Positions 1 to 64,000 of a stretch of DNA of 64,000 nt are shown here, piece after piece; positions within the stretch are counted from its first letter, which is position 1, and each line of letters opens with the position of its first letter. The notes below the pieces were generated by a model. The model was not told the DNA's origin. It ran no database searches and was given only the letters and a program-made list of their open reading frames with translations. The stretch comes from Gammaproteobacteria bacterium (GTDB lineage: Bacteria; Pseudomonadota; Gammaproteobacteria; Thiotrichales; Thiotrichaceae), in contig JAHJJD010000018.1 of the NCBI GenBank assembly GCA_018822845.1, positions 16,607 to 80,606 on the forward strand. The letters are read 5' to 3'. A program made the position numbers and the translations under genes.

Positions 1-1759
1 TACCACCCGCACCCGTTTCATACAAACCGCCGCCTTTCATCAAAGGTACGACAGACAACATTTTGGCACTGGTGCCCACTTCCATGATCGGGAACAGGTC
101 AGTCAGGTAGTCGCGCAAAATATTGCCGGTAACAGAAATCGTGCTCTTGCCACGAATAATACGTTCCAGACTGAAACGCATCCCGCGCAAGGGTGACATA
201 ATGCAAATATCAACATCGGTCAGGTCATGATCTTTCAGGTAGGTTTTAACCTTCTTGATTAGCTCATACTCATGCGGACGGTATTCATCCAGCCAGAACA
301 CCGCAGGCAATTGGGATTCACGCGCCCGTCTGACTGCCAGCCCCACCCAGTCACGCACTGGCAGGTCTTTGGTCTGACACATACGCCAGATGTCTCCGGC
401 TTCCACGCTTTGCTCAATCAAGACCTTGCCCTGATCGTCGACAATACGCGCCACGCCGTCTTCGGGAATTTCAAAGGTCTTGTCATGCGAACCGTATTCT
501 TCGGCTTTTTGCGCCATCAAACCGACGTTCGGCACAGTGCCCAGTGTCCGGGGGTCGAAAGAACCGTGGGTTTTACAGAAGTTAATGATCTCCTGATAAA
601 TACGCGCAAAGGTACTTTCCGGCATCACCGCCTTGGTATCTTTCAACTGACCTGCCGGGCCATACATTTTGCCGCCATTGCGGATCATGGCTGGCATTGA
701 TGCATCGACGATGACATGGTTCGGAGAATGCAGATTGGAAATGCCTTTGGCTGAATCCACCATCGCCAGTTCCGGGCGATGTTCGTAGCAGGCATGAATA
801 TCGCGCTCAATTTCTTCACGCAACGAGGTCGGCAGCGTGGCAATCTTTTCATACACACTGCTCATGCCGTTGTTGGGGTTGACACCCAGTTCCTTGAACA
901 ACTGAGCGTGTTTTTCAAACAGCTCTTTGTAGAAAATCTTGACGCAGTGACCGAACACAATCGGGTGCGAGACTTTCATCATGGTGGCTTTCACATGCAG
1001 CGAGAACATCACGCCCGTCTGCTTCGCGTCTTCGATCTGCTTTTCATAGAACTCGCACAGCGCTTTTTTGCTCATGAACATGCTGTCGATGATTTCGCCT
1101 TCCAGCAATGACACTTTCGGCTTGAGCACGATGGTTTTGCCGCTCTTGGTCACCAGATCCATGCTGACATCGCAAGCACGATCCAGCGTCAGGCACTTTT
1201 CACTGCTGTAGAAATCACCGTGATGCATGTGTGAAACGTGGGTGCGTGAAGCCTGGCTCCACTCCTTCATTTCATGCGGAAAGGTTTGGGCGTAACGCTT
1301 GACGGCGGCGGGTACGCGACGATCCGAGTTACCTTCACGCAGCACCGGGTTTACTGCACTGCCCAGCACTTTGGAGTAACGGCGCAGAATTTCTTTGTCT
1401 GTTTCTGTTTGCGGGTCTTCGGGGTAATCTGGCAGCGGGTAGCCTGCGGCCTGGAGTTCTTTGACAGTGGAGATCAGTTGCGGCACAGACGCACTAATAT
1501 TGGGCAGCTTGATAATATTGCTATCCGGTTCCTGCGTCAGTTGTGCCATGACCGCCAGCTCATCCGATACCTGTTGTTCTGCTGTCAGATAGTCAGAGAA
1601 CTCGGCAAGAGTACGGGCAGGCAAAGACAAATCACTTTTGCTGATCTCAATGCCCGCACCTGATGCAAAGGTGCGGATAATCGGTAGCAAGGAACAAGTC
1701 GCCAGCAGTGGCGCCTCATCAGTCAATGTGTAAATCACCTTTGGTGTTTCATTATTCAT
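1..1759 (-). CDS. icd: Monomeric NADP-dependent isocitrate dehydrogenase (5' part; gene runs off the window start)
   Basis: Missing from the ORF track because no stop lies in the window. Manual translation from ATG 1759 gives [28 protein letters not shown]...KLPNISAS...[19 protein letters not shown], the hallmark motifs of the monomeric IDH family. Confidence 0.95.
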
Positions 1760-1945
1760 CTGCAATTATTCCTGGAAGCGTTATTGTCTGACAATATTAT
1801 ATAAAACCCTTAATAATCGCCACAAAATCCGCACGAAGTAATGCAAATTGTCGACATTGTACTGTTTTGATGCTTTGTTGCGGCGCACATAAATATTCCT
1901 GTAATATTCTGACCTCTTTTCTTGGTTTTGTTGGATCATCAGGGT

Positions 1946-3697
1946 ATGGCAGGACAGGCTTTGCAAATCAATCACCTTGCACGTGGCATTGCCACCACCA
2001 TCCTGCAAGGCTTCAACCGTCACTTTGAAATTTTCCAGCGGATTACTGCCGGGGCGCGGCAACGCTTTGAAGATGCCGACTGGCAGGCTGTACAACTGGC
2101 TTCGCGCGAACGCATCGTGTTGTACGATCGCCGCATCAAGGAAACCATTGCGCTGGTGCGCGACCTGTACGAAATCAAGGAAATCGACCCGGAACTCTGG
2201 CGTGAAGTGAAACACTGCTACATGCGCATGCTGCTGGATCACCAGCAGCCGGAACTGGCGGAAACCTTCTATACCTCGGTATTTTGCCGCCAGTTTCCCC
2301 GCCAGTATTACACCAATAACTGGATATTCATCCGCAGCTCAATTTCAACGGAGTACATCGATTCCGAAGAAACCAGCTATGTCGCCTACTACCCGCACGC
2401 AATTGGCCTGCGTGAAGCCATTACCCGCATTCTGGATAACGCCGGTTTCACCCTGCCGTTTGAAAATCTGGAACGTGATTTCCGCAACATGTTCCGTTCG
2501 ATTGTCCAGCACTACCGAGGCAAGGCGGCGCGCAAGGCTCAACTGAACTTCCAGCTTTCCGTCATTCGTCACCCGTTTTTCCGCAACAAGGCGGCCTATA
2601 TCGTCGGGCGCATGATCAACGGGCGGGATGAAATCCCCTTCGCCCTGCCAATACTGAATAATGAAAAGGGCGGCCTGTATATCGATGCCCTGTTGCTGGG
2701 TGAAAAGCAGCTTTCCGTGGTATTCAGCTACTCACAGGCGTATTTCATGATGGAACATCAGGTGCCATCAGCAGTGACCTCATTCCTGCAAAAACTGTTG
2801 CCACGCCGCAATATGTCGGAACTGTATTCCGCCATCGGTTTGCACAAACAGGGCAAGTCGGCGTTTTACCGCGATTTCCTGCACCACCTGAAGCATTCCA
2901 GCGATGAATTCATCACCGCACCGGGGATACGCGGCATGGTCATGATGGTATTCACCCTGCCTTCCTACCCTTATGTGTTCAAGATCATCAAGGACAAGTT
3001 CGCGCCACAGAAAGAATTCACCCGCCAGCAGGTCGAGGAAAAATACCAGTTGGTCAAACGTCACGACCGGGTGGGGCGCATGGCCGACATGCTGGAATAT
3101 TCCAATGTCGCCCTGCCAGAAGAGCGTTTCGATCCAGACTTGTTGCAGGAACTGCGGGATGCCTGTGCCAGCAGCATCAGCTTTGATAGCGGCAACATCG
3201 TGTTCCGCCACGTCTATATGGAACGGCGCATGATTCCGCTGAACATGTTCATTGAAACAGCGGACGACGAAATCCTGGAACGGGTCATCGAAGACTACGG
3301 CAATGCCATCAAGCAACTGGCGGGCGCGAATATTTTCCCCGGCGACTTCCTTTACAAAAACTTCGGGGTTACGCAGTTGGGGCGGGTGGTGTTCTACGAC
3401 TACGACGAAATCAGCTACATGACGGAATGCAATTTCCGCAAGATTCCGCCGCCACGCTTCCCGGAAGACGAGTTCAGATCCGAACCGTGGTACTCAGTGG
3501 AACCGAACGACGTGTTCCCAGAAGAGTTTTCCACGTTCCTGCTGTCTACACCCAAAATCCGCAAGATTTTCATCAAGTACCATAAGGACTTGCTGGATTC
3601 CCGTTACTGGAAGCACAAGCAGGAAAATATCCAGGCGGGCATGTACGAAGACGTGTTTCCATACCCGCAGGAATTGCGTTTCAAACGCAAGGTCTGA
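1946..3697 (+). CDS. aceK: Isocitrate dehydrogenase kinase/phosphatase
   Basis: APGIRGMVMMVFTLP ATP-binding motif, IFPGDFLYKNFGVT and VVFYDYDEI motifs, PFFRNKAAY. ATG 1946 preferred over the track's TTG 1922. Confidence 0.95.
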   Translation: MAGQALQINHLARGIATTILQGFNRHFEIFQRITAGARQRFEDADWQAVQLASRERIVLYDRRIKETIALVRDLYEIKEIDPELWREVKHCYMRMLLDHQQPELAETFYTSVFCRQFPRQYYTNNWIFIRSSISTEYIDSEETSYVAYYPHAIGLREAITRILDNAGFTLPFENLERDFRNMFRSIVQHYRGKAARKAQLNFQLSVIRHPFFRNKAAYIVGRMINGRDEIPFALPILNNEKGGLYIDALLLGEKQLSVVFSYSQAYFMMEHQVPSAVTSFLQKLLPRRNMSELYSAIGLHKQGKSAFYRDFLHHLKHSSDEFITAPGIRGMVMMVFTLPSYPYVFKIIKDKFAPQKEFTRQQVEEKYQLVKRHDRVGRMADMLEYSNVALPEERFDPDLLQELRDACASSISFDSGNIVFRHVYMERRMIPLNMFIETADDEILERVIEDYGNAIKQLAGANIFPGDFLYKNFGVTQLGRVVFYDYDEISYMTECNFRKIPPPRFPEDEFRSEPWYSVEPNDVFPEEFSTFLLSTPKIRKIFIKYHKDLLDSRYWKHKQENIQAGMYEDVFPYPQELRFKRKV

Positions 3698-3702
3698 ACG
3701 GT

Positions 3703-4326
3703 TTAGCGGTATTCCACCAAATCATCGAGTGACTGGCGCAGGCGGGGCGTTTGTTCGCCTGCGCGATAGCCAAATGCTACGACAACGGCAACGCCATACT
3801 GCTGCGTGTCAACATCCAGCACCGCTTCCACGCCGGGCTTGGAGAAACCTTCAATTGGGCAGGAATCAATCCCCATACTGGCCGCGCCTGTCATCATGTT
3901 CGCCAGCGCCAGGTAACATTGCTTGGAACTCCAGGCAAAGGTATTGATGTAAGGCGCAATTTCAGTCTCGCTATGGGCAGCGTAACGCGCCAGATAAGCA
4001 TCCTGCGCATCCTGCGGCAGACCACGACGCCCGAACAGACGCTTGACGTAATCACTGCCCGGCTCCACCGCTGACGTTTTCGCCAGAATCACCACCACAT
4101 GACTGCTCTCGGTGATTTGCGGCTGGTTCCAGCAGGCTTCACGCAGTTTTCCGCGTAATTCAGGGGTTTGCACAACCACAAAATGCCAGTGCTCCATACC
4201 GAAAGAAGAAGGCGACAAACGCCCGAACTCCAGAATCTGCTGGAAATCCTCAGCGGGTATCTTGCGCTGTGGATCAAATTTCTTGCAGGCATGGCGGAAA
4301 GACATCGCTTGCATGAATGGCTGCAT
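3703..4326 (-). CDS. Nitroreductase family NAD(P)H-dependent flavin oxidoreductase
   Basis: RHACKKFD, LSPSSFGMEHWHF and GIDSCPIEGF motifs of the NfsB-like nitroreductase fold. Confidence 0.9.
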   Translation of the reverse strand: MQPFMQAMSFRHACKKFDPQRKIPAEDFQQILEFGRLSPSSFGMEHWHFVVVQTPELRGKLREACWNQPQITESSHVVVILAKTSAVEPGSDYVKRLFGRRGLPQDAQDAYLARYAAHSETEIAPYINTFAWSSKQCYLALANMMTGAASMGIDSCPIEGFSKPGVEAVLDVDTQQYGVAVVVAFGYRAGEQTPRLRQSLDDLVEYR

Positions 4327-4410
4327 AATGAAAACTCCTTAACTTAAACCGGGTTGGTAAATGCGCTACAGTATAGCTACTCCCTCACCGTCAGGAACAG
4401 GATATACAGA

Positions 4411-5139
4411 ATGATAACAGGATTATTCAAAGGCTTTGGTTACGTGTTTACCGGCCTGTCGCTCATCACCCAGAAAGGCATCCGCCCATTTGTACTGGTT
4501 CCGCTACTGATCAACATTGTGTTGTTTTCCGGCGGTATCTGGCTGGCGAAATCCCAGCTCGAATACTGGATGGCGCGCTTGTTGCCCGAATGGCTGTCAT
4601 GGCTGGAATGGCTGCTGTGGCCGGTGTTCGCCATCCTGATTTTCTTCGTAGTGTTTTACGTCTTTGCCATCGTCGCCAATATTCTGGCCGCGCCTTTCAA
4701 CTCTGTGCTGGCGGAAAAGGTGGAAGCCCGCCTCAACGGGCAACCGATTCCCGAATTTGCCGGATACAAAAGCCTGCCTGCACTGATTGTGCGCACTTTC
4801 CGTAGCGAACTGGGCAAGCTGTGGTATATGGGCAAATGGTTCTTGCTGTTGCTGATCCTGACCGTGATTCCGGGAGTCAATATTATCGCTCCCGTAGCAT
4901 GGACGTTGTTTGGGGCATGGATGCTGGCAATCGAATACGCCGACTACCCGATGGGTAACCATAACCTGTTTTTCAAAGATGAGTTGGCAGTCTTGAAGAA
5001 AAACCGCCCGGAAGCATTGGGGTTTGGCTGGTTGCTGTCGCTGATGACGGCGATTCCGGTACTGAATTTCCTGTCGATGCCAGTTGGCGTCGCGGGCGGC
5101 ACTGCGTTGTGGGTTAAGCGCTTGTCAAACAATCGCTAA
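4411..5139 (+). CDS. cysZ: Sulfate transporter CysZ (EI24 domain)
   Basis: GIRPFVLVPLLINI, NILAAPFNSVLAEKVE and EYADYPMGNH motifs; several TM helices. Start placed at ATG 4411. Confidence 0.88.
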   Translation: MITGLFKGFGYVFTGLSLITQKGIRPFVLVPLLINIVLFSGGIWLAKSQLEYWMARLLPEWLSWLEWLLWPVFAILIFFVVFYVFAIVANILAAPFNSVLAEKVEARLNGQPIPEFAGYKSLPALIVRTFRSELGKLWYMGKWFLLLLILTVIPGVNIIAPVAWTLFGAWMLAIEYADYPMGNHNLFFKDELAVLKKNRPEALGFGWLLSLMTAIPVLNFLSMPVGVAGGTALWVKRLSNNR

Positions 5140-5834
5140 GGCTTGCCAGCCATGCGCTCCTTGGTGGTCAGGGCAATCTTGTTGCGCAGGTAAACCGGCT
5201 GCGCCTCTTCCGGTGCTACGGCTTTGTCCGCCTGCCACCCGGCAACAGCCAGCGGCAACATGAATTCGGCAGCGGGTAATGATTCGGTATCGACACCCGT
5301 CAGCTTTCCGGCAAAACGTGCCTGCAAGGTATCCGCATAAGCTGACCAGCCGTGCCCGATGGCAAACCAGCCGTCGCTAGCGGGCATAGGCGCATCCGCC
5401 GGAGCACAAACCTGCTCTTCGCCCTGCAACTGCATCAAACCATCCTGCCAGACATATTGTCCCCAGTAGACTTCGCCCATGCGCGCATCCAGCGCAGCCA
5501 ACACCTGAACCGCACCGTGCTGCGCATATGCCTGCTGTGCCAGTGCAGCCAGCGTGGAAAGTGTAATCACCGGTTTGTCGGCAGCCATCGCCAAGCCTTG
5601 CGCGACGCCCACACCGATACGGATGCCGGTAAATGCACCCGGCCCTTGCCCGACAGCAATAGCATCCACATCCTGCAAACGCAGGCCAGCCGTAGACAAC
5701 ACTTTATCCACCATCGGCAGGATCAGTTGGGTATGCGCGCGCGGAGTCAGCTCAAATTCGCTGAAGCTTGCACCATCGGCATAAACAGCGGCGGAACAGG
5801 CTTCGGTTGAGGTATCAATGGCTAGCAGTTTCAT
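5136..5834 (-). CDS. tsaB: tRNA threonylcarbamoyladenosine biosynthesis protein TsaB (YeaZ)
   Basis: MKLLAIDTSTEACSAA start, GPGAFTGIRIG, LDARMGEVY and C-terminal PVYLRNK. The track's longer start overlaps yoaA. Confidence 0.95.
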   Translation of the reverse strand: MKLLAIDTSTEACSAAVYADGASFSEFELTPRAHTQLILPMVDKVLSTAGLRLQDVDAIAVGQGPGAFTGIRIGVGVAQGLAMAADKPVITLSTLAALAQQAYAQHGAVQVLAALDARMGEVYWGQYVWQDGLMQLQGEEQVCAPADAPMPASDGWFAIGHGWSAYADTLQARFAGKLTGVDTESLPAAEFMLPLAVAGWQADKAVAPEEAQPVYLRNKIALTTKERMAGKP

Positions 5835-7755
5835 CCGTATCTCTGGGGATGGGGGGTATGTTGTTGGCAAAAAACCGTTCCACAATTTCCAGCTTCTGGG
5901 TACGCGGCATACGCGGCAGACTATCGAGGAAAGTCTTGCCATAACTGCGGGTGCGTAAGCGTACATCGCAGATCATCAGCACACCCCGGTCATTTTCGTC
6001 ACGAATCAGGCGTCCAACCCCTTGCTTAAGGGTAATGACCGCCTGCGGAATCTGGTATTCGGCAAACGGATTGCCACCGCGTTGGCGGATGCTTTCCAGC
6101 CGCGCCTCCATCACCGGATCGTTGGGTGCTGCGAATGGCAACTTGTCAATAATAACACAGCTCAAGGCATCACCACGTACATCCACCCCTTCCCAGAAGC
6201 TGGCCGTACCCAGCAGCACGGCATTCCCCAACTGACGGAATTTTTCGATCATGTCGCGTTGTGGCGACTCCCCCTGGATCAGCAGCGGAAACTCAATCCG
6301 GTCATGCAACAGTTCTGCCGCCTCGTTAAGCGCCCGGTAGCTGGTGAACAGCATGAAGGTACGCCCGCCACAGGCATTGATTACCGGAATGGCAGCCTCT
6401 ACCAGCGCGGAGACAAAATCCTGATCCTGCGGCTCCGGCAAGTTGGCGGGCAAATACAACAACGAGTTGTGCCAGTAATCAAACGGGCTGTCGAGTTGCA
6501 AGGTTGCCGCCTTATCAAGCCCCATGCGCTGGTTGAAATGCTCAAAAGACTGCCCGACCGCCAACGTAGCGGACGTCATGACCCAGCTACAGGGCAATTC
6601 TTCCATGCACTTTTTGAACGGCACAGCCACATCCAGCGGCGTAGTGGTAATAGCGAAGCCACGGGTGAAAGTTTCAAACCACTGCACGCTATCCGGTGGT
6701 GGATTGTGTAAGCGCCCCAGCCGGATACGCTGTTCCAGCAGGCGAGCGTAACAGGATTCGAGCCCCTTGCTACGCTCGGCAGCATGTTCCAGCAGTGCCG
6801 CCAGCTCATCCATGCTGTCGCCCAGTTCCTGCAAGTGATTGACGATAGAAGGCTTGTTACGGATACGCGCCCAGGGCGCACGCTGACCCGGTGTATCCAT
6901 CGCCAGCCGCAGGTCCAGCACAGCCTTTTCCAGATGATCCAGCAATTCGCGGATTTGCGGCATGTCGGAGGCGCTCTCCAGCGCTTCCATCACGGTATCC
7001 CTTTTCAGATCAAGCAACTGACGGCTACTCAGGGTATCGCTGAAAAAGCTGGAAGCAATTTCCGGCAACTGATGTGCCTCATCCAGCACCACCACGTCCG
7101 CCATCGGCAGCAATTCACCGAACCCCTCCTCCTTGAGAGCCATGTCAGCGAAAAACAGGTGATGATTGACCACCACCAACCCTGCATCCTGCGCAGCACG
7201 GCGCGCCTTGACGACATGGCAATCCTGATAATCACCACATTCTGCACCCAGGCAGTTTTCGGTGGTGGAAGTCACCCTGCCCCAGATTTCGGCATCATGT
7301 GGAACGGCGGAAAGCTCGGCAATATCCCCCTTGATGGTCAGCTCCGACCAATCGCGGATACGGCGCAGCCAGGTGACGCTTTTGCGATCAGGCAAACGGC
7401 CTTCCGCGAGTGTGGTTTTCAGGCGATGAATACACAGATAATTGGCGCGCCCCTTGAGCAGGGCAGTTTTGACAGCGCTTTTCAACGCCTTGCGCACCAG
7501 TGGCAAATCCTTGTGGTAAAGCTGATCCTGCAAGGTTTTGCTGCCAGTGGAAATGATCACCCGCTCGTCACACAGTAGCGCCGGAGCAAGGTAGGCAAAC
7601 GTCTTGCCGACGCCAGTGCCAGCTTCAATGACCGCCGTACCATGCGTTTGCATGGTGGTCTGGATGGCCTTCAGCATGGCTTGCTGCTGGGGCCTGACCT
7701 GAAAGCCATCAATCAGTTGGGCGAAAGGCCCTGTTTCTCCCAGCAGGTCAAGCAT
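5815..7755 (-). CDS. yoaA: DinG/YoaA-family ATP-dependent DNA helicase (Fe-S)
   Basis: EAGTGVGKT Walker A, KGRANYLC, Fe-S cysteines (CLGAECGDYQDC), DEAH box, FWEGVDVRG and QGVGRLIR; adjacent to tsaB as in enterobacteria. Confidence 0.88.
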   Translation of the reverse strand: MLDLLGETGPFAQLIDGFQVRPQQQAMLKAIQTTMQTHGTAVIEAGTGVGKTFAYLAPALLCDERVIISTGSKTLQDQLYHKDLPLVRKALKSAVKTALLKGRANYLCIHRLKTTLAEGRLPDRKSVTWLRRIRDWSELTIKGDIAELSAVPHDAEIWGRVTSTTENCLGAECGDYQDCHVVKARRAAQDAGLVVVNHHLFFADMALKEEGFGELLPMADVVVLDEAHQLPEIASSFFSDTLSSRQLLDLKRDTVMEALESASDMPQIRELLDHLEKAVLDLRLAMDTPGQRAPWARIRNKPSIVNHLQELGDSMDELAALLEHAAERSKGLESCYARLLEQRIRLGRLHNPPPDSVQWFETFTRGFAITTTPLDVAVPFKKCMEELPCSWVMTSATLAVGQSFEHFNQRMGLDKAATLQLDSPFDYWHNSLLYLPANLPEPQDQDFVSALVEAAIPVINACGGRTFMLFTSYRALNEAAELLHDRIEFPLLIQGESPQRDMIEKFRQLGNAVLLGTASFWEGVDVRGDALSCVIIDKLPFAAPNDPVMEARLESIRQRGGNPFAEYQIPQAVITLKQGVGRLIRDENDRGVLMICDVRLRTRSYGKTFLDSLPRMPRTQKLEIVERFFANNIPPIPRDTDETASH

Positions 7756-7786
7756 CCCCAGCTCAGGCTCAATGTCGGCAAAGGAA

Positions 7787-8296
7787 CTAATTGAGCTGCT
7801 CCTGATAATATTCAGCCTTCGTTGCCATGCTGCTAGCCTGCTCATCATCGCCCTGACGCTTGTGCAGCTCGCTAAGTTTCAGCCATAAATCAGGATTCTC
7901 CGGCTCTATGCGCAAGGCACGCTCAATGGTCGCAGTTGCTGCGGCCAGCTTGCCCTGCCCGATTTCCGTGTCAGCCTGTTTGACCAAAGCGCGAGCAGCA
8001 GGTGAGGAGTCGTACTTTTTGACTTTATCAACTTCCAGCACTTCAGGTTCCTGCGCATCATCCGCGATACCCTGATCCTGCCGGTGTTGCAGCACTTCTA
8101 CCTTCGGCGCTGGCTCCTTGGGTAATGGCAAGGTACGGCTGACTGGCGCAGGCGCTTGCGGCGCTGGAGCAGGCTTCGCAGTGACAGGTGGCCGTGCGGC
8201 CTGGGCCTGGCTAGGCAGGACTTGGGAAACAGGCGCGCAGGCTGTCATGGCACTTGCGCCCAAAATAATTGCTATCCAGGTAATTTTCACTTTCAT
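7787..8296 (-). CDS. TPR-containing lipoprotein, LpoP-like PBP1B activator candidate
   Basis: Signal peptide ending SAMTAC, Pro/Ala linker and C-terminal TPR (AAATATIERALRIEPENPDLWLKLS); immediately downstream of mrcB, as lpoP is in Pseudomonas. Confidence 0.7.
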   Translation of the reverse strand: MKVKITWIAIILGASAMTACAPVSQVLPSQAQAARPPVTAKPAPAPQAPAPVSRTLPLPKEPAPKVEVLQHRQDQGIADDAQEPEVLEVDKVKKYDSSPAARALVKQADTEIGQGKLAAATATIERALRIEPENPDLWLKLSELHKRQGDDEQASSMATKAEYYQEQLN

Positions 8297-8307
8297 AACC
8301 ATGTTTC

Positions 8308-10731
8308 TTATTGCATCAGATTATCAATCCAATTGGATGGATCACTACTACGTGGCATCGGAACTGGTGCAGCAGCAGGAACCGCAGCCGGGGCTGATGG
8401 CTCTGCTACAGGCGCAGGCGGTGGCGCACAATAATGGGTTTTCTGCGGCTGGGTGCCCTTGATGAACGGCGTGCGCACAGACGAGCCACAAGCCGGATTA
8501 GCCCGCAAACCACTGGTCGGATCAATATTCACCCACACCATGCGGGAAGAAGTATCCTGTAGCGGTTTGGTTGGCAATACCCGGAACAAATCTTCCCACA
8601 CCTTCAAGGCACCTGTACCACCGGTCATGTTGGTAGGTTTGTTATCGTCACGCCCAACCCAGACAGTTGCAACATGCTGACCAGAGAATCCGGCAAACCA
8701 ACTGTCTTTCTTGTCGTTGGTCGTACCGGTTTTGCCAGCGACTTTTTTCCAGCTCGGCAGGACAGAGGATAATTCCTTGGCAGTCCCTTCACGGGTAATA
8801 TTATGCATGGCGTAAATCAGCAAATCAGTTGCTTCAGGGCTGGCAACCTGCTTGACCGTCAATGGATAACGGGTCAGCACCTTGCCTTGCAGGTTCATGA
8901 CGCTGCGAATGGCTTTCAGCGGTGAGTAAGAGCCTCCCGCCGCAATGCTCTGATACATCTGCTGCACATCAATCGGTGCCATTTCCAGTGCACCCAGCAA
9001 AATGGATGGGTATTCAGGTATTTTGGTACTGACACCAAGGCCATGCAAGGTATTGATTACCTTGTCCAGGCCAACATCTACCCCGATACGTACCGCTGGC
9101 GTATTACGCGACAAGGTAAGCGCTTTCAGCACAGTGATATAACCGATGTTACGGTGATCATAGTTGCGTGGCTGCCAATATTTGTTCCTGTCGATCTTGA
9201 CGGTAACAGGGCCATCGCTGACGCGGGTGCCAAGGTTGTACTTGCGTTTGTTTTCCAGCGCAGTCAGGTAAATGGCGGGCTTGACCAGCGAGCCAATCTG
9301 GCGCTGGGCAGTCAGGGCGCGATTGTAACCGGCGTAGCGTACATCGCGACTGCCGACGAGAGCCATTACCTCCCCCCCCTGCACACTACTGATAATCAGG
9401 GCACCATTGAGCATGCCCTTCTTGATGCGCTGGGAACGCTCAAGTTGCGCTACACGCTTTTGCAGAATGGTTTCCGCCGTCAACTGGACGATAGGATCCA
9501 TTGCAGTGAAAATCATCAGGCCAGCACTATGCACGTCTTCTTCCTTGTAATCGCGCTGCAATTGCTGCCGCACCAGATCAAGGTATGCCGGAAACGGGCT
9601 CGCGCCGGATGGTTTGTGCTCGCTGACGTCCAGGGACCGCTTGACCGCCTCCTGATACTCGGCTGCCGTGATGACCCCTTCCTTGTTCATTACCTGTAAC
9701 ACCAGATTGCGGCGTTCCAGAGCACGTTCAGGGAAACGGCGCGGATCGTAGTAGCCCGCACCCTTTGCCAGCCCGATCAGCATCGCAATCTGGTCGGATT
9801 TCAGTTCTTTTGCCTGGCGGTTGAAATAGAATTGCGCCGCCAGCCCGAAACCGTGGATGGCGCGATCGCCATCCTGCCCCAGATGGATTTCATTGAGATA
9901 CGCTTCCAGGATGTCTTTCTTGGGATAGTGCAACTCCAGCAGGAAGGCCATCATCGCCTCCTTGAGCTTGCGCTGCCAGCTACGTTCGTTGGTCAGGTAG
10001 AAGTTCTTGACCAACTGCTGGGTCAATGTGCTGCCGCCCTGCACGGTATGCCCCGCCTTGAGGTTGGCGACAACGGCACGGGCAATCGCCATCGGGTTGA
10101 CGCCCTGGTGCTCGTAAAATTTCTTGTCTTCCACCGCCAGCAGGCCACGAATCAGCAAGGGGGAAACTTCAGACTGCTTGACCAAAACCCGGTCTTCATT
10201 CTGACGTGGGTAAAAATTGCCGATCAGCACTGGCTCCAGACGCATCAGGTTCAGTGGATTCTTGCCGTCGGAGTAACCCAGAGAAGCAACCTTGCCATCC
10301 TTGACCGATACCTTGATGCTGCGGGCAGGCTCCATGTCATCCGCGAACTTGAAACCACGGGTATTGATCATGAAAGCATCACCCGTGCGACGGTATTGCC
10401 CCGTTTCCAGTGGATCGTCAACCTTGCGGTAGCCCAGCAGTTTCATCTCTTCTTCCAGATGATCGGCATAAAGCTGCTGGCCTTCATACATATCCAGCGG
10501 GCGGGCGAACACCCGTGCGGGGAGTTCCCAGCGTCTGCCCTCGAACTGGGTGCGTACCTTCTCGTCGAGTTGCATGGTGTAGACAATGCCTACCAGCAAA
10601 CCCAGCACAAGCACCACAAGGAACAGAATACGAAACACACGGCCAAACAGGGCGAGAACAAACCATGCCCCCTTGAAGAAACGCAACCACAGCGCTTCCT
10701 GTTGTGTTTCCTGACCAGCTTCCTGACTCAA
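8308..10731 (-). CDS. mrcB: Penicillin-binding protein 1B (transglycosylase/transpeptidase)
   Basis: N-terminal TM, UB2H region, EDKKFYEHQG and GGSTLTQQLVKN GT motifs, SLVK, SRN and KTGT TP motifs. Confidence 0.95.
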   Translation of the reverse strand: MSQEAGQETQQEALWLRFFKGAWFVLALFGRVFRILFLVVLVLGLLVGIVYTMQLDEKVRTQFEGRRWELPARVFARPLDMYEGQQLYADHLEEEMKLLGYRKVDDPLETGQYRRTGDAFMINTRGFKFADDMEPARSIKVSVKDGKVASLGYSDGKNPLNLMRLEPVLIGNFYPRQNEDRVLVKQSEVSPLLIRGLLAVEDKKFYEHQGVNPMAIARAVVANLKAGHTVQGGSTLTQQLVKNFYLTNERSWQRKLKEAMMAFLLELHYPKKDILEAYLNEIHLGQDGDRAIHGFGLAAQFYFNRQAKELKSDQIAMLIGLAKGAGYYDPRRFPERALERRNLVLQVMNKEGVITAAEYQEAVKRSLDVSEHKPSGASPFPAYLDLVRQQLQRDYKEEDVHSAGLMIFTAMDPIVQLTAETILQKRVAQLERSQRIKKGMLNGALIISSVQGGEVMALVGSRDVRYAGYNRALTAQRQIGSLVKPAIYLTALENKRKYNLGTRVSDGPVTVKIDRNKYWQPRNYDHRNIGYITVLKALTLSRNTPAVRIGVDVGLDKVINTLHGLGVSTKIPEYPSILLGALEMAPIDVQQMYQSIAAGGSYSPLKAIRSVMNLQGKVLTRYPLTVKQVASPEATDLLIYAMHNITREGTAKELSSVLPSWKKVAGKTGTTNDKKDSWFAGFSGQHVATVWVGRDDNKPTNMTGGTGALKVWEDLFRVLPTKPLQDTSSRMVWVNIDPTSGLRANPACGSSVRTPFIKGTQPQKTHYCAPPPAPVAEPSAPAAVPAAAPVPMPRSSDPSNWIDNLMQ

Positions 10732-10779
10732 GTTAGTTTCCTGCTATGATTATATTTTCGGGTCACAACGAGACACACC

Positions 10780-12354
10780 ATGTCCCTGAATACACCTGAC
10801 ACCCTGCTGGAATCAATGCGCAACCCCGCATTTTACCCGCATCCCGTGCATAATATACAAGTAATTCACACGCATATATCGACTGTTTTCCTGACTGGCG
10901 ATTTCGCCTACAAGATCAAAAAGCCCGTCAATTTTGGCTTTCTGGATTTTACACAATTGGCAGCGCGGAAACATTTCTGTGAGGAAGAATTGCGCTTAAA
11001 CCGCCGTCTTGCGCCTGATTTGTATCTGGATGTCGTACCTGTTTTACTCGATGATCATACCTACCGTCTAGGCCTTCCAGACTCTCATGAAAGCGCCCAC
11101 GTTGTCGAATACGCTGTCAGGATGCGGCAGTTCAATCCCGACCAACAGTTAGACAGGCTACTGGCAGCAGGTTCCCTTCCTGTGGAACGCATGGATGAAC
11201 TTGCCCGGCAAATAGCCAATTTTCACCAGAATATTGAAACCGTGCCTGCTGCCAGCCGGTTCGGTTTGCCGGAAAACGTGTTGTTGCCAATGCAACAGAA
11301 TTTCAACCTGTTGCGTCAGCACCTTGACGACCCGGCAAGCCTGGCGCGCCTGAGTGTACTGGAAAGTTGGACAAAACAGGAATATTCCCGTCTGCAAACC
11401 AGCTTGTTACAGCGCAAGCAGGAAAATCATATCCGCGCCTGCCACGGCGACATGCACCTTGGGAATATAGCCCTGGTTGCAGGCAAAATCACCATTTTCG
11501 ACGGAATCGAATTCAGCGATGATCTGCGCCAGATTGACACCGCCAGCGAAATTGCATTTCTGGTCATGGACTTGCATGATCGGGAAGCTCCCGCCTATGC
11601 CCATCGCCTGCTGAATATTTATCTTGAAACAAGCGGCGATTACGGATTGTTGGCTGTACTGAATTTCTACATTGTGTATCGTGCGCTGGTACGTGCCAAA
11701 GTCAACGCCCTGCGTCTTGGCCAGAATCCAACAGCAGCCGAACGGGCACAGGCACTGCAACACTGCAAGGCATACCTGAAACTGGCCGCTAATTACATTC
11801 AACCGACCAGACCTGCGCTGCTGATCACGCATGGCCTGAGTGGCTCCGGCAAATCATGGGGATGTCGCCCACTGGTGGAAACGCTCGGTTTCATCCAGCT
11901 TCGTTCCGACGTGGAGCGCAAGCGCCTGGCCGACATGAAAGCCACCGAACGCGATGCACAAGGGCTGGATCAGGGCATTTACAGTGCTGACATGAGCGCA
12001 CGCACCTATGGCAGGCTGGCTGACCTGACTGCATCCATCCTGCAAAGCGGGCATTCCGTCATCGTTGACGCCACCTTCCTGCAAGCAGAACAGCGCCAGC
12101 GTTTCCAGGAACTTGCCCGGCAATATCAGGCCGCATTCCTGATCCTGCGCTTTGATGCACCGCACACACAACTGGAAGCCAATATCCGTCAACGTCAGCA
12201 AACAAATAATGACGCTTCTGACGCCGATGTTGCTGTGCTGCACAAACAATTAGCCAGTTACAAACCATTGCAGGAAAACGAACCTTGTGTAACAGTTCGA
12301 TTCAACGAGTGTTTACCAATCGATACGATAGAATCGAGAATTAACCACTTGTAA
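10780..12354 (+). CDS. APH-like kinase domain fused to a P-loop (AAA_33) kinase
   Basis: HTHIS, KIKKPV, CHGDMHLGNI and FDGIEF in the N-terminal half; GLSGSGKS and IVDATFL in the C-terminal half. Confidence 0.85.
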   Translation: MSLNTPDTLLESMRNPAFYPHPVHNIQVIHTHISTVFLTGDFAYKIKKPVNFGFLDFTQLAARKHFCEEELRLNRRLAPDLYLDVVPVLLDDHTYRLGLPDSHESAHVVEYAVRMRQFNPDQQLDRLLAAGSLPVERMDELARQIANFHQNIETVPAASRFGLPENVLLPMQQNFNLLRQHLDDPASLARLSVLESWTKQEYSRLQTSLLQRKQENHIRACHGDMHLGNIALVAGKITIFDGIEFSDDLRQIDTASEIAFLVMDLHDREAPAYAHRLLNIYLETSGDYGLLAVLNFYIVYRALVRAKVNALRLGQNPTAAERAQALQHCKAYLKLAANYIQPTRPALLITHGLSGSGKSWGCRPLVETLGFIQLRSDVERKRLADMKATERDAQGLDQGIYSADMSARTYGRLADLTASILQSGHSVIVDATFLQAEQRQRFQELARQYQAAFLILRFDAPHTQLEANIRQRQQTNNDASDADVAVLHKQLASYKPLQENEPCVTVRFNECLPIDTIESRINHL

Positions 12355-12463
12355 AGGAAATACGCTGGTTCGTCCTAATTATGATCATAGTAATCAATGG
12401 CGTGCCGTACCGTCCCAATGGGTTAAGGTGCAGTATCAACAATGATTACATGGGGAGTACAAA

Positions 12464-13381
12464 ATGCATCTTAATCCGACATCACTACGCTGGCTCGCGG
12501 CCCTCTCCATCGGCCTTTCCACAGTTACGCTGGCCGATACCAAACTGACCTACACCGATTCCGGTTTTGGCCCGCAGGAACGGAAAACCGTCATCCAGAT
12601 CCACGGCGACAAGGTGCGCATGGAAGAAGCCGACAGCGGCATCTACACCCTGTACGACAATGGCAAGAAAGCCCTGTATACAGTCAATAGCAAAACCAAA
12701 CAGTTCATCGAAACCACGCCTGACAAAATCCGCGAACGCATGACCAAAGTGGTCGAAATGCAGAACCAGTTCAAGGAAGAAATGAAAAAGCAGATAGCCA
12801 GCATGCCGGAAGACCAGCGCAAAGTGCTGGAAGAACGTATGCAGCAAGCCGAGGAAGCCATGAAAGCGCCTCCGCCAGAAATGAAAATGGAAAAGACCGA
12901 ACGCAAGGAAACTGTAAGCGGCCTGGAATGTGGCATTTCCACCGTCAAAATGGCGGATCAGGCCGTGCGGGATGTCTGCATCGCGGGCAGCGACGCCATG
13001 GAATCCAGCGATCATCAGATGCTGATAACCATGTTTGAATACATGGACGGCATCGCCACGGAATCTGCCAAAGTACAGGGCGTCACGCCACCAGCGGAAG
13101 GTTCCGCCGCCGTCCACAAGGAAGGGCTGGCCCTGCGCATTCAGGCGCTGCCACAAGGCCCGCGCAGCGAACTCAGCGCCATCGGCAAGGATGCACTGAC
13201 CGACGCCGACTTTACGGTTCCAGCCGATTACGCCGAGTTTGAACCGAGTGCTGCACCACCGCCACAAGCGGCTCCAGCACCGGAGGCCCCGGCTCCAGCC
13301 GCCCAGGCAGGCAATCCTCCAACACCTGCCCCTATTCCGGCAGCACCAGTTGCTCCAACACCTGCCCCGGCAGCAAAATAA
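12464..13381 (+). CDS. Secreted DUF4412-like protein with Pro/Ala-rich tail
   Basis: Sec signal (ends TLA-D), beta-rich N-domain (KVRME...YTLYD), coiled-coil middle, DFTVPADY motif and low-complexity PA tail. Confidence 0.6.
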   Translation: MHLNPTSLRWLAALSIGLSTVTLADTKLTYTDSGFGPQERKTVIQIHGDKVRMEEADSGIYTLYDNGKKALYTVNSKTKQFIETTPDKIRERMTKVVEMQNQFKEEMKKQIASMPEDQRKVLEERMQQAEEAMKAPPPEMKMEKTERKETVSGLECGISTVKMADQAVRDVCIAGSDAMESSDHQMLITMFEYMDGIATESAKVQGVTPPAEGSAAVHKEGLALRIQALPQGPRSELSAIGKDALTDADFTVPADYAEFEPSAAPPPQAAPAPEAPAPAAQAGNPPTPAPIPAAPVAPTPAPAAK

Positions 13382-13396
13382 GCATCCTTCATATCT

Positions 13397-13422
13397 TACC
13401 CCCCTTTTCTCAGAGGGGGGTA
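13397..13422 (+). terminator. GC hairpin TACCCCCCT-N8-AGGGGGGTA after the DUF4412-like gene
   Basis: Perfect 9-bp stem 15 nt after the stop. The U-tract is short, so it may instead be a dispersed palindromic repeat. Confidence 0.5.
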
Positions 13423-13487
13423 TTTGCAGCAATCAATCGACTACCCTTATCATCCTTCGCTCCATGAAGACAGAATAAGGACTCCCC

Positions 13488-14531
13488 ATGCGGCCAGCGC
13501 ACCTCAACTCCATCCTTGACAAAGAATTCCTCGGCACGCTTGAAGGCCACCACACCCCGGTGATGCTGTGGGGGCCACCCGGCGTCGGCAAGTCGCAGAT
13601 CGTGGCGCAGGTAGGCATACGCCATACCGTTCCTGTCATCGACATCCGCCTGTCGCAGATGGAACCCAGCGACCTGCGCGGCATCCCCTTCCGCGACAAG
13701 GAACTGGTGGAATGGGCCATCCCTTCCATGCTGCCGGATGAAACACGTCATGGTGCGATGGGCATCCTGTTCCTGGATGAAATCACCTCTGCCGTGCCGA
13801 GTGTTTCCGCTGCTGCTTACCAATTGATCCTCGACCGGCGTTTGGGCGATTACCGCGTGCCGGATGGCTGGGCAATTTTCGCTGCGGGCAACCGGCAAGG
13901 CGACCGGGGCGTGACCTACACCATGCCCGCGCCGCTGGCCAACCGCTTTTCGCATTTCGAGGTAGACCTGAATCTGGATGACTGGGTGGCATGGGCTTAC
14001 AAAAACAATATCGACGAACGTATCATCGGCTTCCTGCGTTTCCGCCCGGAACAGTTGTTCAACTTCGACCCTGCGCACAACCCGGTAGCCTTCCCGACCC
14101 CGCGTTCGTGGGAATTTGCCCACCGTGCCCTGCAAAAATTTGGCGATTCACCCTCCTTGTTGCTGGGTACCTTGCAAGCCTGCGTTGGCCCCGCCGCCGG
14201 GATTGAGCTGAAAGCCTTTGTCGACAGCCTCGACCAGATGCCTGACCTCGACGCCATCCTGCGCGGCGAAGACATCAAAGCCCCCAAGGAAGTTGACTTG
14301 CAATACGCCGTCGCCTCCGCACTGGTCGGGCGCGCCATCCGTGCACGCGGCACTGCGGAAGCTGCCAGCACTTACGGACATATCCTCAACTACGCCAAGG
14401 CATTCCCGCTTAAGGAAATGGGCGTAATGCTGGTATCCGACATGCTGCGCGCAGTGGGGGACGAAATCTTCGGCATTCCAGAATTTGCACAATGGGCCCA
14501 CTCGATCGGGGACATCATGCTGTATGACTGA
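13488..14531 (+). CDS. MoxR-type AAA+ ATPase
   Basis: WGPPGVGKS Walker A, ILFLDEI Walker B, FAAGNR and PLANRF arginine finger, FPTPRSWE. Confidence 0.88.
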   Translation: MRPAHLNSILDKEFLGTLEGHHTPVMLWGPPGVGKSQIVAQVGIRHTVPVIDIRLSQMEPSDLRGIPFRDKELVEWAIPSMLPDETRHGAMGILFLDEITSAVPSVSAAAYQLILDRRLGDYRVPDGWAIFAAGNRQGDRGVTYTMPAPLANRFSHFEVDLNLDDWVAWAYKNNIDERIIGFLRFRPEQLFNFDPAHNPVAFPTPRSWEFAHRALQKFGDSPSLLLGTLQACVGPAAGIELKAFVDSLDQMPDLDAILRGEDIKAPKEVDLQYAVASALVGRAIRARGTAEAASTYGHILNYAKAFPLKEMGVMLVSDMLRAVGDEIFGIPEFAQWAHSIGDIMLYD

Positions 14532-15879
14532 TACCTCACTTACCGCGCCAAACATCAAGGCCATCGAAGACAAACTGGTCGCCGCCCGTACCCGACTGAT
14601 CCTGGACAAGCCATTTCTCGGCGCTTTGGTGCTGCGCCTGCCTTTGCAGGCGGCCAACCCTGCCTGGTGCCCAACCACCGGCACGGACGCCCGCAAGTTC
14701 TATTACAACCCCGAATACATCCAGGAATTACGCACGGAAGAAGCGCAATTCGTCCTCGCTCACGAAGCCCTGCATTGTGCCCTGTCGCACTTTGCCCGTC
14801 GCCAGCACCGCGTCAAGCACCGCTGGGATCTGGCCTGTGATTACGCCATTAACCCCATCCTGCTGGAGGACGGGCTAAAGCCACCACCCGGCATGATCAT
14901 GATGAAGGAATACGTCGGCATGTCCGCCGAGGAGATTTACCCTCTGCTTGACGACAACGACATGACCGAAACGATGGATCAGCACCTGTACGACAAGGAA
15001 GATAACCCATCCGAAGGCAGCGGGGACAAAAGCGAAAACCCGCTGGATAACCGCGCTTCGACTCCGCTCAGCGACCAACCGCAGGATAGCGAACAAGAGC
15101 CTGACAATTCCGGAGGATCCCGTTCCCTGAGCGCCTGCACTGAGCGAAGTCGAAGTGGAGTCGAAGGGAACAATACGGAACAGCAACAGGAGTTCGATGA
15201 ACAGGAAGCTGGTGGCGAACCTCCCCCGCCCCCACTCAGCCAACAGGAAGCCGACGACCTCAGCGTGCAATGGCAACAAAGGCTGGCAGGTGCTGCCCAG
15301 CAAGCGCAACAGGTAGGCAAGCTCAGTGGCGTGATGCGACGACTGGTGGAAGAACTGTTGCAACCGCGCCTGCCATGGCGCACTTTGCTAGCGCACTACA
15401 TGACTGCGGTGGCGCGGGATGATTACAGTTACACCCGTCCCTCCTCCCGACGTGGCGACCCGGCCATCTTTCCCACACTGAAAAGCCACCAGATCAATGC
15501 CGTCGTGGCGCTGGATGTGAGTGGTTCCGTGACCGACAAGGAATTGCAGGACTGTCTGTCAGAAATCAATGCCATCAAAGGCCAGGTACGTGCCACCGTA
15601 ACCCTGCTGGCCTGTGATTCGGCAGTAATCGAAGGTTTCCCGTTACGCTTTGAACCCTGGGAGGAAGCCACCCTGCCCCAACAAATGCCCGGCGGTGGCT
15701 CCACCGATTTCCGCCCGGTCTTCGAGTGGACGCAACAACAGGATCAGCCACCTGATATTCTGGTATATTTCACCGACGCCCAAGGGTACTTCCCCAAGGT
15801 GCAACCAAACTTTCCTGTCATCTGGCTGGTCAAAGGCAGATCACAGGTTCCATGGGGAACCCGTATTCAACTGAATTAG
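14524..15879 (+). CDS. DUF2201-type protein: HEXXH metallopeptidase-like domain, acidic linker and VWA domain
   Basis: LAHEALH motif, DYAIN, MIDAS DVSGS, GGGSTDFRP and YFTDA. Start overlaps the MoxR stop by 8 nt. Confidence 0.85.
   Translation: MTDTSLTAPNIKAIEDKLVAARTRLILDKPFLGALVLRLPLQAANPAWCPTTGTDARKFYYNPEYIQELRTEEAQFVLAHEALHCALSHFARRQHRVKHRWDLACDYAINPILLEDGLKPPPGMIMMKEYVGMSAEEIYPLLDDNDMTETMDQHLYDKEDNPSEGSGDKSENPLDNRASTPLSDQPQDSEQEPDNSGGSRSLSACTERSRSGVEGNNTEQQQEFDEQEAGGEPPPPPLSQQEADDLSVQWQQRLAGAAQQAQQVGKLSGVMRRLVEELLQPRLPWRTLLAHYMTAVARDDYSYTRPSSRRGDPAIFPTLKSHQINAVVALDVSGSVTDKELQDCLSEINAIKGQVRATVTLLACDSAVIEGFPLRFEPWEEATLPQQMPGGGSTDFRPVFEWTQQQDQPPDILVYFTDAQGYFPKVQPNFPVIWLVKGRSQVPWGTRIQLN
15055..15076 (-). 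repeat. REP-like palindromic element (GGTCGCTGAGCGGAGTCGAAGC on the minus strand) inside the VWA-peptidase linker
   Basis: Shares the CTGAGCGGAGTCGAAG core with the elements at 15122-15171 and 37872-37897; inverted relative to 15122-15171. Confidence 0.75.
15122..15171 (+). repeat. Nested REP-like element: GTTCCCTGAGCG[CCTGCACTGAGCGAAGTCGAAGTG]GAGTCGAAGGGAAC
   Basis: Removing the 24-nt inner copy restores a 26-nt element with terminal inverted repeats GTTCCCT/AGGGAAC. Translated in frame as SLSACTERSRSGVEG. Confidence 0.8.
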
Positions 15880-15895
15880 CAAGAAAAACCAGAAC

Positions 15896-16882
15896 ATGTT
15901 GTTATTTTCCCTCGCGATCATCATTGGCTTGGTGCTACTAGCCTGGAGTGCAGACCGCTTCGTGCTGGGTGCTGCCAACCTGGCCCGCCTGACAGGTATT
16001 TCACCACTGACGGTGGGAATGGTTGTTGTCGGTTTCGGCACATCCGCCCCCGAAATACTGGTTTCCATCATTGCAGCCCTGAATGGTGCGCCCGGTATGG
16101 CATTGGGAAATGCGGTCGGCTCCAACATCACCAATATCGCGCTGATTTTGGGCATTACCGCAGTTGTCACGCCCCTGGCCGTGCACTCCCGTATTGTCAA
16201 ACGTGAATTGCCAATCGTGCTGGGTGTTGGCATCTTTTCCTGGCTGCTGTTACGGGATGGCTACACCTCACAGCTGGATGGCTTCATCCTGCTAACCACA
16301 TTGGGAAGTTTGCTCGCATGGCTGGTTTACAGCACGAGGAAATCATTTTTTCTGGAGCCACTGACAGCCGAAATCACCGGAGAAGTGCAGGAAATGGGGG
16401 AAGGCCAGAGCATGAAAGCCGCCATTTTCTGGACAATCGCTGGCCTGATCCTGCTGATTATCAGCTCCCGCCTGCTGGTCTGGGGGGCAAGCGGCATTGC
16501 CACCGCATTTGGCATCAGCGACCTGATCATTGGCTTGACGATTGTGGCAATCGGCACCAGCCTGCCGGAACTGGCTGCCTCCATCACCAGCGCCCGCAAG
16601 GGTGAGGCAGACCTTGCTGTCGGCAATATCGTCGGCTCCAACCTGTTCAACAATCTGGCTGTCATCGGGCTACCCGCCATGCTTCACCCATTGGAAACGC
16701 CGCCGGATTTACTGACCCGCGACCTGCCCATCATGATCGGCTTGACATTACTGTTGATCCTGTTCAATTTCACCCCTCCGAAAAGCAATCTCATCACCCG
16801 TCCGGAGGGTGTGATCCTGCTGGCGGTTTTCGTCGGATACCAGATTTTGCTGTACATACAAAGCGTTCCAGGAGGAGCCTGA
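15896..16882 (+). CDS. Calcium/sodium antiporter (YrbG family)
   Basis: Two alpha repeats, GFGTSAPE/GNAVGSNI and AIGTSLPE/GNIVGSNL; upstream of kdsD as in E. coli. Confidence 0.92.
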   Translation: MLLFSLAIIIGLVLLAWSADRFVLGAANLARLTGISPLTVGMVVVGFGTSAPEILVSIIAALNGAPGMALGNAVGSNITNIALILGITAVVTPLAVHSRIVKRELPIVLGVGIFSWLLLRDGYTSQLDGFILLTTLGSLLAWLVYSTRKSFFLEPLTAEITGEVQEMGEGQSMKAAIFWTIAGLILLIISSRLLVWGASGIATAFGISDLIIGLTIVAIGTSLPELAASITSARKGEADLAVGNIVGSNLFNNLAVIGLPAMLHPLETPPDLLTRDLPIMIGLTLLLILFNFTPPKSNLITRPEGVILLAVFVGYQILLYIQSVPGGA

Positions 16883-16888
16883 AACACC

Positions 16889-17863
16889 ATGCCGCACCAC
16901 GCAAAAGACCTGCTGACACTGGCGAAAGCCGTCATCGATACTGAAATCGCTGCACTCAGCGCCCTGCCCGAACGGCTGGATGATGATTTCCTGCATGCCT
17001 GCGAAGCGATGCTTGCCTGCAAGGGACGGGTCATCGTGACTGGCATGGGCAAATCCGGCCACATTGGCAACAAGATTGCGGCAACACTGGCCAGCACCGG
17101 TACACCGGCCTTTTTCCTGCACCCTGGCGAGGCCAGCCACGGTGATCTGGGCATGATCGTGAATGGCGATGTGATCATTGCCCTGTCCAATTCCGGTACG
17201 AGTGAGGAAATCCTCTCGATCCTGCCCGTCATCCGGCGGCTGGATGTACGCATCATCGCCATGACCGGCAACCCGAATTCCGCGCTGGCGGAAGCCGCCG
17301 ACTTCCATATTTACACTGGCGCGGACAAGGAAGCCTGCCCGTTAGGGCTGGCACCCACTTCCAGCACTACGGCAGCATTGGTGATGGGCGATGCGCTGGC
17401 GGTCGCGCTGCTGGAAGCACGCGGTTTCACGGCAGAAGATTTCGCCCGCTCCCACCCCGGCGGACGGCTGGGCAAGCGCCTGTTGGTGCATGTGCGCGAC
17501 ATCATGCATACCGGTGATGATATTCCACAGGTACAACCTGATGTGCATTTGCAACAGGCCATTCTGGAAATGACCCGCAAAAAGCTGGGCATGACCGCGA
17601 TTACGGATGATTCCGGCAAGCTGCTCGGCATCTTTACCGATGGCGACCTGCGCCGCTCGTTTGAAAAAGGCCTGGGCTTGCAGGAACAACCTGTTTCTGC
17701 CTTCATGACGCCCAATTGCCGTAGTATTGACGGTAACAGCCTGGCGGTCGAAGCCCTCAACCTGATGCAGGAGCACGCCATTACCGTGCTGCCGGTCGTG
17801 CAGGACGGACGTGTTACCGGTATTATCCATATGCATGACCTTTTACGAGCAGGAATAGCCTGA
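16889..17863 (+). CDS. kdsD: Arabinose-5-phosphate isomerase
   Basis: SIS domain (TGMGKSGHIG, HPGEASHGDLG, PTSSTT) plus a CBS pair; HPGG motif. Confidence 0.95.
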   Translation: MPHHAKDLLTLAKAVIDTEIAALSALPERLDDDFLHACEAMLACKGRVIVTGMGKSGHIGNKIAATLASTGTPAFFLHPGEASHGDLGMIVNGDVIIALSNSGTSEEILSILPVIRRLDVRIIAMTGNPNSALAEAADFHIYTGADKEACPLGLAPTSSTTAALVMGDALAVALLEARGFTAEDFARSHPGGRLGKRLLVHVRDIMHTGDDIPQVQPDVHLQQAILEMTRKKLGMTAITDDSGKLLGIFTDGDLRRSFEKGLGLQEQPVSAFMTPNCRSIDGNSLAVEALNLMQEHAITVLPVVQDGRVTGIIHMHDLLRAGIA

Positions 17864-18414
17864 TGCACCCTTTCCACGACATACCTGACAGCGTGATACA
17901 ACGCGCCCGCAACACCCGACTGGTCATTTTCGACATTGACGGTGTGCTGACCGATGGCAGCCTGTTTTTCGACAATCAGGGACAGGAATACAAAGCGTTC
18001 AATTCCAAGGATGGCCACGGTATCCGCATGTTGCTGGAAGGCGGACTGGAAATGGCCCTGATCACCGGGCGGCAATCCGAACTGGTGTTGCACCGCGCCG
18101 ATAACCTGAAAATTCCGCGCGACCGTATCTGGCAGGGCTACCGCGACAAACGCCCGGCTTTCGCTGAGCTGCTGGCGAAAACTGGCCTCAAACCTGAAAA
18201 CGTTGCTTACGTCGGGGATGATGTGGTGGATTTGCCGGTCATGGCGCAAGCTGGTTTTGCCATTGCCGTAGGCGACGCGCATTACTACGTCAGGCAACAT
18301 GCCCACTGGACGACGCAGGCAAGCGGCGGGCGCGGTGCGGGGCGTGAAGTCTGTGAGCTGCTGCTGCACGCGCATGGCAAGCTGCAAGCCAAGCTGGAAA
18401 GCTACCTGACATGA
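17863..18414 (+). CDS. kdsC: KDO-8-phosphate phosphatase
   Basis: HAD motif FDIDGVLTDG, KDGHGI, GDDVVD and GGRGAGRE. Confidence 0.95.
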   Translation: MHPFHDIPDSVIQRARNTRLVIFDIDGVLTDGSLFFDNQGQEYKAFNSKDGHGIRMLLEGGLEMALITGRQSELVLHRADNLKIPRDRIWQGYRDKRPAFAELLAKTGLKPENVAYVGDDVVDLPVMAQAGFAIAVGDAHYYVRQHAHWTTQASGGRGAGREVCELLLHAHGKLQAKLESYLT

Positions 18415-18971
18415 AACGCACCCTCACGCTGATTGTTGCCCTGCTGCTGATCCTGCTGATTACCCGGCTGGAAGATTACCTTGGGCAGGTCAATATCGGC
18501 AGTCTGAGCATGGACAAGGATCAGATCGACTACTACCTGTCAGACTTTTCAGTCATGGCGATCACAGATGATGGCAGTGTCAAGTATGAACTGGCGGGAC
18601 GCCACCTTTCCCACTGGCAGACGCAAAAGCAAAGCCTGATCATCACCCCGCGTATCAAGGGGGCAGGAAGCACGCCTGATGAGCAGACGCGACTCAGCGC
18701 CGATGAAGCCCGCATCGATCAGACGACGCAACTGGCGGAACTGACTGGCAATGTCAGGATTCTAAAGCCAGAGCCGGGTAATCAGGGCGAATTAGACTTA
18801 AGCACTGATCATCTGAACTACAACATGCAAAGCCATGAAATTTCCACCGATGCTGTCGTTTCAATTACCAGCCCGTCCGGCACTATGCAATCCACCGGCC
18901 TGACAGGTAAACTGGACGAAGATTTACTGAGATTTGATTCCAATGTCCGCTCAATCTACAAAGTTAAATAA
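18411..18971 (+). CDS. lptC: LPS export protein LptC
   Basis: N-terminal TM plus beta-jellyroll; position between kdsC and lptA. Confidence 0.85.
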   Translation: MKRTLTLIVALLLILLITRLEDYLGQVNIGSLSMDKDQIDYYLSDFSVMAITDDGSVKYELAGRHLSHWQTQKQSLIITPRIKGAGSTPDEQTRLSADEARIDQTTQLAELTGNVRILKPEPGNQGELDLSTDHLNYNMQSHEISTDAVVSITSPSGTMQSTGLTGKLDEDLLRFDSNVRSIYKVK

Positions 18972-19500
18972 CAAGTTAAGCAATTATTTATGCTGCCTGT
19001 TGCTGACAGGCAGCGTATCAGTTGCACACGCACTGGATGCCGATGTCGAAAAGCCTGTCGAAATCGAGGCCGATACAGCCATTTTTGACCGCAATGCTGG
19101 CACCGCCAGCTACGACGGCGCGGTCATTATCAAGCAAGGAAGTCTGGAAATCCTCGCCACCCATGTCGACATCGTTGCTCCTGACAATGAAATTCAACAT
19201 ATCATCGCCACTGGCTCCCCGGTCAATTTCAAACAGGAGATGGACAATGGCAAACAGGCCATGGGCGAAGCCAGGGAGATGCAATACTTTATCAAGGAGA
19301 AACGCCTGACCCTGCAAGGTGATGCCGAACTCCAGCAGGACAAGGACATCCTGACAGGCCACTTCATGGAATACCTGACCGATACCGGAGAGTTGAAAGT
19401 CAACGGCAAGGGCGGTAAGTCAGGCCGTGTTTCCGCCGTCTTTTACCCGACAAATAAAGCGGCTCCCCAACCCGATGCCACTGAAAAAGATAAAAAATGA
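18943..19500 (+). CDS. lptA: LPS transport periplasmic protein LptA
   Basis: Signal peptide, [20 protein letters not shown] and GRVSAVFYP; start uncertain. Confidence 0.88.
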
Positions 19501-20222
19501 ACACACTCGCAGCCCGCAACCTGCAAAAAAGTTACAAGAAACGCCAGATACTCAAGGGTGTGGATCTACACGTCAACAACGCCGAAGTGGTTGGCCTGCT
19601 GGGGCCAAATGGTGCTGGCAAAACCACCTGTTTCTACATGATTGTCGGTCTGGTAGGCGCTGATTCGGGGCAAGTCCTGCTCAACGACAAGGACATCACT
19701 GCTGCCGCCATGCACGAACGCGCCCGCGAAGGCATCGGCTATCTGGCGCAGGAAGCCAGCATTTTCCGCAAACTGACGGTCGCGCAAAACATCATGGCCG
19801 TGCTGGAAATGCGCAAGGATCTGAACAAGGCGCAACGCCAGGACAAGGTGGACAGCCTGCTGGAAGAATTCCAGCTTACCCATCTACGTGACAGTCAGGG
19901 CATCAGCCTGTCCGGCGGGGAACGCCGTCGTGCCGAAATCGCCCGCGCGCTGGCCACCGAACCGGCATTCATCCTGCTGGACGAACCGTTTGCGGGTGTC
20001 GACCCCATTTCCGTGCTGGAAATCCAGAAGATTATCCGCCACCTGGTTGCCCGCAATATCGGTGTCCTCATTACCGACCACAATGTGCGCGAGACCCTTG
20101 GCATCTGCCACCGCGCTTACATCCTCAGCGAAGGCAAGATCCTGGTAGCGGGCACACCCGCAGAGATCCTCAACGATGAACAAGCCCGCCGCGTCTATCT
20201 GGGTGAAAACTTCACACTCTAA
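19497..20222 (+). CDS. lptB: LPS export ABC ATPase LptB
   Basis: [38 protein letters not shown] and YLGENFTL. Confidence 0.97.
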
Positions 20223-20342
20223 AGTCAGCCAACATTCACCTGGTCTGTAGCATCTTTGCACCACAGAACGATTGGAGTAGTATGAAGCCATGATTACTTG
20301 GCTTCATACACATGGCAGATACCAAAAGGAATAAGAATAAGA

Positions 20343-21815
20343 ATGCTTAAACAGGGATTCGACCTCAAGCTTGGTCAGACCTTATCCATGACCCCCCAGT
20401 TACAGCAGGCTATCCGCCTGTTGCAGTTGTCTTCGCTTGAGCTACAGACCGAAATACAACAGGCACTGGAAGAAAATCCCCTGCTTGAGCTGGCCGAAGA
20501 ATTCCCGGAAAACAGCGCCAACAATACCGACACACAACAGGATGTGGAAAAACCCGGAGCTGGTGAAGATTCCGACAGCAACAACGACATGCCCTCCCTT
20601 GATCAGGACATCCCCGATGACCTGAACCTGGATGCTGAATGGTCTGACATCTACGACACCCGCAGCAGCAACAGTGATGGTGGTGGCGACAACACCGGTT
20701 TCCTGGAAAACCAGGGGAGCGCTGATATTGCCTTGCTGGAACACCTGCTATGGCAAATCCGCCTGAGCAATCTCTCCTCCATCGACAAACAGATTGCCGA
20801 AGCATTGATCCGCTCACTGGATGAAGCTGGCTACCTATGCGACCCGCTCGAAGACATTTTCGAAATGCTCAGTCAGGAATTGCCCATTGAATTGGAAGAT
20901 ATCGAAGTTGTACTCAAATTCATTCAGCAACTCGACCCGGTAGGTGTTGGGGCTCGCGACCTGCGTGAATGCATGTTGCTGCAACTGGCTGGCTTGCCTG
21001 AAAGTCGGCTTTTGTACAAAACCCGACAACTGGTAGAAAAAAATCTGGACTTGCTGGAGCGGCGGGATTATAAAGAAATACAGAAGAGATTAAAAATAGA
21101 ACAAAGTGAACTGGAAGAAATGATATTGTTGCTGCGTAGCTTACAACCAAGGCCGGGGAGCGCGTATTCAGCATCTTCCACTGACTACATCGTGCCGGAT
21201 GTTTTCGTGCGCAAAATCAAGGGACAATGGGTGGTTTTACTAAATTCACAAGTTACCCCAAACCTGCAAATCAACCAGTTTTATGCTGAAATGGCAGGTC
21301 AGGTCAAAAACAACAATGACGCCAGTTACTTCAAGAATAACCTGCAACAGGCGCGCTGGCTGATCCGCAGCGTGGAAAGCCGTAATACCACCTTGCTGAA
21401 TGTCGCCAAAGCAATAGTTGAACGTCAGACCGCTTTCATGCAATATGGAGAACAGACCATGAAACCTTTGGTGCTCCGGGATATTGCAGAAGAGTTAGAA
21501 ATGCACGAATCTACCATCTCACGTGTGACAACCAACAAATACATGCACACCCCGCAAGGTGTTTTCGAACTCAAGTACTTTTTCTCCAGCCAGATCGATA
21601 CCGATACTGGCTCCAGTTGCTCATCAACCGCAATCCGCGCCATGCTCAAAAAGCTGATTGCCGATGAGAGTCCAACCTCACCACTCAGTGACAACCAGTT
21701 AACCAACCTGCTCAAACAGCAGGGTATCAATGTTGCGCGGCGCACAGTCGCGAAATACCGTGAAGCGATGTCCATCCCCTCATCCCATGAGAGAAAGACG
21801 TTGGTTCCGTGCTGA
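20343..21815 (+). CDS. rpoN: RNA polymerase sigma-54 factor
   Basis: MTPQLQQAIRLLQLS region I, HESTISR and the RpoN box ARRTVAKYRE. Confidence 0.97.
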   Translation: MLKQGFDLKLGQTLSMTPQLQQAIRLLQLSSLELQTEIQQALEENPLLELAEEFPENSANNTDTQQDVEKPGAGEDSDSNNDMPSLDQDIPDDLNLDAEWSDIYDTRSSNSDGGGDNTGFLENQGSADIALLEHLLWQIRLSNLSSIDKQIAEALIRSLDEAGYLCDPLEDIFEMLSQELPIELEDIEVVLKFIQQLDPVGVGARDLRECMLLQLAGLPESRLLYKTRQLVEKNLDLLERRDYKEIQKRLKIEQSELEEMILLLRSLQPRPGSAYSASSTDYIVPDVFVRKIKGQWVVLLNSQVTPNLQINQFYAEMAGQVKNNNDASYFKNNLQQARWLIRSVESRNTTLLNVAKAIVERQTAFMQYGEQTMKPLVLRDIAEELEMHESTISRVTTNKYMHTPQGVFELKYFFSSQIDTDTGSSCSSTAIRAMLKKLIADESPTSPLSDNQLTNLLKQQGINVARRTVAKYREAMSIPSSHERKTLVPC

Positions 21816-21901
21816 ACCATCCCTTTCATTGAAGCTCACCATTGCGGGTGACTCAGTGCAAGAGGTGGTTTCTCCAATGACCTGAAAACAGGAGCTTGCA
21901 A

Positions 21902-22234
21902 ATGCAATTAGAAATCACTGGTCATCATCTCGAAGTAACAGACTCCATGAGTACCTACATTCGTGAAAAGTCTGATCGCCTAAGGCGTCATTTCGACCAG
22001 GTAATGAACATCCATTTTATCCTGGAAGTTGAAAAGCAACGTCACAAGGCCGAAGCTACCCTGCATGTCAGCGGTAATCACATTTTCGCCGATGCCCATT
22101 CCGATGACATGTACGCAGCCATTGACTCCCTGACAGACAAACTGGATCGCCAGATTGTCAAACACAAGGAAAAACTGAAGAGCCATCATCGTCAGGAAGC
22201 CGTGCAGGTAGCAGCGGCAGTTTCAGCGGACTGA
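21902..22234 (+). CDS. hpf: Ribosome hibernation promoting factor
   Basis: MQLEITGHHLEVT...DMYAAID...LDRQIVKHKEK. Confidence 0.95.
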   Translation: MQLEITGHHLEVTDSMSTYIREKSDRLRRHFDQVMNIHFILEVEKQRHKAEATLHVSGNHIFADAHSDDMYAAIDSLTDKLDRQIVKHKEKLKSHHRQEAVQVAAAVSAD

Positions 22235-22239
22235 AATTC

Positions 22240-22716
22240 ATGGACATAACCTCCCTGCTTTCTCCCGAACGCATTGCTTGTGAAACGGAAGTTTCCAGCA
22301 AAAAACGCGCATTCGAGCGTCTGGCAGAAATGCTTGCCAGTGACCAGACCGAACTGGAACCTGAAGCTATTTTCGACGCACTTATCAATCGGGAAAAGCT
22401 TGGGAGCACTACCTTGGGGAATGGTGTAGCCATTCCCCATGCCTGCCGCCCCATCCACAGCCCGCGTGGAGCACTGCTGTTGCTGCAAGACGGCATCAAG
22501 ATGGATACGCCCGACAAGAAACCTGTACAACTGTTCATGGCCATCCTCGTTCCAACCGAAGAACAAAACGGCCACACCCACCTGATTACTGAACTGACCA
22601 GCATACTGCTGCAAAAATCCATGCTGGAACAGATTAGCCAATTCCATGAGCCAAAAACCGTCATGGATTATCTGGTCACATTGTTCAACCCTCCTGAACA
22701 ACGGTTTGCCGCCTGA
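22240..22716 (+). CDS. ptsN: PTS EIIA-Ntr
   Basis: REKLGSTTLGNGVAIPH with the phosphorylatable His; rpoN operon context. Confidence 0.9.
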   Translation: MDITSLLSPERIACETEVSSKKRAFERLAEMLASDQTELEPEAIFDALINREKLGSTTLGNGVAIPHACRPIHSPRGALLLLQDGIKMDTPDKKPVQLFMAILVPTEEQNGHTHLITELTSILLQKSMLEQISQFHEPKTVMDYLVTLFNPPEQRFAA

Positions 22717-22724
22717 GGATAGTC

Positions 22725-23591
22725 ATGCAGCAAATAGTCATCATCAGCGGCATGTCAGGAGCAGGTAAAAGTTTTGCCCTGCATACCCTTGAAGACAATG
22801 GTTACTATTGCATAGACAACCTCCCTTCACAGTTGCTGGAAGCATTGCTGGGAACTGCCCAGATTGCCCGCCAGCCTTACCTTGCCATCGGCATCGACAT
22901 ACGCGGCGGGCGCGACAGCCTGCTTGACACACCTGCCATCATCAGACGAATCCGCCAGCGTGTACCAAACACACAACTCGTGTATCTGTTTGCTGACCTT
23001 GAAATCCTGCGCAAGCGTTATAACGAAACCCGCCGCCGCCACCCTCTGGCAAGCGAAGCACAGGAACTCGACAAGGCCATTGCCCTCGAATCAACCCTGA
23101 TGGATCCGCTGGCGGAAGACGCTGACTTGCGCATTGACACTTCACATACCAGCGTATACGAACTCGGTCGCATGCTGAAAGCCCGTATCTGCATGGCAGG
23201 ATCGCAGCAGTTTTCCCTGATGTTTCAGTCGTTTGGTTTCAAGCATGAGGCCCCCACTGACTCGGATTACCTGTTTGATGTGCGCTGCCTGCCCAACCCT
23301 TACTGGGTGCCCGACCTGCGCACCCTGACCGGGAGGGATCCTGCCATCATCGAATGGCTGGAATCCCACGATGACGTTCAGCGGATGTACACGGACATAT
23401 GCGACTTCCTGACCCACTGGCTACCATCCAGTGACAGCACCTGCCAACGCGCCTACATGACGGTTTCCATTGGCTGTACAGGGGGACGACATCGCTCTGT
23501 TTATATTACCGAAAAACTCTATCAGCACTTCCGTGAACGGCTGGGCAACAATGTCATCTTGCGCCATCGCGAACTCAATTACGTGCGATAA
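22725..23591 (+). CDS. rapZ: RNase adapter RapZ (P-loop)
   Basis: SGMSGAGKS, DNLP, SFGFK, FDVRCLPNPYW and GCTGGRHRS. Confidence 0.95.
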   Translation: MQQIVIISGMSGAGKSFALHTLEDNGYYCIDNLPSQLLEALLGTAQIARQPYLAIGIDIRGGRDSLLDTPAIIRRIRQRVPNTQLVYLFADLEILRKRYNETRRRHPLASEAQELDKAIALESTLMDPLAEDADLRIDTSHTSVYELGRMLKARICMAGSQQFSLMFQSFGFKHEAPTDSDYLFDVRCLPNPYWVPDLRTLTGRDPAIIEWLESHDDVQRMYTDICDFLTHWLPSSDSTCQRAYMTVSIGCTGGRHRSVYITEKLYQHFRERLGNNVILRHRELNYVR

Positions 23592-23642
23592 AACCACTTT
23601 TTGTTGTTAGAATGGCCTCGCTCTCGCAGGGAGGTTGCGTCC

Positions 23643-25010
23643 ATGTCCATACTTTTAAATCAGCAAAACAGCGAACAACGTCTCAAAGCTATCGATGACG
23701 CAATCGATAGTGGTGCACTGTTTCAAGTGCAACGCACTCTCAACGCCATGCACCCGGCGGAAATCGCTGACATGCTCGAAGCCGCCCCACACGGGCGGCG
23801 TGAACTGATCTGGGAACTGGTCGAACAGGAAAACGAAGGCGAAGTCCTGATTGAGCTGAGCGAAGAAATTCGCAACAGTCTGGTCGAGGAGATGGATGCC
23901 GGGGAAATCCTCAACGCCATCAAGGATCTCGAATACGACGACATGGCAGATTTCCTGCAAGGTCTGCCGGATAAAATCATCCAGCAAACCCTGCAAGGTA
24001 TGGATCGCCAGGATCGTGTCCGGGTCGAAGCCGTCCTCGCCTACGACGAAGATACTGCTGGCGGCATCATGGATACCGAAACCATCACAGTGCGTGCCGA
24101 CGTGACGCTGGATGTGGTTATCCGTTACCTGCGTCGTCAAAAAGAACTCCCCACCCACACTGATAGCCTGATCGTCGTCAACCGGTACGACCACTACAAG
24201 GGCATTCTTTACATTGCCGACCTGTTGACAAAGCAGCCGGAAAAGACTGTCGGCGAGGTCATGTCCGAAGAGCTGGAAGGCATTCCCGCCAACATGCCAG
24301 CCCGACAAGTGGCCCGCCTGTTTGAAGACCGCAATCTGGTTTCTGCCCCGGTTGTCGATATGCAGGGCAAACTGGTTGGTCGTATTACCATTGACGACGT
24401 GGTCGACATCATTCGTGAAGAGGCCGAGCATTCTGTCATGAGCATGGCGGGCCTGGACGATGAGGAAGACCTGTTCGCGCCCATAATCGCCAGCTCCCGC
24501 CGCCGTGCAATCTGGCTGGGAACCAATCTGATTACAGCATTGCTGGCCGCCTGGGTCATCTCGCGCTTTGAAGGAGCCCTGGAAGCCAAGGTTGCACTGG
24601 CTTTCCTGATGGGTGTCATCCCCAGCATGGGCGGAGTAGCTGGCACACAAACACTGACCTTGGTCATTCGTGGCCTTGCCCTCGGCCAGTTAGGCAAATC
24701 AAATACCCGCACCCTGTTTGTCAAGGAGCTAATGGTCAGTCTGATCAACGGGTTATTGTGGGGAGTAGCCATTTTCGGCATTGCATATTTCTTCATGCAC
24801 GATGCAGCCATTGGCGTCGTAATCGGTATAGCCATGGTAATCAATCTGCTGGCTGCCGCCACTTCCGGCGTTTTCCTGCCAGTCATCATGCGCAGGTTCA
24901 ATATAGACCCGGCGCTCGCTGGCGGTGTAGTCCTGACCACTGTGACGGATGTGGTCGGGTTCGCAGCAGTGTTGTGGCTGGCAACACTGCTGCTTCCCTT
25001 TTTCCAGTAA
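23643..25010 (+). CDS. mgtE: Magnesium transporter MgtE
   Basis: N-domain (HPAEIAD), CBS pair (DTAGGIM), TM domain GGVAGTQT and DPALAGGVVLTTVTD; GGAGG RBS before ATG 23643. Confidence 0.95.
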   Translation: MSILLNQQNSEQRLKAIDDAIDSGALFQVQRTLNAMHPAEIADMLEAAPHGRRELIWELVEQENEGEVLIELSEEIRNSLVEEMDAGEILNAIKDLEYDDMADFLQGLPDKIIQQTLQGMDRQDRVRVEAVLAYDEDTAGGIMDTETITVRADVTLDVVIRYLRRQKELPTHTDSLIVVNRYDHYKGILYIADLLTKQPEKTVGEVMSEELEGIPANMPARQVARLFEDRNLVSAPVVDMQGKLVGRITIDDVVDIIREEAEHSVMSMAGLDDEEDLFAPIIASSRRRAIWLGTNLITALLAAWVISRFEGALEAKVALAFLMGVIPSMGGVAGTQTLTLVIRGLALGQLGKSNTRTLFVKELMVSLINGLLWGVAIFGIAYFFMHDAAIGVVIGIAMVINLLAAATSGVFLPVIMRRFNIDPALAGGVVLTTVTDVVGFAAVLWLATLLLPFFQ

Positions 25011-25019
25011 AAGCGGCCT

Positions 25020-26189
25020 CTAACGCCCGCCCTTGACCTGATTGCGGATCGCCTCACCCAGCAAATGCACCGTCATTGCATAGTAATTGCTATGGTTGTA
25101 GCGGGTAATGACGTAGAAATTGTGATAGCCAATCCAAGGCTCCTTGTAACCACCCGGAACAGTACTCAGAGCCAACAGATAAGCCTTGCTTTCAGGCTGA
25201 CCATAACGGGGGGTAATGCCCCGGTTTTGTAAGGCGGCAAGCGTATAACGGTTTTTGTAGCCATCCGGCATACTGGCGTAAACAGGGGAACTGACCGCTG
25301 CCGGTACTGCGACCATCCCGCCACGCTGCCAGCCATGTTTAGCAAAGTAATTGGCGATGCTGCCGATAGCATCGACCGGATTCCACAGGTCACGAATGCC
25401 GTCACCATCAAAATCTACTGCGAACGAGTGGAAACTACTCGGCATGAACTGCCCGTAACCCATGGCACCAGCAAAGGAACCCTTGGGTGCCAATGGATCC
25501 ATGCGTTCACTGCGGGTCATCAGCATGTAGTTTTTCAACTCATCGAAAAAGAAACGGCTACGGCGCTGATTGGTAATCGCTGATGTGGTAAGTGCGTCAA
25601 TCACACGGTGCTTGCCGAGGATGCGCCCCCAGCGGGTTTCCACGCCCATGATGCCGATAATGTATTCTGCCGGAATGCCAAACTGCTGCTCGGCGCGTTG
25701 CAGGTGGGAGCCATACTGTTGCCAGAACTGCGCACCACGCTGGATATTGGCAGAATTGACAAAACGGGAGCGGTAGGCATTCCAGCCTTTCGGACTGCCG
25801 GGATCGGAACTGGTGCTTGCCCATAATCTGGCGACATCATCCCGGTTACGCACCTGCGAGAAAACGCCATACAGGTAATTGCGGTTAAAGCCCTGGGTAC
25901 GTGCAAGATTCTCAATGAAAGCAATCAACTGCCCATTGCCAGCAAAATCCCCGCCCAAACCGGCTGCGGAATAGTTACCAACGCTACGCCCCCCGTAGCT
26001 GACAACCTTGGGCTGCTCATTGCCCCCCTGTTGCTTGGCCTGCGTCTGTTGACGTTGCTGACTTTGCTTGCTGACTTTGGCCGTGCTGTCGCCATCATCT
26101 GCCTTTTGTGGTGTCTGGCTGCATGCCCCCAAAGCCAACGCCAACACCCCCATACCCAAACGCACCCACACTCCCCTGAACAGACGCAT
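25020..26189 (-). CDS. mltB: Lytic murein transglycosylase B (lipoprotein)
   Basis: Lipobox LGAC, IIGIMGVETRWG, GSFAGAMGYGQFMPSS, VDFDGDG and ITRYNHSNYYA. Confidence 0.92.
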   Translation of the reverse strand: MRLFRGVWVRLGMGVLALALGACSQTPQKADDGDSTAKVSKQSQQRQQTQAKQQGGNEQPKVVSYGGRSVGNYSAAGLGGDFAGNGQLIAFIENLARTQGFNRNYLYGVFSQVRNRDDVARLWASTSSDPGSPKGWNAYRSRFVNSANIQRGAQFWQQYGSHLQRAEQQFGIPAEYIIGIMGVETRWGRILGKHRVIDALTTSAITNQRRSRFFFDELKNYMLMTRSERMDPLAPKGSFAGAMGYGQFMPSSFHSFAVDFDGDGIRDLWNPVDAIGSIANYFAKHGWQRGGMVAVPAAVSSPVYASMPDGYKNRYTLAALQNRGITPRYGQPESKAYLLALSTVPGGYKEPWIGYHNFYVITRYNHSNYYAMTVHLLGEAIRNQVKGGR

Positions 26190-26270
26190 CCACTCCTCCC
26201 GCAATTATCCTGGATTATCGAATTTAAAAACTAAAGTAATAGTCTAGCACGATTATTAAACATCGTAAAT

Positions 26271-26948
26271 TCAGAATGGCAAAACATTGGGGGCATCTTC
26301 GATCGGCACCATGTTGCCCGCCTCCTCCGCAAACGGTGGCACCTGATTGGCTATCGCGTCACTTACTGTAACCGGGTCTGGCGAACTAAAGGAAGGAAAG
26401 CGCCATCCGCCGGGCATGTACCCCATGTCATAAGGGGAATTAATCATTTTATCCCATACATCGCCGGTAAAATCCGTATAAAAATCAGGCCATATGTAGC
26501 GGGTGTCGCCCCAGGGATGAACTTCCTTCTTCTTTGGCTGTTGTGGAACAGGAGGGCGCGTCGCATAAGACATCATGCGATTTGCGGCATAGGGGTTGTA
26601 ATAACCCTGCGTATAGGGGTAACCATAAGCATACTGTTGCGCAGGGTAAGCATAGTTCCCATAGTAACCATATGGATACTGTTGCTGTGCGTAAGCCTGG
26701 GGGGGAAATTGCAGAGCACTTTGCCCTATTCCCGGATATTGCATCTGGCTGGTCGTGGGACTCTGCGGTGGAAATGTCAACGTCTGGACAGGGGCAGCCG
26801 TTGCAGGCGGCGCTGTACCCCCCCCGGTACTCGTCCTGACTCCCGGCATTAGACCCAGTGCCTCTGATGCATTGGTGTTTTCTTCTGCCTGCGATGCCCC
26901 TGCAACCAGCAATATCGCCAGTAGCAGGCTGCCTTGTAATTTTTTCAT
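26271..26948 (-). CDS. Secreted Tyr/Gly/Pro/Gln-rich hypothetical protein
   Basis: Signal peptide (ASQA-E), a low-complexity YPYGYYGNYAYP...YGYPYTQGYYNPY block and a W/P-rich C-terminal region. Confidence 0.7.
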   Translation of the reverse strand: MKKLQGSLLLAILLVAGASQAEENTNASEALGLMPGVRTSTGGGTAPPATAAPVQTLTFPPQSPTTSQMQYPGIGQSALQFPPQAYAQQQYPYGYYGNYAYPAQQYAYGYPYTQGYYNPYAANRMMSYATRPPVPQQPKKKEVHPWGDTRYIWPDFYTDFTGDVWDKMINSPYDMGYMPGGWRFPSFSSPDPVTVSDAIANQVPPFAEEAGNMVPIEDAPNVLPF

Positions 26949-27023
26949 GAATCCGTTACTCAGTAAGAACCTGTAGCGGAAAGAATAACAGAAAGCCTTG
27001 GGCGCAGTAATATCCCGCCCTGC

Positions 27024-28202
27024 TCAGAGCGCCTCCCGAATAGCCTGCATGATGGGCCGCCGTTGCCCTTCCGGCTGATCCGGGCGGTAATCCAGTTGCA
27101 TGCTCCAGAGCATCAGCCCCCCCAACCCCATGCCTTGCATGTATTGCACTTTTTCAGCAACAGAACGTTCATCATTGAATGAAACAAACATGTCTTCGGC
27201 ATCATCGGGCTTGTCGATTTTCAGATAGGGCACTCTGGCTGATTCATCCCAGTGGTAATATTCAGGCTGGTAATACTTCTGCAACAAAATGGCGTAACTT
27301 TCCTTGGGCACACCAGGCGATGTCATGTAGTGGCGGGGTTTTTCACTCCATGTCTGACGCGGTTCGGAAACACCACCGATCCACAGGCGGGTTTCGAGGT
27401 TGACGCCCAGACCAAGTTTACTGCGCGACAAACCAACCCCCTGACAGGATTTCACTTCACGATCAACGGAAGCGACCGATTTGGAAGTACCTGCGTAAAC
27501 ATCCTTGCCACTGTAAAGCGCGGAATCGTGCCAGGTCATATCCTCCCAGGTACCGGCCATGTCGTAGAGCATCAGGTTGATCTGGTCAAACTTGTCTTCC
27601 AGTCCTTTAACCGCTACACAGTCACGCCCCATGATGGCGACCATCAACAAAGGGCGCGGAGCCAGCGGCGGCTTATACGGCTGTATCGCTGCATGAAGTT
27701 CGTTGATGAAAGCAACATAACCGGGGTTGCCTTCCTTTTCCTTGCCCCATTCCGTCAGTGGTTCAAGGTCTACATCAACACCGTCATAACCCTCCTGCAT
27801 TATGGCTACGACGCCCTGAACCAGTTTTTTTCTGGCATCAGGATTATCGACAGCAGCCTGATAAGTGGTAATCCAGCCACTAATGCCCAACAACAAGGGC
27901 ACGCCTTGCTGATGCGCTTCACGGATGGCGGCAGCACGATTTTCAGGAGTGATATGATTGGGGGCGGGATTGAGGCTGCCATCAGGTTCCACGGTCATGG
28001 AATTGTGCACGGCATGCGTCAGCATCTTCCAGTCCGCCGGTTCCATGAAAGGTATCAGCCCTCCCCCTGCCTGCGCATAGGCTGGAATGTATCCGGTGAC
28101 CCATGGCTTTTCCGCCTTGGCATTACAGGCAGGCAGAGAACACAGTGATACTGTCAGCATCAACCAGCCCACTAGTGAAAGACAACTTTTATTTCTGAAC
28201 AT
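27024..28202 (-). CDS. Glycoside hydrolase family 18 (chitinase-like), exported
   Basis: Catalytic DxxDxDxE motif (YDGVDVDLE), NLMLYDMAG, SFNDERS and LGGLMLWSM; N-terminal signal ending LPAC. Confidence 0.88.
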   Translation of the reverse strand: MFRNKSCLSLVGWLMLTVSLCSLPACNAKAEKPWVTGYIPAYAQAGGGLIPFMEPADWKMLTHAVHNSMTVEPDGSLNPAPNHITPENRAAAIREAHQQGVPLLLGISGWITTYQAAVDNPDARKKLVQGVVAIMQEGYDGVDVDLEPLTEWGKEKEGNPGYVAFINELHAAIQPYKPPLAPRPLLMVAIMGRDCVAVKGLEDKFDQINLMLYDMAGTWEDMTWHDSALYSGKDVYAGTSKSVASVDREVKSCQGVGLSRSKLGLGVNLETRLWIGGVSEPRQTWSEKPRHYMTSPGVPKESYAILLQKYYQPEYYHWDESARVPYLKIDKPDDAEDMFVSFNDERSVAEKVQYMQGMGLGGLMLWSMQLDYRPDQPEGQRRPIMQAIREAL

Positions 28203-28272
28203 TTTCTATCCCTTTATTGGGCGAAACCCAACCCTATATAGTATTTTTTATTTTCTATATCAGAATTTATAG

Positions 28273-29109
28273 TCAATTCGACAAATGTTTTTTTCTATTC
28301 TGGATAATTATAACTTCTCTGCTGCGGGTTTTGGAGCGAAAGTAATCGCTGTTTCCGTAAAACGCCCTGTCATCATTTTCCCACCAACCGGGCACACCCA
28401 GCAGTGGAAAAGGATTCAGGCAAACAGGAGCGTATAAACCGCCCTCCCGCAACATTTCGGCAATCATGCCATCAAGGCATGCTTGCTGAGCTGCAAGTGG
28501 CTGACTGAAAAAACCCGCATCCACCTCTACCAGCAACGTATGGGCTGTCACGCCCACATAAGGCGTCAGCAACTTTTCCAGCATGGCATGACCAATCATG
28601 TAGCAGCCAATTTCCTCTCCCCATGCTGCCCGTTCCTGCCAGAACAATGGCTCCCAGGCAAAATCCAGCACGTATTGCAACAGCTCACGCCGGGTAGCGG
28701 CAATGATTACGCCGCTTTCATCCAGAATGGTCAGGGCATCACGCTGCGGGGTACGCTTTTTACCCTGCCGCTCCATATCCACCGCATGCAGGGCATTGAT
28801 CTGCACCTTGGTCTGCGGAAACAGCCCCCACATCAGCGCATTGAAGAAGTCATGCCAGTTAGGACGGGTGGAAACGATGCCATGCTGGAAAATCCGTTCC
28901 TCGTAGTAAAGCCCGGAGTATGGCAGGGTATGATCCTGCGGGAGAAAATGGATTGGTTTACCCGATTGCGCGCACAACCCTTCCGGCAATATATCGGTCA
29001 GGGCTGCGCAGGCAGGCCAGTCAACAGACTCCGGCCAGCAACGGACATCTTGCAGCTGCCGAAAACCAGGATGCAGGCTTTCGAAAGCAGCATTCCATAT
29101 GTCAGGCAT
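28273..29109 (-). CDS. DUF3025 family protein
   Basis: YYEERIF, VSTRPNWHDFFNALMW, RDALTILDESG, GHAMLEK and PFPLLGVPGW motifs. Confidence 0.8.
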   Translation of the reverse strand: MPDIWNAAFESLHPGFRQLQDVRCWPESVDWPACAALTDILPEGLCAQSGKPIHFLPQDHTLPYSGLYYEERIFQHGIVSTRPNWHDFFNALMWGLFPQTKVQINALHAVDMERQGKKRTPQRDALTILDESGVIIAATRRELLQYVLDFAWEPLFWQERAAWGEEIGCYMIGHAMLEKLLTPYVGVTAHTLLVEVDAGFFSQPLAAQQACLDGMIAEMLREGGLYAPVCLNPFPLLGVPGWWENDDRAFYGNSDYFRSKTRSREVIIIQNRKKHLSN

Positions 29110-29115
29110 GGGGAA

Positions 29116-32100
29116 TTAGCCCACCCATACCCGTGCATTACGGAACATACGCAGCCATGCGCCATCCTCAACCAGCTCATCCGGCCTCCACGAATGCTGC
29201 ACGGCGCGGAACAAGCGCTCAGGATGCGGCATCATGATGGTGAAGCGCCCATCGGCAGTGGTCAAACCGGTAATGCCCAGCGGCGAACCGTTCGGATTTT
29301 CCGGGTAATGTTCAGTCGCATTGCCGTAATTGTCGACATAACGCAGGCCAACCAGCCCCTCCGCCAGCACACTTCCCGGCGCAACGTCTGCGTCGAACAC
29401 CGCACGGCCTTCGCCATGCGCCACTGCAATCGGCATCCGCGAACCTTCCATGCCTTGCAGGAACAGCGAGGGTGATTTCAGCACTTCTACGGCGGAGTAG
29501 CGCGCCTCGAACTGCTCGGAACGGTTGCGGTAGAAACGCGGCCAGTGCGTAGCACCGGGAATCATGTCGCGCAACTGCGAGAACATCTGGCAGCCATTGC
29601 ACACGCCCAACCCGAAGGAATCTTCACGCGCAAAGAAAGCAGCAAATTCGTCGCTGGCCTTCGGGTTCATCAGGATGGTTTTCGCCCAGCCGCCACCTGC
29701 GCCCAGCACGTCGCCGTAGGAGAAGCCGCCGCACGCCACCAACCCCTTGAAATCTTTCAGGCTGACACGACCGCTGATGATGTCGGTCATGTGTACGTCA
29801 ATGGTCTTGAAACCAGCACGGTCGAACGCCGCCGCCATTTCCACCTGGCCGTTCACGCCCTGTTCGCGCAGAATCGCCATCGCCGGGCGTACACCGGTAT
29901 TGATGTAAGGCGCGGCCACATCCTCATCCGGGTCAAATTTCAGGTCAAACGGCAAACCGGGGTCAGCCGCATCGTCCAGCCGCTCAAATTCCTGCGCAGC
30001 GCAATCGGCGTTGTCGCGCAGCGCCTGCATCCTGCAACTGGTTTCTGCCCAGATTTTCTGCAATGCAGCGCGTGGCGCGCGGTAGACTTCTGCGTGGCCG
30101 AAGCTCAGCACCAGCTCATCGGTGTCGTTGAGTTCGCCAAAGACATGAGTGTAATGCCCCAGCCCGGCTTCACGGAACACTTCAAGCACCGTGTCGGTGT
30201 CGCAATGACGCACCTGCAAGACTGCGCCCAGTTCTTCGCTAAACAGGGCGGGCAGCAATTGTCCAGCCAGTTCGCCGATACAGGCGGTGATACCCACATG
30301 CCCGGCGAAACTCATTTCTGCCAGCGTCGCCAACAGGCCACCGTCAGAACGGTCGTGATAAGCCAGAATCAGGTTTTCATCACGCAAATCCTGGATGGTG
30401 TCGAAAAACGCCCTGAAGGCATCCGGGTTGTCCAGATCGGGTGGGTAATGACCAACCTGTCCGTAAACCTGCGCCAGCGCGGAAGCCGCCAAACGGTTTT
30501 TACCCTTGCCCAGATCAACCAGAATCAGGTCGGTATCACCCTTGTCGGTATGCAACTGCGGCGTCAGGGTCTTGCGGATGTCCTGCACCGGGGCAAATGC
30601 CGATACAATCAACGACAGCGGCGCGGCCATTTCACGCTCTTCGCCATCCTGCTGCCAGACGGTTTTCATCGACAGTGAATCCTTGCCGACCGGAATGGCC
30701 AGACCGAGGCGCGGGCACAGATCTTCACCAACGGCCTTGACCGTATCGAACAGGGCAGCGTCTTCGCCGGGGTAGCCTGCCGCTGCCATCCAGTTGGCAG
30801 AAAGGCGGATGTTGCGCAGGTCAGCAATATCCGCCGCCGCAATATTGGTCAGCGCCTCACCAATCGCCATGCGCCCGGAAGCTGCCGGATTCACCAGCGC
30901 AATCGGGGTACGCTCGCCCAGTGCCATCGCTTCACCAAAGTTGCTGGTGTAATCGGTGGAAGTCACCGCCACATCTGCAACCGGAACCTGCCACGGCCCG
31001 ACCATCTGGTCACGCACCACCATACCTGTTACCGAGCGGTCACCGATGGTAATGAGGAAGGATTTGGAAGCGACCGTCGGCAAACGCAATACACGCTCGA
31101 TCGCATCAGCGACATCAATACCTGACAGGTCAATTTCCGGCTTGTGGAAGGTCTGGTGATGCACGTCGCGCAGCATCTTGGGCGGCTTGCCCAGCAGCAC
31201 GTTCATCGGCAGGTCGACTGGGTTATTGTCGAACAGGGAATCACCAACCAGCAATTGCTGCTCCTCGGTCGCCGTACCGACTACTGCGTAGATGGCGCGT
31301 TCGCGTTCGCACAGGGCACGGAAGGTATCGAGACGCTCTTCGGCAATCGCCAGCACATAGCGTTCCTGTGATTCGTTGCTCCAGATTTCCATCGGCGACA
31401 TGCCCGGCTCATCATTGGGCACGGTACGCAACTCAATCCGCCCGCCACGTCCGGCGTCGTTGATGATTTCCGGGATGGCGTTAGAAATGCCGCCTGCACC
31501 CACGTCGTGGATGGAAAGGATCGGGTTGTCAGCACCCAACGCCACACAGCGGTCGATGACCTCCTGGCAACGGCGCTGCATTTCAGGGTTACCACGCTGT
31601 ACCGAAGCGAAATCGAGATTTTCCGCACTGGTGCCACTGGCCATGGAGGAAGCAGCACCGCCACCCAGGCCAATCAGCATCACCGGGCCGCCCAGCACCA
31701 CGATCGGGGTACCTTCCGGCAGCGGGTTCTTTTCGATGTTACCTTCGCGGATGTTACCCACGCCACCCGCCAGCATGATCGGCTTGTGGTAGCCGCGCAG
31801 TTCTATGCCGCGCGCGCCGGGAGCCTGCATTTCAAAAGTACGGAAATAGCCCGTGATGTTGGGGCGACCAAATTCGTTGTTGAAAGCCGCCGCACCAATC
31901 GGCCCTTCCAGCATGATGTCGAGGGCGGAAACAATGCGCCCCGGCTTGCCGAAGTCGTGCTCCCACGGCTGCTCGTAGCCCGGAATACGCAGGTTGGACA
32001 CCGAGAAACCGCATAAACCCGCTTTCGGCTTGGAACCGTTACCGGTCGCGCCTTCATCACGGATTTCACCACCGGAACCGGTCGCCGCACCAGGGAATGG

Positions 32101-33009
32101 GGAAATCGCGGTCGGGTGGTTGTGGGTTTCCACCTTCATCAGGATATGAACCGGTTCGTTGGTGTAGTGGTATTCGCCCGTGTTGACATCAGTGAGGAAG
32201 CGGGTCGCCAGCGGGCCTTCGATAACTGAGGCGTTGTCCTTGTAGGCGGAAAGAATGCCTTCCGGCGCGTGCTGGTAAGTGTTGCGGATCATGCCGAACA
32301 GCGATTTGGGCTGTTCCTGCCCATCAATGATCCAGTCGGCGTTGAAAATCTTGTGACGGCAGTGTTCCGAGTTGGCCTGCGCGAACATCATCAGTTCCAC
32401 ATCAGTCGGGTTGCGCCCCAGTTCAGCGTAGTTTTCGGCGAGATAATCGATTTCATCCGGGGAAAGTGCCAAACCCCATTCGCTATTGGCTTTGGCCAGC
32501 GCGGCGGCGGCATCATTGGAAATATCGACGTAGCGTAATGACGCAGGCTCAGCCTCGCTGAACAACACGACAGCATCCTGCATGTCAGCCAGCACCATTT
32601 CGGTCATGCGATCATGCAACAGGGCGGCAATCTGGCCACGTTGCGCGTCCGACAGCGTGGAAACGCTTTGCACATCGTAGGCAATGCCGCGTTCGATCCG
32701 CTCCACCATGGTCAGGCCGCAGTTGTGGGCAATGTCACTGGCCTTGCTCGACCAGGGAGAAATCGTTCCGGGACGCGGGGTAACAAGGAACAGGGTACCA
32801 CTAAAATCGTGGCTGCCCTGCCGTTCCTCATAGGTCAGCAGGGTTTGCAAGCGGGCTTGCTCTTCTGCACTCAACTCGCGGCTGGTGCGCACGAAATGCG
32901 TGTATTCGGCTTGCAGGCCAGTGACCGCAGGCACGGCGGCTCGCAGCGCGCTCAACAGCTTGTTGCGGCGGAAATCGGAAAGGGCAACACTACCGGGGAG
33001 GATCAGCAT
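29116..33009 (-). CDS. purL: Phosphoribosylformylglycinamidine synthase (large single-chain form)
   Basis: [39 protein letters not shown], glutaminase GVCNGCQ and MMPHPER. Confidence 0.98.
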
Positions 33010-33186
33010 AGGGTTCTACCAATAGGGCAGTTCATCAAGGAAGGTATGATAGCGGAAAGCTGCGCCGGGGTGTAGACAAGCAAGGTTTTGCAGCACCAAT
33101 CGTTTCACACGGCAACAACCTGGCGTGCGTCACAGCATCGCCATCCATGCTAGACTCAGACCATAACCAGCAAACAGGCCACCATG

Positions 33187-34731
33187 ATGCAGCGTAAATC
33201 CTTACCCATCGGTATCCAGACCTTCAGCGAAATCCGCCGTGACAATCACTATTACGTGGACAAAACCCATCTGGCGGTAAAACTGGCAAAAGAAGGCAAG
33301 CATTATTTCCTCTCCCGCCCGCGCCGCTTCGGCAAAAGCCTGTTCCTCGACACCCTGAAAGAGCTGTTTGAAGGCAATGAACCGCTGTTTGAGGGGCTGG
33401 CCGCACATGCCCCATGGGACTGGTCAGTGCAATACCCGGTGCTACGCTTCAGCTTCGGCGGGGAAAACTTCCGCCAAACGCCAAGCCTGGCAGAAACGCT
33501 GGACGCACAACTGAGCCTGCTTGAAAATCAGCACCAGTTACCTCCGCAGGTGGATAGCATCAGTGGCCGGTTTGCCCACCTGATTGTGAAACTCCGCCAG
33601 CAAGCCGGACAGCCTGTAGTTATCCTGATCGACGAGTACGACAAACCAATTCTGGATGCCTTACTGCACCCTGAGGTCGCCCGCGCCAACCGTGATTTCC
33701 TGCGCGGGTTTTACGGTAACCTCAAGGACTACGACGCACACATCAAATTCAGCTTCCTGACCGGCGTCAGCAAGTTTTCCAAGGTAAGCCTGTTTTCCGG
33801 CCTGAACAACCTGTATGACCTGACCCTGATCCCCGATTACGCCACCATTTGCGGCTATACCGATCGTGATATTGATACAGTGTTCGCGCCGGAATTACCG
33901 GGGCTGGAACGGAACGCCATCCGCGAGTGGTACAACGGCTATCACTGGCTGGGGGAAGGCGTCTACAACCCGTTCGACATTTTGCAGCTATTCAAAAACC
34001 GTACTTTCAAAAGCTACTGGTTTGAAACCGGCACGCCTGCCTTTCTGGTGGATTTACTGTTTCAGCGCCAAATCCCTAGCCTGAAACTGGGGGAAATGAT
34101 CAGCAGCAGCAGCATGTTATCCAGCTTTGATGTGGACGACATCACCACCGAAGCCTTGTTATTCCAGACCGGCTACCTGACCATTCTCAAGGAGGAAAAT
34201 CTCGGCGGACAATACTTCTACACACTCGGCTACCCCAACCGCGAGGTGTACCAAAGCCTGAATGAATCACTGTTATCGGTACTGGTAAAAGACAAATCGC
34301 AACAGGCACTGCAAAGCACGCAATTATATCGCCTGCTGGAAGCCAATAATTTTGAGGGGCTGAAACAGCTTTTCCACCGCTTCTTTGCCAGCATCCCCTA
34401 CCACTGGTATACCAAAAACGACATCCAGAGCTACGAAGGTTATTACGCCTCGGTGTTTTATTCCTACTTCGCCTCCCTAGGATTAAAGGTAACACTGGAG
34501 GACATTACCAACCTCGGGCGCATTGACATGACCCTGACGTTTAATGGGCAGGTATATATCTTTGAATTCAAAGTGGTGGAAATGGCACCTGAAGGCAAGG
34601 CATTGCAACAGATCAAGGACAAGGCATACGCGGACAAATACCGTGGCCTGCAACAACCCATTCACTTGATCGGGGTGGAATTCAGCAAGGCATCACGCAA
34701 TATCGTCGGGTTTGTGGTGGAACAGGCATGA
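33187..34731 (+). CDS. AAA-ATPase-like protein with a C-terminal PD-(D/E)XK nuclease domain
   Basis: LPIGIQTF, YVDKT, RPRRFGKS Walker A, ILIDEYDKP Walker B, YNPF; GRIDM...IFEFK nuclease motif. Confidence 0.9.
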   Translation: MQRKSLPIGIQTFSEIRRDNHYYVDKTHLAVKLAKEGKHYFLSRPRRFGKSLFLDTLKELFEGNEPLFEGLAAHAPWDWSVQYPVLRFSFGGENFRQTPSLAETLDAQLSLLENQHQLPPQVDSISGRFAHLIVKLRQQAGQPVVILIDEYDKPILDALLHPEVARANRDFLRGFYGNLKDYDAHIKFSFLTGVSKFSKVSLFSGLNNLYDLTLIPDYATICGYTDRDIDTVFAPELPGLERNAIREWYNGYHWLGEGVYNPFDILQLFKNRTFKSYWFETGTPAFLVDLLFQRQIPSLKLGEMISSSSMLSSFDVDDITTEALLFQTGYLTILKEENLGGQYFYTLGYPNREVYQSLNESLLSVLVKDKSQQALQSTQLYRLLEANNFEGLKQLFHRFFASIPYHWYTKNDIQSYEGYYASVFYSYFASLGLKVTLEDITNLGRIDMTLTFNGQVYIFEFKVVEMAPEGKALQQIKDKAYADKYRGLQQPIHLIGVEFSKASRNIVGFVVEQA

Positions 34732-34824
34732 TGCCGTAATGGATGACGACGAAGCCAATCTGGGGTAATGTTCAGCAAACAGGTCGCTTATGGCCTGAAT
34801 TATTTTGGCTAACAGGCTTGTCGC

Positions 34825-34938
34825 ATGAGCTACGAATATTCCGAAGACGCCTTGGTGGAGGAAGCCGCCGAAGAAATCCTGCTGGATTATCAGTGGAAGG
34901 TGGTAAAAGCCTGGCATAGCGAAACCTTTTCCCTGTGA
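34825..34938 (+). pseudogene. N-terminal relic (37 codons) of a type I restriction enzyme R subunit (HsdR-like)
   Basis: Manual translation MSYEYSEDALVEEAAEEILLDYQWKVVKAWHSETFSL* resembles the (Y)SEDxLVEx(P/A)A...L..W.....ETF start typical of HsdR. It ends just before the START gene's stop. Recognised from memory, not by search. Confidence 0.6.
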
Positions 34939-34944
34939 ATCCCG

Positions 34945-35604
34945 CTACTTCACCTCAATTGACCTGATCTCTTCCTCACTGAATCTGGCGTCGCGGTATT
35001 TGGGTTCTTTTACCACCTCGCGCAGGTTTTGCAGGGTCTTGAAAACCGATTCGGCCATATGGTCATTGCTGGGGCCATTAAATGGCGCTTGCGGATTGGC
35101 CTGGATCTGGTAGCTGACCCGTACATGACCTGGGCTGACCTGCTGGAAAACCCATGAACCCTGCAAATCCAGCACGCGGGTACGCCCCGGCTGCACTGGC
35201 GCATGATTTTCCCTGCCCCTCAGGTTGATAACGATAGTGCCTTGCTTGCGCTTGTAGCGAACTGTGGAATAGATATACATATCCCGGTCTTGCAGCGGGA
35301 AAGGCGAATCCAGCACGCTGTATGCAATACGTTCAGATGGGTTCAGGGTAGCCACCAGCCGCCCTTCCTTGCAGGCATGCACCCAGCGCGGACAGGCTTC
35401 GACATCCTTAAGCAACGCCACCAGCGCATCCAGCGTCGTTTCGGTTTCGACTACGCCTCTGGTGGTTTCATGTGGGGAGCCGGTTTGCTGCTGTTGTACC
35501 AGAATACCATCCTCATTCTGCCTGACCACCCAACCGCCTTCATCGGCATATGTCAGGTTCAGCGATAACAGCAACAGGCAACAGACGGCAATGAACGTTT
35601 TCAT
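34945..35604 (-). CDS. Exported START-domain lipid-binding protein
   Basis: Signal peptide, W(V)VRQNEDGI, CPRWVHAC, SPFPLQDRDM and GSWVF...VSYQ; GAAGGAG RBS before ATG 35604. Confidence 0.8.
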   Translation of the reverse strand: MKTFIAVCCLLLLSLNLTYADEGGWVVRQNEDGILVQQQQTGSPHETTRGVVETETTLDALVALLKDVEACPRWVHACKEGRLVATLNPSERIAYSVLDSPFPLQDRDMYIYSTVRYKRKQGTIVINLRGRENHAPVQPGRTRVLDLQGSWVFQQVSPGHVRVSYQIQANPQAPFNGPSNDHMAESVFKTLQNLREVVKEPKYRDARFSEEEIRSIEVK

Positions 35605-35717
35605 GATGACTCCTTCTGCATTGCGCAGGAATAACTGCGAATACCGGGATTTATCATTCATGAGAACACATTGCTGTAAGCGGGTTCCGACGATATGTCG
35701 GACTCTTGATACAAGTG

Positions 35718-35847
35718 GAAAAAGAGAACGCCCACGGCAAATATAAGGGGAGGAGGAGTGAGAAACCTTATGTTTGCTGCCGTGGGCGCTTGCAGTGGTT
35801 CTACGCTAGGAGGAGGAGAGAGGAAGAGAACCATTTGTGCTGCAATG
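35718..35847 (-). ncRNA. Putative small RNA: two hairpins, each looping out CUCCUCCUCC, ending in a Rho-independent terminator
   Basis: Hairpin 1 pairs UUGCAG/CUGCAA and UGGUUCU/AGAACCA. Hairpin 2 pairs CGCCCACGGC/GCCGUGGGCG and AUAAGG/CCUUAU and is followed by UCUCUUUUU. There is an upstream promoter and no convincing ORF. Ends are estimated. Confidence 0.7.
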
Positions 35848-35853
35848 CAACAG

Positions 35854-35882
35854 ATATTATGTTTATTCGCACGGCTGGACAA
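35854..35882 (-). promoter_or_regulatory. sigma70-type promoter for the putative sRNA (TTGTCC-N17-TAATAT)
   Basis: -35 at 35882-35877 and -10 at 35859-35854, 17-nt spacer, pointing into the hairpin region. Confidence 0.55.
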
Positions 35883-35903
35883 GCTACTATTTCTCAACCA
35901 AAT

Positions 35904-35920
35904 GGTTAGAAAAACTAACC
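35904..35920. promoter_or_regulatory. LysR-type operator GGTTAG-N5-CTAACC
   Basis: Perfect dyad containing T-N11-A, centred about 65 nt upstream of the predicted sRNA start, the canonical position of an LTTR recognition site; 4 nt behind the LysR stop codon. Confidence 0.65.
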
Positions 35921-35924
35921 CGAA

Positions 35925-36878
35925 TCACAACATCTGAGCTGCCGCTTCTGCTTTCAGCCAATCCACAAAAGCCTCCACTGCGGGCTGGTTCGCCTCTACA
36001 GTCTGCGGGCGCATCACGTAATAAGCCTGTTCCAGCGGCATTGGCAGATCAAACGGAATGCACAGCTTCCCGGCCTCAATATCCAGTTGCGCCAGATGAT
36101 TGAGGCTGAGCAACACGCCCTGCCCGTCCACCGCTGCATCCAGTGCCAACGCTACGTGATTAAAATGTAATCCCCGGTTAGCCTTGACGCCCTCAATACC
36201 CTGCAATTCCAGCCACATTGACCAGTCCGGACGCCCGACATAAGCGGTATCGTCATGCAGCAAGGTATGAAACACCAGATCTTCGGGCTTTTTCAACGGA
36301 TGCGGGTGCGAGTCGCTAACCAGTTCAGGGCTGCATAATGGCACAACCATCACGGGAAACAGCTTTTCCTCCCGGACACTGGATAAACGGCTGGAGCCGA
36401 AGCGGATGATGACATCAATGCCATGCTGAAGAAAAAAGCTTTCCATGCTCTTTTTTTCCAGCGGAAAATCAGCGTCCACCAGGCTTGCGTCACTGCTGAT
36501 CTGCATATCGATGTCAGGGTGGTGCTGGGAAAAGCGGTGCAGGCGCGGCACCAGCCATTTGGAAGCAAAGGAAGGCGCAGTCCAGACCGTGATACTTTCC
36601 GCTGGTCTTGCACCCCGCATCAGGCTGACCGCTTCCGCCAGACTGTCGAACCCTGCCCGTAGCTTGGGCAGGGCAGCTTCCGCCCCCCCAGTCAGGACAA
36701 GTCTCCTGCTCTTGCGCTCAATCAGGGTTAAGCCCAGGAAATCCTCCAGATATTTGATCTGGTGACTGATGGCTGCACGGGTCACATTGAGTTCTTCCGC
36801 CGCCCTGGTAAAGCTCAGGTGGCGAGTAACAGCCTCAAAGGCGCGCAAGGCGTTCAACGGTGGTAATTGTTGTGACAT
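35925..36878 (-). CDS. GcvA-family LysR transcriptional regulator
   Basis: LPPLNALRAFEAVTRHLSFTRAAEELNVT HTH, SFASKWLVPRLHRF, LLHDD...W..W and AAVDGQGV. Confidence 0.9.
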   Translation of the reverse strand: MSQQLPPLNALRAFEAVTRHLSFTRAAEELNVTRAAISHQIKYLEDFLGLTLIERKSRRLVLTGGAEAALPKLRAGFDSLAEAVSLMRGARPAESITVWTAPSFASKWLVPRLHRFSQHHPDIDMQISSDASLVDADFPLEKKSMESFFLQHGIDVIIRFGSSRLSSVREEKLFPVMVVPLCSPELVSDSHPHPLKKPEDLVFHTLLHDDTAYVGRPDWSMWLELQGIEGVKANRGLHFNHVALALDAAVDGQGVLLSLNHLAQLDIEAGKLCIPFDLPMPLEQAYYVMRPQTVEANQPAVEAFVDWLKAEAAAQML

Positions 36879-36940
36879 GATATGATGATGTCTTGGCTGT
36901 ATTTATCGGCCAACAGCTTAGCACCATTCACGACATTGCG

Positions 36941-37360
36941 ATGACTATTTACCAACAGATTTTAAGCATCCCGACACAGGGACGCGGCACTTACAACATT
37001 ACCGCCAAAGTGGATGACAGTATCCACCAGAGTGGTATCAAGACGGGCTTGTGCCATGTATTCATCCATCACACCAGCGCATCGCTGATTATCACCGAAA
37101 ACGCCGACCCGGATGTGCGCCGCGACCTGGAAACCATCCTCAAACGCCTTGCTCCTGACGGCGACCCCAGCTACCGCCACACGGATGAGGGGATCGATGA
37201 TATGTCAGCACATGTGCGCTGTATGCTAACCAATACGGATGTAACTATCCCCGTCACACGCGGGCAAAGCGCATTGGGTACGTGGCAGGGCTTGTATCTC
37301 TACGAACACCGGGCAGGACGCTTCCAGCGCAAGCTGACCATAACCATTTCTGGGGAATGA
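36941..37360 (+). CDS. yjbQ: YjbQ/UPF0047 family protein
   Basis: HTSASL, NADPDVRRDL, HTDEGIDDMSAH and LGTWQGLYLYEHR. Confidence 0.9.
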   Translation: MTIYQQILSIPTQGRGTYNITAKVDDSIHQSGIKTGLCHVFIHHTSASLIITENADPDVRRDLETILKRLAPDGDPSYRHTDEGIDDMSAHVRCMLTNTDVTIPVTRGQSALGTWQGLYLYEHRAGRFQRKLTITISGE

Positions 37361-38755
37361 TCATTTCCCCCGCACCTTCTCGCGGTAGAACAGGTTCCAG
37401 GTATCAAACGGGTAAATCTTGCCGTTCGGCTCGACGAAATGCGTACACGACCGTTTTACCGAGCCGATGTCAAAATCGTATTTGTCCATGAACGCCATGA
37501 TGACGATGCGGAATACATTGTCGTAAGTCAGCCCCTCACTCTGGATGCGCGGCAAGCAACACAGCATGGTTTGCAGGTTATCGGTGGTCTGTTCACTGCA
37601 CGCATCCAGCGAAAATAGTTTGAGGAAAGCATCTTTCAATCCGGCACTTTTTTCAAAGGTAATGGTGTTGTCCACGCCCTTGAGCAGCTCTTCACGCGGC
37701 AGCAAACCCGTTACCGGCACGATTTCCCCGCCCATTTTAATGCCGTAGCCGATAGAAATGTTTTCCGGGTGACACGGCAGCGGGATCATGTCGGTATCGC
37801 CAAACGGGTTGTCGGCCTCGACGATGCGGGTGCGGATTTCACTCAGGGTAATCCTGTGTTGGCTTCGACTCGCTCCCTGAGCAGAGTCGAAGGGAACCTC
37901 ATTGCGTCCTGCATCTTGTACCGGCTGGAAAGTAATGCCACGCACGCACTTCCACTGTTGGGCAAACTGGATGATCTCGCCGATTTCATCGTCATTCACC
38001 CCCTTGCGGATCACGCACACCAGCGTAGTGGAAATATTGTGCTGTTCCAGCTTTTCCAGCGCTTGCTGGCGGATATTGCGCATATCCTGCCCGCGAATAT
38101 TTTGTAGCGCCGCAGCCTTGAGCGAATCGAATTGCAAGTAGACCTCGAAACCCGGCTTGAGGCTGGCGAGGTCTTCCACCAAATGTGGGTCACGCGCAAT
38201 GCGGATGCCATTGGTATTGAGCATCAAATGGCGGATCGGGCTGGCCTTCAGGCGGCGTAAAATATCCATCAACTGCGGATGCAAGGTCGGTTCGCCACCA
38301 GACACTTGCACCAGATCGGGCTGCTGTTCGCTGGCCAGCAGGGTTTGCAACATGATTTCAAGGTCTTCCATGCTGCGTGGATTACCCATGCCGGGCGCAG
38401 AATTGGCGAAACATACCGGACAGTGCATATTACATTCGTCGATAATTTCAAACAGCGCCAGACAGGAATGCTGTTCATGATCAGGACACAGGCCGCAGTC
38501 GTGCGGGCAACCCTGCTTGATTTCGGTCTGGAAAGCCTCCGGCATGTCGCCCGGTTTCAGGTATTCCTTGCAGCGCTTGTAATAGTCGATGTCGGTGGAA
38601 ATCAGGGTCTTTTGCACGCCGTGTTCCGCGCAACGCTTCTGGTAATACACATTGCCGTGCTGGAACAGGATTTTGGCAGGCACGACCGTGAGGCATTCTT
38701 CACACAGTGATTGTGTCTGGCCGTAGAAAATGTAGGGACGGGCTTTGTTGCTCAA
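37361..38755 (-). CDS. Radical SAM enzyme of the Tes/GDGT-MAS (MJ0619)-like family
   Basis: N-terminal CEEC...CAEH metal site, GCPHDCGLCPDH auxiliary motif, CNMHCPVC radical-SAM triad, VSGGEPTLHP, LNTNG, VYLQFD, C-terminal KRSCTHF...YPFD. The TTG start at 38755 overlaps the upstream TGA (TTGA coupling). Confidence 0.85.
   Translation of the reverse strand: MSNKARPYIFYGQTQSLCEECLTVVPAKILFQHGNVYYQKRCAEHGVQKTLISTDIDYYKRCKEYLKPGDMPEAFQTEIKQGCPHDCGLCPDHEQHSCLALFEIIDECNMHCPVCFANSAPGMGNPRSMEDLEIMLQTLLASEQQPDLVQVSGGEPTLHPQLMDILRRLKASPIRHLMLNTNGIRIARDPHLVEDLASLKPGFEVYLQFDSLKAAALQNIRGQDMRNIRQQALEKLEQHNISTTLVCVIRKGVNDDEIGEIIQFAQQWKCVRGITFQPVQDAGRNEVPFDSAQGASRSQHRITLSEIRTRIVEADNPFGDTDMIPLPCHPENISIGYGIKMGGEIVPVTGLLPREELLKGVDNTITFEKSAGLKDAFLKLFSLDACSEQTTDNLQTMLCCLPRIQSEGLTYDNVFRIVIMAFMDKYDFDIGSVKRSCTHFVEPNGKIYPFDTWNLFYREKVRGK
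37861..37897 (+). repeat. REP-like element (GCTCCCTGAGCAGAGTCGAAGGGAAC plus a partial inverted copy) in frame inside the radical SAM gene
   Basis: Two mismatches from the reconstructed 26-nt element at 15122-15171; encodes VPFDSAQGASRS on the minus strand. Confidence 0.75.
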
Positions 38756-39084
38756 TGGAAATTGCTCCCTGACAGACTCATCAGTATCACCACACAACTA
38801 CCCAGTGCCAGAAAATACATCAGCCCCGTTCCACCCAACAGCATCAGCATGGATTTGGAAAAAGGCTTGGCCGTATCCAGAAACCACTTCAGTGACACCC
38901 CGTGGATTGCCGCCTGAATCAATGCTGGTAGCAGCAAAATACCCATGGAATCTGTCAAGGTTGCACCCAACAATATAATGACCGGAGTCAGCAAAATAAC
39001 CCACAGCAACCAGAAAATTACTTTCTGCCCTACTGTGCGGGGCTCGACTGGGGAAGCAACTGTTTCGACGGAATTGTCAGCCAT
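38752..39084 (-). CDS. Small multi-pass membrane protein with a C-terminal LALGSC motif
   Basis: 110 aa with about three hydrophobic segments. Start overlaps the Lgt-like stop by 8 nt and stop overlaps the radical SAM start. Confidence 0.75.
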   Translation of the reverse strand: MADNSVETVASPVEPRTVGQKVIFWLLWVILLTPVIILLGATLTDSMGILLLPALIQAAIHGVSLKWFLDTAKPFSKSMLMLLGGTGLMYFLALGSCVVILMSLSGSNFH

Positions 39085-39778
39085 GAGTTTTCCTTGTTGT
39101 TAGCAGCATCCGCCCAGCATAGCCGATCAGCAACAAACACAACAACTGGAACAGATTGATAGAGTAGAAAACTGAGGAATAGGGCTTGATGAATTCCCAA
39201 ATAAAACGTTGCCACGAGTAAACCATAACAAACACATAAAAGCCCTGGGCCTGCCAAAACAACGGATTGCGCGGATAACGCATTAGCAAGACAGTCAGAA
39301 ATACCAGCATGGTCAGACTTTCATACAATTGCACCGGATGCCGCTTTACTCCATCACCGAAATCCACACCCCACGGCAGGCTGGTTTCCGTACCATAGGT
39401 GAAATCCGGCAGGCCTGCGAGGAAGCAGCCTACCCGCCCAACTGCAATCAACATGATCAGACCGGGGACGAAATACAGGCCAGTGGATCGGCGGATTCCG
39501 GCGAAGTGCTTGAAGGTTTCCGCCGCCACAATCGCACCAAACACACCACCCAACATACTTTTGGCGATACCGTCTTGCCCCGACAGGTGCAGATTGAGCG
39601 TACCGAACAACGTACTGCCGACAACCAACCCCAGCAGCAAAGCCAGCAGATAATAATGATGCTGAGAGGTCTCTGTAATCCCCGCCGGACGCTGCAATCC
39701 ATACTTGCGCCGGAACCATAGGCTCACCAATACGCCACTTGCCAGCGCCAACAAATCAAAAATGAAGTGAAGCAGCAT
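39077..39778 (-). CDS. Atypical prolipoprotein diacylglyceryl transferase (Lgt-family paralogue)
   Basis: GRVGCFLAG, LPWGVDFGDG..RHPVQLYES and RFIWEFIK motifs of the Lgt family. The usual GGxSxHGG segment reads IAKSMLGG. Confidence 0.85.
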   Translation of the reverse strand: MLLHFIFDLLALASGVLVSLWFRRKYGLQRPAGITETSQHHYYLLALLLGLVVGSTLFGTLNLHLSGQDGIAKSMLGGVFGAIVAAETFKHFAGIRRSTGLYFVPGLIMLIAVGRVGCFLAGLPDFTYGTETSLPWGVDFGDGVKRHPVQLYESLTMLVFLTVLLMRYPRNPLFWQAQGFYVFVMVYSWQRFIWEFIKPYSSVFYSINLFQLLCLLLIGYAGRMLLTTRKTHG

Positions 39779-39822
39779 GAATCACGCCAACTGGAAATGG
39801 ATAAGTTTGAGTTTTCCCCATA

Positions 39823-39975
39823 TCAGCGGTTGGCAGGCTGAGGAGGCGTTTCCGCAGAAGCAGGCGGCTCGACCGGACGTGAATTATTACTATATGGCAA
39901 ACCGGAACAACCCAGCGCAATCCAGACAGCAACAACTCCGGCGGCAACCCAGACAAAGTGTTTGATATTAACCAT
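39823..39975 (-). CDS. Unannotated 50-aa lipoprotein-like peptide
   Basis: MVNIKHFVWVAAGVVAVWIALG-CSGLPYSNNSRPVEPPASAETPPQPANR*: basic N-region, hydrophobic h-region, Cys23 after IALG, and GGAGG 7 nt upstream. Below the ORF-track length cut-off. Confidence 0.7.
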   Translation of the reverse strand: MVNIKHFVWVAAGVVAVWIALGCSGLPYSNNSRPVEPPASAETPPQPANR

Positions 39976-39981
39976 GACGCA

Positions 39982-39999
39982 CCCTCCTTTTCAGGAGAG
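39982..39999 (-). promoter_or_regulatory. Hairpin CUCUCCU-GAAA-AGGAGGG sequestering the Shine-Dalgarno of the 50-aa ORF
   Basis: 7-bp stem with a GNRA tetraloop; the 3' arm is the RBS. Confidence 0.5.
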
Positions 40000-40069
40000 T
40001 ATATATGTAAAATGCCTGCCGGACACTTAAACCAGACAGGCAAGCCCAATCAACACACTCACAACAAAA

Positions 40070-40369
40070 CTAGAAAGAAATATAAGAAAGCAGGCCGACC
40101 TGAGCCAGATAAGGCAGCACAATGACGCTCAGCCCCAACCAGCGCAACATGCCATTCATGGAACAGGTAGCCTTGATAAACTGGAACCACAATGTCATCA
40201 GTAATAAAATTTGTGAAACAGCTACCGACGTTGATAATGCCCGAGCTGAAGCATCAATGGATAAAATGGGATTTGAAAAGAAATTAACAACGACAAACAA
40301 ACTACCTAAAAGCCACAATGCAATAAAAGTGGCTTTTTCCCCAAACGAATAATGATAACGGTAAAACAT
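40070..40369 (-). CDS. Small hydrophobic membrane protein (hypothetical)
   Basis: 99 aa, about three TM segments, GAGGG RBS, AT-rich codons. Confidence 0.6.
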   Translation of the reverse strand: MFYRYHYSFGEKATFIALWLLGSLFVVVNFFSNPILSIDASARALSTSVAVSQILLLMTLWFQFIKATCSMNGMLRWLGLSVIVLPYLAQVGLLSYISF

Positions 40370-40638
40370 CTGACCCTCTCTCGACTACGCTAACACCTTC
40401 ACAACAGCGCGGCCCCAGGACAGGACTATTCAAAGCAGGAACAATTTTGAATCAAATAGATAAAACCCGTGCAGCATGCCCATCCACCAACATCCCCTGG
40501 AAACAACCTGCCCTTGATTCAAAGCCAGTTCAGTGCTTCACTCCAGCCTCACCCCAGCCCATACATTCATTTTACATTAATTTATTCTATATTCAATCAA
40601 TATAATATAATTGGTTGATTTTTATTCAAAAACCCGTA

Positions 40639-41544
40639 TCAATAAGCCAGAAGACGTTTGACGCTTAAAACACCCTTTTCCAGTTGTGCCAGACCAATAA
40701 ATTCACCCACCTCTGTGTAAATTTTCATTAACTGACAATCAGTTTGTTCTGGATAGCACAATCGCTGCCCCTGCCGCAAACGCAAGATCTGGGCCTCATC
40801 CAGAACCATGGAAGGCAATCCGGTCAGAGCCTCGTCCATTGGCATCAAAGCAGCATCCAGCACCTCCCGCCCCTGTTCCGCCAATGCTCTTAATGCTTCC
40901 AGCGAATACATCACATGCCCTTCAAAAGGGGAAACCGATTCGCGCCGCAACATGGTGACATACGCGCCACATCCAATAGCTTCACCAATATCTTCCACTA
41001 GCGAACGGATATAAGTACCCTTGCTGCACACTACATCCAGCGTCAGGGTATTTTCAGTGCGCTCCAGCACTGTCAGGGAGTGAATAGTCACAGCGCGCGC
41101 TTCACGCTCCACTTCCACGCCTTTGCGGGCAAGCTTGTAGAGCGGCTGACCATCCTTCTTCAAAGCGGAATACATGGGTGGAACCTGCCGGATTCCCCCC
41201 CGAAAACCATTCAAAATGGTTTCCAGTTCCACAGTGGGAAGTGGTGGTATCGGGCGGGGATTAATCATTTCACCCTCGGCATCGCCAGTCGTACTGACCA
41301 TGCCCAGCGTAGCTATCGTCACATAATGCTTGTCGGAATCCAGCAGGAAAGCAGAGACTTTGGTCGCCTCACCAAAACAGACCGGCAACATGCCAGTAGC
41401 CAGCGGGTCAAGGCTGCCGGTATGCCCTGCCTTTTCCGCTGCAAACAGAAAACGGGCATCCTGTAATGCCTTGTTGCTGGACACGCCCAAGGCTTTATCC
41501 AGCAGCAGGATACCGTTTAATGGACGGAATTTACGACGCCCCAA
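40639..41544 (-). CDS. truB: tRNA pseudouridine(55) synthase
   Basis: KAGHTGSLDPLATG, QVPPMYSALK and CSKGTYIRSL. Confidence 0.97.
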   Translation of the reverse strand: MGRRKFRPLNGILLLDKALGVSSNKALQDARFLFAAEKAGHTGSLDPLATGMLPVCFGEATKVSAFLLDSDKHYVTIATLGMVSTTGDAEGEMINPRPIPPLPTVELETILNGFRGGIRQVPPMYSALKKDGQPLYKLARKGVEVEREARAVTIHSLTVLERTENTLTLDVVCSKGTYIRSLVEDIGEAIGCGAYVTMLRRESVSPFEGHVMYSLEALRALAEQGREVLDAALMPMDEALTGLPSMVLDEAQILRLRQGQRLCYPEQTDCQLMKIYTEVGEFIGLAQLEKGVLSVKRLLAY

Positions 41545-41547
41545 AAC

Positions 41548-41958
41548 TCAATCACCGTCAGGCTGGGGATCAGCATCAACAGCATCGGCGTGACGGTCAG
41601 AAGCCACTGCCTTGTCTATCAGGCTGGAAAGTGCATTCCCGCGTGACTGGGTATCGTCGTAGAAAAAATGCAGTGCTGGCGTCATGCGCAGTTTCAGCAG
41701 ATGCCCCAGCTCACGCCGCAGGAAACCGGCAGCATGATTGAGCGCTTCCTGAATCTCCTGGCCATGTTCTGGCTGGAGCACATCAAACCATACCTTGGCG
41801 TGGGCAAAGTCTTTGGAAACTTCGACATCCAGCAAAGTCACCATACCCACACGTGGGTCTTTCACCCGGTCACGAATGAGGATGGCAAGATCGCGGCGGA
41901 GTTGTTCTGCTACCCGCTCGGTACGCGCAAATCCGTGCTGGGCATGATGGTGCGCCAT
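41548..41958 (-). CDS. rbfA: Ribosome-binding factor A
   Basis: RTERVAEQLRRDLA, DPRVGMVT and LRMTPALHFFYD. Confidence 0.95.
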   Translation of the reverse strand: MAHHHAQHGFARTERVAEQLRRDLAILIRDRVKDPRVGMVTLLDVEVSKDFAHAKVWFDVLQPEHGQEIQEALNHAAGFLRRELGHLLKLRMTPALHFFYDDTQSRGNALSSLIDKAVASDRHADAVDADPQPDGD

Positions 41959-41960
41959 GA

Positions 41961-44822
41961 CTAGATCTTCCTCGCGACTTCAATACGTTCATAACATTCG
42001 ATCTGGTCACCTGCACGCACATCAGTGTAGTCCTTGATGGCGATACCACACTCGGTACCCATCTGGACTTCCTTGACATCATCACGGTGACGGCGCAGTG
42101 ATTCGAGTTCACCCTCGTAAATGACCACGTTGTCGCGCAGCACGCGGATCGGGTTGCCACGACGCACTGCGCCATCGATAACCAGACAGCCAGCTACCTG
42201 GCCGAAACCGGATGCACGGAACACGTCGCGGACTTCCGCGATACCGACGAAGACTTCGCGGACTTCCGGCGACAGCAGGCCACTCATGGCTTCCTTCACA
42301 TCATTCACGACATCGTAAATGATGCTGTAATAACGGATTTCGACGCCGCCTTCAGAAGCCGACCGGCGCGCAGTGGCATCAGCACGCACGTTGAATGCAA
42401 CAATGATGGCCTTGGAAGCTGCCGCCAGATCAACGTCGCTTTCATTGATGCCGCCAACGCCGGAAGACACGACGCGCACTTCAACCTCATCAGTAGAAAG
42501 TTTGAGCAGTTCGCCACGGATGGCTTCCACACTGCCCTGCACATCTGCCTTGACCAACAGGTTGACCTGGGCGCGGGAACCAGCCTGCATCTGACTGAAC
42601 AGGTTATCCAGCTTGGCGCTGCTTTGGGCGGCGAAACGGCTGTCACGCTGCTTCTCACGGCGCAACTCGGCAATTTCACGCGCTTTGCGCTCATCATTGA
42701 GCACGACCACTTCGTCACCGGCTTCGGGGGCCGCAGACAAACCCAGTACTGCTACTGGAATGGATGGGCCTGCTTCTCTTACCGGACGACCCGTTTCATC
42801 GAACATCGCCCGTACACGCCCGTATTCGGAACCGCACAGAATCAGGTCGCCCTTGCTCAGGGTTCCGCTACGCACCAGCACGGTAGCAACAGCGCCACGA
42901 CCCTTTTCCACACTGGCTTCGATGACGTTGCCAGCGGCGGGCGCATCGACCGGGGCTTTCAACTCCTGAACTTCCGCCACCAGCAAAAGTGTTTCCAGCA
43001 ATTCGTCGATGCCTTCGCCAGTCTTGGCGGAAACCTTGGCGACAGGCACATCACCGCCCCATGCTTCAGTCAGGACATCGTACTGGGAAAGCTCGGTAAG
43101 CACCTTCTCCGGGTCAGCTTCCGGCTTGTCGATCTTATTGATGACCACGACCATCGGCACACCGGCTGCTTTCGCATGCTGGATGGCTTCCCTGGTTTGT
43201 GGCATGACGCCATCATCTGCGGCTACAATCAGGATAACGATGTCCGTTACCTGGGCACCACGGGCGCGCATTTTGGTAAAGGCTGCGTGACCCGGTGTAT
43301 CCAGGAAAGTAACCGTACCATGGTCGGTATCAACGTGGTATGCGCCAATATGCTGGGTAATACCACCCGCTTCGCCTGCTGCAACGCGCGTTTTGCGGAT
43401 GTAATCCAGCAGTGAGGTTTTACCGTGGTCAACGTGGCCCATGATGGTAACAACCGGTGGACGCGGCTTTTCTTCATATTCCACATCGGAATCTATCATG
43501 GCAGCCAGCATCGTAGCATCGTCCATTTCCTGCATAGGCTTGGCTTTATGACCCAGTTCTTCCGTCACCAGAATGGCAGTATCCTGATCAATGGACTGGT
43601 TGATGGTCATCATCATGCCCATTTTCATCATGGCCTTGATGATGTCAGTTGCACGAATGGCAAGTTTCTGCGCAAGGTCGGAAACCACGATTGTCGGTGG
43701 AATTTCAATCTCACGAATCACTGGCGCAGTCGGCTTTTCAAAGCCATGTTTGGCGGTGGCTGCACGCTGGTCTGGCTTGTTGAACTCGCGGCGTCCGCCT
43801 TTCTTTTTGCCCTGACGGCTGGCACCCGAAACATGCAATTCTTCACGGTCACGCCCACCTGTCTTGCCCTTGGCAGGTTTGCTGCGGACAACTTTTTTGT
43901 CCGCAGATTTATCCGCTGAAAACTCTTCACCCCGAACCACTGGTGCTGCTTTGACTTCTTCTTCACTAGGGGTAGCAGTAGCGATAACGGTACGCGGCGC
44001 AAGTGAGGGCTTGGGTTTTGGCTTTAGCTTGGAGGGGCGACGCTTCAGCGTAGCAGCTGCCTCTTCCCTTGCCGCAGCAGCCACAGCTTCGCGCTGCTCC
44101 ATCGCAGTTGGCTTATCAGCCTCTTCATTACTGGCAATACTTTTGGCAACAGGCTCAGCAGCGGGCTTAACAGGCGTCTCTGCCGGAGGGGCTGCTTTTG
44201 CAACAGGTGCTTCCGGTTCGACTGCTTTCTGTTCGACAGGAGCCGTTTCTGGCTGCGGCGCTGGTTGTGCCACTGGCTCAAGCACGACTGGTTCTTCTTC
44301 TACTGGCTGCAACACTTCCACGACGGGTTTGGTTTCTTCCGGCACGTTCTTGTTGCGCTGCTGCTCCATGCGTCGGGCTTCCAGATTGCGGCGTTCCTGC
44401 TCTCCTTTCTGGATCGCTGCTTCACGCGCTTTGCGCTCAGCGGTCATTTGCCGCGCCAGTTCCTCGCTCCGGCTGGAACCTTCCGTTACGCCTGAACTCA
44501 TGGCTGGGCGGGATTCTGATGTCTGGGACGTATTGAAACTTTTCTTGCGTCTGACTTCGACACTGACGGTTTTACCGCGCCCGGCTCCAACCGTCATTTC
44601 ACTGGTGGAACGGCGTTTCAAGGTAATCTTGCCACCGCCAGCTGGCTGGCTGCCAACCTGCGAACCCTGGCGAATATGCGCCAGCAGTGTCAGTTTCTGC
44701 GCGTCTGTGATCCATGCGTCAGGGCCGTCGACTTCAATACCCGCGTCCTGCAATTGTTTCAACAGAACTTCAACGGGAGCGTTGACAATCTCGGCAAGTT
44801 TTTTGACTGCTATATCCGACAT
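41961..44822 (-). CDS. infB: Translation initiation factor IF-2
   Basis: [25 protein letters not shown] and KADVQGS. Confidence 0.98.
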
Positions 44823-44843
44823 ACTACTCTTCCTCCCGCAGAA

Positions 44844-46343
44844 TTAACTTTCTGCATTATTCTCATCCGCAAACCAAGGGGCGCGCGCTGTCATGATCAG
44901 ACTGGCGGCGCGTTGTTCATCAATGCCGGTAATTTCCATCAATTCATCAACTGCCTGTTCTGCCAAATCTTCCATTGTACAGACACCCGCAGTAGCAAGC
45001 TTGAAAGCCAGTTCATCATCCATGCCGTCCATATGCAGCAGGTCTTCAGCTGGCAAATGGGTGTCCTGGGAAATGGCCTGAGACAGAAGCGCGGTTTGGG
45101 CGCGATCACGCAATTCATTAATGATGTTTTCGTCGAAGCCTTCAATTTCCATGAACTCTTCGATCGGTACGTAAGCAACTTCTTCCAGTGTGGAAAAGCC
45201 TTCGTCCACCAGAATGGTAGCAACTTCTTCATCCACGTCCAGTTTTTCCCTGAACAGGTTAACGATGGCCTGTTGTTCTGCCAGGGTCTTGGCTTCGGCT
45301 TCCTCCACACTCATGACGTTGAGTGTCCAGCCCGTCAATTCGCTGGCGAGACGCACATTCTGACCACCGCGACCAATGGCCTGCGACAGCTTGTCTGCAT
45401 CGACACCGATGTCCATGGTTCTGGTTTCTTCGTCAACCACGATGGAAAGTACTTCCGCCGGGGCCATTGCATTCATGACGTAGGTGGCGATGTCATCATT
45501 CCACAGCACGATGTCAACACGTTCCTTGCCGCCCAGTTCGTTGGTCACGGTCTGGATACGGGAACCACGCATGCCGACACAAGCTCCGATCGGGTCGATA
45601 TTGGGCAGATTGGCACGCACGGCAACTTTCGCGCGGGAACCGGGATCACGGGCGGCACCCATGATGTCAATCATTTCCTGACTGACTTCCGGCACTTCCA
45701 GTTTCATCAGCTCGATCAGGAAATTGACATCCGCGCGGCTGATGATCATTTGCGGGCCACGCACATCCTGGCGAATTTCCTTGAGGTAGCCACGTACACG
45801 TGCGCCGGTATGCAGCATGTCTCCGGGAATCATTTCTTCGCGTGGAATGAATGCTTCCGCATTTTCACCCAGATCCAGTATGGTGCCCTTGCGGTCTGCC
45901 CGCTTGACCACACCCATGATCAACTGGCCAATCCGGTCACGGAAAGCGGAAACCACTTTCTCCCGCTCGGCTTCGCGCACCTTGGCAACGATAACCTGCT
46001 TGGCGGTCTGAGCTGCGATGCGCCCGAATTCAACGGAAGCAATCGGCTCTTCAATGTACTCGCCGATCTGTGCATCCAGCCCGCGATTTTTGGCATAGCT
46101 TTGCAATATCTGGCGCTCGGGGCTCTCGAATTCAGGGTCTTCATCATCAACGACCAACCAGCGGCGATATGTTTCATAGTCGCCGGTCTGACGGTTGACC
46201 GAGACGCGAACATCCATATTCATGCCATAACGTTTGCGGGTAGCCATAGCCAAGGCAGTTTCGACGGCCTGAAAAATCAGTTCCTTGCCAACATTCTTTT
46301 CATTTGATACAGCATCAACAACATAGAGAATTTCTTTATTCAT
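44844..46343 (-). CDS. nusA: Transcription elongation factor NusA
   Basis: FGRIAAQTAKQ, S1 and KH domains (ARDPGSRAK, AIGRGGQNVRLAS) and the AR domains. Confidence 0.98.
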   Translation of the reverse strand: MNKEILYVVDAVSNEKNVGKELIFQAVETALAMATRKRYGMNMDVRVSVNRQTGDYETYRRWLVVDDEDPEFESPERQILQSYAKNRGLDAQIGEYIEEPIASVEFGRIAAQTAKQVIVAKVREAEREKVVSAFRDRIGQLIMGVVKRADRKGTILDLGENAEAFIPREEMIPGDMLHTGARVRGYLKEIRQDVRGPQMIISRADVNFLIELMKLEVPEVSQEMIDIMGAARDPGSRAKVAVRANLPNIDPIGACVGMRGSRIQTVTNELGGKERVDIVLWNDDIATYVMNAMAPAEVLSIVVDEETRTMDIGVDADKLSQAIGRGGQNVRLASELTGWTLNVMSVEEAEAKTLAEQQAIVNLFREKLDVDEEVATILVDEGFSTLEEVAYVPIEEFMEIEGFDENIINELRDRAQTALLSQAISQDTHLPAEDLLHMDGMDDELAFKLATAGVCTMEDLAEQAVDELMEITGIDEQRAASLIMTARAPWFADENNAES

Positions 46344-46816
46344 GCGTGTTTACCGCCCTTGCGCTGAGGTCGAATATCCAAAACCAGTCTCCCGCGATCA
46401 ATGATGTCATACGGGATTTCATACGTATTACCCTCTACCTGCATGGTGACTTTCTCATCATCCACGGCAAGCAGTTTGCCAACGAAATTGCGTCGTTTTT
46501 CCACTGGCAGCCGGGTTCTGACTTTAATCTGCTTACCAATATAACAGGCATAATGGGCAGGAATGAATAGCACCCGATCCATGCCGGGGGAAGATACTTC
46601 AAGAATATAGGCAACCGGAATGAGGTCTTCCACATCAAGCGCTGCACTCAACTGATTACTGACCTTCCCACAATCATCCACCGTGATGCCATTTTCGGAA
46701 TCAATGAAGATGCGCAACAAGGCGCTTTCCTGCTGCGGGCGGTATTCATACCCCCACAGATCGTAACCGAGCCCGGTTACCGTTGTGTTAATCAGCGTAT
46801 CCAGTTGTTCCTGCAT
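46340..46816 (-). CDS. rimP: Ribosome maturation factor RimP
   Basis: LRIFID...GITVDDC, YILEVSSPGMDR. Real start is ATG 46816; the track's start lies inside the tRNA. Confidence 0.95.
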   Translation of the reverse strand: MQEQLDTLINTTVTGLGYDLWGYEYRPQQESALLRIFIDSENGITVDDCGKVSNQLSAALDVEDLIPVAYILEVSSPGMDRVLFIPAHYACYIGKQIKVRTRLPVEKRRNFVGKLLAVDDEKVTMQVEGNTYEIPYDIIDRGRLVLDIRPQRKGGKHA

Positions 46817-46849
46817 ACTTTTTTCGTACCTTTCCATATGGCAGATAAT

Positions 46850-46879
46850 AAAAAAGCCCCTGTATAGGGGCCTTTTTTT
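46850..46879 (-). terminator. Intrinsic terminator/attenuator between tRNA-fMet and rimP
   Basis: GCCCCT-N4-AGGGGC stem flanked by A and T tracts on both sides. Confidence 0.75.
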
Positions 46880-46882
46880 ATT

Positions 46883-46959
46883 TGGTAGCGGGGGCAGGAT
46901 TTGAACCTGCGACCTTCGGGTTATGAGCCCGACGAGCTGCCAGACTGCTCCACCCCGCA
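46883..46959 (-). tRNA. metY: Initiator tRNA-fMet (CAT)
   Basis: 77-nt cloverleaf TGCGGGGTGGAGCAG...GGGCTCATAACCC...TTCAAATCC...ACCA with three G-C pairs in the anticodon stem and an unpaired 1:72. Confidence 0.97.
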
Positions 46960-47024
46960 TCAGAGGTGTGCACTATAGAGAAAACCGGCTTGCCTTGCAA
47001 GGGCTATATCACCAGATTATGAAA

Positions 47025-47315
47025 TTAGCGGGCGTAACGGTAAATAAAGCCCGGAAACGCAAACACCAGAAACAAGGATAACGTGACAGCATAGAACTCC
47101 CAGTCCTGCGCATGTGCCGCCCCCATGGCGCGCTGCTCCAGCAACAAGGCCATGATGCCAACCACAAAATACAGTGCGAACCATTCCACCAACCGCATCC
47201 AGGCCGACTTTTTCTCACATTGCAGGATCAGGAAACAACGCTGACTCAACCATGGCAGGTTGGCCAATAAAAAAGCAATGGCAAGAAACCCCCATTGCAG
47301 TACCGGTAAACTCAT
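47025..47315 (-). CDS. DUF2818-family membrane protein downstream of nuoN
   Basis: LANLPW, RLVEW, QDWEFYAVT and FPGFIYRY; ATGA overlap with the nuoN stop. Confidence 0.8.
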   Translation of the reverse strand: MSLPVLQWGFLAIAFLLANLPWLSQRCFLILQCEKKSAWMRLVEWFALYFVVGIMALLLEQRAMGAAHAQDWEFYAVTLSLFLVFAFPGFIYRYAR

Positions 47316-48751
47316 AAATGACTTGCGACCATTGCTGCTGAACAAATACCCATCAGGGCGCTTGGGAAGATGCCCAGCACCACCATGAGCACACCATTTA
47401 CACTGATCAGCACATTAAAATCAAGTTCTGCATTGATTGGATCGCTATTATCCGGCTTGTCGAAATACATCATCTTGATCGCGCGCAGGTAGTAGAACGC
47501 CCCGATAACCGACATGACCACCATGAACACGGCTGGCCACAGGTAACCAGCCTGCATGACTGCCTGAATGATCGACAGCTTGGCGTAGAAGCCAACAGTT
47601 GGCGGAATGCCCGCCATGGAGAACAGCAACAGCATCATGATGAAGGCATACCAAGGGTTGCGCTCGTTCAAACCCTTGATGTCATCCAGCGTTTCAGCCT
47701 CGAAACCTTCCTTGCCCAACAGCACCAGAATCGCGAAGCCACCTGCCGCCGTCATGGCATAGGTAATGGTATAGAACAGCGCCGCACTGTAACCTTCGGT
47801 AGAACCACTCAAGGCACCCAGCAGAATGAAGCCCATGTGCGCAATGGTCGAATACGCAAACATGCGTTTCAGATTGAATTGTGCAATCGCTATCAGGTTA
47901 CCGAGGAATACCGACAGCAAACCAAACACCAGCAACATTTGCGCCCAGGCAGGGTTGGCCAGACCAACAGACTCGGCCAACACACGCAGCAACATGGCCA
48001 GCGCGGCCACTTTTGGCACGCTTCCCAGGAACATGGTAACGGCAGTAGGTGCACCCTGATAGACATCAGGTACCCACATGTGGAAAGGCACTGCACCAAA
48101 CTTGAAGGCAATACCGGCAACCACGAAGACCAGCGCGAACAGTAACGGCAGGTTCGTCATCACCTGTTGCCCGCTGACGTAAGCAGCAACACCGGCAATA
48201 TCCAGCCTGCCACTCAAGCCATAGAGTATGGAGAAACCGTACAGCAACAAGCCAGAGGCAATCGCACCCAATACAAAATACTTCATCGCCGCTTCGCTTG
48301 AACGTCCGTCATCACGGTTGAACGCCACCAGCGTGTACATGGATAGTGCCAATAATTCCAGCCCCAGATAAATCACCAGCAGGCTGTTGGCCGAAGCCAT
48401 CACCATCATGCCCAACACCGCGAACAAGGCCAGCAGGAAGAATTCACTCTTCCAGAGATTCTTGTCCTTCAAATATTTACGGGCATAGACGAAAACACCG
48501 GCAGCCAGCAGCAAGATACTGATTTTGAGCACGCTCCCCAGATCGTCACGCACATACATGTCATTCAGGCCAGTGATTTTCTCACCACCCAAACGGCTGT
48601 AAACAAGCAGGGCTGTCGCCAGCAGGGCCACCTGTGACAGCAAGTACGTCACCATCCGGCAATCTTCTTTCAGGAACAAGTCGATCAGCAAAATAAGGCA
48701 GATCGTGCAAAGCAGGAAAATTTCCGGGGTCGCAATTGCAATGTTGACCAT
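47312..48751 (-). CDS. nuoN: NADH-quinone oxidoreductase subunit N
   Basis: SSEAAMKYFVLGA, FKFGAVPFHMWVPDVY, KRMFAYSTIAH; TAATG overlap with nuoM. Confidence 0.95.
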   Translation of the reverse strand: MVNIAIATPEIFLLCTICLILLIDLFLKEDCRMVTYLLSQVALLATALLVYSRLGGEKITGLNDMYVRDDLGSVLKISILLLAAGVFVYARKYLKDKNLWKSEFFLLALFAVLGMMVMASANSLLVIYLGLELLALSMYTLVAFNRDDGRSSEAAMKYFVLGAIASGLLLYGFSILYGLSGRLDIAGVAAYVSGQQVMTNLPLLFALVFVVAGIAFKFGAVPFHMWVPDVYQGAPTAVTMFLGSVPKVAALAMLLRVLAESVGLANPAWAQMLLVFGLLSVFLGNLIAIAQFNLKRMFAYSTIAHMGFILLGALSGSTEGYSAALFYTITYAMTAAGGFAILVLLGKEGFEAETLDDIKGLNERNPWYAFIMMLLLFSMAGIPPTVGFYAKLSIIQAVMQAGYLWPAVFMVVMSVIGAFYYLRAIKMMYFDKPDNSDPINAELDFNVLISVNGVLMVVLGIFPSALMGICSAAMVASHL

Positions 48752-50346
48752 TATAGGCATCCTCCCACCAGAGCTCCGACACATGCCTTGCTTTGCAAAG
48801 CCTGCATTAACAGGTTCTCAATTGACACTTCCATAACATCCGTCAGTGGTTGTGGCCATAAGCCCAGAAGCAAGACGGCTCCAGCCAGCAACGCCAGCAT
48901 GATGAACTCCCGTTGGTTGATGTCCTGCAACTCGGCTACCTCACCATTCCTGATGTCGCCGAACATGACCCGCTTCACCAGCCACAAGGTATAGGCCGCC
49001 CCAACAATCAGGGTAGTTGCCGCCAGTATCGCCACCCACACATTGGCCTTGAAGCTGGCCAGAATCACCATGAATTCACCAACGAAACCCGACGTTCCCG
49101 GCAAACCGGTATTGGCCATAGCGAACAGCACGTAAAAAGCTGCAAACATCGGCATCCGGTTGACCACACCACCATAGGCATTGATGTCTCGGGTATGCAT
49201 CCGGTCATACAACACCCCGATACAAAGGAACATCGCGCCGGAAATGAAACCATGCGACACCATCTGCACCATGCCACCCTGCATTGCCAGAATGGCACTA
49301 TCAAAACGGCCATCTGCCATCTGCGCAGCCAGATCGAAAGGTACGCCCTCAGGTGCTACCCGGTCACCGATGACATAGCGGGCAATACCATAAACGGCAA
49401 AGAAACCCAGCGTCACAAACCCCATGTGCGCGATGGAAGAATACGCCACCAGCTTTTTCATGTCCTGTTGCACCAGCGCTACGAAGCCTATATACACAAT
49501 CGCAGTCAGGGACAGGAGCATCACCAGCCAGTCAAGCTGAGCCGCCGCATCCGGCACAATTGGCAGCGCAAACCGCAGGAATGCGTAGCCACCCACTTTC
49601 AGGGTAATTGCCGCCAGAATGACCGAACCACCCGTAGGCGCTTCGACGTGCGCATCCGGCAACCAGGTATGCACCGGCCACATAGGCACTTTCACCCCAA
49701 ACGCCAGCAAAAAGGACAGGAATATCAGTATCTGTGGCGTAAGCTCGATTGGCTGCTTGTGCAGATCCGCAACCGCAAAACTTCCGCCAAGCTGATACAG
49801 GTAGATCAGGCTGATCAACAGGAAAACCGAACCAAAGAAGGTATACAGGAAAAACTTGATACTGGCGTAAACCCGGCGCGGGCCACCCCAGATACCGATG
49901 ATCAGGAACAGCGGAATCAGCATGCCTTCAAAGAAGATATAGAACAGCATGGCATCCAGTGAAACGAACACACCATTGACCAGCCCTTCCATGATCAGAA
50001 AAGCAGCCATGTACTGGGAAATCCGGTAGGTAATGACTTCCCAACCAGCAATGACCACCAACACCGTGATGAACGTATTCAGCAAGATCAACGGCATGGA
50101 AATACCATCAACACCCAGATGGTAATTAATCCTGAAAGTCTCTACCCAAGGCAACAGCTCTACAAACTGCATGTTGGCCGTTGTCGCATCAAAGCCGGTA
50201 TATAGCGGCAGGCTGAGCAAAAATGTCAGCGCAGCAATTCCCAGCGCAAACTGTTTGGCACCAAAACGGTCACCAACAATTAACACCCCGATACCACCGA
50301 CGATGGGCAGCCAGATCAGAAAACTCAGTAATGGCAAATCAAGCAT
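48751..50346 (-). CDS. nuoM: NADH-quinone oxidoreductase subunit M
   Basis: LGVDGIS, FFEGMLIP, VKVPMWPVHTWLPDAHVEAPT and KKLVAYSS. Confidence 0.97.
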   Translation of the reverse strand: MLDLPLLSFLIWLPIVGGIGVLIVGDRFGAKQFALGIAALTFLLSLPLYTGFDATTANMQFVELLPWVETFRINYHLGVDGISMPLILLNTFITVLVVIAGWEVITYRISQYMAAFLIMEGLVNGVFVSLDAMLFYIFFEGMLIPLFLIIGIWGGPRRVYASIKFFLYTFFGSVFLLISLIYLYQLGGSFAVADLHKQPIELTPQILIFLSFLLAFGVKVPMWPVHTWLPDAHVEAPTGGSVILAAITLKVGGYAFLRFALPIVPDAAAQLDWLVMLLSLTAIVYIGFVALVQQDMKKLVAYSSIAHMGFVTLGFFAVYGIARYVIGDRVAPEGVPFDLAAQMADGRFDSAILAMQGGMVQMVSHGFISGAMFLCIGVLYDRMHTRDINAYGGVVNRMPMFAAFYVLFAMANTGLPGTSGFVGEFMVILASFKANVWVAILAATTLIVGAAYTLWLVKRVMFGDIRNGEVAELQDINQREFIMLALLAGAVLLLGLWPQPLTDVMEVSIENLLMQALQSKACVGALVGGCL

Positions 50347-50374
50347 GTGTATTTCCAGGTAAAACCAACGGAGC

Positions 50375-52363
50375 CTAGAAGAACAGGAACCAGGTAATCA
50401 TCAACAGGATTCCCACTACCATCGAAAATGCATAGTGGTACAGATAGCCGGTCTGAACTTGTCGCGTCACACCCGCGAACCACTCAACCGCCTTGGCCGA
50501 ACCATTCACGACCAGACCGTCGATGATCAGACGTTCGCCCAGCGACCACAGACCATTCCCCAGATTGAGTGAACCCTTGGCGAACACTTTCTGGTTGAAA
50601 TCATCCATGTAGTACTTGTTGTCCAGCAGGGAATGCAACCAGCGGAACTTGTTGTAAGCCCAGTCGGCAATGGAATCATTTTTCATATAGATGTACCAGG
50701 CAGCCGCCAGACCAGACATAGCCAGCCAGAATGGCGGAGCCATCAGGCCATGCAGGATGAAACCGACCACACCATGATACCCATGGCTGATTTCCTCAAT
50801 CGCCAGATGGGAAGACAACCACCCTTTCAAACCAGGGTCGAACTGATGCGCTGAGTCATTCACATGAATGGCATCCTTGAAAAAGTCGCCCACCACCATC
50901 GGGTCCAGCAGATAACCGGCAAACACCGACGGAATTGCCAGCATGATCAGTGGCACAGTCACAACCCAGGGCGATTCGTGCAAATGATGCATGGTATGGT
51001 CATCCATGCGCTCTTCCCCATGGAACACCAGGAAAAACATGCGGAAACTGTAAAATGCCGTCACAAACACACCCAGCAACACCAGCACATAGGCATAGCC
51101 CGCAGCCGCCAGATGGGACTCATGCACGGCTTCGATGATCAAATCCTTGGAGAAGAAACCCGAGAATCCGGGGAAACCGATCAAGGCCAACGAGCCTACC
51201 AGCGATGTCCAGTAGGTAATTGGCATGTATTTTTTCAACCCGCCCATCTTGCGAATGTCCTGCTCATGGTGCATGGCAATGATCACGGAACCTGCCGCCA
51301 GGAACAGTAGCGCCTTGAAGAACGCATGCGTCATCAGGTGGAACACTGCCGCCGAGTAAGCCGAAGCCCCCAGCGCCACCGTCATGTAACCAAGCTGGGA
51401 CAGCGTGGAATACGCCACCACCCGCTTGATGTCATTTTGCACAATACCAATCAATCCCATGAAGAATGCAGTCGTCGCACCAATCACCAGAATCACATTC
51501 AGCGCCGTATCAGACATTTCAAAGATAGGTGACATGCGCGCCACCATGAAAATGCCCGCTGTCACCATGGTCGCCGCATGGATCAGGGCCGAAATCGGCG
51601 TGGGGCCTTCCATCGAATCCGGCAGCCAAACATGCAGTGGAACCTGGGCAGACTTGCCCATCGCGCCGATGAACAACAGGATGGCGATGAACGTCACTAC
51701 ATTCCATTTGATACCGGGCAGAACTTCCAGATCGGAACCGGTAAACTCATGGATACGCTCGAACACCTGCACATAATCCAGCGTACCGCAATACATCAGG
51801 ATCGCAGCAATCCCCAGCAGGAAGCCAAAGTCACCGACACGGTTGACCAGAAATGCCTTCATGTTGGCGTAAATTGCCGTCTCTTTCTTGTACCAGAACC
51901 CGATCAGCAGGTAGGACACCAGGCCCACAGCCTCCCAACCGAAGAACAACTGCATGAAGTTATTACTCATGACCAGCATCAGCATGGAGAAGGTGAACAA
52001 CGAAATGTAACTGAAAAAGCGCTGATAACCGGGATCATCATGCATATAGCCGATGGTGTAGATATGCACCATCAGGGAAACGAAGGTCACCACCAGCATC
52101 ATCATCACGGTCAGGTTATCGAGCAGGAACCCGACCTCAAAATGGATGTTGCCAACCACCGCCCACGTGTACACCGGGCCATTGAAACTATTGCCGTTGA
52201 AGATGACATCATTCGCCACCACCACCGACAGCAGGAAAGCCGCCGCCACGCCCAGGATCGTGATCCAGTGCGCCCCCCCGCGCCCGACTTTCCAGCCGAA
52301 CAGCCCTGCAACGACCGCCCCGAGCAAAGGCGCAAGTGGAATTGCCAGATAAATCGCTTCCAT
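50375..52363 (-). CDS. nuoL: NADH-quinone oxidoreductase subunit L
   Basis: FFGWEAVGL, GKSAQVPLHVWLPDSMEGPTP and HAFFKALLFL. Confidence 0.97.
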   Translation of the reverse strand: MEAIYLAIPLAPLLGAVVAGLFGWKVGRGGAHWITILGVAAAFLLSVVVANDVIFNGNSFNGPVYTWAVVGNIHFEVGFLLDNLTVMMMLVVTFVSLMVHIYTIGYMHDDPGYQRFFSYISLFTFSMLMLVMSNNFMQLFFGWEAVGLVSYLLIGFWYKKETAIYANMKAFLVNRVGDFGFLLGIAAILMYCGTLDYVQVFERIHEFTGSDLEVLPGIKWNVVTFIAILLFIGAMGKSAQVPLHVWLPDSMEGPTPISALIHAATMVTAGIFMVARMSPIFEMSDTALNVILVIGATTAFFMGLIGIVQNDIKRVVAYSTLSQLGYMTVALGASAYSAAVFHLMTHAFFKALLFLAAGSVIIAMHHEQDIRKMGGLKKYMPITYWTSLVGSLALIGFPGFSGFFSKDLIIEAVHESHLAAAGYAYVLVLLGVFVTAFYSFRMFFLVFHGEERMDDHTMHHLHESPWVVTVPLIMLAIPSVFAGYLLDPMVVGDFFKDAIHVNDSAHQFDPGLKGWLSSHLAIEEISHGYHGVVGFILHGLMAPPFWLAMSGLAAAWYIYMKNDSIADWAYNKFRWLHSLLDNKYYMDDFNQKVFAKGSLNLGNGLWSLGERLIIDGLVVNGSAKAVEWFAGVTRQVQTGYLYHYAFSMVVGILLMITWFLFF

Positions 52364-52367
52364 TCCC

Positions 52368-52673
52368 TTACCCCTTCATCGAATCAAGTTCTTGGACATT
52401 GATCGTGCGCCGGTTACGGAATAGCGTAACCAGGATCGCCAGACCAATCGCCGCTTCCGCCGCCGCCACCGTCAGGATGAAGAACACAAACACCTGCCCG
52501 GCCATATCCCCCAGATAATGGGAGAAAGCGATAAAGTTCAGATTCACCGACAATAGCATCAACTCGATGCACATCAGCAGGATCAACATATTCTTGCGGT
52601 TCAGGAACATGCCCGCCACGCTGATGGAAAACAGCAACGCAGCAACAATCAGGAAGTGTGACAAAGGAATCAT
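52368..52673 (-). CDS. nuoK: NADH-quinone oxidoreductase subunit K
   Basis: LMCIELML and [12 protein letters not shown]. Confidence 0.97.
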
Positions 52674-53272
52674 GCTTCTTTCCCGCTCCTTTCAGCCTTC
52701 ATTTTCACCAGACGGACGCGATCCTCCCTGCGTACCTGCACCTGCTGACTGATGTCCTGTTTCCGGGCATCAGGGCGGCGGCGCAAGGTCAGCACAATCG
52801 CAGCAATGATCGCCACGACCAGAATGACAGCAGCAATCTCGAATGGATATACATAATCGGTATACAGAATTTCACCCAGCGCTTCCGTGTTGTTGGCTGG
52901 CGCTGGCGCTGCTGGCTGGGTAGCCCCAAACGGCCCGCTTTGCAGCACCAGAATCATTTCCACTGCCACCACGGCGGCCACCAGCAAGCCAACCGGCAAA
53001 TACCGCGCAAACCCCTCCTTCAACAGGTCAAGGTTCAAGTCCAGCATCATGATGACAAACAGGAACAGCACCATGACCGCCCCCACGTACACCAGTACCA
53101 GCACGATGCCGAGGAATTCCGCTTCCAGCAGCAACCACAAGGCGGCACTGGTAAAAAAGCTCAGTATCAGGCACAGCGCTGCGTAGATCGGGTTGCGCAC
53201 TGTCACCATCCCCGCTGCCGCTATTACCAGCACTCCGGCGAAGAGATAAAAGATGATCTGCTCAAATGTCAT
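52670..53272 (-). CDS. nuoJ: NADH-quinone oxidoreductase subunit J
   Basis: [25 protein letters not shown] and YVYPFE. Confidence 0.97.
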
Positions 53273-53293
53273 GCTTGGGTATACTCCCCTGCC

Positions 53294-53785
53294 TTAACGG
53301 TACGGTGCGTCGGCTGCTTTCATTTTGGCGATTTTCTCTTCGTACTTGTCGCCAACTGCCAGCAGTTTGTCTTTGGTCATGATGTTCTCACCGCGATTTT
53401 CGAAGTGGTACTCGAAAATATCGGTTTCGACAATGGCATCTACCGGGCAGGCTTCCTCACAGAAACCGCAGTAAATACACTTGAACATGTCGATGTCATA
53501 GCGCGTGGTACGACGTGTGCCGTCCGGGCGCTCTTCCAGCTCAATGGTAATCGCCAGCGCCGGGCAAACCGCTTCGCACAGCTTGCAGGCAATGCAGCGC
53601 TCTTCCCCGTTAGGGTAGCGGCGCAAGGCATGATGCCCCCGGAAACGCGGCGAAATCGGCGTTTTCTCTTCCGGGTACTGAATCGTAAACTTGCAGTCAA
53701 ACAAGTACTTGCCTGTTACGCTCATGCCTTTCATCAACTCTTGCAGGCTGAACGTTTTGAGATAATGTTTCAGATTGAAACCCAT
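53294..53785 (-). CDS. nuoI: NADH-quinone oxidoreductase subunit I
   Basis: Two ferredoxin motifs, [12 protein letters not shown] and [12 protein letters not shown]. Confidence 0.97.
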
Positions 53786-53795
53786 ATCGGCCTCC

Positions 53796-54866
53796 TTACA
53801 GCCACGGCTGCCAGCCAAGGGCCACTGCCAGACCCTCGCCGAAAATCCACACCAGCGTCACCGGGATCAGCACTTTCCAGCCCAAGCGCATGATCTGGTC
53901 ATAGCGATAGCGCGGGAAAGTGGCGCGGAACCAGAAAAACAGCAGCATGAAGAACGATGCCTTCAACAGCAGCCAGTGAATGCCGTTACCAAAGAACAAC
54001 CCGATAACAGGCGTCTCGGTCAGGAATGTCAAACCCTGGAACGGCGACAACCAGCCACCCAGGAACATCAGCGCGGTCAGCGCAGAAATCAGCCACATAT
54101 TGGCGTATTCCGCGAGGAAGAAAATCGAGAACGCCATACCGGAATATTCCACATGGAAACCCGCCACGATCTCGGATTCGCCCTCCGCGACATCGAAGGG
54201 CGCACGGTTGGTTTCCGCCACCCCGGAAATGAAATACACCAGGAACAGACCAAACAGCGGCCACACAAACCAGCTAAAGATGCTGCCGGACTGTGCCATC
54301 ACGATGTCGCCCAAGTTCAGGCTGCCGGATGCCATCAGCACCCCGACCAGCGCAAAACCCATGGCAATTTCGTAGGAAACCATCTGCGCCCCGATACGCA
54401 GGGCAGACAGTTGCGCGTACTTGGAGTTGGATGCCCAGCCCGCAAGGATAACGCCGTAGACCCCCAATGAAGTCAGCGCCAGCAGGAACAGCAAACCGGC
54501 ATTCACATTCGCCAGCACCATGCCATCATCGAACGGGATCACCGCCCAGGCCGCAAACGCAGGCCCCATCGCCAGCAACGGCGCAATCAGGAACAGGAAC
54601 CGGTTGGATTTGGCCGGAATCACGATTTCCTTGAAAATCAGCTTGAACATGTCCGCAAACGGCTGCAACAAGCCCTTGAAACCAACCCGGTTCGGCCCCA
54701 GACGTACCTGCATGTAACCGATGATCTTGCGCTCAGCGTAAGTCGCGTAAGCCACCAGCAGGATCAGCGGCAGCACGATCGCCACGATCTTGAGCACGAT
54801 CACCACCAGCAGCGCCATCCAGTCAGGCAGGAAGCTGGATAACAGGTTGTTTAAAAATTCGACCAT
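53796..54866 (-). CDS. nuoH: NADH-quinone oxidoreductase subunit H
   Basis: [39 protein letters not shown] and TFPRYRYDQ. Confidence 0.97.
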
Positions 54867-54869
54867 AGC

Positions 54870-57194
54870 TTACCCCGCCTTCACTATCTGGATAGAACCG
54901 AATGCCGCGCCCAGCACACTGGATACCTCGATACCGGACTGCAAGCCTGCGCAACCTGCCGGGATGCCTGCATCCACTTGTGCAGGCAGCGTGATGGAAA
55001 CACCGTTTTGCGTTACCTTGACGCTATCGCCTGCCGTGACGCCCAACTTGTCCGCATCTGCCGGATTCAGGCTGACTGCCGCTTCCGGCATCATTGCCTG
55101 CAAGGCTTTGGCGCGGCGCACCAACGGGTCAACCCGGTACATTTCCACATCGCCGATGCGCTGGAATTCATCGGAAGAGGGCGTATGCAATACGCCCCTA
55201 CCATCCCCCGTAGGGGCGTATTGCATACGCCCCTCTGCGGAATAGGCATTGTTGCAGACTTCAGCGCCATGCAGTTCCAGCTTGAGTTCGGCGGCAATTT
55301 CTTCGGTCGTTACCCAGTCAAACTCAGGCACACCGGCATTATTGCCCAGTACACGCAAAATTTTCCAGGTCGGACGCGCATCACCCAATGGCTCGGCCGC
55401 ACCCTTGAAATGCTGCCAATGGCCTGTGGCATTGACGAACGTGCCAGACGTTTCAGCAAATGTGGTTCCCGGCAGCAGCACGGTGGCGTACTTGCGGGTT
55501 GTGTCATCGGCAAACGGCGCAATCACGATCACGTTGTCCGCAGCAAAAAATGCCTGCATCGCCTGTTGCGGATTGGCGAAATCACCCAGTTCCGCGTTCA
55601 GCAGCACGAAGGTGCGGGTATTATCGTGCAGCACTTCAGCGACCGGCACACCCGCCTGCTTAAGTTCGCGGCCTGCGGACAGGCGGTGTGGAACGACACC
55701 AGCAATCCATGCCCCGACGCTGTTGGCGCTTTCCGCCAGATAACCGAATTTCGCACCGGTCTGTTTGGCAATCTCGCTAGCCAAGGCACGCAGGGCGGCA
55801 AAATCAGGATGCTGGTTTGCCACATTGCCCAGCAGTACCACGGCATTTTCAGCGTCTTTCAACGCCCGCATGGTGGGGTTGCTGGCGTCACTGGCAATCG
55901 CAGCAAGGGTTTGCAGCATATCTGCCGGAGCGACTGCCTGCTGGTCTACGTCGTAGTTGAAGTCGAAAGCGCGTGGATTCAGCGCCATCACTTTCGCACC
56001 TTTCAACGCCGCCTTGCGGATGCGATGGTTCAGCAGCGGCTGTTCCTGACGCACGTTGGAACCAATCAGGAATACGGCGTTCTGTTGTTCCAGGTCGGCG
56101 ATTTCCATACCCAGATACGGGCACACTGGCGCGGCGTTCTGGTCACTGAAATCGGCCTGGCGCAGACGGTGGTCAATATTACGGATATTGAGGCCGCGCA
56201 TCAGCCGCTGGAACAGGTAGAGTTCTTCCAACGTGGAATTGGCGCTTGCCAATGCCGCCGTTTGCGTGGCATCAGCCGTGTTCAGGATGGCGGCAGTCGC
56301 TTCCAGCGCCTGTTGCCAGCTCACTTCCTGCCATTGGCCATTACGCTTGAGCATCGGCCTGGTGATGCGGTCAGCGCTGTTGATGCCTTGGTAGCTGAAA
56401 CGGTCGCGGTCGGAAATCCAGCACTCGTTGACAGCTTCGTTGTCACGCGGCACGGCACGCACCACTTCCTTGCGGAAGGTATGAATACTGATGTTGGAGC
56501 CGACGCAATCATGCGGGGCAATTGAATCGTGCGCCACCATTTCCCACGCCCGTGCTGTGTAGCGAGATGGTTTCGCGGTCAACGCACCCACAGGGCAAAT
56601 GTCAATTACGTTGCCAGAGAGTTCAGATTTAAGCGATTTCTCGATGTACGTGCCGATTTCAAGGCGGTCGCCACGCCCTACTCCACCCATTTCACGCATC
56701 CCGGCAATTTCGTCGCCGAAGCGCACACAGCGGGTGCACTGGATGCAGCGGGTCATTTCGGTTTCAATCAGCGGGCCGATGTCCTTGTCTTTCACCACCC
56801 GCTTGATTTCGGCGTATTGGGATTTGCTGCTACCGTAAGCAACGGATACGTCCTGCAATTCACACTCACCACCCTGGTCGCAGATTGGGCAGTCCAGCGG
56901 ATGATTGATCAGCAGGAATTCCATGATGCCTTTCTGTGCATCCTTGGCTTTCTGCGAGCGTGTCCAGAATTTCATCCCTGCGTTGACGGGTGTGGCGCAA
57001 GCTGGAACAGGCTTCCAGGACTTTTCCATTTCCACCAGACACATGCGGCAGTTGGCGGCGATCGACAGTTTCTTGTGGTAACAGAAACGCGGGATGCTTA
57101 TCCCGTTGTCATCAGCCACTTCAATCAGCATCGCGCCCTTGCGTGCCTGCACTGGCTGGTCGTTAATCTCGATTGTGACGAATTCTTCTGCCAT
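54870..57194 (-). CDS. nuoG: NADH-quinone oxidoreductase subunit G (carries an in-frame REPIN insertion)
   Basis: N1b, N5 and N4 cysteine motifs (RFCYH...CRMC, HPLDCPICDQGGEC, CIQCTRC, CPVGAL). Confidence 0.97.
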   Translation of the reverse strand: MAEEFVTIEINDQPVQARKGAMLIEVADDNGISIPRFCYHKKLSIAANCRMCLVEMEKSWKPVPACATPVNAGMKFWTRSQKAKDAQKGIMEFLLINHPLDCPICDQGGECELQDVSVAYGSSKSQYAEIKRVVKDKDIGPLIETEMTRCIQCTRCVRFGDEIAGMREMGGVGRGDRLEIGTYIEKSLKSELSGNVIDICPVGALTAKPSRYTARAWEMVAHDSIAPHDCVGSNISIHTFRKEVVRAVPRDNEAVNECWISDRDRFSYQGINSADRITRPMLKRNGQWQEVSWQQALEATAAILNTADATQTAALASANSTLEELYLFQRLMRGLNIRNIDHRLRQADFSDQNAAPVCPYLGMEIADLEQQNAVFLIGSNVRQEQPLLNHRIRKAALKGAKVMALNPRAFDFNYDVDQQAVAPADMLQTLAAIASDASNPTMRALKDAENAVVLLGNVANQHPDFAALRALASEIAKQTGAKFGYLAESANSVGAWIAGVVPHRLSAGRELKQAGVPVAEVLHDNTRTFVLLNAELGDFANPQQAMQAFFAADNVIVIAPFADDTTRKYATVLLPGTTFAETSGTFVNATGHWQHFKGAAEPLGDARPTWKILRVLGNNAGVPEFDWVTTEEIAAELKLELHGAEVCNNAYSAEGRMQYAPTGDGRGVLHTPSSDEFQRIGDVEMYRVDPLVRRAKALQAMMPEAAVSLNPADADKLGVTAGDSVKVTQNGVSITLPAQVDAGIPAGCAGLQSGIEVSSVLGAAFGSIQIVKAG
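55176..55236. repeat. REPIN: inverted doublet of GTAG-tagged REPs (GTAGGGGCGTATTGCATACGCCCC) inside nuoG
   Basis: 26/27-nt arms around an 8-nt spacer. Each arm is itself palindromic and starts with GTAG. Read as EGRMQYAPTGDGRGVLHTPS in NuoG. Confidence 0.85.
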
Positions 57195-57197
57195 GGT

Positions 57198-58478
57198 TTA
57201 CCCCTTCGCCACCATACTACGCCCGTGCTTGACGTAGTATTCAAATTCTTCGCGGAAATGCTTGACGAAACTCCACACCGGCATCGCCGCCGCTTCACCG
57301 AGTGCGCAGATCGAGCGCCCTTCGATATTGTGGGAAATCTCTTCCAGCCGCGTGACATCTTCCATCTTGCCCTTGCCTTCCACAATGCGGGTCAGCATCC
57401 GGTACAACCAGCCAGTGCCTTCACGGCATGGCGTGCACTGCCCGCAGGATTCGGAGAAGTAGAAGCGCGAAATGCGTTGCAGCACCTTCACCATGTCGGT
57501 GGTGTCATCCATCACGATCACCGCACCGGAACCGAGGTAGGAACCTGCCTTGGCGATGGTGTCGTAATCCATGGTCAGCCCCATCATCACGTCGCCGGGT
57601 AGTACCGGTACGGAAGAACCACCGGGGATAACGGCTTTCAGTTTGCGTCCGTTACGCACACCGCCTGCCAATGCCAGCAATTCAGGAAACGGCATTCCCA
57701 TCGGGATCTCGAAGTTGCCCGGATTGTTCAGATGGCCGGACATGGAAAACAGCTTTTCACCACCGGAATTCTTCACGCCCAAATCGGCAAACCACTTGCC
57801 GCCGTTGCGCAGAATGACCGGAATGGAAGACAGCGTTTCGGTATTGTTGATGGTAGTCGGGCGACCATACAGGCCGAAGCTGGCCGGGAATGGCGGCTTG
57901 AAACGTGGCTGGCCTTTTTTGCCTTCCAGCGATTCCAGCAACGCGGTTTCTTCGCCGCACACATACGCACCAGCACCCAGCGTGCCGTACAGGTCGAAAT
58001 CAACCCCGGAACCCTGAATGTTCTTGCCCAGCAAGCCCATCTCGTAGGCTTCTTTCACCGCCTGCTCGAAACGGATGAAAGGCTCATCCATGAACTCACC
58101 ACGCATGTAGTTGTAGCCAACCGTTGCGCCGATGCTGTACCCGGCAATCGCCATGCCTTCCACCAGTGCGTGCGGGTTGAAGCGCAGGATGTCGCGGTCT
58201 TTACAGGTACCCGGTTCCGATTCGTCCGAATTGCAGACAATGTATTTCTGCCCCGGCATGTTGCGTGGCATGAAGCTCCACTTCATGCCGGTGGGGAAAC
58301 CCGCACCGCCACGGCCACGCAAGCCGGAATCCTTGATTTCTTCAATCACATTTTCGGCGGGCGTCTTTTCAGCCAGAATCTTTTTCCACGACTGATAACC
58401 GCCGACCTTGAGATAGCTTTCCAGCGTGTGTGACTGGTCGCCGAATTGTTTGGTGATGAAACAGACCTGATTTGCCAT
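57198..58478 (-). CDS. nuoF: NADH-quinone oxidoreductase subunit F
   Basis: [36 protein letters not shown] and [12 protein letters not shown]. Confidence 0.97.
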
Positions 58479-58482
58479 GTGC

Positions 58483-58989
58483 TTACTCCAGTCCGTCCAG
58501 AATCTCATCCACTTTTTCCGGGGTGAGATGGGTGTGGTACACGTGGTTGACCTGCATCATTGGCGCGCTGCTGCATGCAGCCAGACACTCCTCTTCCACC
58601 TTGAGGAAGAACTTGCCATCCGCAGTGGACTCGCCCAGCTTGATACCAAGTTTGTTTTCAACATGGCTGAGGATTTGGTCGGAACCGCACAACATGCAGG
58701 AAACATTGGTGCAGACGGAAATGCTGTATTTCGCTGCCGCTTTCTGGTCGAGCTCGTACATGGAGTAGAAACTGGCGACTTCGTACACGGCGATTTCCGG
58801 CAGGCCGAGGTAGTCGGCAACTGCATCCATTTTTTCGCGTGACAGGTAATGGTCTTCATGCATGACGGCACGTAAGGCGGCCAGCAACGCAGACTGCTTT
58901 TTGTCATCAGGATAGCGCTTGAGCCAGCTATCGATTTCCTCACGCTCGTGATGGCTGAGCAGGGCGCTTTTGCGTTTGAGTTCAGTCAT
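58483..58989 (-). CDS. nuoE: NADH-quinone oxidoreductase subunit E
   Basis: [18 protein letters not shown] and [10 protein letters not shown] 2Fe-2S ligands. Confidence 0.96.
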
Positions 58990-60242
58990 CAGCGGTCAAC
59001 CTCCCCGAATACGATGTCTTGTGTGCCGATAATGGCTACCGCATCCGCCAGCATATGGCCTTTGGACATTTCATCCATGCCGGACAGGTGCGCAAAACCG
59101 GGAGCACGGATTTTCAGGCGGTATGGCTTGTTGGCTCCGTCGGACACGATGTAGCAGCCAAATTCGCCTTTCGGATGTTCGACCGCTGCATAGGCTTCGC
59201 CCTCTGGCAAACAGTAGCCTTCAGTCATCAGTTTGAAATGCTGGATCAGCGCTTCCATATCCTGCTTCATATCGGCGCGTTTGGGTGGTGCAATCTTGCT
59301 GTCTTCCAGCATGACCGGCCCTGGATTGACCCGCAGCCAGTCGATGCATTGGCGGATGATCCGGTTGGACTGGCGCATTTCTTCGATCCGCACCAGATAA
59401 CGATCGTAGCTGTCGCCCTGTACGCCAACTGGAATGTCGAAATCCATCTTGTCATAGGCAGCATACGGCTGTTTCTTGCGCAAATCCCACTCAACCCCAG
59501 AACCACGCAGCATCGGACCAGTGAAACCCATTTGCAGGGCACGCTCCGGTGATACCACACCGATACCAACCAGACGCTGCTTCCAGATACGGTTGTCGGT
59601 CAGCAGGGTTTCGTATTCATCCACATGACCGGGGAAACGGTTGGTGAAGTCTTCCAGAAAGTCCAGTAGTGAGCCGTCGCGGTTGGCGTTGAGGCGCTTG
59701 GCCTCAGCTTCGGAACGGAAACGGGTCGCTTCAAATTGCGGCATGGAATCCGGCAGGTCACGGTAGACGCCACCCGGACGATAATAGGTTGCGTGCAAAC
59801 GTGCGCCTGAGACGGCTTCATATGCATCCATCAGGTCTTCGCGCTCACGGAAGGCATACAGGAACATGGTCATTGCACCCACATCCAACCCATGCGCACC
59901 GATCCACAACAAGTGATTGAGAATACGGGTAACTTCGTCGAACATGGTACGGATGTAGAGGGCGCGTTCCGGGGCGGTAATCCCCAGCAGTTTTTCGATC
60001 GCCAGCACGTAGCCATGTTCATTGCACATCATCGACACGTAGTCGAGACGATCCATGTAACCGATGCTTTGGTTGTACGGTTTGCTTTCCGCCAGTTTCT
60101 CGGTACCACGGTGCAGCAGGCCAATATGCGGGTCGGCGCGGACGATGGTTTCACCGTCCATTTCCAGCACCAGACGCAACACACCGTGCGCAGCCGGGTG
60201 AGCCGGACCAAAGTTCAGCGTAAAGTTGCGAATTTCAGGCAT
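58989..60242 (-). CDS. nuoD: NADH-quinone oxidoreductase subunit D
   Basis: [29 protein letters not shown] and DIVFGEVDR. Confidence 0.97.
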
Positions 60243-60955
60243 TAGTCATCACGCTCCTCTGCCGGGGAGAATCGTTTGTCGGCACGGATGGTGCGCGGCA
60301 CCAACACTCGCGGCTCGATGGATACAGGCTCATAGATCACCCGCTTCTGCTCAGCGTCGTAGCGCATTTCCACTTGCCCGATCAGCGGGAAGTCCTTGCG
60401 GAACGGATGCCCGACGAAACCGTAGTCGGTCAGAATGCGGCGCAAGTCAGGGTGGCCACTGAACATGATGCCGAACAGGTCGAAAGCTTCACGCTCGTAC
60501 CAATTGGCGGAACTCCAGATGTCAACCAGGGATGGCACAACAGGAAAATCATTGTCTTCACACCAGGTACGCACACGAATACGCATATTGCGGCTAACCG
60601 ACAGCAGGTGGATCACAACGGCGAAACGCTTGCCCCTTGCTTCCGGCTGTTCTTCCTGTCCGGCAAAGTCAAACGGATCGGCATCATCAACCTGTACTGC
60701 GCGGCTGAAGCCGCTACGGGTAGCTGTGGTGACATCCCATTCCGCATCACCAAAGGTGAGATAATCGACCCCGCACAGATCAATCAACTGGGTGCAATCA
60801 AGCATTTTGTTGTGGCGCAGAAAACGGGCAACTTCCAGCCACTGATCGACAGGTACTTCCAGCGTCAACTCGTTCAATGCAAGTTTGGTTGCTGACAGTT
60901 TGTCGCCCAGCCCTTCCTGTAGGTAATCCCGGATGAATTCGAGTGATACAGTCAT
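60242..60955 (-). CDS. nuoC: NADH-quinone oxidoreductase subunit C
   Basis: [23 protein letters not shown] and HPFRKDFPL. Confidence 0.97.
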
Positions 60956-60958
60956 GAA

Positions 60959-61435
60959 TTATCGCGCTATGGTGTTGGTTCGACGGATTTTGTTCTGCAA
61001 CTGGATGATCCCATACAGCAGGGCTTCAGCAGTTGGTGGACACCCCGGCACATAAATGTCGACCGGAATGATGCGGTCGCAACCGCGCACCACTGCATAG
61101 GAATAATGGTAATAACCGCCCCCATTGGCGCAGGAACCCATCGAAATCACCCAGCGAGGCTCTGCCATCTGGTCATACACCTTGCGCAGAGCCGGAGCCA
61201 TTTTGTTGGTCAGCGTACCCGCCACAATCATGACGTCAGACTGGCGCGGACTTGGGCGAAACACGATACCAAAGCGGTCAAGGTCGTAGCGGGCAGCACC
61301 TGCATGCATCATTTCCACTGCGCAACAGGCCAGACCGAAAGTCATCGGCCACAGTGAGCCAGTACGCGCCCAGTTGATCAGCTTATCGGCAGTTGTGGTA
61401 ACAAAGCCTTTTTCCAAAACGCCTTCTACTCCCAT
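60959..61435 (-). CDS. nuoB: NADH-quinone oxidoreductase subunit B
   Basis: [17 protein letters not shown] and VPGCPPT. Confidence 0.97.
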
Positions 61436-61782
61436 TCCAACGCCCCTTTTTTCCACTCGTAGATAAAACCGACAATCAGGATAGTCAGGAAAACGCCCAT
61501 GGCGACGATGCCAAACACACCAATCGTGTCGAGCACGACAGCCCAGGGAAACAGAAAAGCAATTTCGAGATCGAAGATGATGAAAAGAATCGCAACCAGA
61601 TAGTAACGCACATCGAATTTGATGCGTGAATCTTCAAACGCGGGAAAGCCGCACTCAAACGGCGAGTCTTTCTCGGCATCTGGTCGGCGCGGGCCTGCCA
61701 GCAAACCCAACCCCAGCAACACTATTGCCAAAGCAAAGCCAACTGCCAGAAACACGAGAACAGGAAGGTATTCTCCTAGCAT
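61426..61782 (-). CDS. nuoA: NADH-quinone oxidoreductase subunit A
   Basis: [23 protein letters not shown] and EWKKGALEW. Confidence 0.97.
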
Positions 61783-61967
61783 AGTAACTCCTGGTGCAAA
61801 CCGTTAGTGCCTCTCTCTCACTTCCGGTTATCTATCGTAATGATCACAAACCCACACAGTTTGTGTCATTGTTCGTTCTCACCTGAATATAACGGTGCAT
61901 CAACGACAGATTAACTCCCCAAAGTGGGTATTGTCAGCGTTTTACCAAAAATTAGCCAGAAAAACAA

Positions 61968-61996
61968 AAGGCCCGTTGCATCATGCAACGGGCCTT
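61968..61996 (-). terminator. Intrinsic terminator after tRNA-Leu
   Basis: Perfect 13-bp stem AAGGCCCGTTGCA/TGCAACGGGCCTT followed on the minus strand by TTGTTTTT. Confidence 0.85.
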
Positions 61997-62003
61997 ACGT
62001 ATA

Positions 62004-62088
62004 TGGTACCGACGACCGGACTCGAACCGGTACAGCTTTCGCCACTACCCCCTCAAGATAGCGTGTCTACCAATTCCACCACGTCGGC
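62004..62088 (-). tRNA. tRNA-Leu (GAG)
   Basis: 85-nt class II cloverleaf GCCGACGTGGTGGAATTGGTAGAC...CTTGAGGG...GTTCGAGTCC...ACCA; downstream of secG. Confidence 0.97.
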
Positions 62089-62112
62089 AAAGCAGGCGGG
62101 CATCTTACTCCA

Positions 62113-62607
62113 CTATTTGTTTTCTTGCACGGTTTTTTCGTCACTTGCAGGCTTGTCTTCGCCAGCAGGAGCTGCTTTTTCCTCGGAAGCAGGCGCTGGT
62201 GGAACATCAGACGCGCCATCCGTACCAGCCGGAGCAGGAGGCACATCAGACTTGACCGCATCGCTACCCGGTACTGGCGGAACATCGCCAACCGGCGCTG
62301 CCGGGGCTGTTTCTGCCTGGCTTTCAGTCTGAACCGCAGAGCCACCCATGATACTACCTACATCATTAATGGTGCGGCCTGACGCCAAAAACGCCAGCGC
62401 AATCGAGTTCAGGAAAAATACCGTCGCCAGAATCGCCGTAGTGCGGCTCAGAAAATTGGCAGAGCCACGCGAGCCAAAGACTGTGCCTGAGGCACCACTA
62501 CCAAAAGCCGCGCCTGCATCAGCGCCCTTGCCCTGTTGCATCAGCACCAACACAATGATGCCGACGGAAATGACGATCTGGATAATCAGTAAAACATTAT
62601 ACAACAT
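62113..62607 (-). CDS. secG: Preprotein translocase subunit SecG with a long acidic Pro/Ala tail
   Basis: LVLMQQGKGADAGAAFGSG and NFLSRTTAILA. Confidence 0.96.
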   Translation of the reverse strand: MLYNVLLIIQIVISVGIIVLVLMQQGKGADAGAAFGSGASGTVFGSRGSANFLSRTTAILATVFFLNSIALAFLASGRTINDVGSIMGGSAVQTESQAETAPAAPVGDVPPVPGSDAVKSDVPPAPAGTDGASDVPPAPASEEKAAPAGEDKPASDEKTVQENK

Positions 62608-62617
62608 AGAGTTTTAA

Positions 62618-63376
62618 TTAACCTTGATTACCGGCTTTGCAAATGGCCAGGAATTCCTGTGCATCCAGTGATGCACCACCAATCAAGCCACCGTCAATAT
62701 CCGGCATAGCGAACAATTCAGCGGCATTCGCGCCTTTTACGCTGCCACCATACAAAATTTGCACTTTTGCCGCGACTGTTTCATTCAGCCCGGCAAGCTT
62801 GCCACGAATAAATGCATGCACATCCTGCGCCTGTTGCGGAGATGCAGTCTTGCCAGTTCCGATAGCCCAGACAGGCTCGTAGGCAATCACACCATCCAGC
62901 AAAGCTTCCACACCTTCCAGCGCAATCACTGCATCCAGTTGGCGCGCAACCACCTGCTCGGTAACGCCACCTTCACGCTCTTCCAGCGTTTCGCCGACAC
63001 ACAGGATCGGCTTCAAACCGTGTTTGCGAGCGGCGGCAAACTTGCGGGCAGTGTCCTCATCCTTTTCACCGTACAACGCACGGCGCTCGGAGTGGCCGAC
63101 AATGGCATATTCACAGCCGAATTCGTTCAGCATCGGGCCGGAAACTTCGCCGGTAAATGCGCCTGAATCCTGATCCGCGATGTCCTGGGAGCCCAGGCCG
63201 ACCTGGCTGCCCGCCAGCAGACCCTGCGTCAAGGGAATGTAAACATAAGGTGCGCAGACAGCCACACCAACGTTATCAATACCATCCAGACCAGCCAGAA
63301 TACCACTGACCAATGTCTCGATACTTGCTCTGGAACCATTGAGTTTCCAGTTACCTGCCACCAGTTTTTGACGCAT
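62618..63376 (-). CDS. tpiA: Triosephosphate isomerase
   Basis: [28 protein letters not shown] and VGGASL-type motif (IGGASL). Confidence 0.98.
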
Positions 63377-63452
63377 GATTTCACCTCTCCTCTAAGCAAG
63401 GGCGAAAGATTACCTGCATAAGCCCCGGAAATCAATCACCCAGCCGGACAGG

Positions 63453-64000
63453 TCAGGCTGCAGCACGCACTGCACTGGCTATATCTTCGGCCAGTTGCGC
63501 AGTCTCTGCCATATCCTCACCTTCCACCATGACGCGGATCAGCGGCTCGGTGCCTGAAGCACGCAACAGCACCCGGCCACGATTACCGAGTTGCTGCTCA
63601 ACCTGCCGAACGACATCCTGAATACCAGCCACCTCATCCAGATTAATTTTTTGCCGGGTCGGCACATTGATCAGGGTCTGCGGGTATTTGGTCATGACGG
63701 ATTTCAGATCATTCAGTGACCTGCCGGAAGTGCGCATGGCCTTCAGTACCTGCAAGGCAGCGATGATGCCATCACCCGTCGTAATGTGATCACGCACGAT
63801 AATATGCCCGGAAGACTCCCCGCCGAGAATACAGCCATGCTGGTTCATTTGCTCAAGCACGTAACGGTCGCCGACCTTGGCACGGTAAAATGGCACATCC
63901 AGTGATTGAATGCACTTTTCCAGACCGAGGTTACTCATCAGCGTACCAACCACACCACCATGCAGGCTTCCTTCCCAGTGACGATAATGGGCAATGATTG
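63453..64000 (-). CDS. glmM: Phosphoglucosamine mutase (3' part; gene starts beyond the window)
   Basis: VVGTLMSNLGLE, KVGDRYV, GGESSGH, TTGDGI and RASGTEPLIRVMVE; frame stays open to the window edge. Confidence 0.95.
   Translation of the reverse strand, partial: IIAHYRHWEGSLHGGVVGTLMSNLGLEKCIQSLDVPFYRAKVGDRYVLEQMNQHGCILGGESSGHIIVRDHITTGDGIIAALQVLKAMRTSGRSLNDLKSVMTKYPQTLINVPTRQKINLDEVAGIQDVVRQVEQQLGNRGRVLLRASGTEPLIRVMVEGEDMAETAQLAEDIASAVRAAA

What the first reader, a model, noticed from the sequence alone, without database searches (positions are those of the whole stretch)
55176..55236. A complete REPIN translated inside complex I subunit NuoG
Seen: two inverted GTAG-tagged REPs form a 61-nt hairpin within the nuoG reading frame, adding about 20 residues (EGRMQYAPTGDGRGVLHTPS) near the C-terminal subdomain. 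The arms differ by one G. Known: GTAG REPs and REPINs are spread by RAYT transposases and are almost always extragenic; coding palindromes are best known from Rickettsia RPEs. Inference: a recent insertion tolerated in a core respiratory gene. The hairpin may also pause ribosomes or stabilise/segment the long nuo mRNA just upstream of nuoH.
Basis: partly seen in the sequence, partly recalled or inferred. Interest (0 to 1): 0.7.

Follow-up and report, generated by a model that had tools for sequence, protein, structure and literature searches.

The report
Mobile palindrome translated inside NuoG linker
A small mobile DNA palindrome (a REPIN) really is read as protein inside the complex I gene nuoG of this Thiothrix, but it lies in a floppy linker where related species carry other palindromes, so it is a well-documented example of a known phenomenon.

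Summary
Window 55176-55236 contains two inverted, GTAG-tagged REPs, each a perfect copy of the family's 23-mer. They lie in frame in nuoG (minus strand, 54870-57194, 774 aa) and can form a -53 kcal/mol hairpin.

The family is real: 38 loci in this 4.0-Mb Thiothrix genome, and it occurs in 18 of 28 genomes of the genus.

The interpretation needs correcting in four ways.
1. The site is a hypervariable, low-confidence linker between the molybdopterin-like domain and the C-terminal beta-barrel. It is not conserved protein core.
2. The REPIN did not simply add 20 residues. In the closest relative (95% identical NuoG) the same slot holds a different 45-nt palindromic repeat. The event is therefore a clean in-frame replacement, 63 nt for 45 nt.
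3. The same slot carries the same REPIN in T. lacustris-type species, a second GTAG REP in an 11-species clade, and two other palindromes elsewhere. It is a recurrently colonised site.
4. Intragenic copies are common here: at least 9-10 of the 38 loci, including mfd, cobB and nirDL.

In-frame GTAG REP dimers inside genes were described by Di Nocera et al. in 2013. A role for the mRNA hairpin is untested.

The parts
54870..57194 (-). nuoG, complex I subunit G: 774 aa, intact, the only copy in the genome
   Evidence: ORF and translation. Pfam hits Fer2_4, NADH-G_4Fe-4S_3, Fer4_Nqo3, Fer4_NDSU1, Molybdopterin (276-618) and Molydop_binding (693-754). One match in G000.
55179..55241 (-). The 63-nt lineage-specific segment (codons S652-P672) that stands in place of a 45-nt palindromic repeat (PAL4) in the closest relative
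   Evidence: Pairwise DNA alignment with L183, between the shared TAT and TCTTCCGA. Protein alignment, 732/774 identical.
55210..55232 (+). REP arm A: GTAGGGGCGTATTGCATACGCCC, itself a small hairpin (GGGCGTAT-TGC-ATACGCCC) with a 5' GTAG
   Evidence: 0 mismatches to the family 23-mer; family census.
55179..55201 (-). REP arm B, the same 23-mer in inverted orientation, with the two GTAG heads facing each other
   Evidence: 0 mismatches.
55202..55209 (.). 8-nt spacer (coding strand GGGGGATG, encoding part of TGDG). It is shorter than the family's usual 14-nt spacer, consensus AGGGGAYGATCTTC.
   Evidence: Comparison of 38 loci. T. lacustris-type copies have GGAAGAAG here.
55173..55178 (-). TCTTCC on the coding strand. 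It is both the consensus REPIN tail (TCTT) and the sequence present at the same place in relatives that lack the REPIN.
53796..54866 (-). nuoH, the downstream gene. It starts about 310 nt 3' of the hairpin, so the hairpin is not at the gene junction.
   Evidence: ORF list. The syntenic locus L183 has an NADHdh-family gene after nuoG.

Best explanation
The feature is a head-to-head dimer of a GTAG-type REP (a REPIN) from a family spread through the genus Thiothrix. It lies in frame in the flexible linker that joins the molybdopterin-oxidoreductase-like domain of NuoG to its C-terminal beta-barrel domain.

Of the three reading frames on either strand of this element, one carries a TAG (from GTAG) and two are open. 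The copy in nuoG sits in an open frame and is translated as a Gly/Pro/Thr-rich loop, S652-P672.

It arrived after this lineage split from its closest known relative, and it displaced a different palindromic repeat that occupied exactly the same slot. That slot has been colonised again and again in the genus: the same REPIN in T. lacustris-type species, a 'double-foot' GTAG REP in an 11-species clade, and two non-GTAG palindromes elsewhere.

Shown: the anatomy, family membership, in-frame translation potential, replacement relative to the nearest relative, recurrence at the site, and the frequency of intragenic copies.

Inferred: the mobilising enzyme is a RAYT (TnpA_REP subclass 2.4-like). Recurrence reflects a permissive linker, possibly combined with a tendency of incoming palindromes to land on or recombine with resident ones. 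The insert is neutral or nearly neutral for complex I.
For: - Sequence and frame. Hairpin.
- Family: 47 exact 23-mers at 38 loci, mostly doublets with a conserved 14-nt spacer. The same 23-mer is present in 18 of 28 Thiothrix genomes.
- Linker context: Pfam domains lie on either side. The AlphaFold model has pLDDT <50 at 654-667, between helix 630-641 and strand 676-683. Solved homologues stop aligning before the site in all but one case.
- Site occupancy across 25 NuoG genes: REPIN1 in G000, G032 and G033, with a decayed remnant in G012; REP2 (GTAGAGACGCAAAATCTTGCGTCTCTAC) in a clade supported at 100/99; PAL3 in G003; PAL4 in G034. Further examples appear in P0002, P0003, P0004, P0020, P0019 and P0027.
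- REP2 is itself a genome-wide family.
- Replacement: the closest relative, P0002/L183, has 45 nt of PAL4 where G000 has 63 nt, and the flanks are nearly identical.
- Independence from the T. lacustris copy. G000 groups with G034/G035, away from G032/G033. The flanks and spacer differ. Yet the arms are 46/46 identical at 77% overall nuoG nucleotide identity (P about 7e-6 for neutral orthologous descent).
- Generality: in-frame REP1 copies lie in linkers of mfd, cobB, nirDL-like, GH2, AAA and TIR genes. The mfd linker holds six different palindromes across species and is empty in others.
- RAYT link: a RAYT flanked by and containing REP1 is found in G032. There are two RAYT genes in G000 (NF047646 E = 2e-18 and 3e-20).
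- Frames.
- Precedent: PMC3733652.
Against: - No RAYT flanked by REP1 itself exists in this assembly. The two RAYTs are flanked by REP3 and REP4 and are only 46-54% identical to the REP1-associated RAYT of G032. Who mobilised this copy is therefore inferred.
- No strain of the same species was available, so the age of the event is bounded only by one relative with 95% identical NuoG.
- Translation of the insert and function of the modified NuoG are inferred from an intact single-copy ORF, not measured.
- The identical position and frame in two lineages could also come from ancient common descent with homogenisation, or from short-tract recombination.
Confidence: 0.8

Rival explanations
1. Ancient orthologous element. 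The REPIN entered the nuoG linker once, early in Thiothrix. It has been kept sequence-perfect in a few lineages (by RAYT-dependent maintenance, gene conversion from other copies, or selection) and was overwritten or decayed in the others.
For: - The position and reading frame are identical in G000 and in G032/G033.
- G012, sister to G032/G033, has a decayed remnant and almost no REP1 copies genome-wide: 2, against 45-65 elsewhere. That fits decay once the family is inactive.
- REP2 has evidently persisted vertically through an 11-species clade.
Against: - The closest relatives of G000 (P0002, P0003, T. nivea) all carry PAL4 instead.
- It requires at least five independent losses or replacements on the NuoG tree.
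- The spacer differs at 3 of 8 positions and the flanks are lineage-specific, while the arms are 46/46 identical.
Confidence: 0.1
2. Short-tract recombination. The REPIN-bearing linker was copied into G000 from another Thiothrix (or from another REPIN locus in the same genome) by gene conversion or template switching, primed on the shared feet (AAGAGGG.../...CCCTCTT), and not by RAYT transposition.
For: - In mfd, the REPIN-bearing linker allele of G031 is 99% identical to that of G010 but only 76% identical to that of its sister species G006. So linker alleles do move by recombination.
- At orthologous sites in mfd, G017 and G014 have identical outer feet but different inner stems in both arms.
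- PAL4 and REPIN1 share AAGA.../...TCTT termini.
Against: In nuoG the sequence immediately outside the element follows the G000/P0002 lineage and not T. lacustris, and the spacer differs. Any tract would therefore have to be confined to the element itself, which cannot be told apart from transposition with these data.
Confidence: 0.1
3. Selected nucleic-acid element. The hairpin is kept in nuoG because it acts at the RNA or DNA level, for example on nuo mRNA stability or processing, translational pausing that helps NuoG domain folding, or gyrase/IHF binding. The peptide would be a by-product.
For: - The hairpin is very stable.
- Some palindrome occupies this slot in most species of the genus.
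- The REP2 copy in nuoG of G002/G010 carries a compensatory G:C to A:T change that is unique to that copy.
Against: - Six species have no recognisable palindrome here (G001, G015, G009, G035, G008, G038), and in G007 and G012 it has decayed.
- There is no terminator-like tail and no Rfam match above noise.
- The same families sit in linkers of many unrelated genes, which points to tolerance and away from a nuo-specific role.
- There is only a single covariation event.
Confidence: 0.12
4. Artefact: an assembly chimera, or a nuoG pseudogene.
For: The genome is a 130-contig draft.
Against: - The element lies about 21 kb from the nearer end of a 93-kb contig.
- The ORF is intact and is the only nuoG.
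- Independent assemblies of other species show the same in-frame element, including an NCBI T. lacustris NuoG of 775 aa.
Confidence: 0.01

Closest known systems
Intragenic GTAG-tagged REPs and REP dimers (Di Nocera, De Gregorio, Rocco 2013, BMC Genomics 14:522, PMC3733652)
   Same: GTAG-headed stem-loop repeats, often as dimers, lie wholly inside ORFs of known proteins and encode 20-30 residues. The authors suggest they are tolerated in flexible linkers. The paper notes different REPs at about the same site of recB in two Xanthomonas species, and many cases in repair genes (here: mfd).
   Different: Thiothrix and nuoG are not among their cases. Here a single slot is followed across about 30 species. 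It shows at least four successive families, a clean element-for-element replacement against a 95%-identical relative, and the same REPIN at the identical nucleotide position in two separated lineages.
REPIN-RAYT systems (Bertels and Rainey 2011, PMC3116915; 10.1101/2021.07.10.451892)
   Same: Two inverted REPs with a conserved short spacer form a hairpin. The population has a high share of master sequences. A RAYT flanked by the same REP exists in a congener. The copy has decayed in a species (G012) where the family is nearly extinct.
   Different: Those authors describe REPINs as residing 'almost exclusively in extragenic space'. Here about a quarter of the loci are in frame inside genes. The element is about 62-68 nt, not about 100. 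No REP1-flanked RAYT is present in this genome.
TnpA_REP subclass 2.4 / RAYT group 4 (Quentin, Siguier, Chandler, Fichant 2018, PMC6006769)
   Same: The RAYT genes of this genome and of G032 are flanked by GTAG REPs, including 'double-foot' GTAG...CTAC types. [quoted passage not shown]
   Different: Subclass assignment by phylogeny was not done here. The scores against NF047646 are below the curated cut-off (66-73 versus 80 bits).
Rickettsia palindromic elements (RPE; Ogata et al. 2000, as cited in PMC3733652)
   Same: A palindromic mobile repeat is inserted in frame into conserved protein genes and is presumably translated into surface loops.
   Different: The sequence family is unrelated, much shorter (61 nt versus about 100-150), GTAG/RAYT-type, and in a free-living sulfur oxidiser. 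No homology test was run.

Membership tests
GTAG-type REP / REPIN | Short imperfect palindrome (stem-loop) with the conserved tetranucleotide GTAG at its 5' foot | tested here: met
   GTAG-GGGCGTAT-TGC-ATACGCCC on both arms.
GTAG-type REP / REPIN | Dispersed multi-copy family within the genome | tested here: met
   47 exact copies and 73 at up to 4 mismatches, at 38 loci on 30 contigs. 0 expected by chance in the window.
GTAG-type REP / REPIN | Inverted doublet with a conserved spacer that folds as one long hairpin (the REPIN unit) | tested here: met
   28 of the 38 loci are head-to-head inverted doublets, mostly with the 14-nt spacer AGGGGAYGATCTTC in either orientation. The nuoG copy has an 8-nt spacer and folds at -53 kcal/mol.
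GTAG-type REP / REPIN | A cognate single-copy RAYT flanked by the same REP | tested here: inconclusive
   Not found in G000. Its two RAYT genes are flanked by REP3 and REP4. Found in congener G032, where the RAYT is flanked by and contains REP1. REP4 shares GTAGGGGCG...CGCCCTCTT with REP1.
GTAG-type REP / REPIN | Extragenic location (descriptive, not mechanistic) | tested here: not met
   This copy and at least 9 others lie in frame inside Pfam-supported genes.
NuoG / Nqo3 (complex I subunit G) | N-terminal 2Fe-2S and 4Fe-4S domains plus a molybdopterin-oxidoreductase-like domain, encoded in a nuo operon | tested here: met
   Pfam. PDB homologues at E = 1e-137. The syntenic nuoD-E-F-G-H-I-J-K-L order is seen in L183.
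Rickettsia palindromic elements (RPE) | Sequence membership in an RPE family; length about 100-150 bp | not tested
   Functional analogy only. The element here is 61-68 nt and of the GTAG type.
TnpA_REP subclass 2.4 (for the genome's RAYT genes) | HuH and Y motifs, flanking GTAG REPs, and a REP inserted in frame between HuH and Y | tested here: met
   ...VVMPNHFHGII...[REP]...NYYEHIIR... at C30:45312-45926, and the equivalent at C101:7012-7545. NF047646 is the best hit. Paper PMC6006769. Phylogenetic placement was not done.
Intrinsic terminator / known cis-regulatory RNA | GC-rich stem followed by a U-run, or a match to an Rfam model | tested here: not met
   0 terminator-like sites in 54700-55700. 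The only Rfam hit scores 16 bits against a gathering score of 50, E = 0.83.

The most novel reading that the evidence does not exclude
In Thiothrix, interdomain linkers of essential genes (nuoG, mfd and others) may act as landing pads where palindromic mobile elements succeed one another by precise, frame-preserving element-for-element replacement. On this reading incoming REPs, or their RAYT, or hairpin-driven template switching, target resident palindromes and do not insert at random. That would explain the same REPIN at the identical nucleotide in two separated lineages, and 'flavour switching' of both arms at fixed boundaries.
Probability: 0.3. Interest if true: 0.6.

Novelty: new member of a known kind. 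Interest (0 to 1): 0.4.

Why it matters
On its own this is a neat but ordinary case: a selfish palindrome tolerated in a disordered loop of a respiratory enzyme, of a kind catalogued in 2013.

Its value is as a natural experiment. About 30 Thiothrix genomes show one slot in nuoG, and another in mfd, in several states. Some are empty, some are filled by one of at least four to six repeat families, some have decayed, and in one case one element has been swapped exactly for another.

That series could be used to test two things. The first is whether REP/REPIN insertion is targeted to resident hairpins or merely filtered by selection. The second is whether RAYT presence maintains REP sequence.

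It is also a caution for annotation. Peptides such as GRMQYAPT, GVLHTPS and GVCNTPLQ in these proteins are repeat-derived.

Tried and rejected
- A Pfam Y1_Tnp (PF01797) search of the own genome found nothing. This turned out to be a false negative. Each RAYT gene is split by an in-frame REP and scores 22.5 bits against a cut-off of 23. tblastn and NF047646 then found two loci.
- The 244-aa Y1-like genes of G001 and G006 are flanked by 27-nt TIRs, not by REP1 or REP2, and have no homologue in G000. I rejected them as the cognate enzyme.
- I asked whether the compensatory REP2 variant in nuoG of G002/G010 was copied from a family variant. It was not: the variant is unique to nuoG in both genomes.
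- I asked whether conservation of REP2 across its clade is unusual. It is not, given 93-94% nuoG identity there.
- The terminator scan and the Rfam search found nothing.
- I looked for a same-species strain with an empty site in the 5.8-billion-protein collection. There is none; the nearest is a 95%-identical relative.
- A paper search for Thiothrix plus REP found nothing relevant.
- The earlier-findings look-up for this genome returned nothing.
Full report
**1. The observation**

The coding (minus) strand between window 55236 and 55176 reads GAGGGGCGTATGCAATACGCCCCTAC-GGGGGATG-GTAGGGGCGTATTGCATACGCCCTC.
- The 23-mer GTAGGGGCGTATTGCATACGCCC occurs there twice, in inverted orientation, with no mismatch. 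None is expected by chance in the 64-kb window.
- Each arm is itself a small hairpin (GGGCGTAT-TGC-ATACGCCC) with GTAG at its foot.
- The whole stretch folds as RNA to -53.3 kcal/mol (z = -6.1; 0 of 200 shuffles as stable).
- It lies inside the uninterrupted ORF 54870..57194 (minus strand, 774 aa). This ORF has the full NuoG domain set, matches complex I 75-kDa/NuoG chains in the PDB at E = 1e-137, and is the only nuoG in the genome.

**2. It belongs to a real repeat family**

The window is contig C125:16607-80606 of a 4.0-Mb, 130-contig genome with 54.7% G+C. Public records name the genus as Thiothrix.
- The 23-mer occurs 47 times exactly and 73 times with up to 4 mismatches, at 38 loci.
- Most loci are head-to-head doublets, AAGAGGGCGTATGCAATACGCCCCTAC-N14-GTAGGGGCGTATTGCATACGCCCTCTT. 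The spacer is conserved (AGGGGAYGATCTTC, in either orientation). This is the REPIN architecture.
- A minority of loci, including nuoG, have 8-9-nt spacers.
- The same 23-mer is found in 18 of 28 Thiothrix genomes, at up to 65 copies.

**3. Where it lies in the protein**

The element encodes S652-P672.
- This falls between the Molybdopterin domain (276-618) and the C-terminal Molydop_binding-like barrel (693-754).
- In an AlphaFold2 model built on 19 homologues, residues 654-667 have pLDDT below 50. They lie between helix 630-641 and strand 676-683, both of which are confidently modelled.
- Alignments to solved complex I subunits end before this point in all but one case.
- In 25 aligned NuoG genes the segment between C-N-N-x-Y and F-Q-R-I-G-D-V varies in length (10-25 residues) and in sequence. 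Both flanks are conserved.

**4. What relatives have at the same slot**

| State of the slot | Genomes |
|---|---|
| Same REPIN, same nucleotide position, same frame, spacer GGAAGAAG | G032, G033. The 775-aa T. lacustris NuoG in NCBI (P0005) is of this type. |
| Decayed remnant (AEGK-DVLHKPFS; GCAGAGGG...GTATTGCATAAGCCCTTTTCT) | G012 (T. fructosivorans), which is their sister; probably also P0019 |
| A different, 'double-foot' GTAG REP, GTAGAGACGCAAAATCTTGCGTCTCTAC (GRDAKSCVS) | A clade of 11 species supported at 100/99; degraded in G007 |
| A CCCCTCTCCC-TCAA-GGGGAGAGGGG palindrome (PAL3) | G003; a similar peptide in P0027 |
| A CCTCCCC-TGAYAA-GGGGAGG palindrome (PAL4; SSSPDKGRSGGV) | T. nivea (G034/P0004), P0002, P0003, P0020 |
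| No recognisable palindrome | G001, G015, G009, G035, G008, G038 |

- The double-foot REP is itself a dispersed family, with roughly 5-40 copies per genome in 15 of 28 genomes (a palindromic site matches on both strands).
- In G000, PAL3 and PAL4 are multi-copy families, with 61-92 and 14-86 copies.

**5. The event in this lineage was a replacement**

The closest NuoG in a 5.8-billion-protein collection is P0002, from an ENA Thiothrix MAG. It is 732/774 identical, and about half of the differences fall in the linker.

At the DNA level the two genes are collinear and nearly identical up to ...AACAAYRCYTAT and from TCTTCCGAYG... onward. Between these points:
- the relative has 45 nt of PAL4 (AACGGCTCTTCCTCCTCCCCTGACAAGGGGAGGTCGGGAGAGGTT);
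- this genome has 63 nt (window 55179-55241) that make up the REPIN.

The net change is +6 codons, in frame. So the element is lineage-specific ('recent' on the scale of a few per cent NuoG divergence). It displaced a resident palindrome; it did not enter virgin coding sequence.

**6. Independent of the T. lacustris copy?**

- On a NuoG tree built without the linker, G000 groups with G034/G035. It is separated from the G032/G033+G012 group by supported nodes.
- nuoG nucleotide identity between G000 and G032 is 77%, and 54% at third positions. Yet the two arms are 46/46 identical, which is improbable for neutral orthologous descent (about 7e-6).
- The spacer differs at 3 of 8 positions, and the adjoining codons follow each lineage.

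The most economical reading is two separate arrivals of a family whose master sequence is conserved across the genus. Two alternatives cannot be excluded and are listed as rivals: ancient descent with homogenisation, and conversion confined to the element.

**7. Intragenic copies are common in this genome**

Of the 38 loci, at least 9-10 are spanned in frame by long ORFs with Pfam support. In each case the element lies between domains or in a terminal tail:
- Mfd (between UvrB_inter and D3);
- CobB-type amidase (just before GATase_3);
- a NirDL-like siroheme decarboxylase (between its two halves);
- a GH2 glycosidase, a double-AAA ATPase, a TIR-domain protein and a SagB-type nitroreductase;
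- the DusB C-terminal tail;
- a 725-aa ORF that gave no Pfam hit at E <= 1e-5.

Two of the three frames on each strand of the consensus are open: RGRMQYAPT...RRGVLHTPS and EGVCNTPLQ...VGAYCIRPL. The third contains the TAG of GTAG. Both open frames are used.

The mfd linker repeats the nuoG pattern.
- It is short and empty in G006, G001, G008, G007, G013 and G037.
- Elsewhere it holds tail-to-tail REP1, REPINs of three further flavours with identical outer feet, PAL4, or a CCCCCTTTTTCAAAGGGGG hairpin.
- G031's REPIN-bearing mfd allele is 99% identical to G010's but only 76% identical to that of its sister species G006. Such alleles therefore also spread by homologous recombination.

**8. The transposase question**

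- A Pfam Y1_Tnp search of the genome was negative, but this was a false negative.
- Two RAYT-like genes exist, at C30:45312-45926 and at C101:7012-7545 (minus strand). Both have the HuH (PNHFH) and Y (NYYEHIIR / NYWEHIIR) motifs.
- Their best NCBIfam hit is REP_Tyr_transpos, at E = 2e-18 to 3e-20 but below the curated cut-off.
- Each is flanked by a REP flavour of its own and contains a copy of it in frame. At C30 this is GTAGGGGCAATTCATGAATTGCCCCTAC. At C101 it is GTAGGGGCGACCGGCGGTCGCCCTCTT, which has 20-39 copies genome-wide.
- This REP-inside-the-gene arrangement is the published hallmark of TnpA_REP subclass 2.4 (PMC6006769).
- In G032 a RAYT is flanked by and contains REP1 itself. The two G000 enzymes are only 46-54% identical to it.
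- The REP1 family therefore has a demonstrable REPtron in the genus, but none in this assembly. Mobilisation here by the C101 enzyme, whose REP shares head, foot and tail with REP1, is an inference.

**9. Does the hairpin do something?**

Evidence against a role, or absent:
- There is no U-run and no terminator-like site, and no Rfam family.
- The hairpin lies about 310 nt upstream of the nuoG stop, not at the nuoG-nuoH junction.
- Several species lack a palindrome at the slot or let it decay.
- The same elements sit in unrelated genes.

Evidence for selection on pairing is a single hint. The REP2 copy in nuoG of G002/G010 carries a G:C to A:T double change that is unique to that copy.

I therefore rate a selected RNA or DNA function as possible but unsupported.

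**10. Comparison with what is known, and verdict**

- In-frame GTAG REPs and REP dimers encoding 20-30 residues inside known genes were described by Di Nocera et al. 2013 (PMC3733652). They found them notably in repair genes and suggested that flexible linkers tolerate them. They also noted different REPs at about the same site of recB in two Xanthomonas species.
- Rickettsia RPEs are the classical analogue.
- REPIN-RAYT work describes REPINs as almost exclusively extragenic. This genus departs from that in degree, not in kind.

The finding is a real and well-resolved new member of a known kind. What goes beyond the literature I read is the density of the comparative series at one slot, and the exact element-for-element replacement. 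Together these make targeted 'landing-pad' insertion a testable idea.

Interest 0.4. Confidence in the main explanation 0.8.

Noticed in passing
G000 contig C30:45299-46079 and C101:6912-7731 (outside the window): Two RAYT (REP-associated tyrosine transposase) genes. [quoted passage not shown] All four copies of GTAGGGGCAATTCATGAATTGCCCCTAC in the genome are at the C30 locus. The C30 ORF appears to start at an ATG inside the upstream REP.
   Followed up: partly
G000 C65:57541-57631 (mfd) and loci L153-L182: The Mfd linker between UvrB_inter and D3 is empty in six species. In others it holds six different palindromic elements. These include REPINs with identical outer feet but different inner stems in both arms at the same boundaries (G017/G002 versus G014 versus G012).
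   Followed up: partly
L155 (G031), L167 (G006), L154 (G010): Mosaic mfd. G031 and G006 are almost identical in nuoG. Around the mfd REPIN, however, G031 is 99% identical to G010 and 76% identical to G006. This indicates inter-species recombination of the REPIN-bearing allele.
   Followed up: partly
G000 C6:856-1317: Three REPIN copies (the GTATGGCATAC variant) within about 460 nt, all spanned by one 398-aa ORF. I did not check whether that ORF is a real gene.
   Followed up: no
G000 C106:11107, C39:8720, C116:45723, C30:16893, C33:4837, C6:44767: These REPIN copies share at least 30 nt of similar flank on both sides (aggaacgtgcacgaaataacttcccaaaga ... tcttcacggttacgccgggtcggggatatt). They are therefore embedded in a larger repeated unit of unknown nature.
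   Followed up: no
L010 (G002) and L012 (G010), nuoG linker: The REP2 hairpin in nuoG has a compensatory stem change (GACGCAA/TTGCGTC to GACACAA/TTGTGTC). It is found nowhere else in those two genomes. One of the two changes is non-synonymous (A to T) and the other is synonymous.
   Followed up: yes
L038:3044-3888 (G006) and L037 (G001): A 244-aa Y1-transposase-like gene flanked by perfect 27-nt inverted repeats, AATCAAAGGGGTCAGACTCGATTGATT (a TIR-associated type, not REP-associated). It is absent from G000.
   Followed up: partly
whole-genome search: The whole-genome PF01797 search misses RAYT genes that are split by an in-frame REP. NF047646 or tblastn with a relative recovers them. This is worth remembering when 'no RAYT' is reported for a REP-rich genome.
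   Followed up: yes
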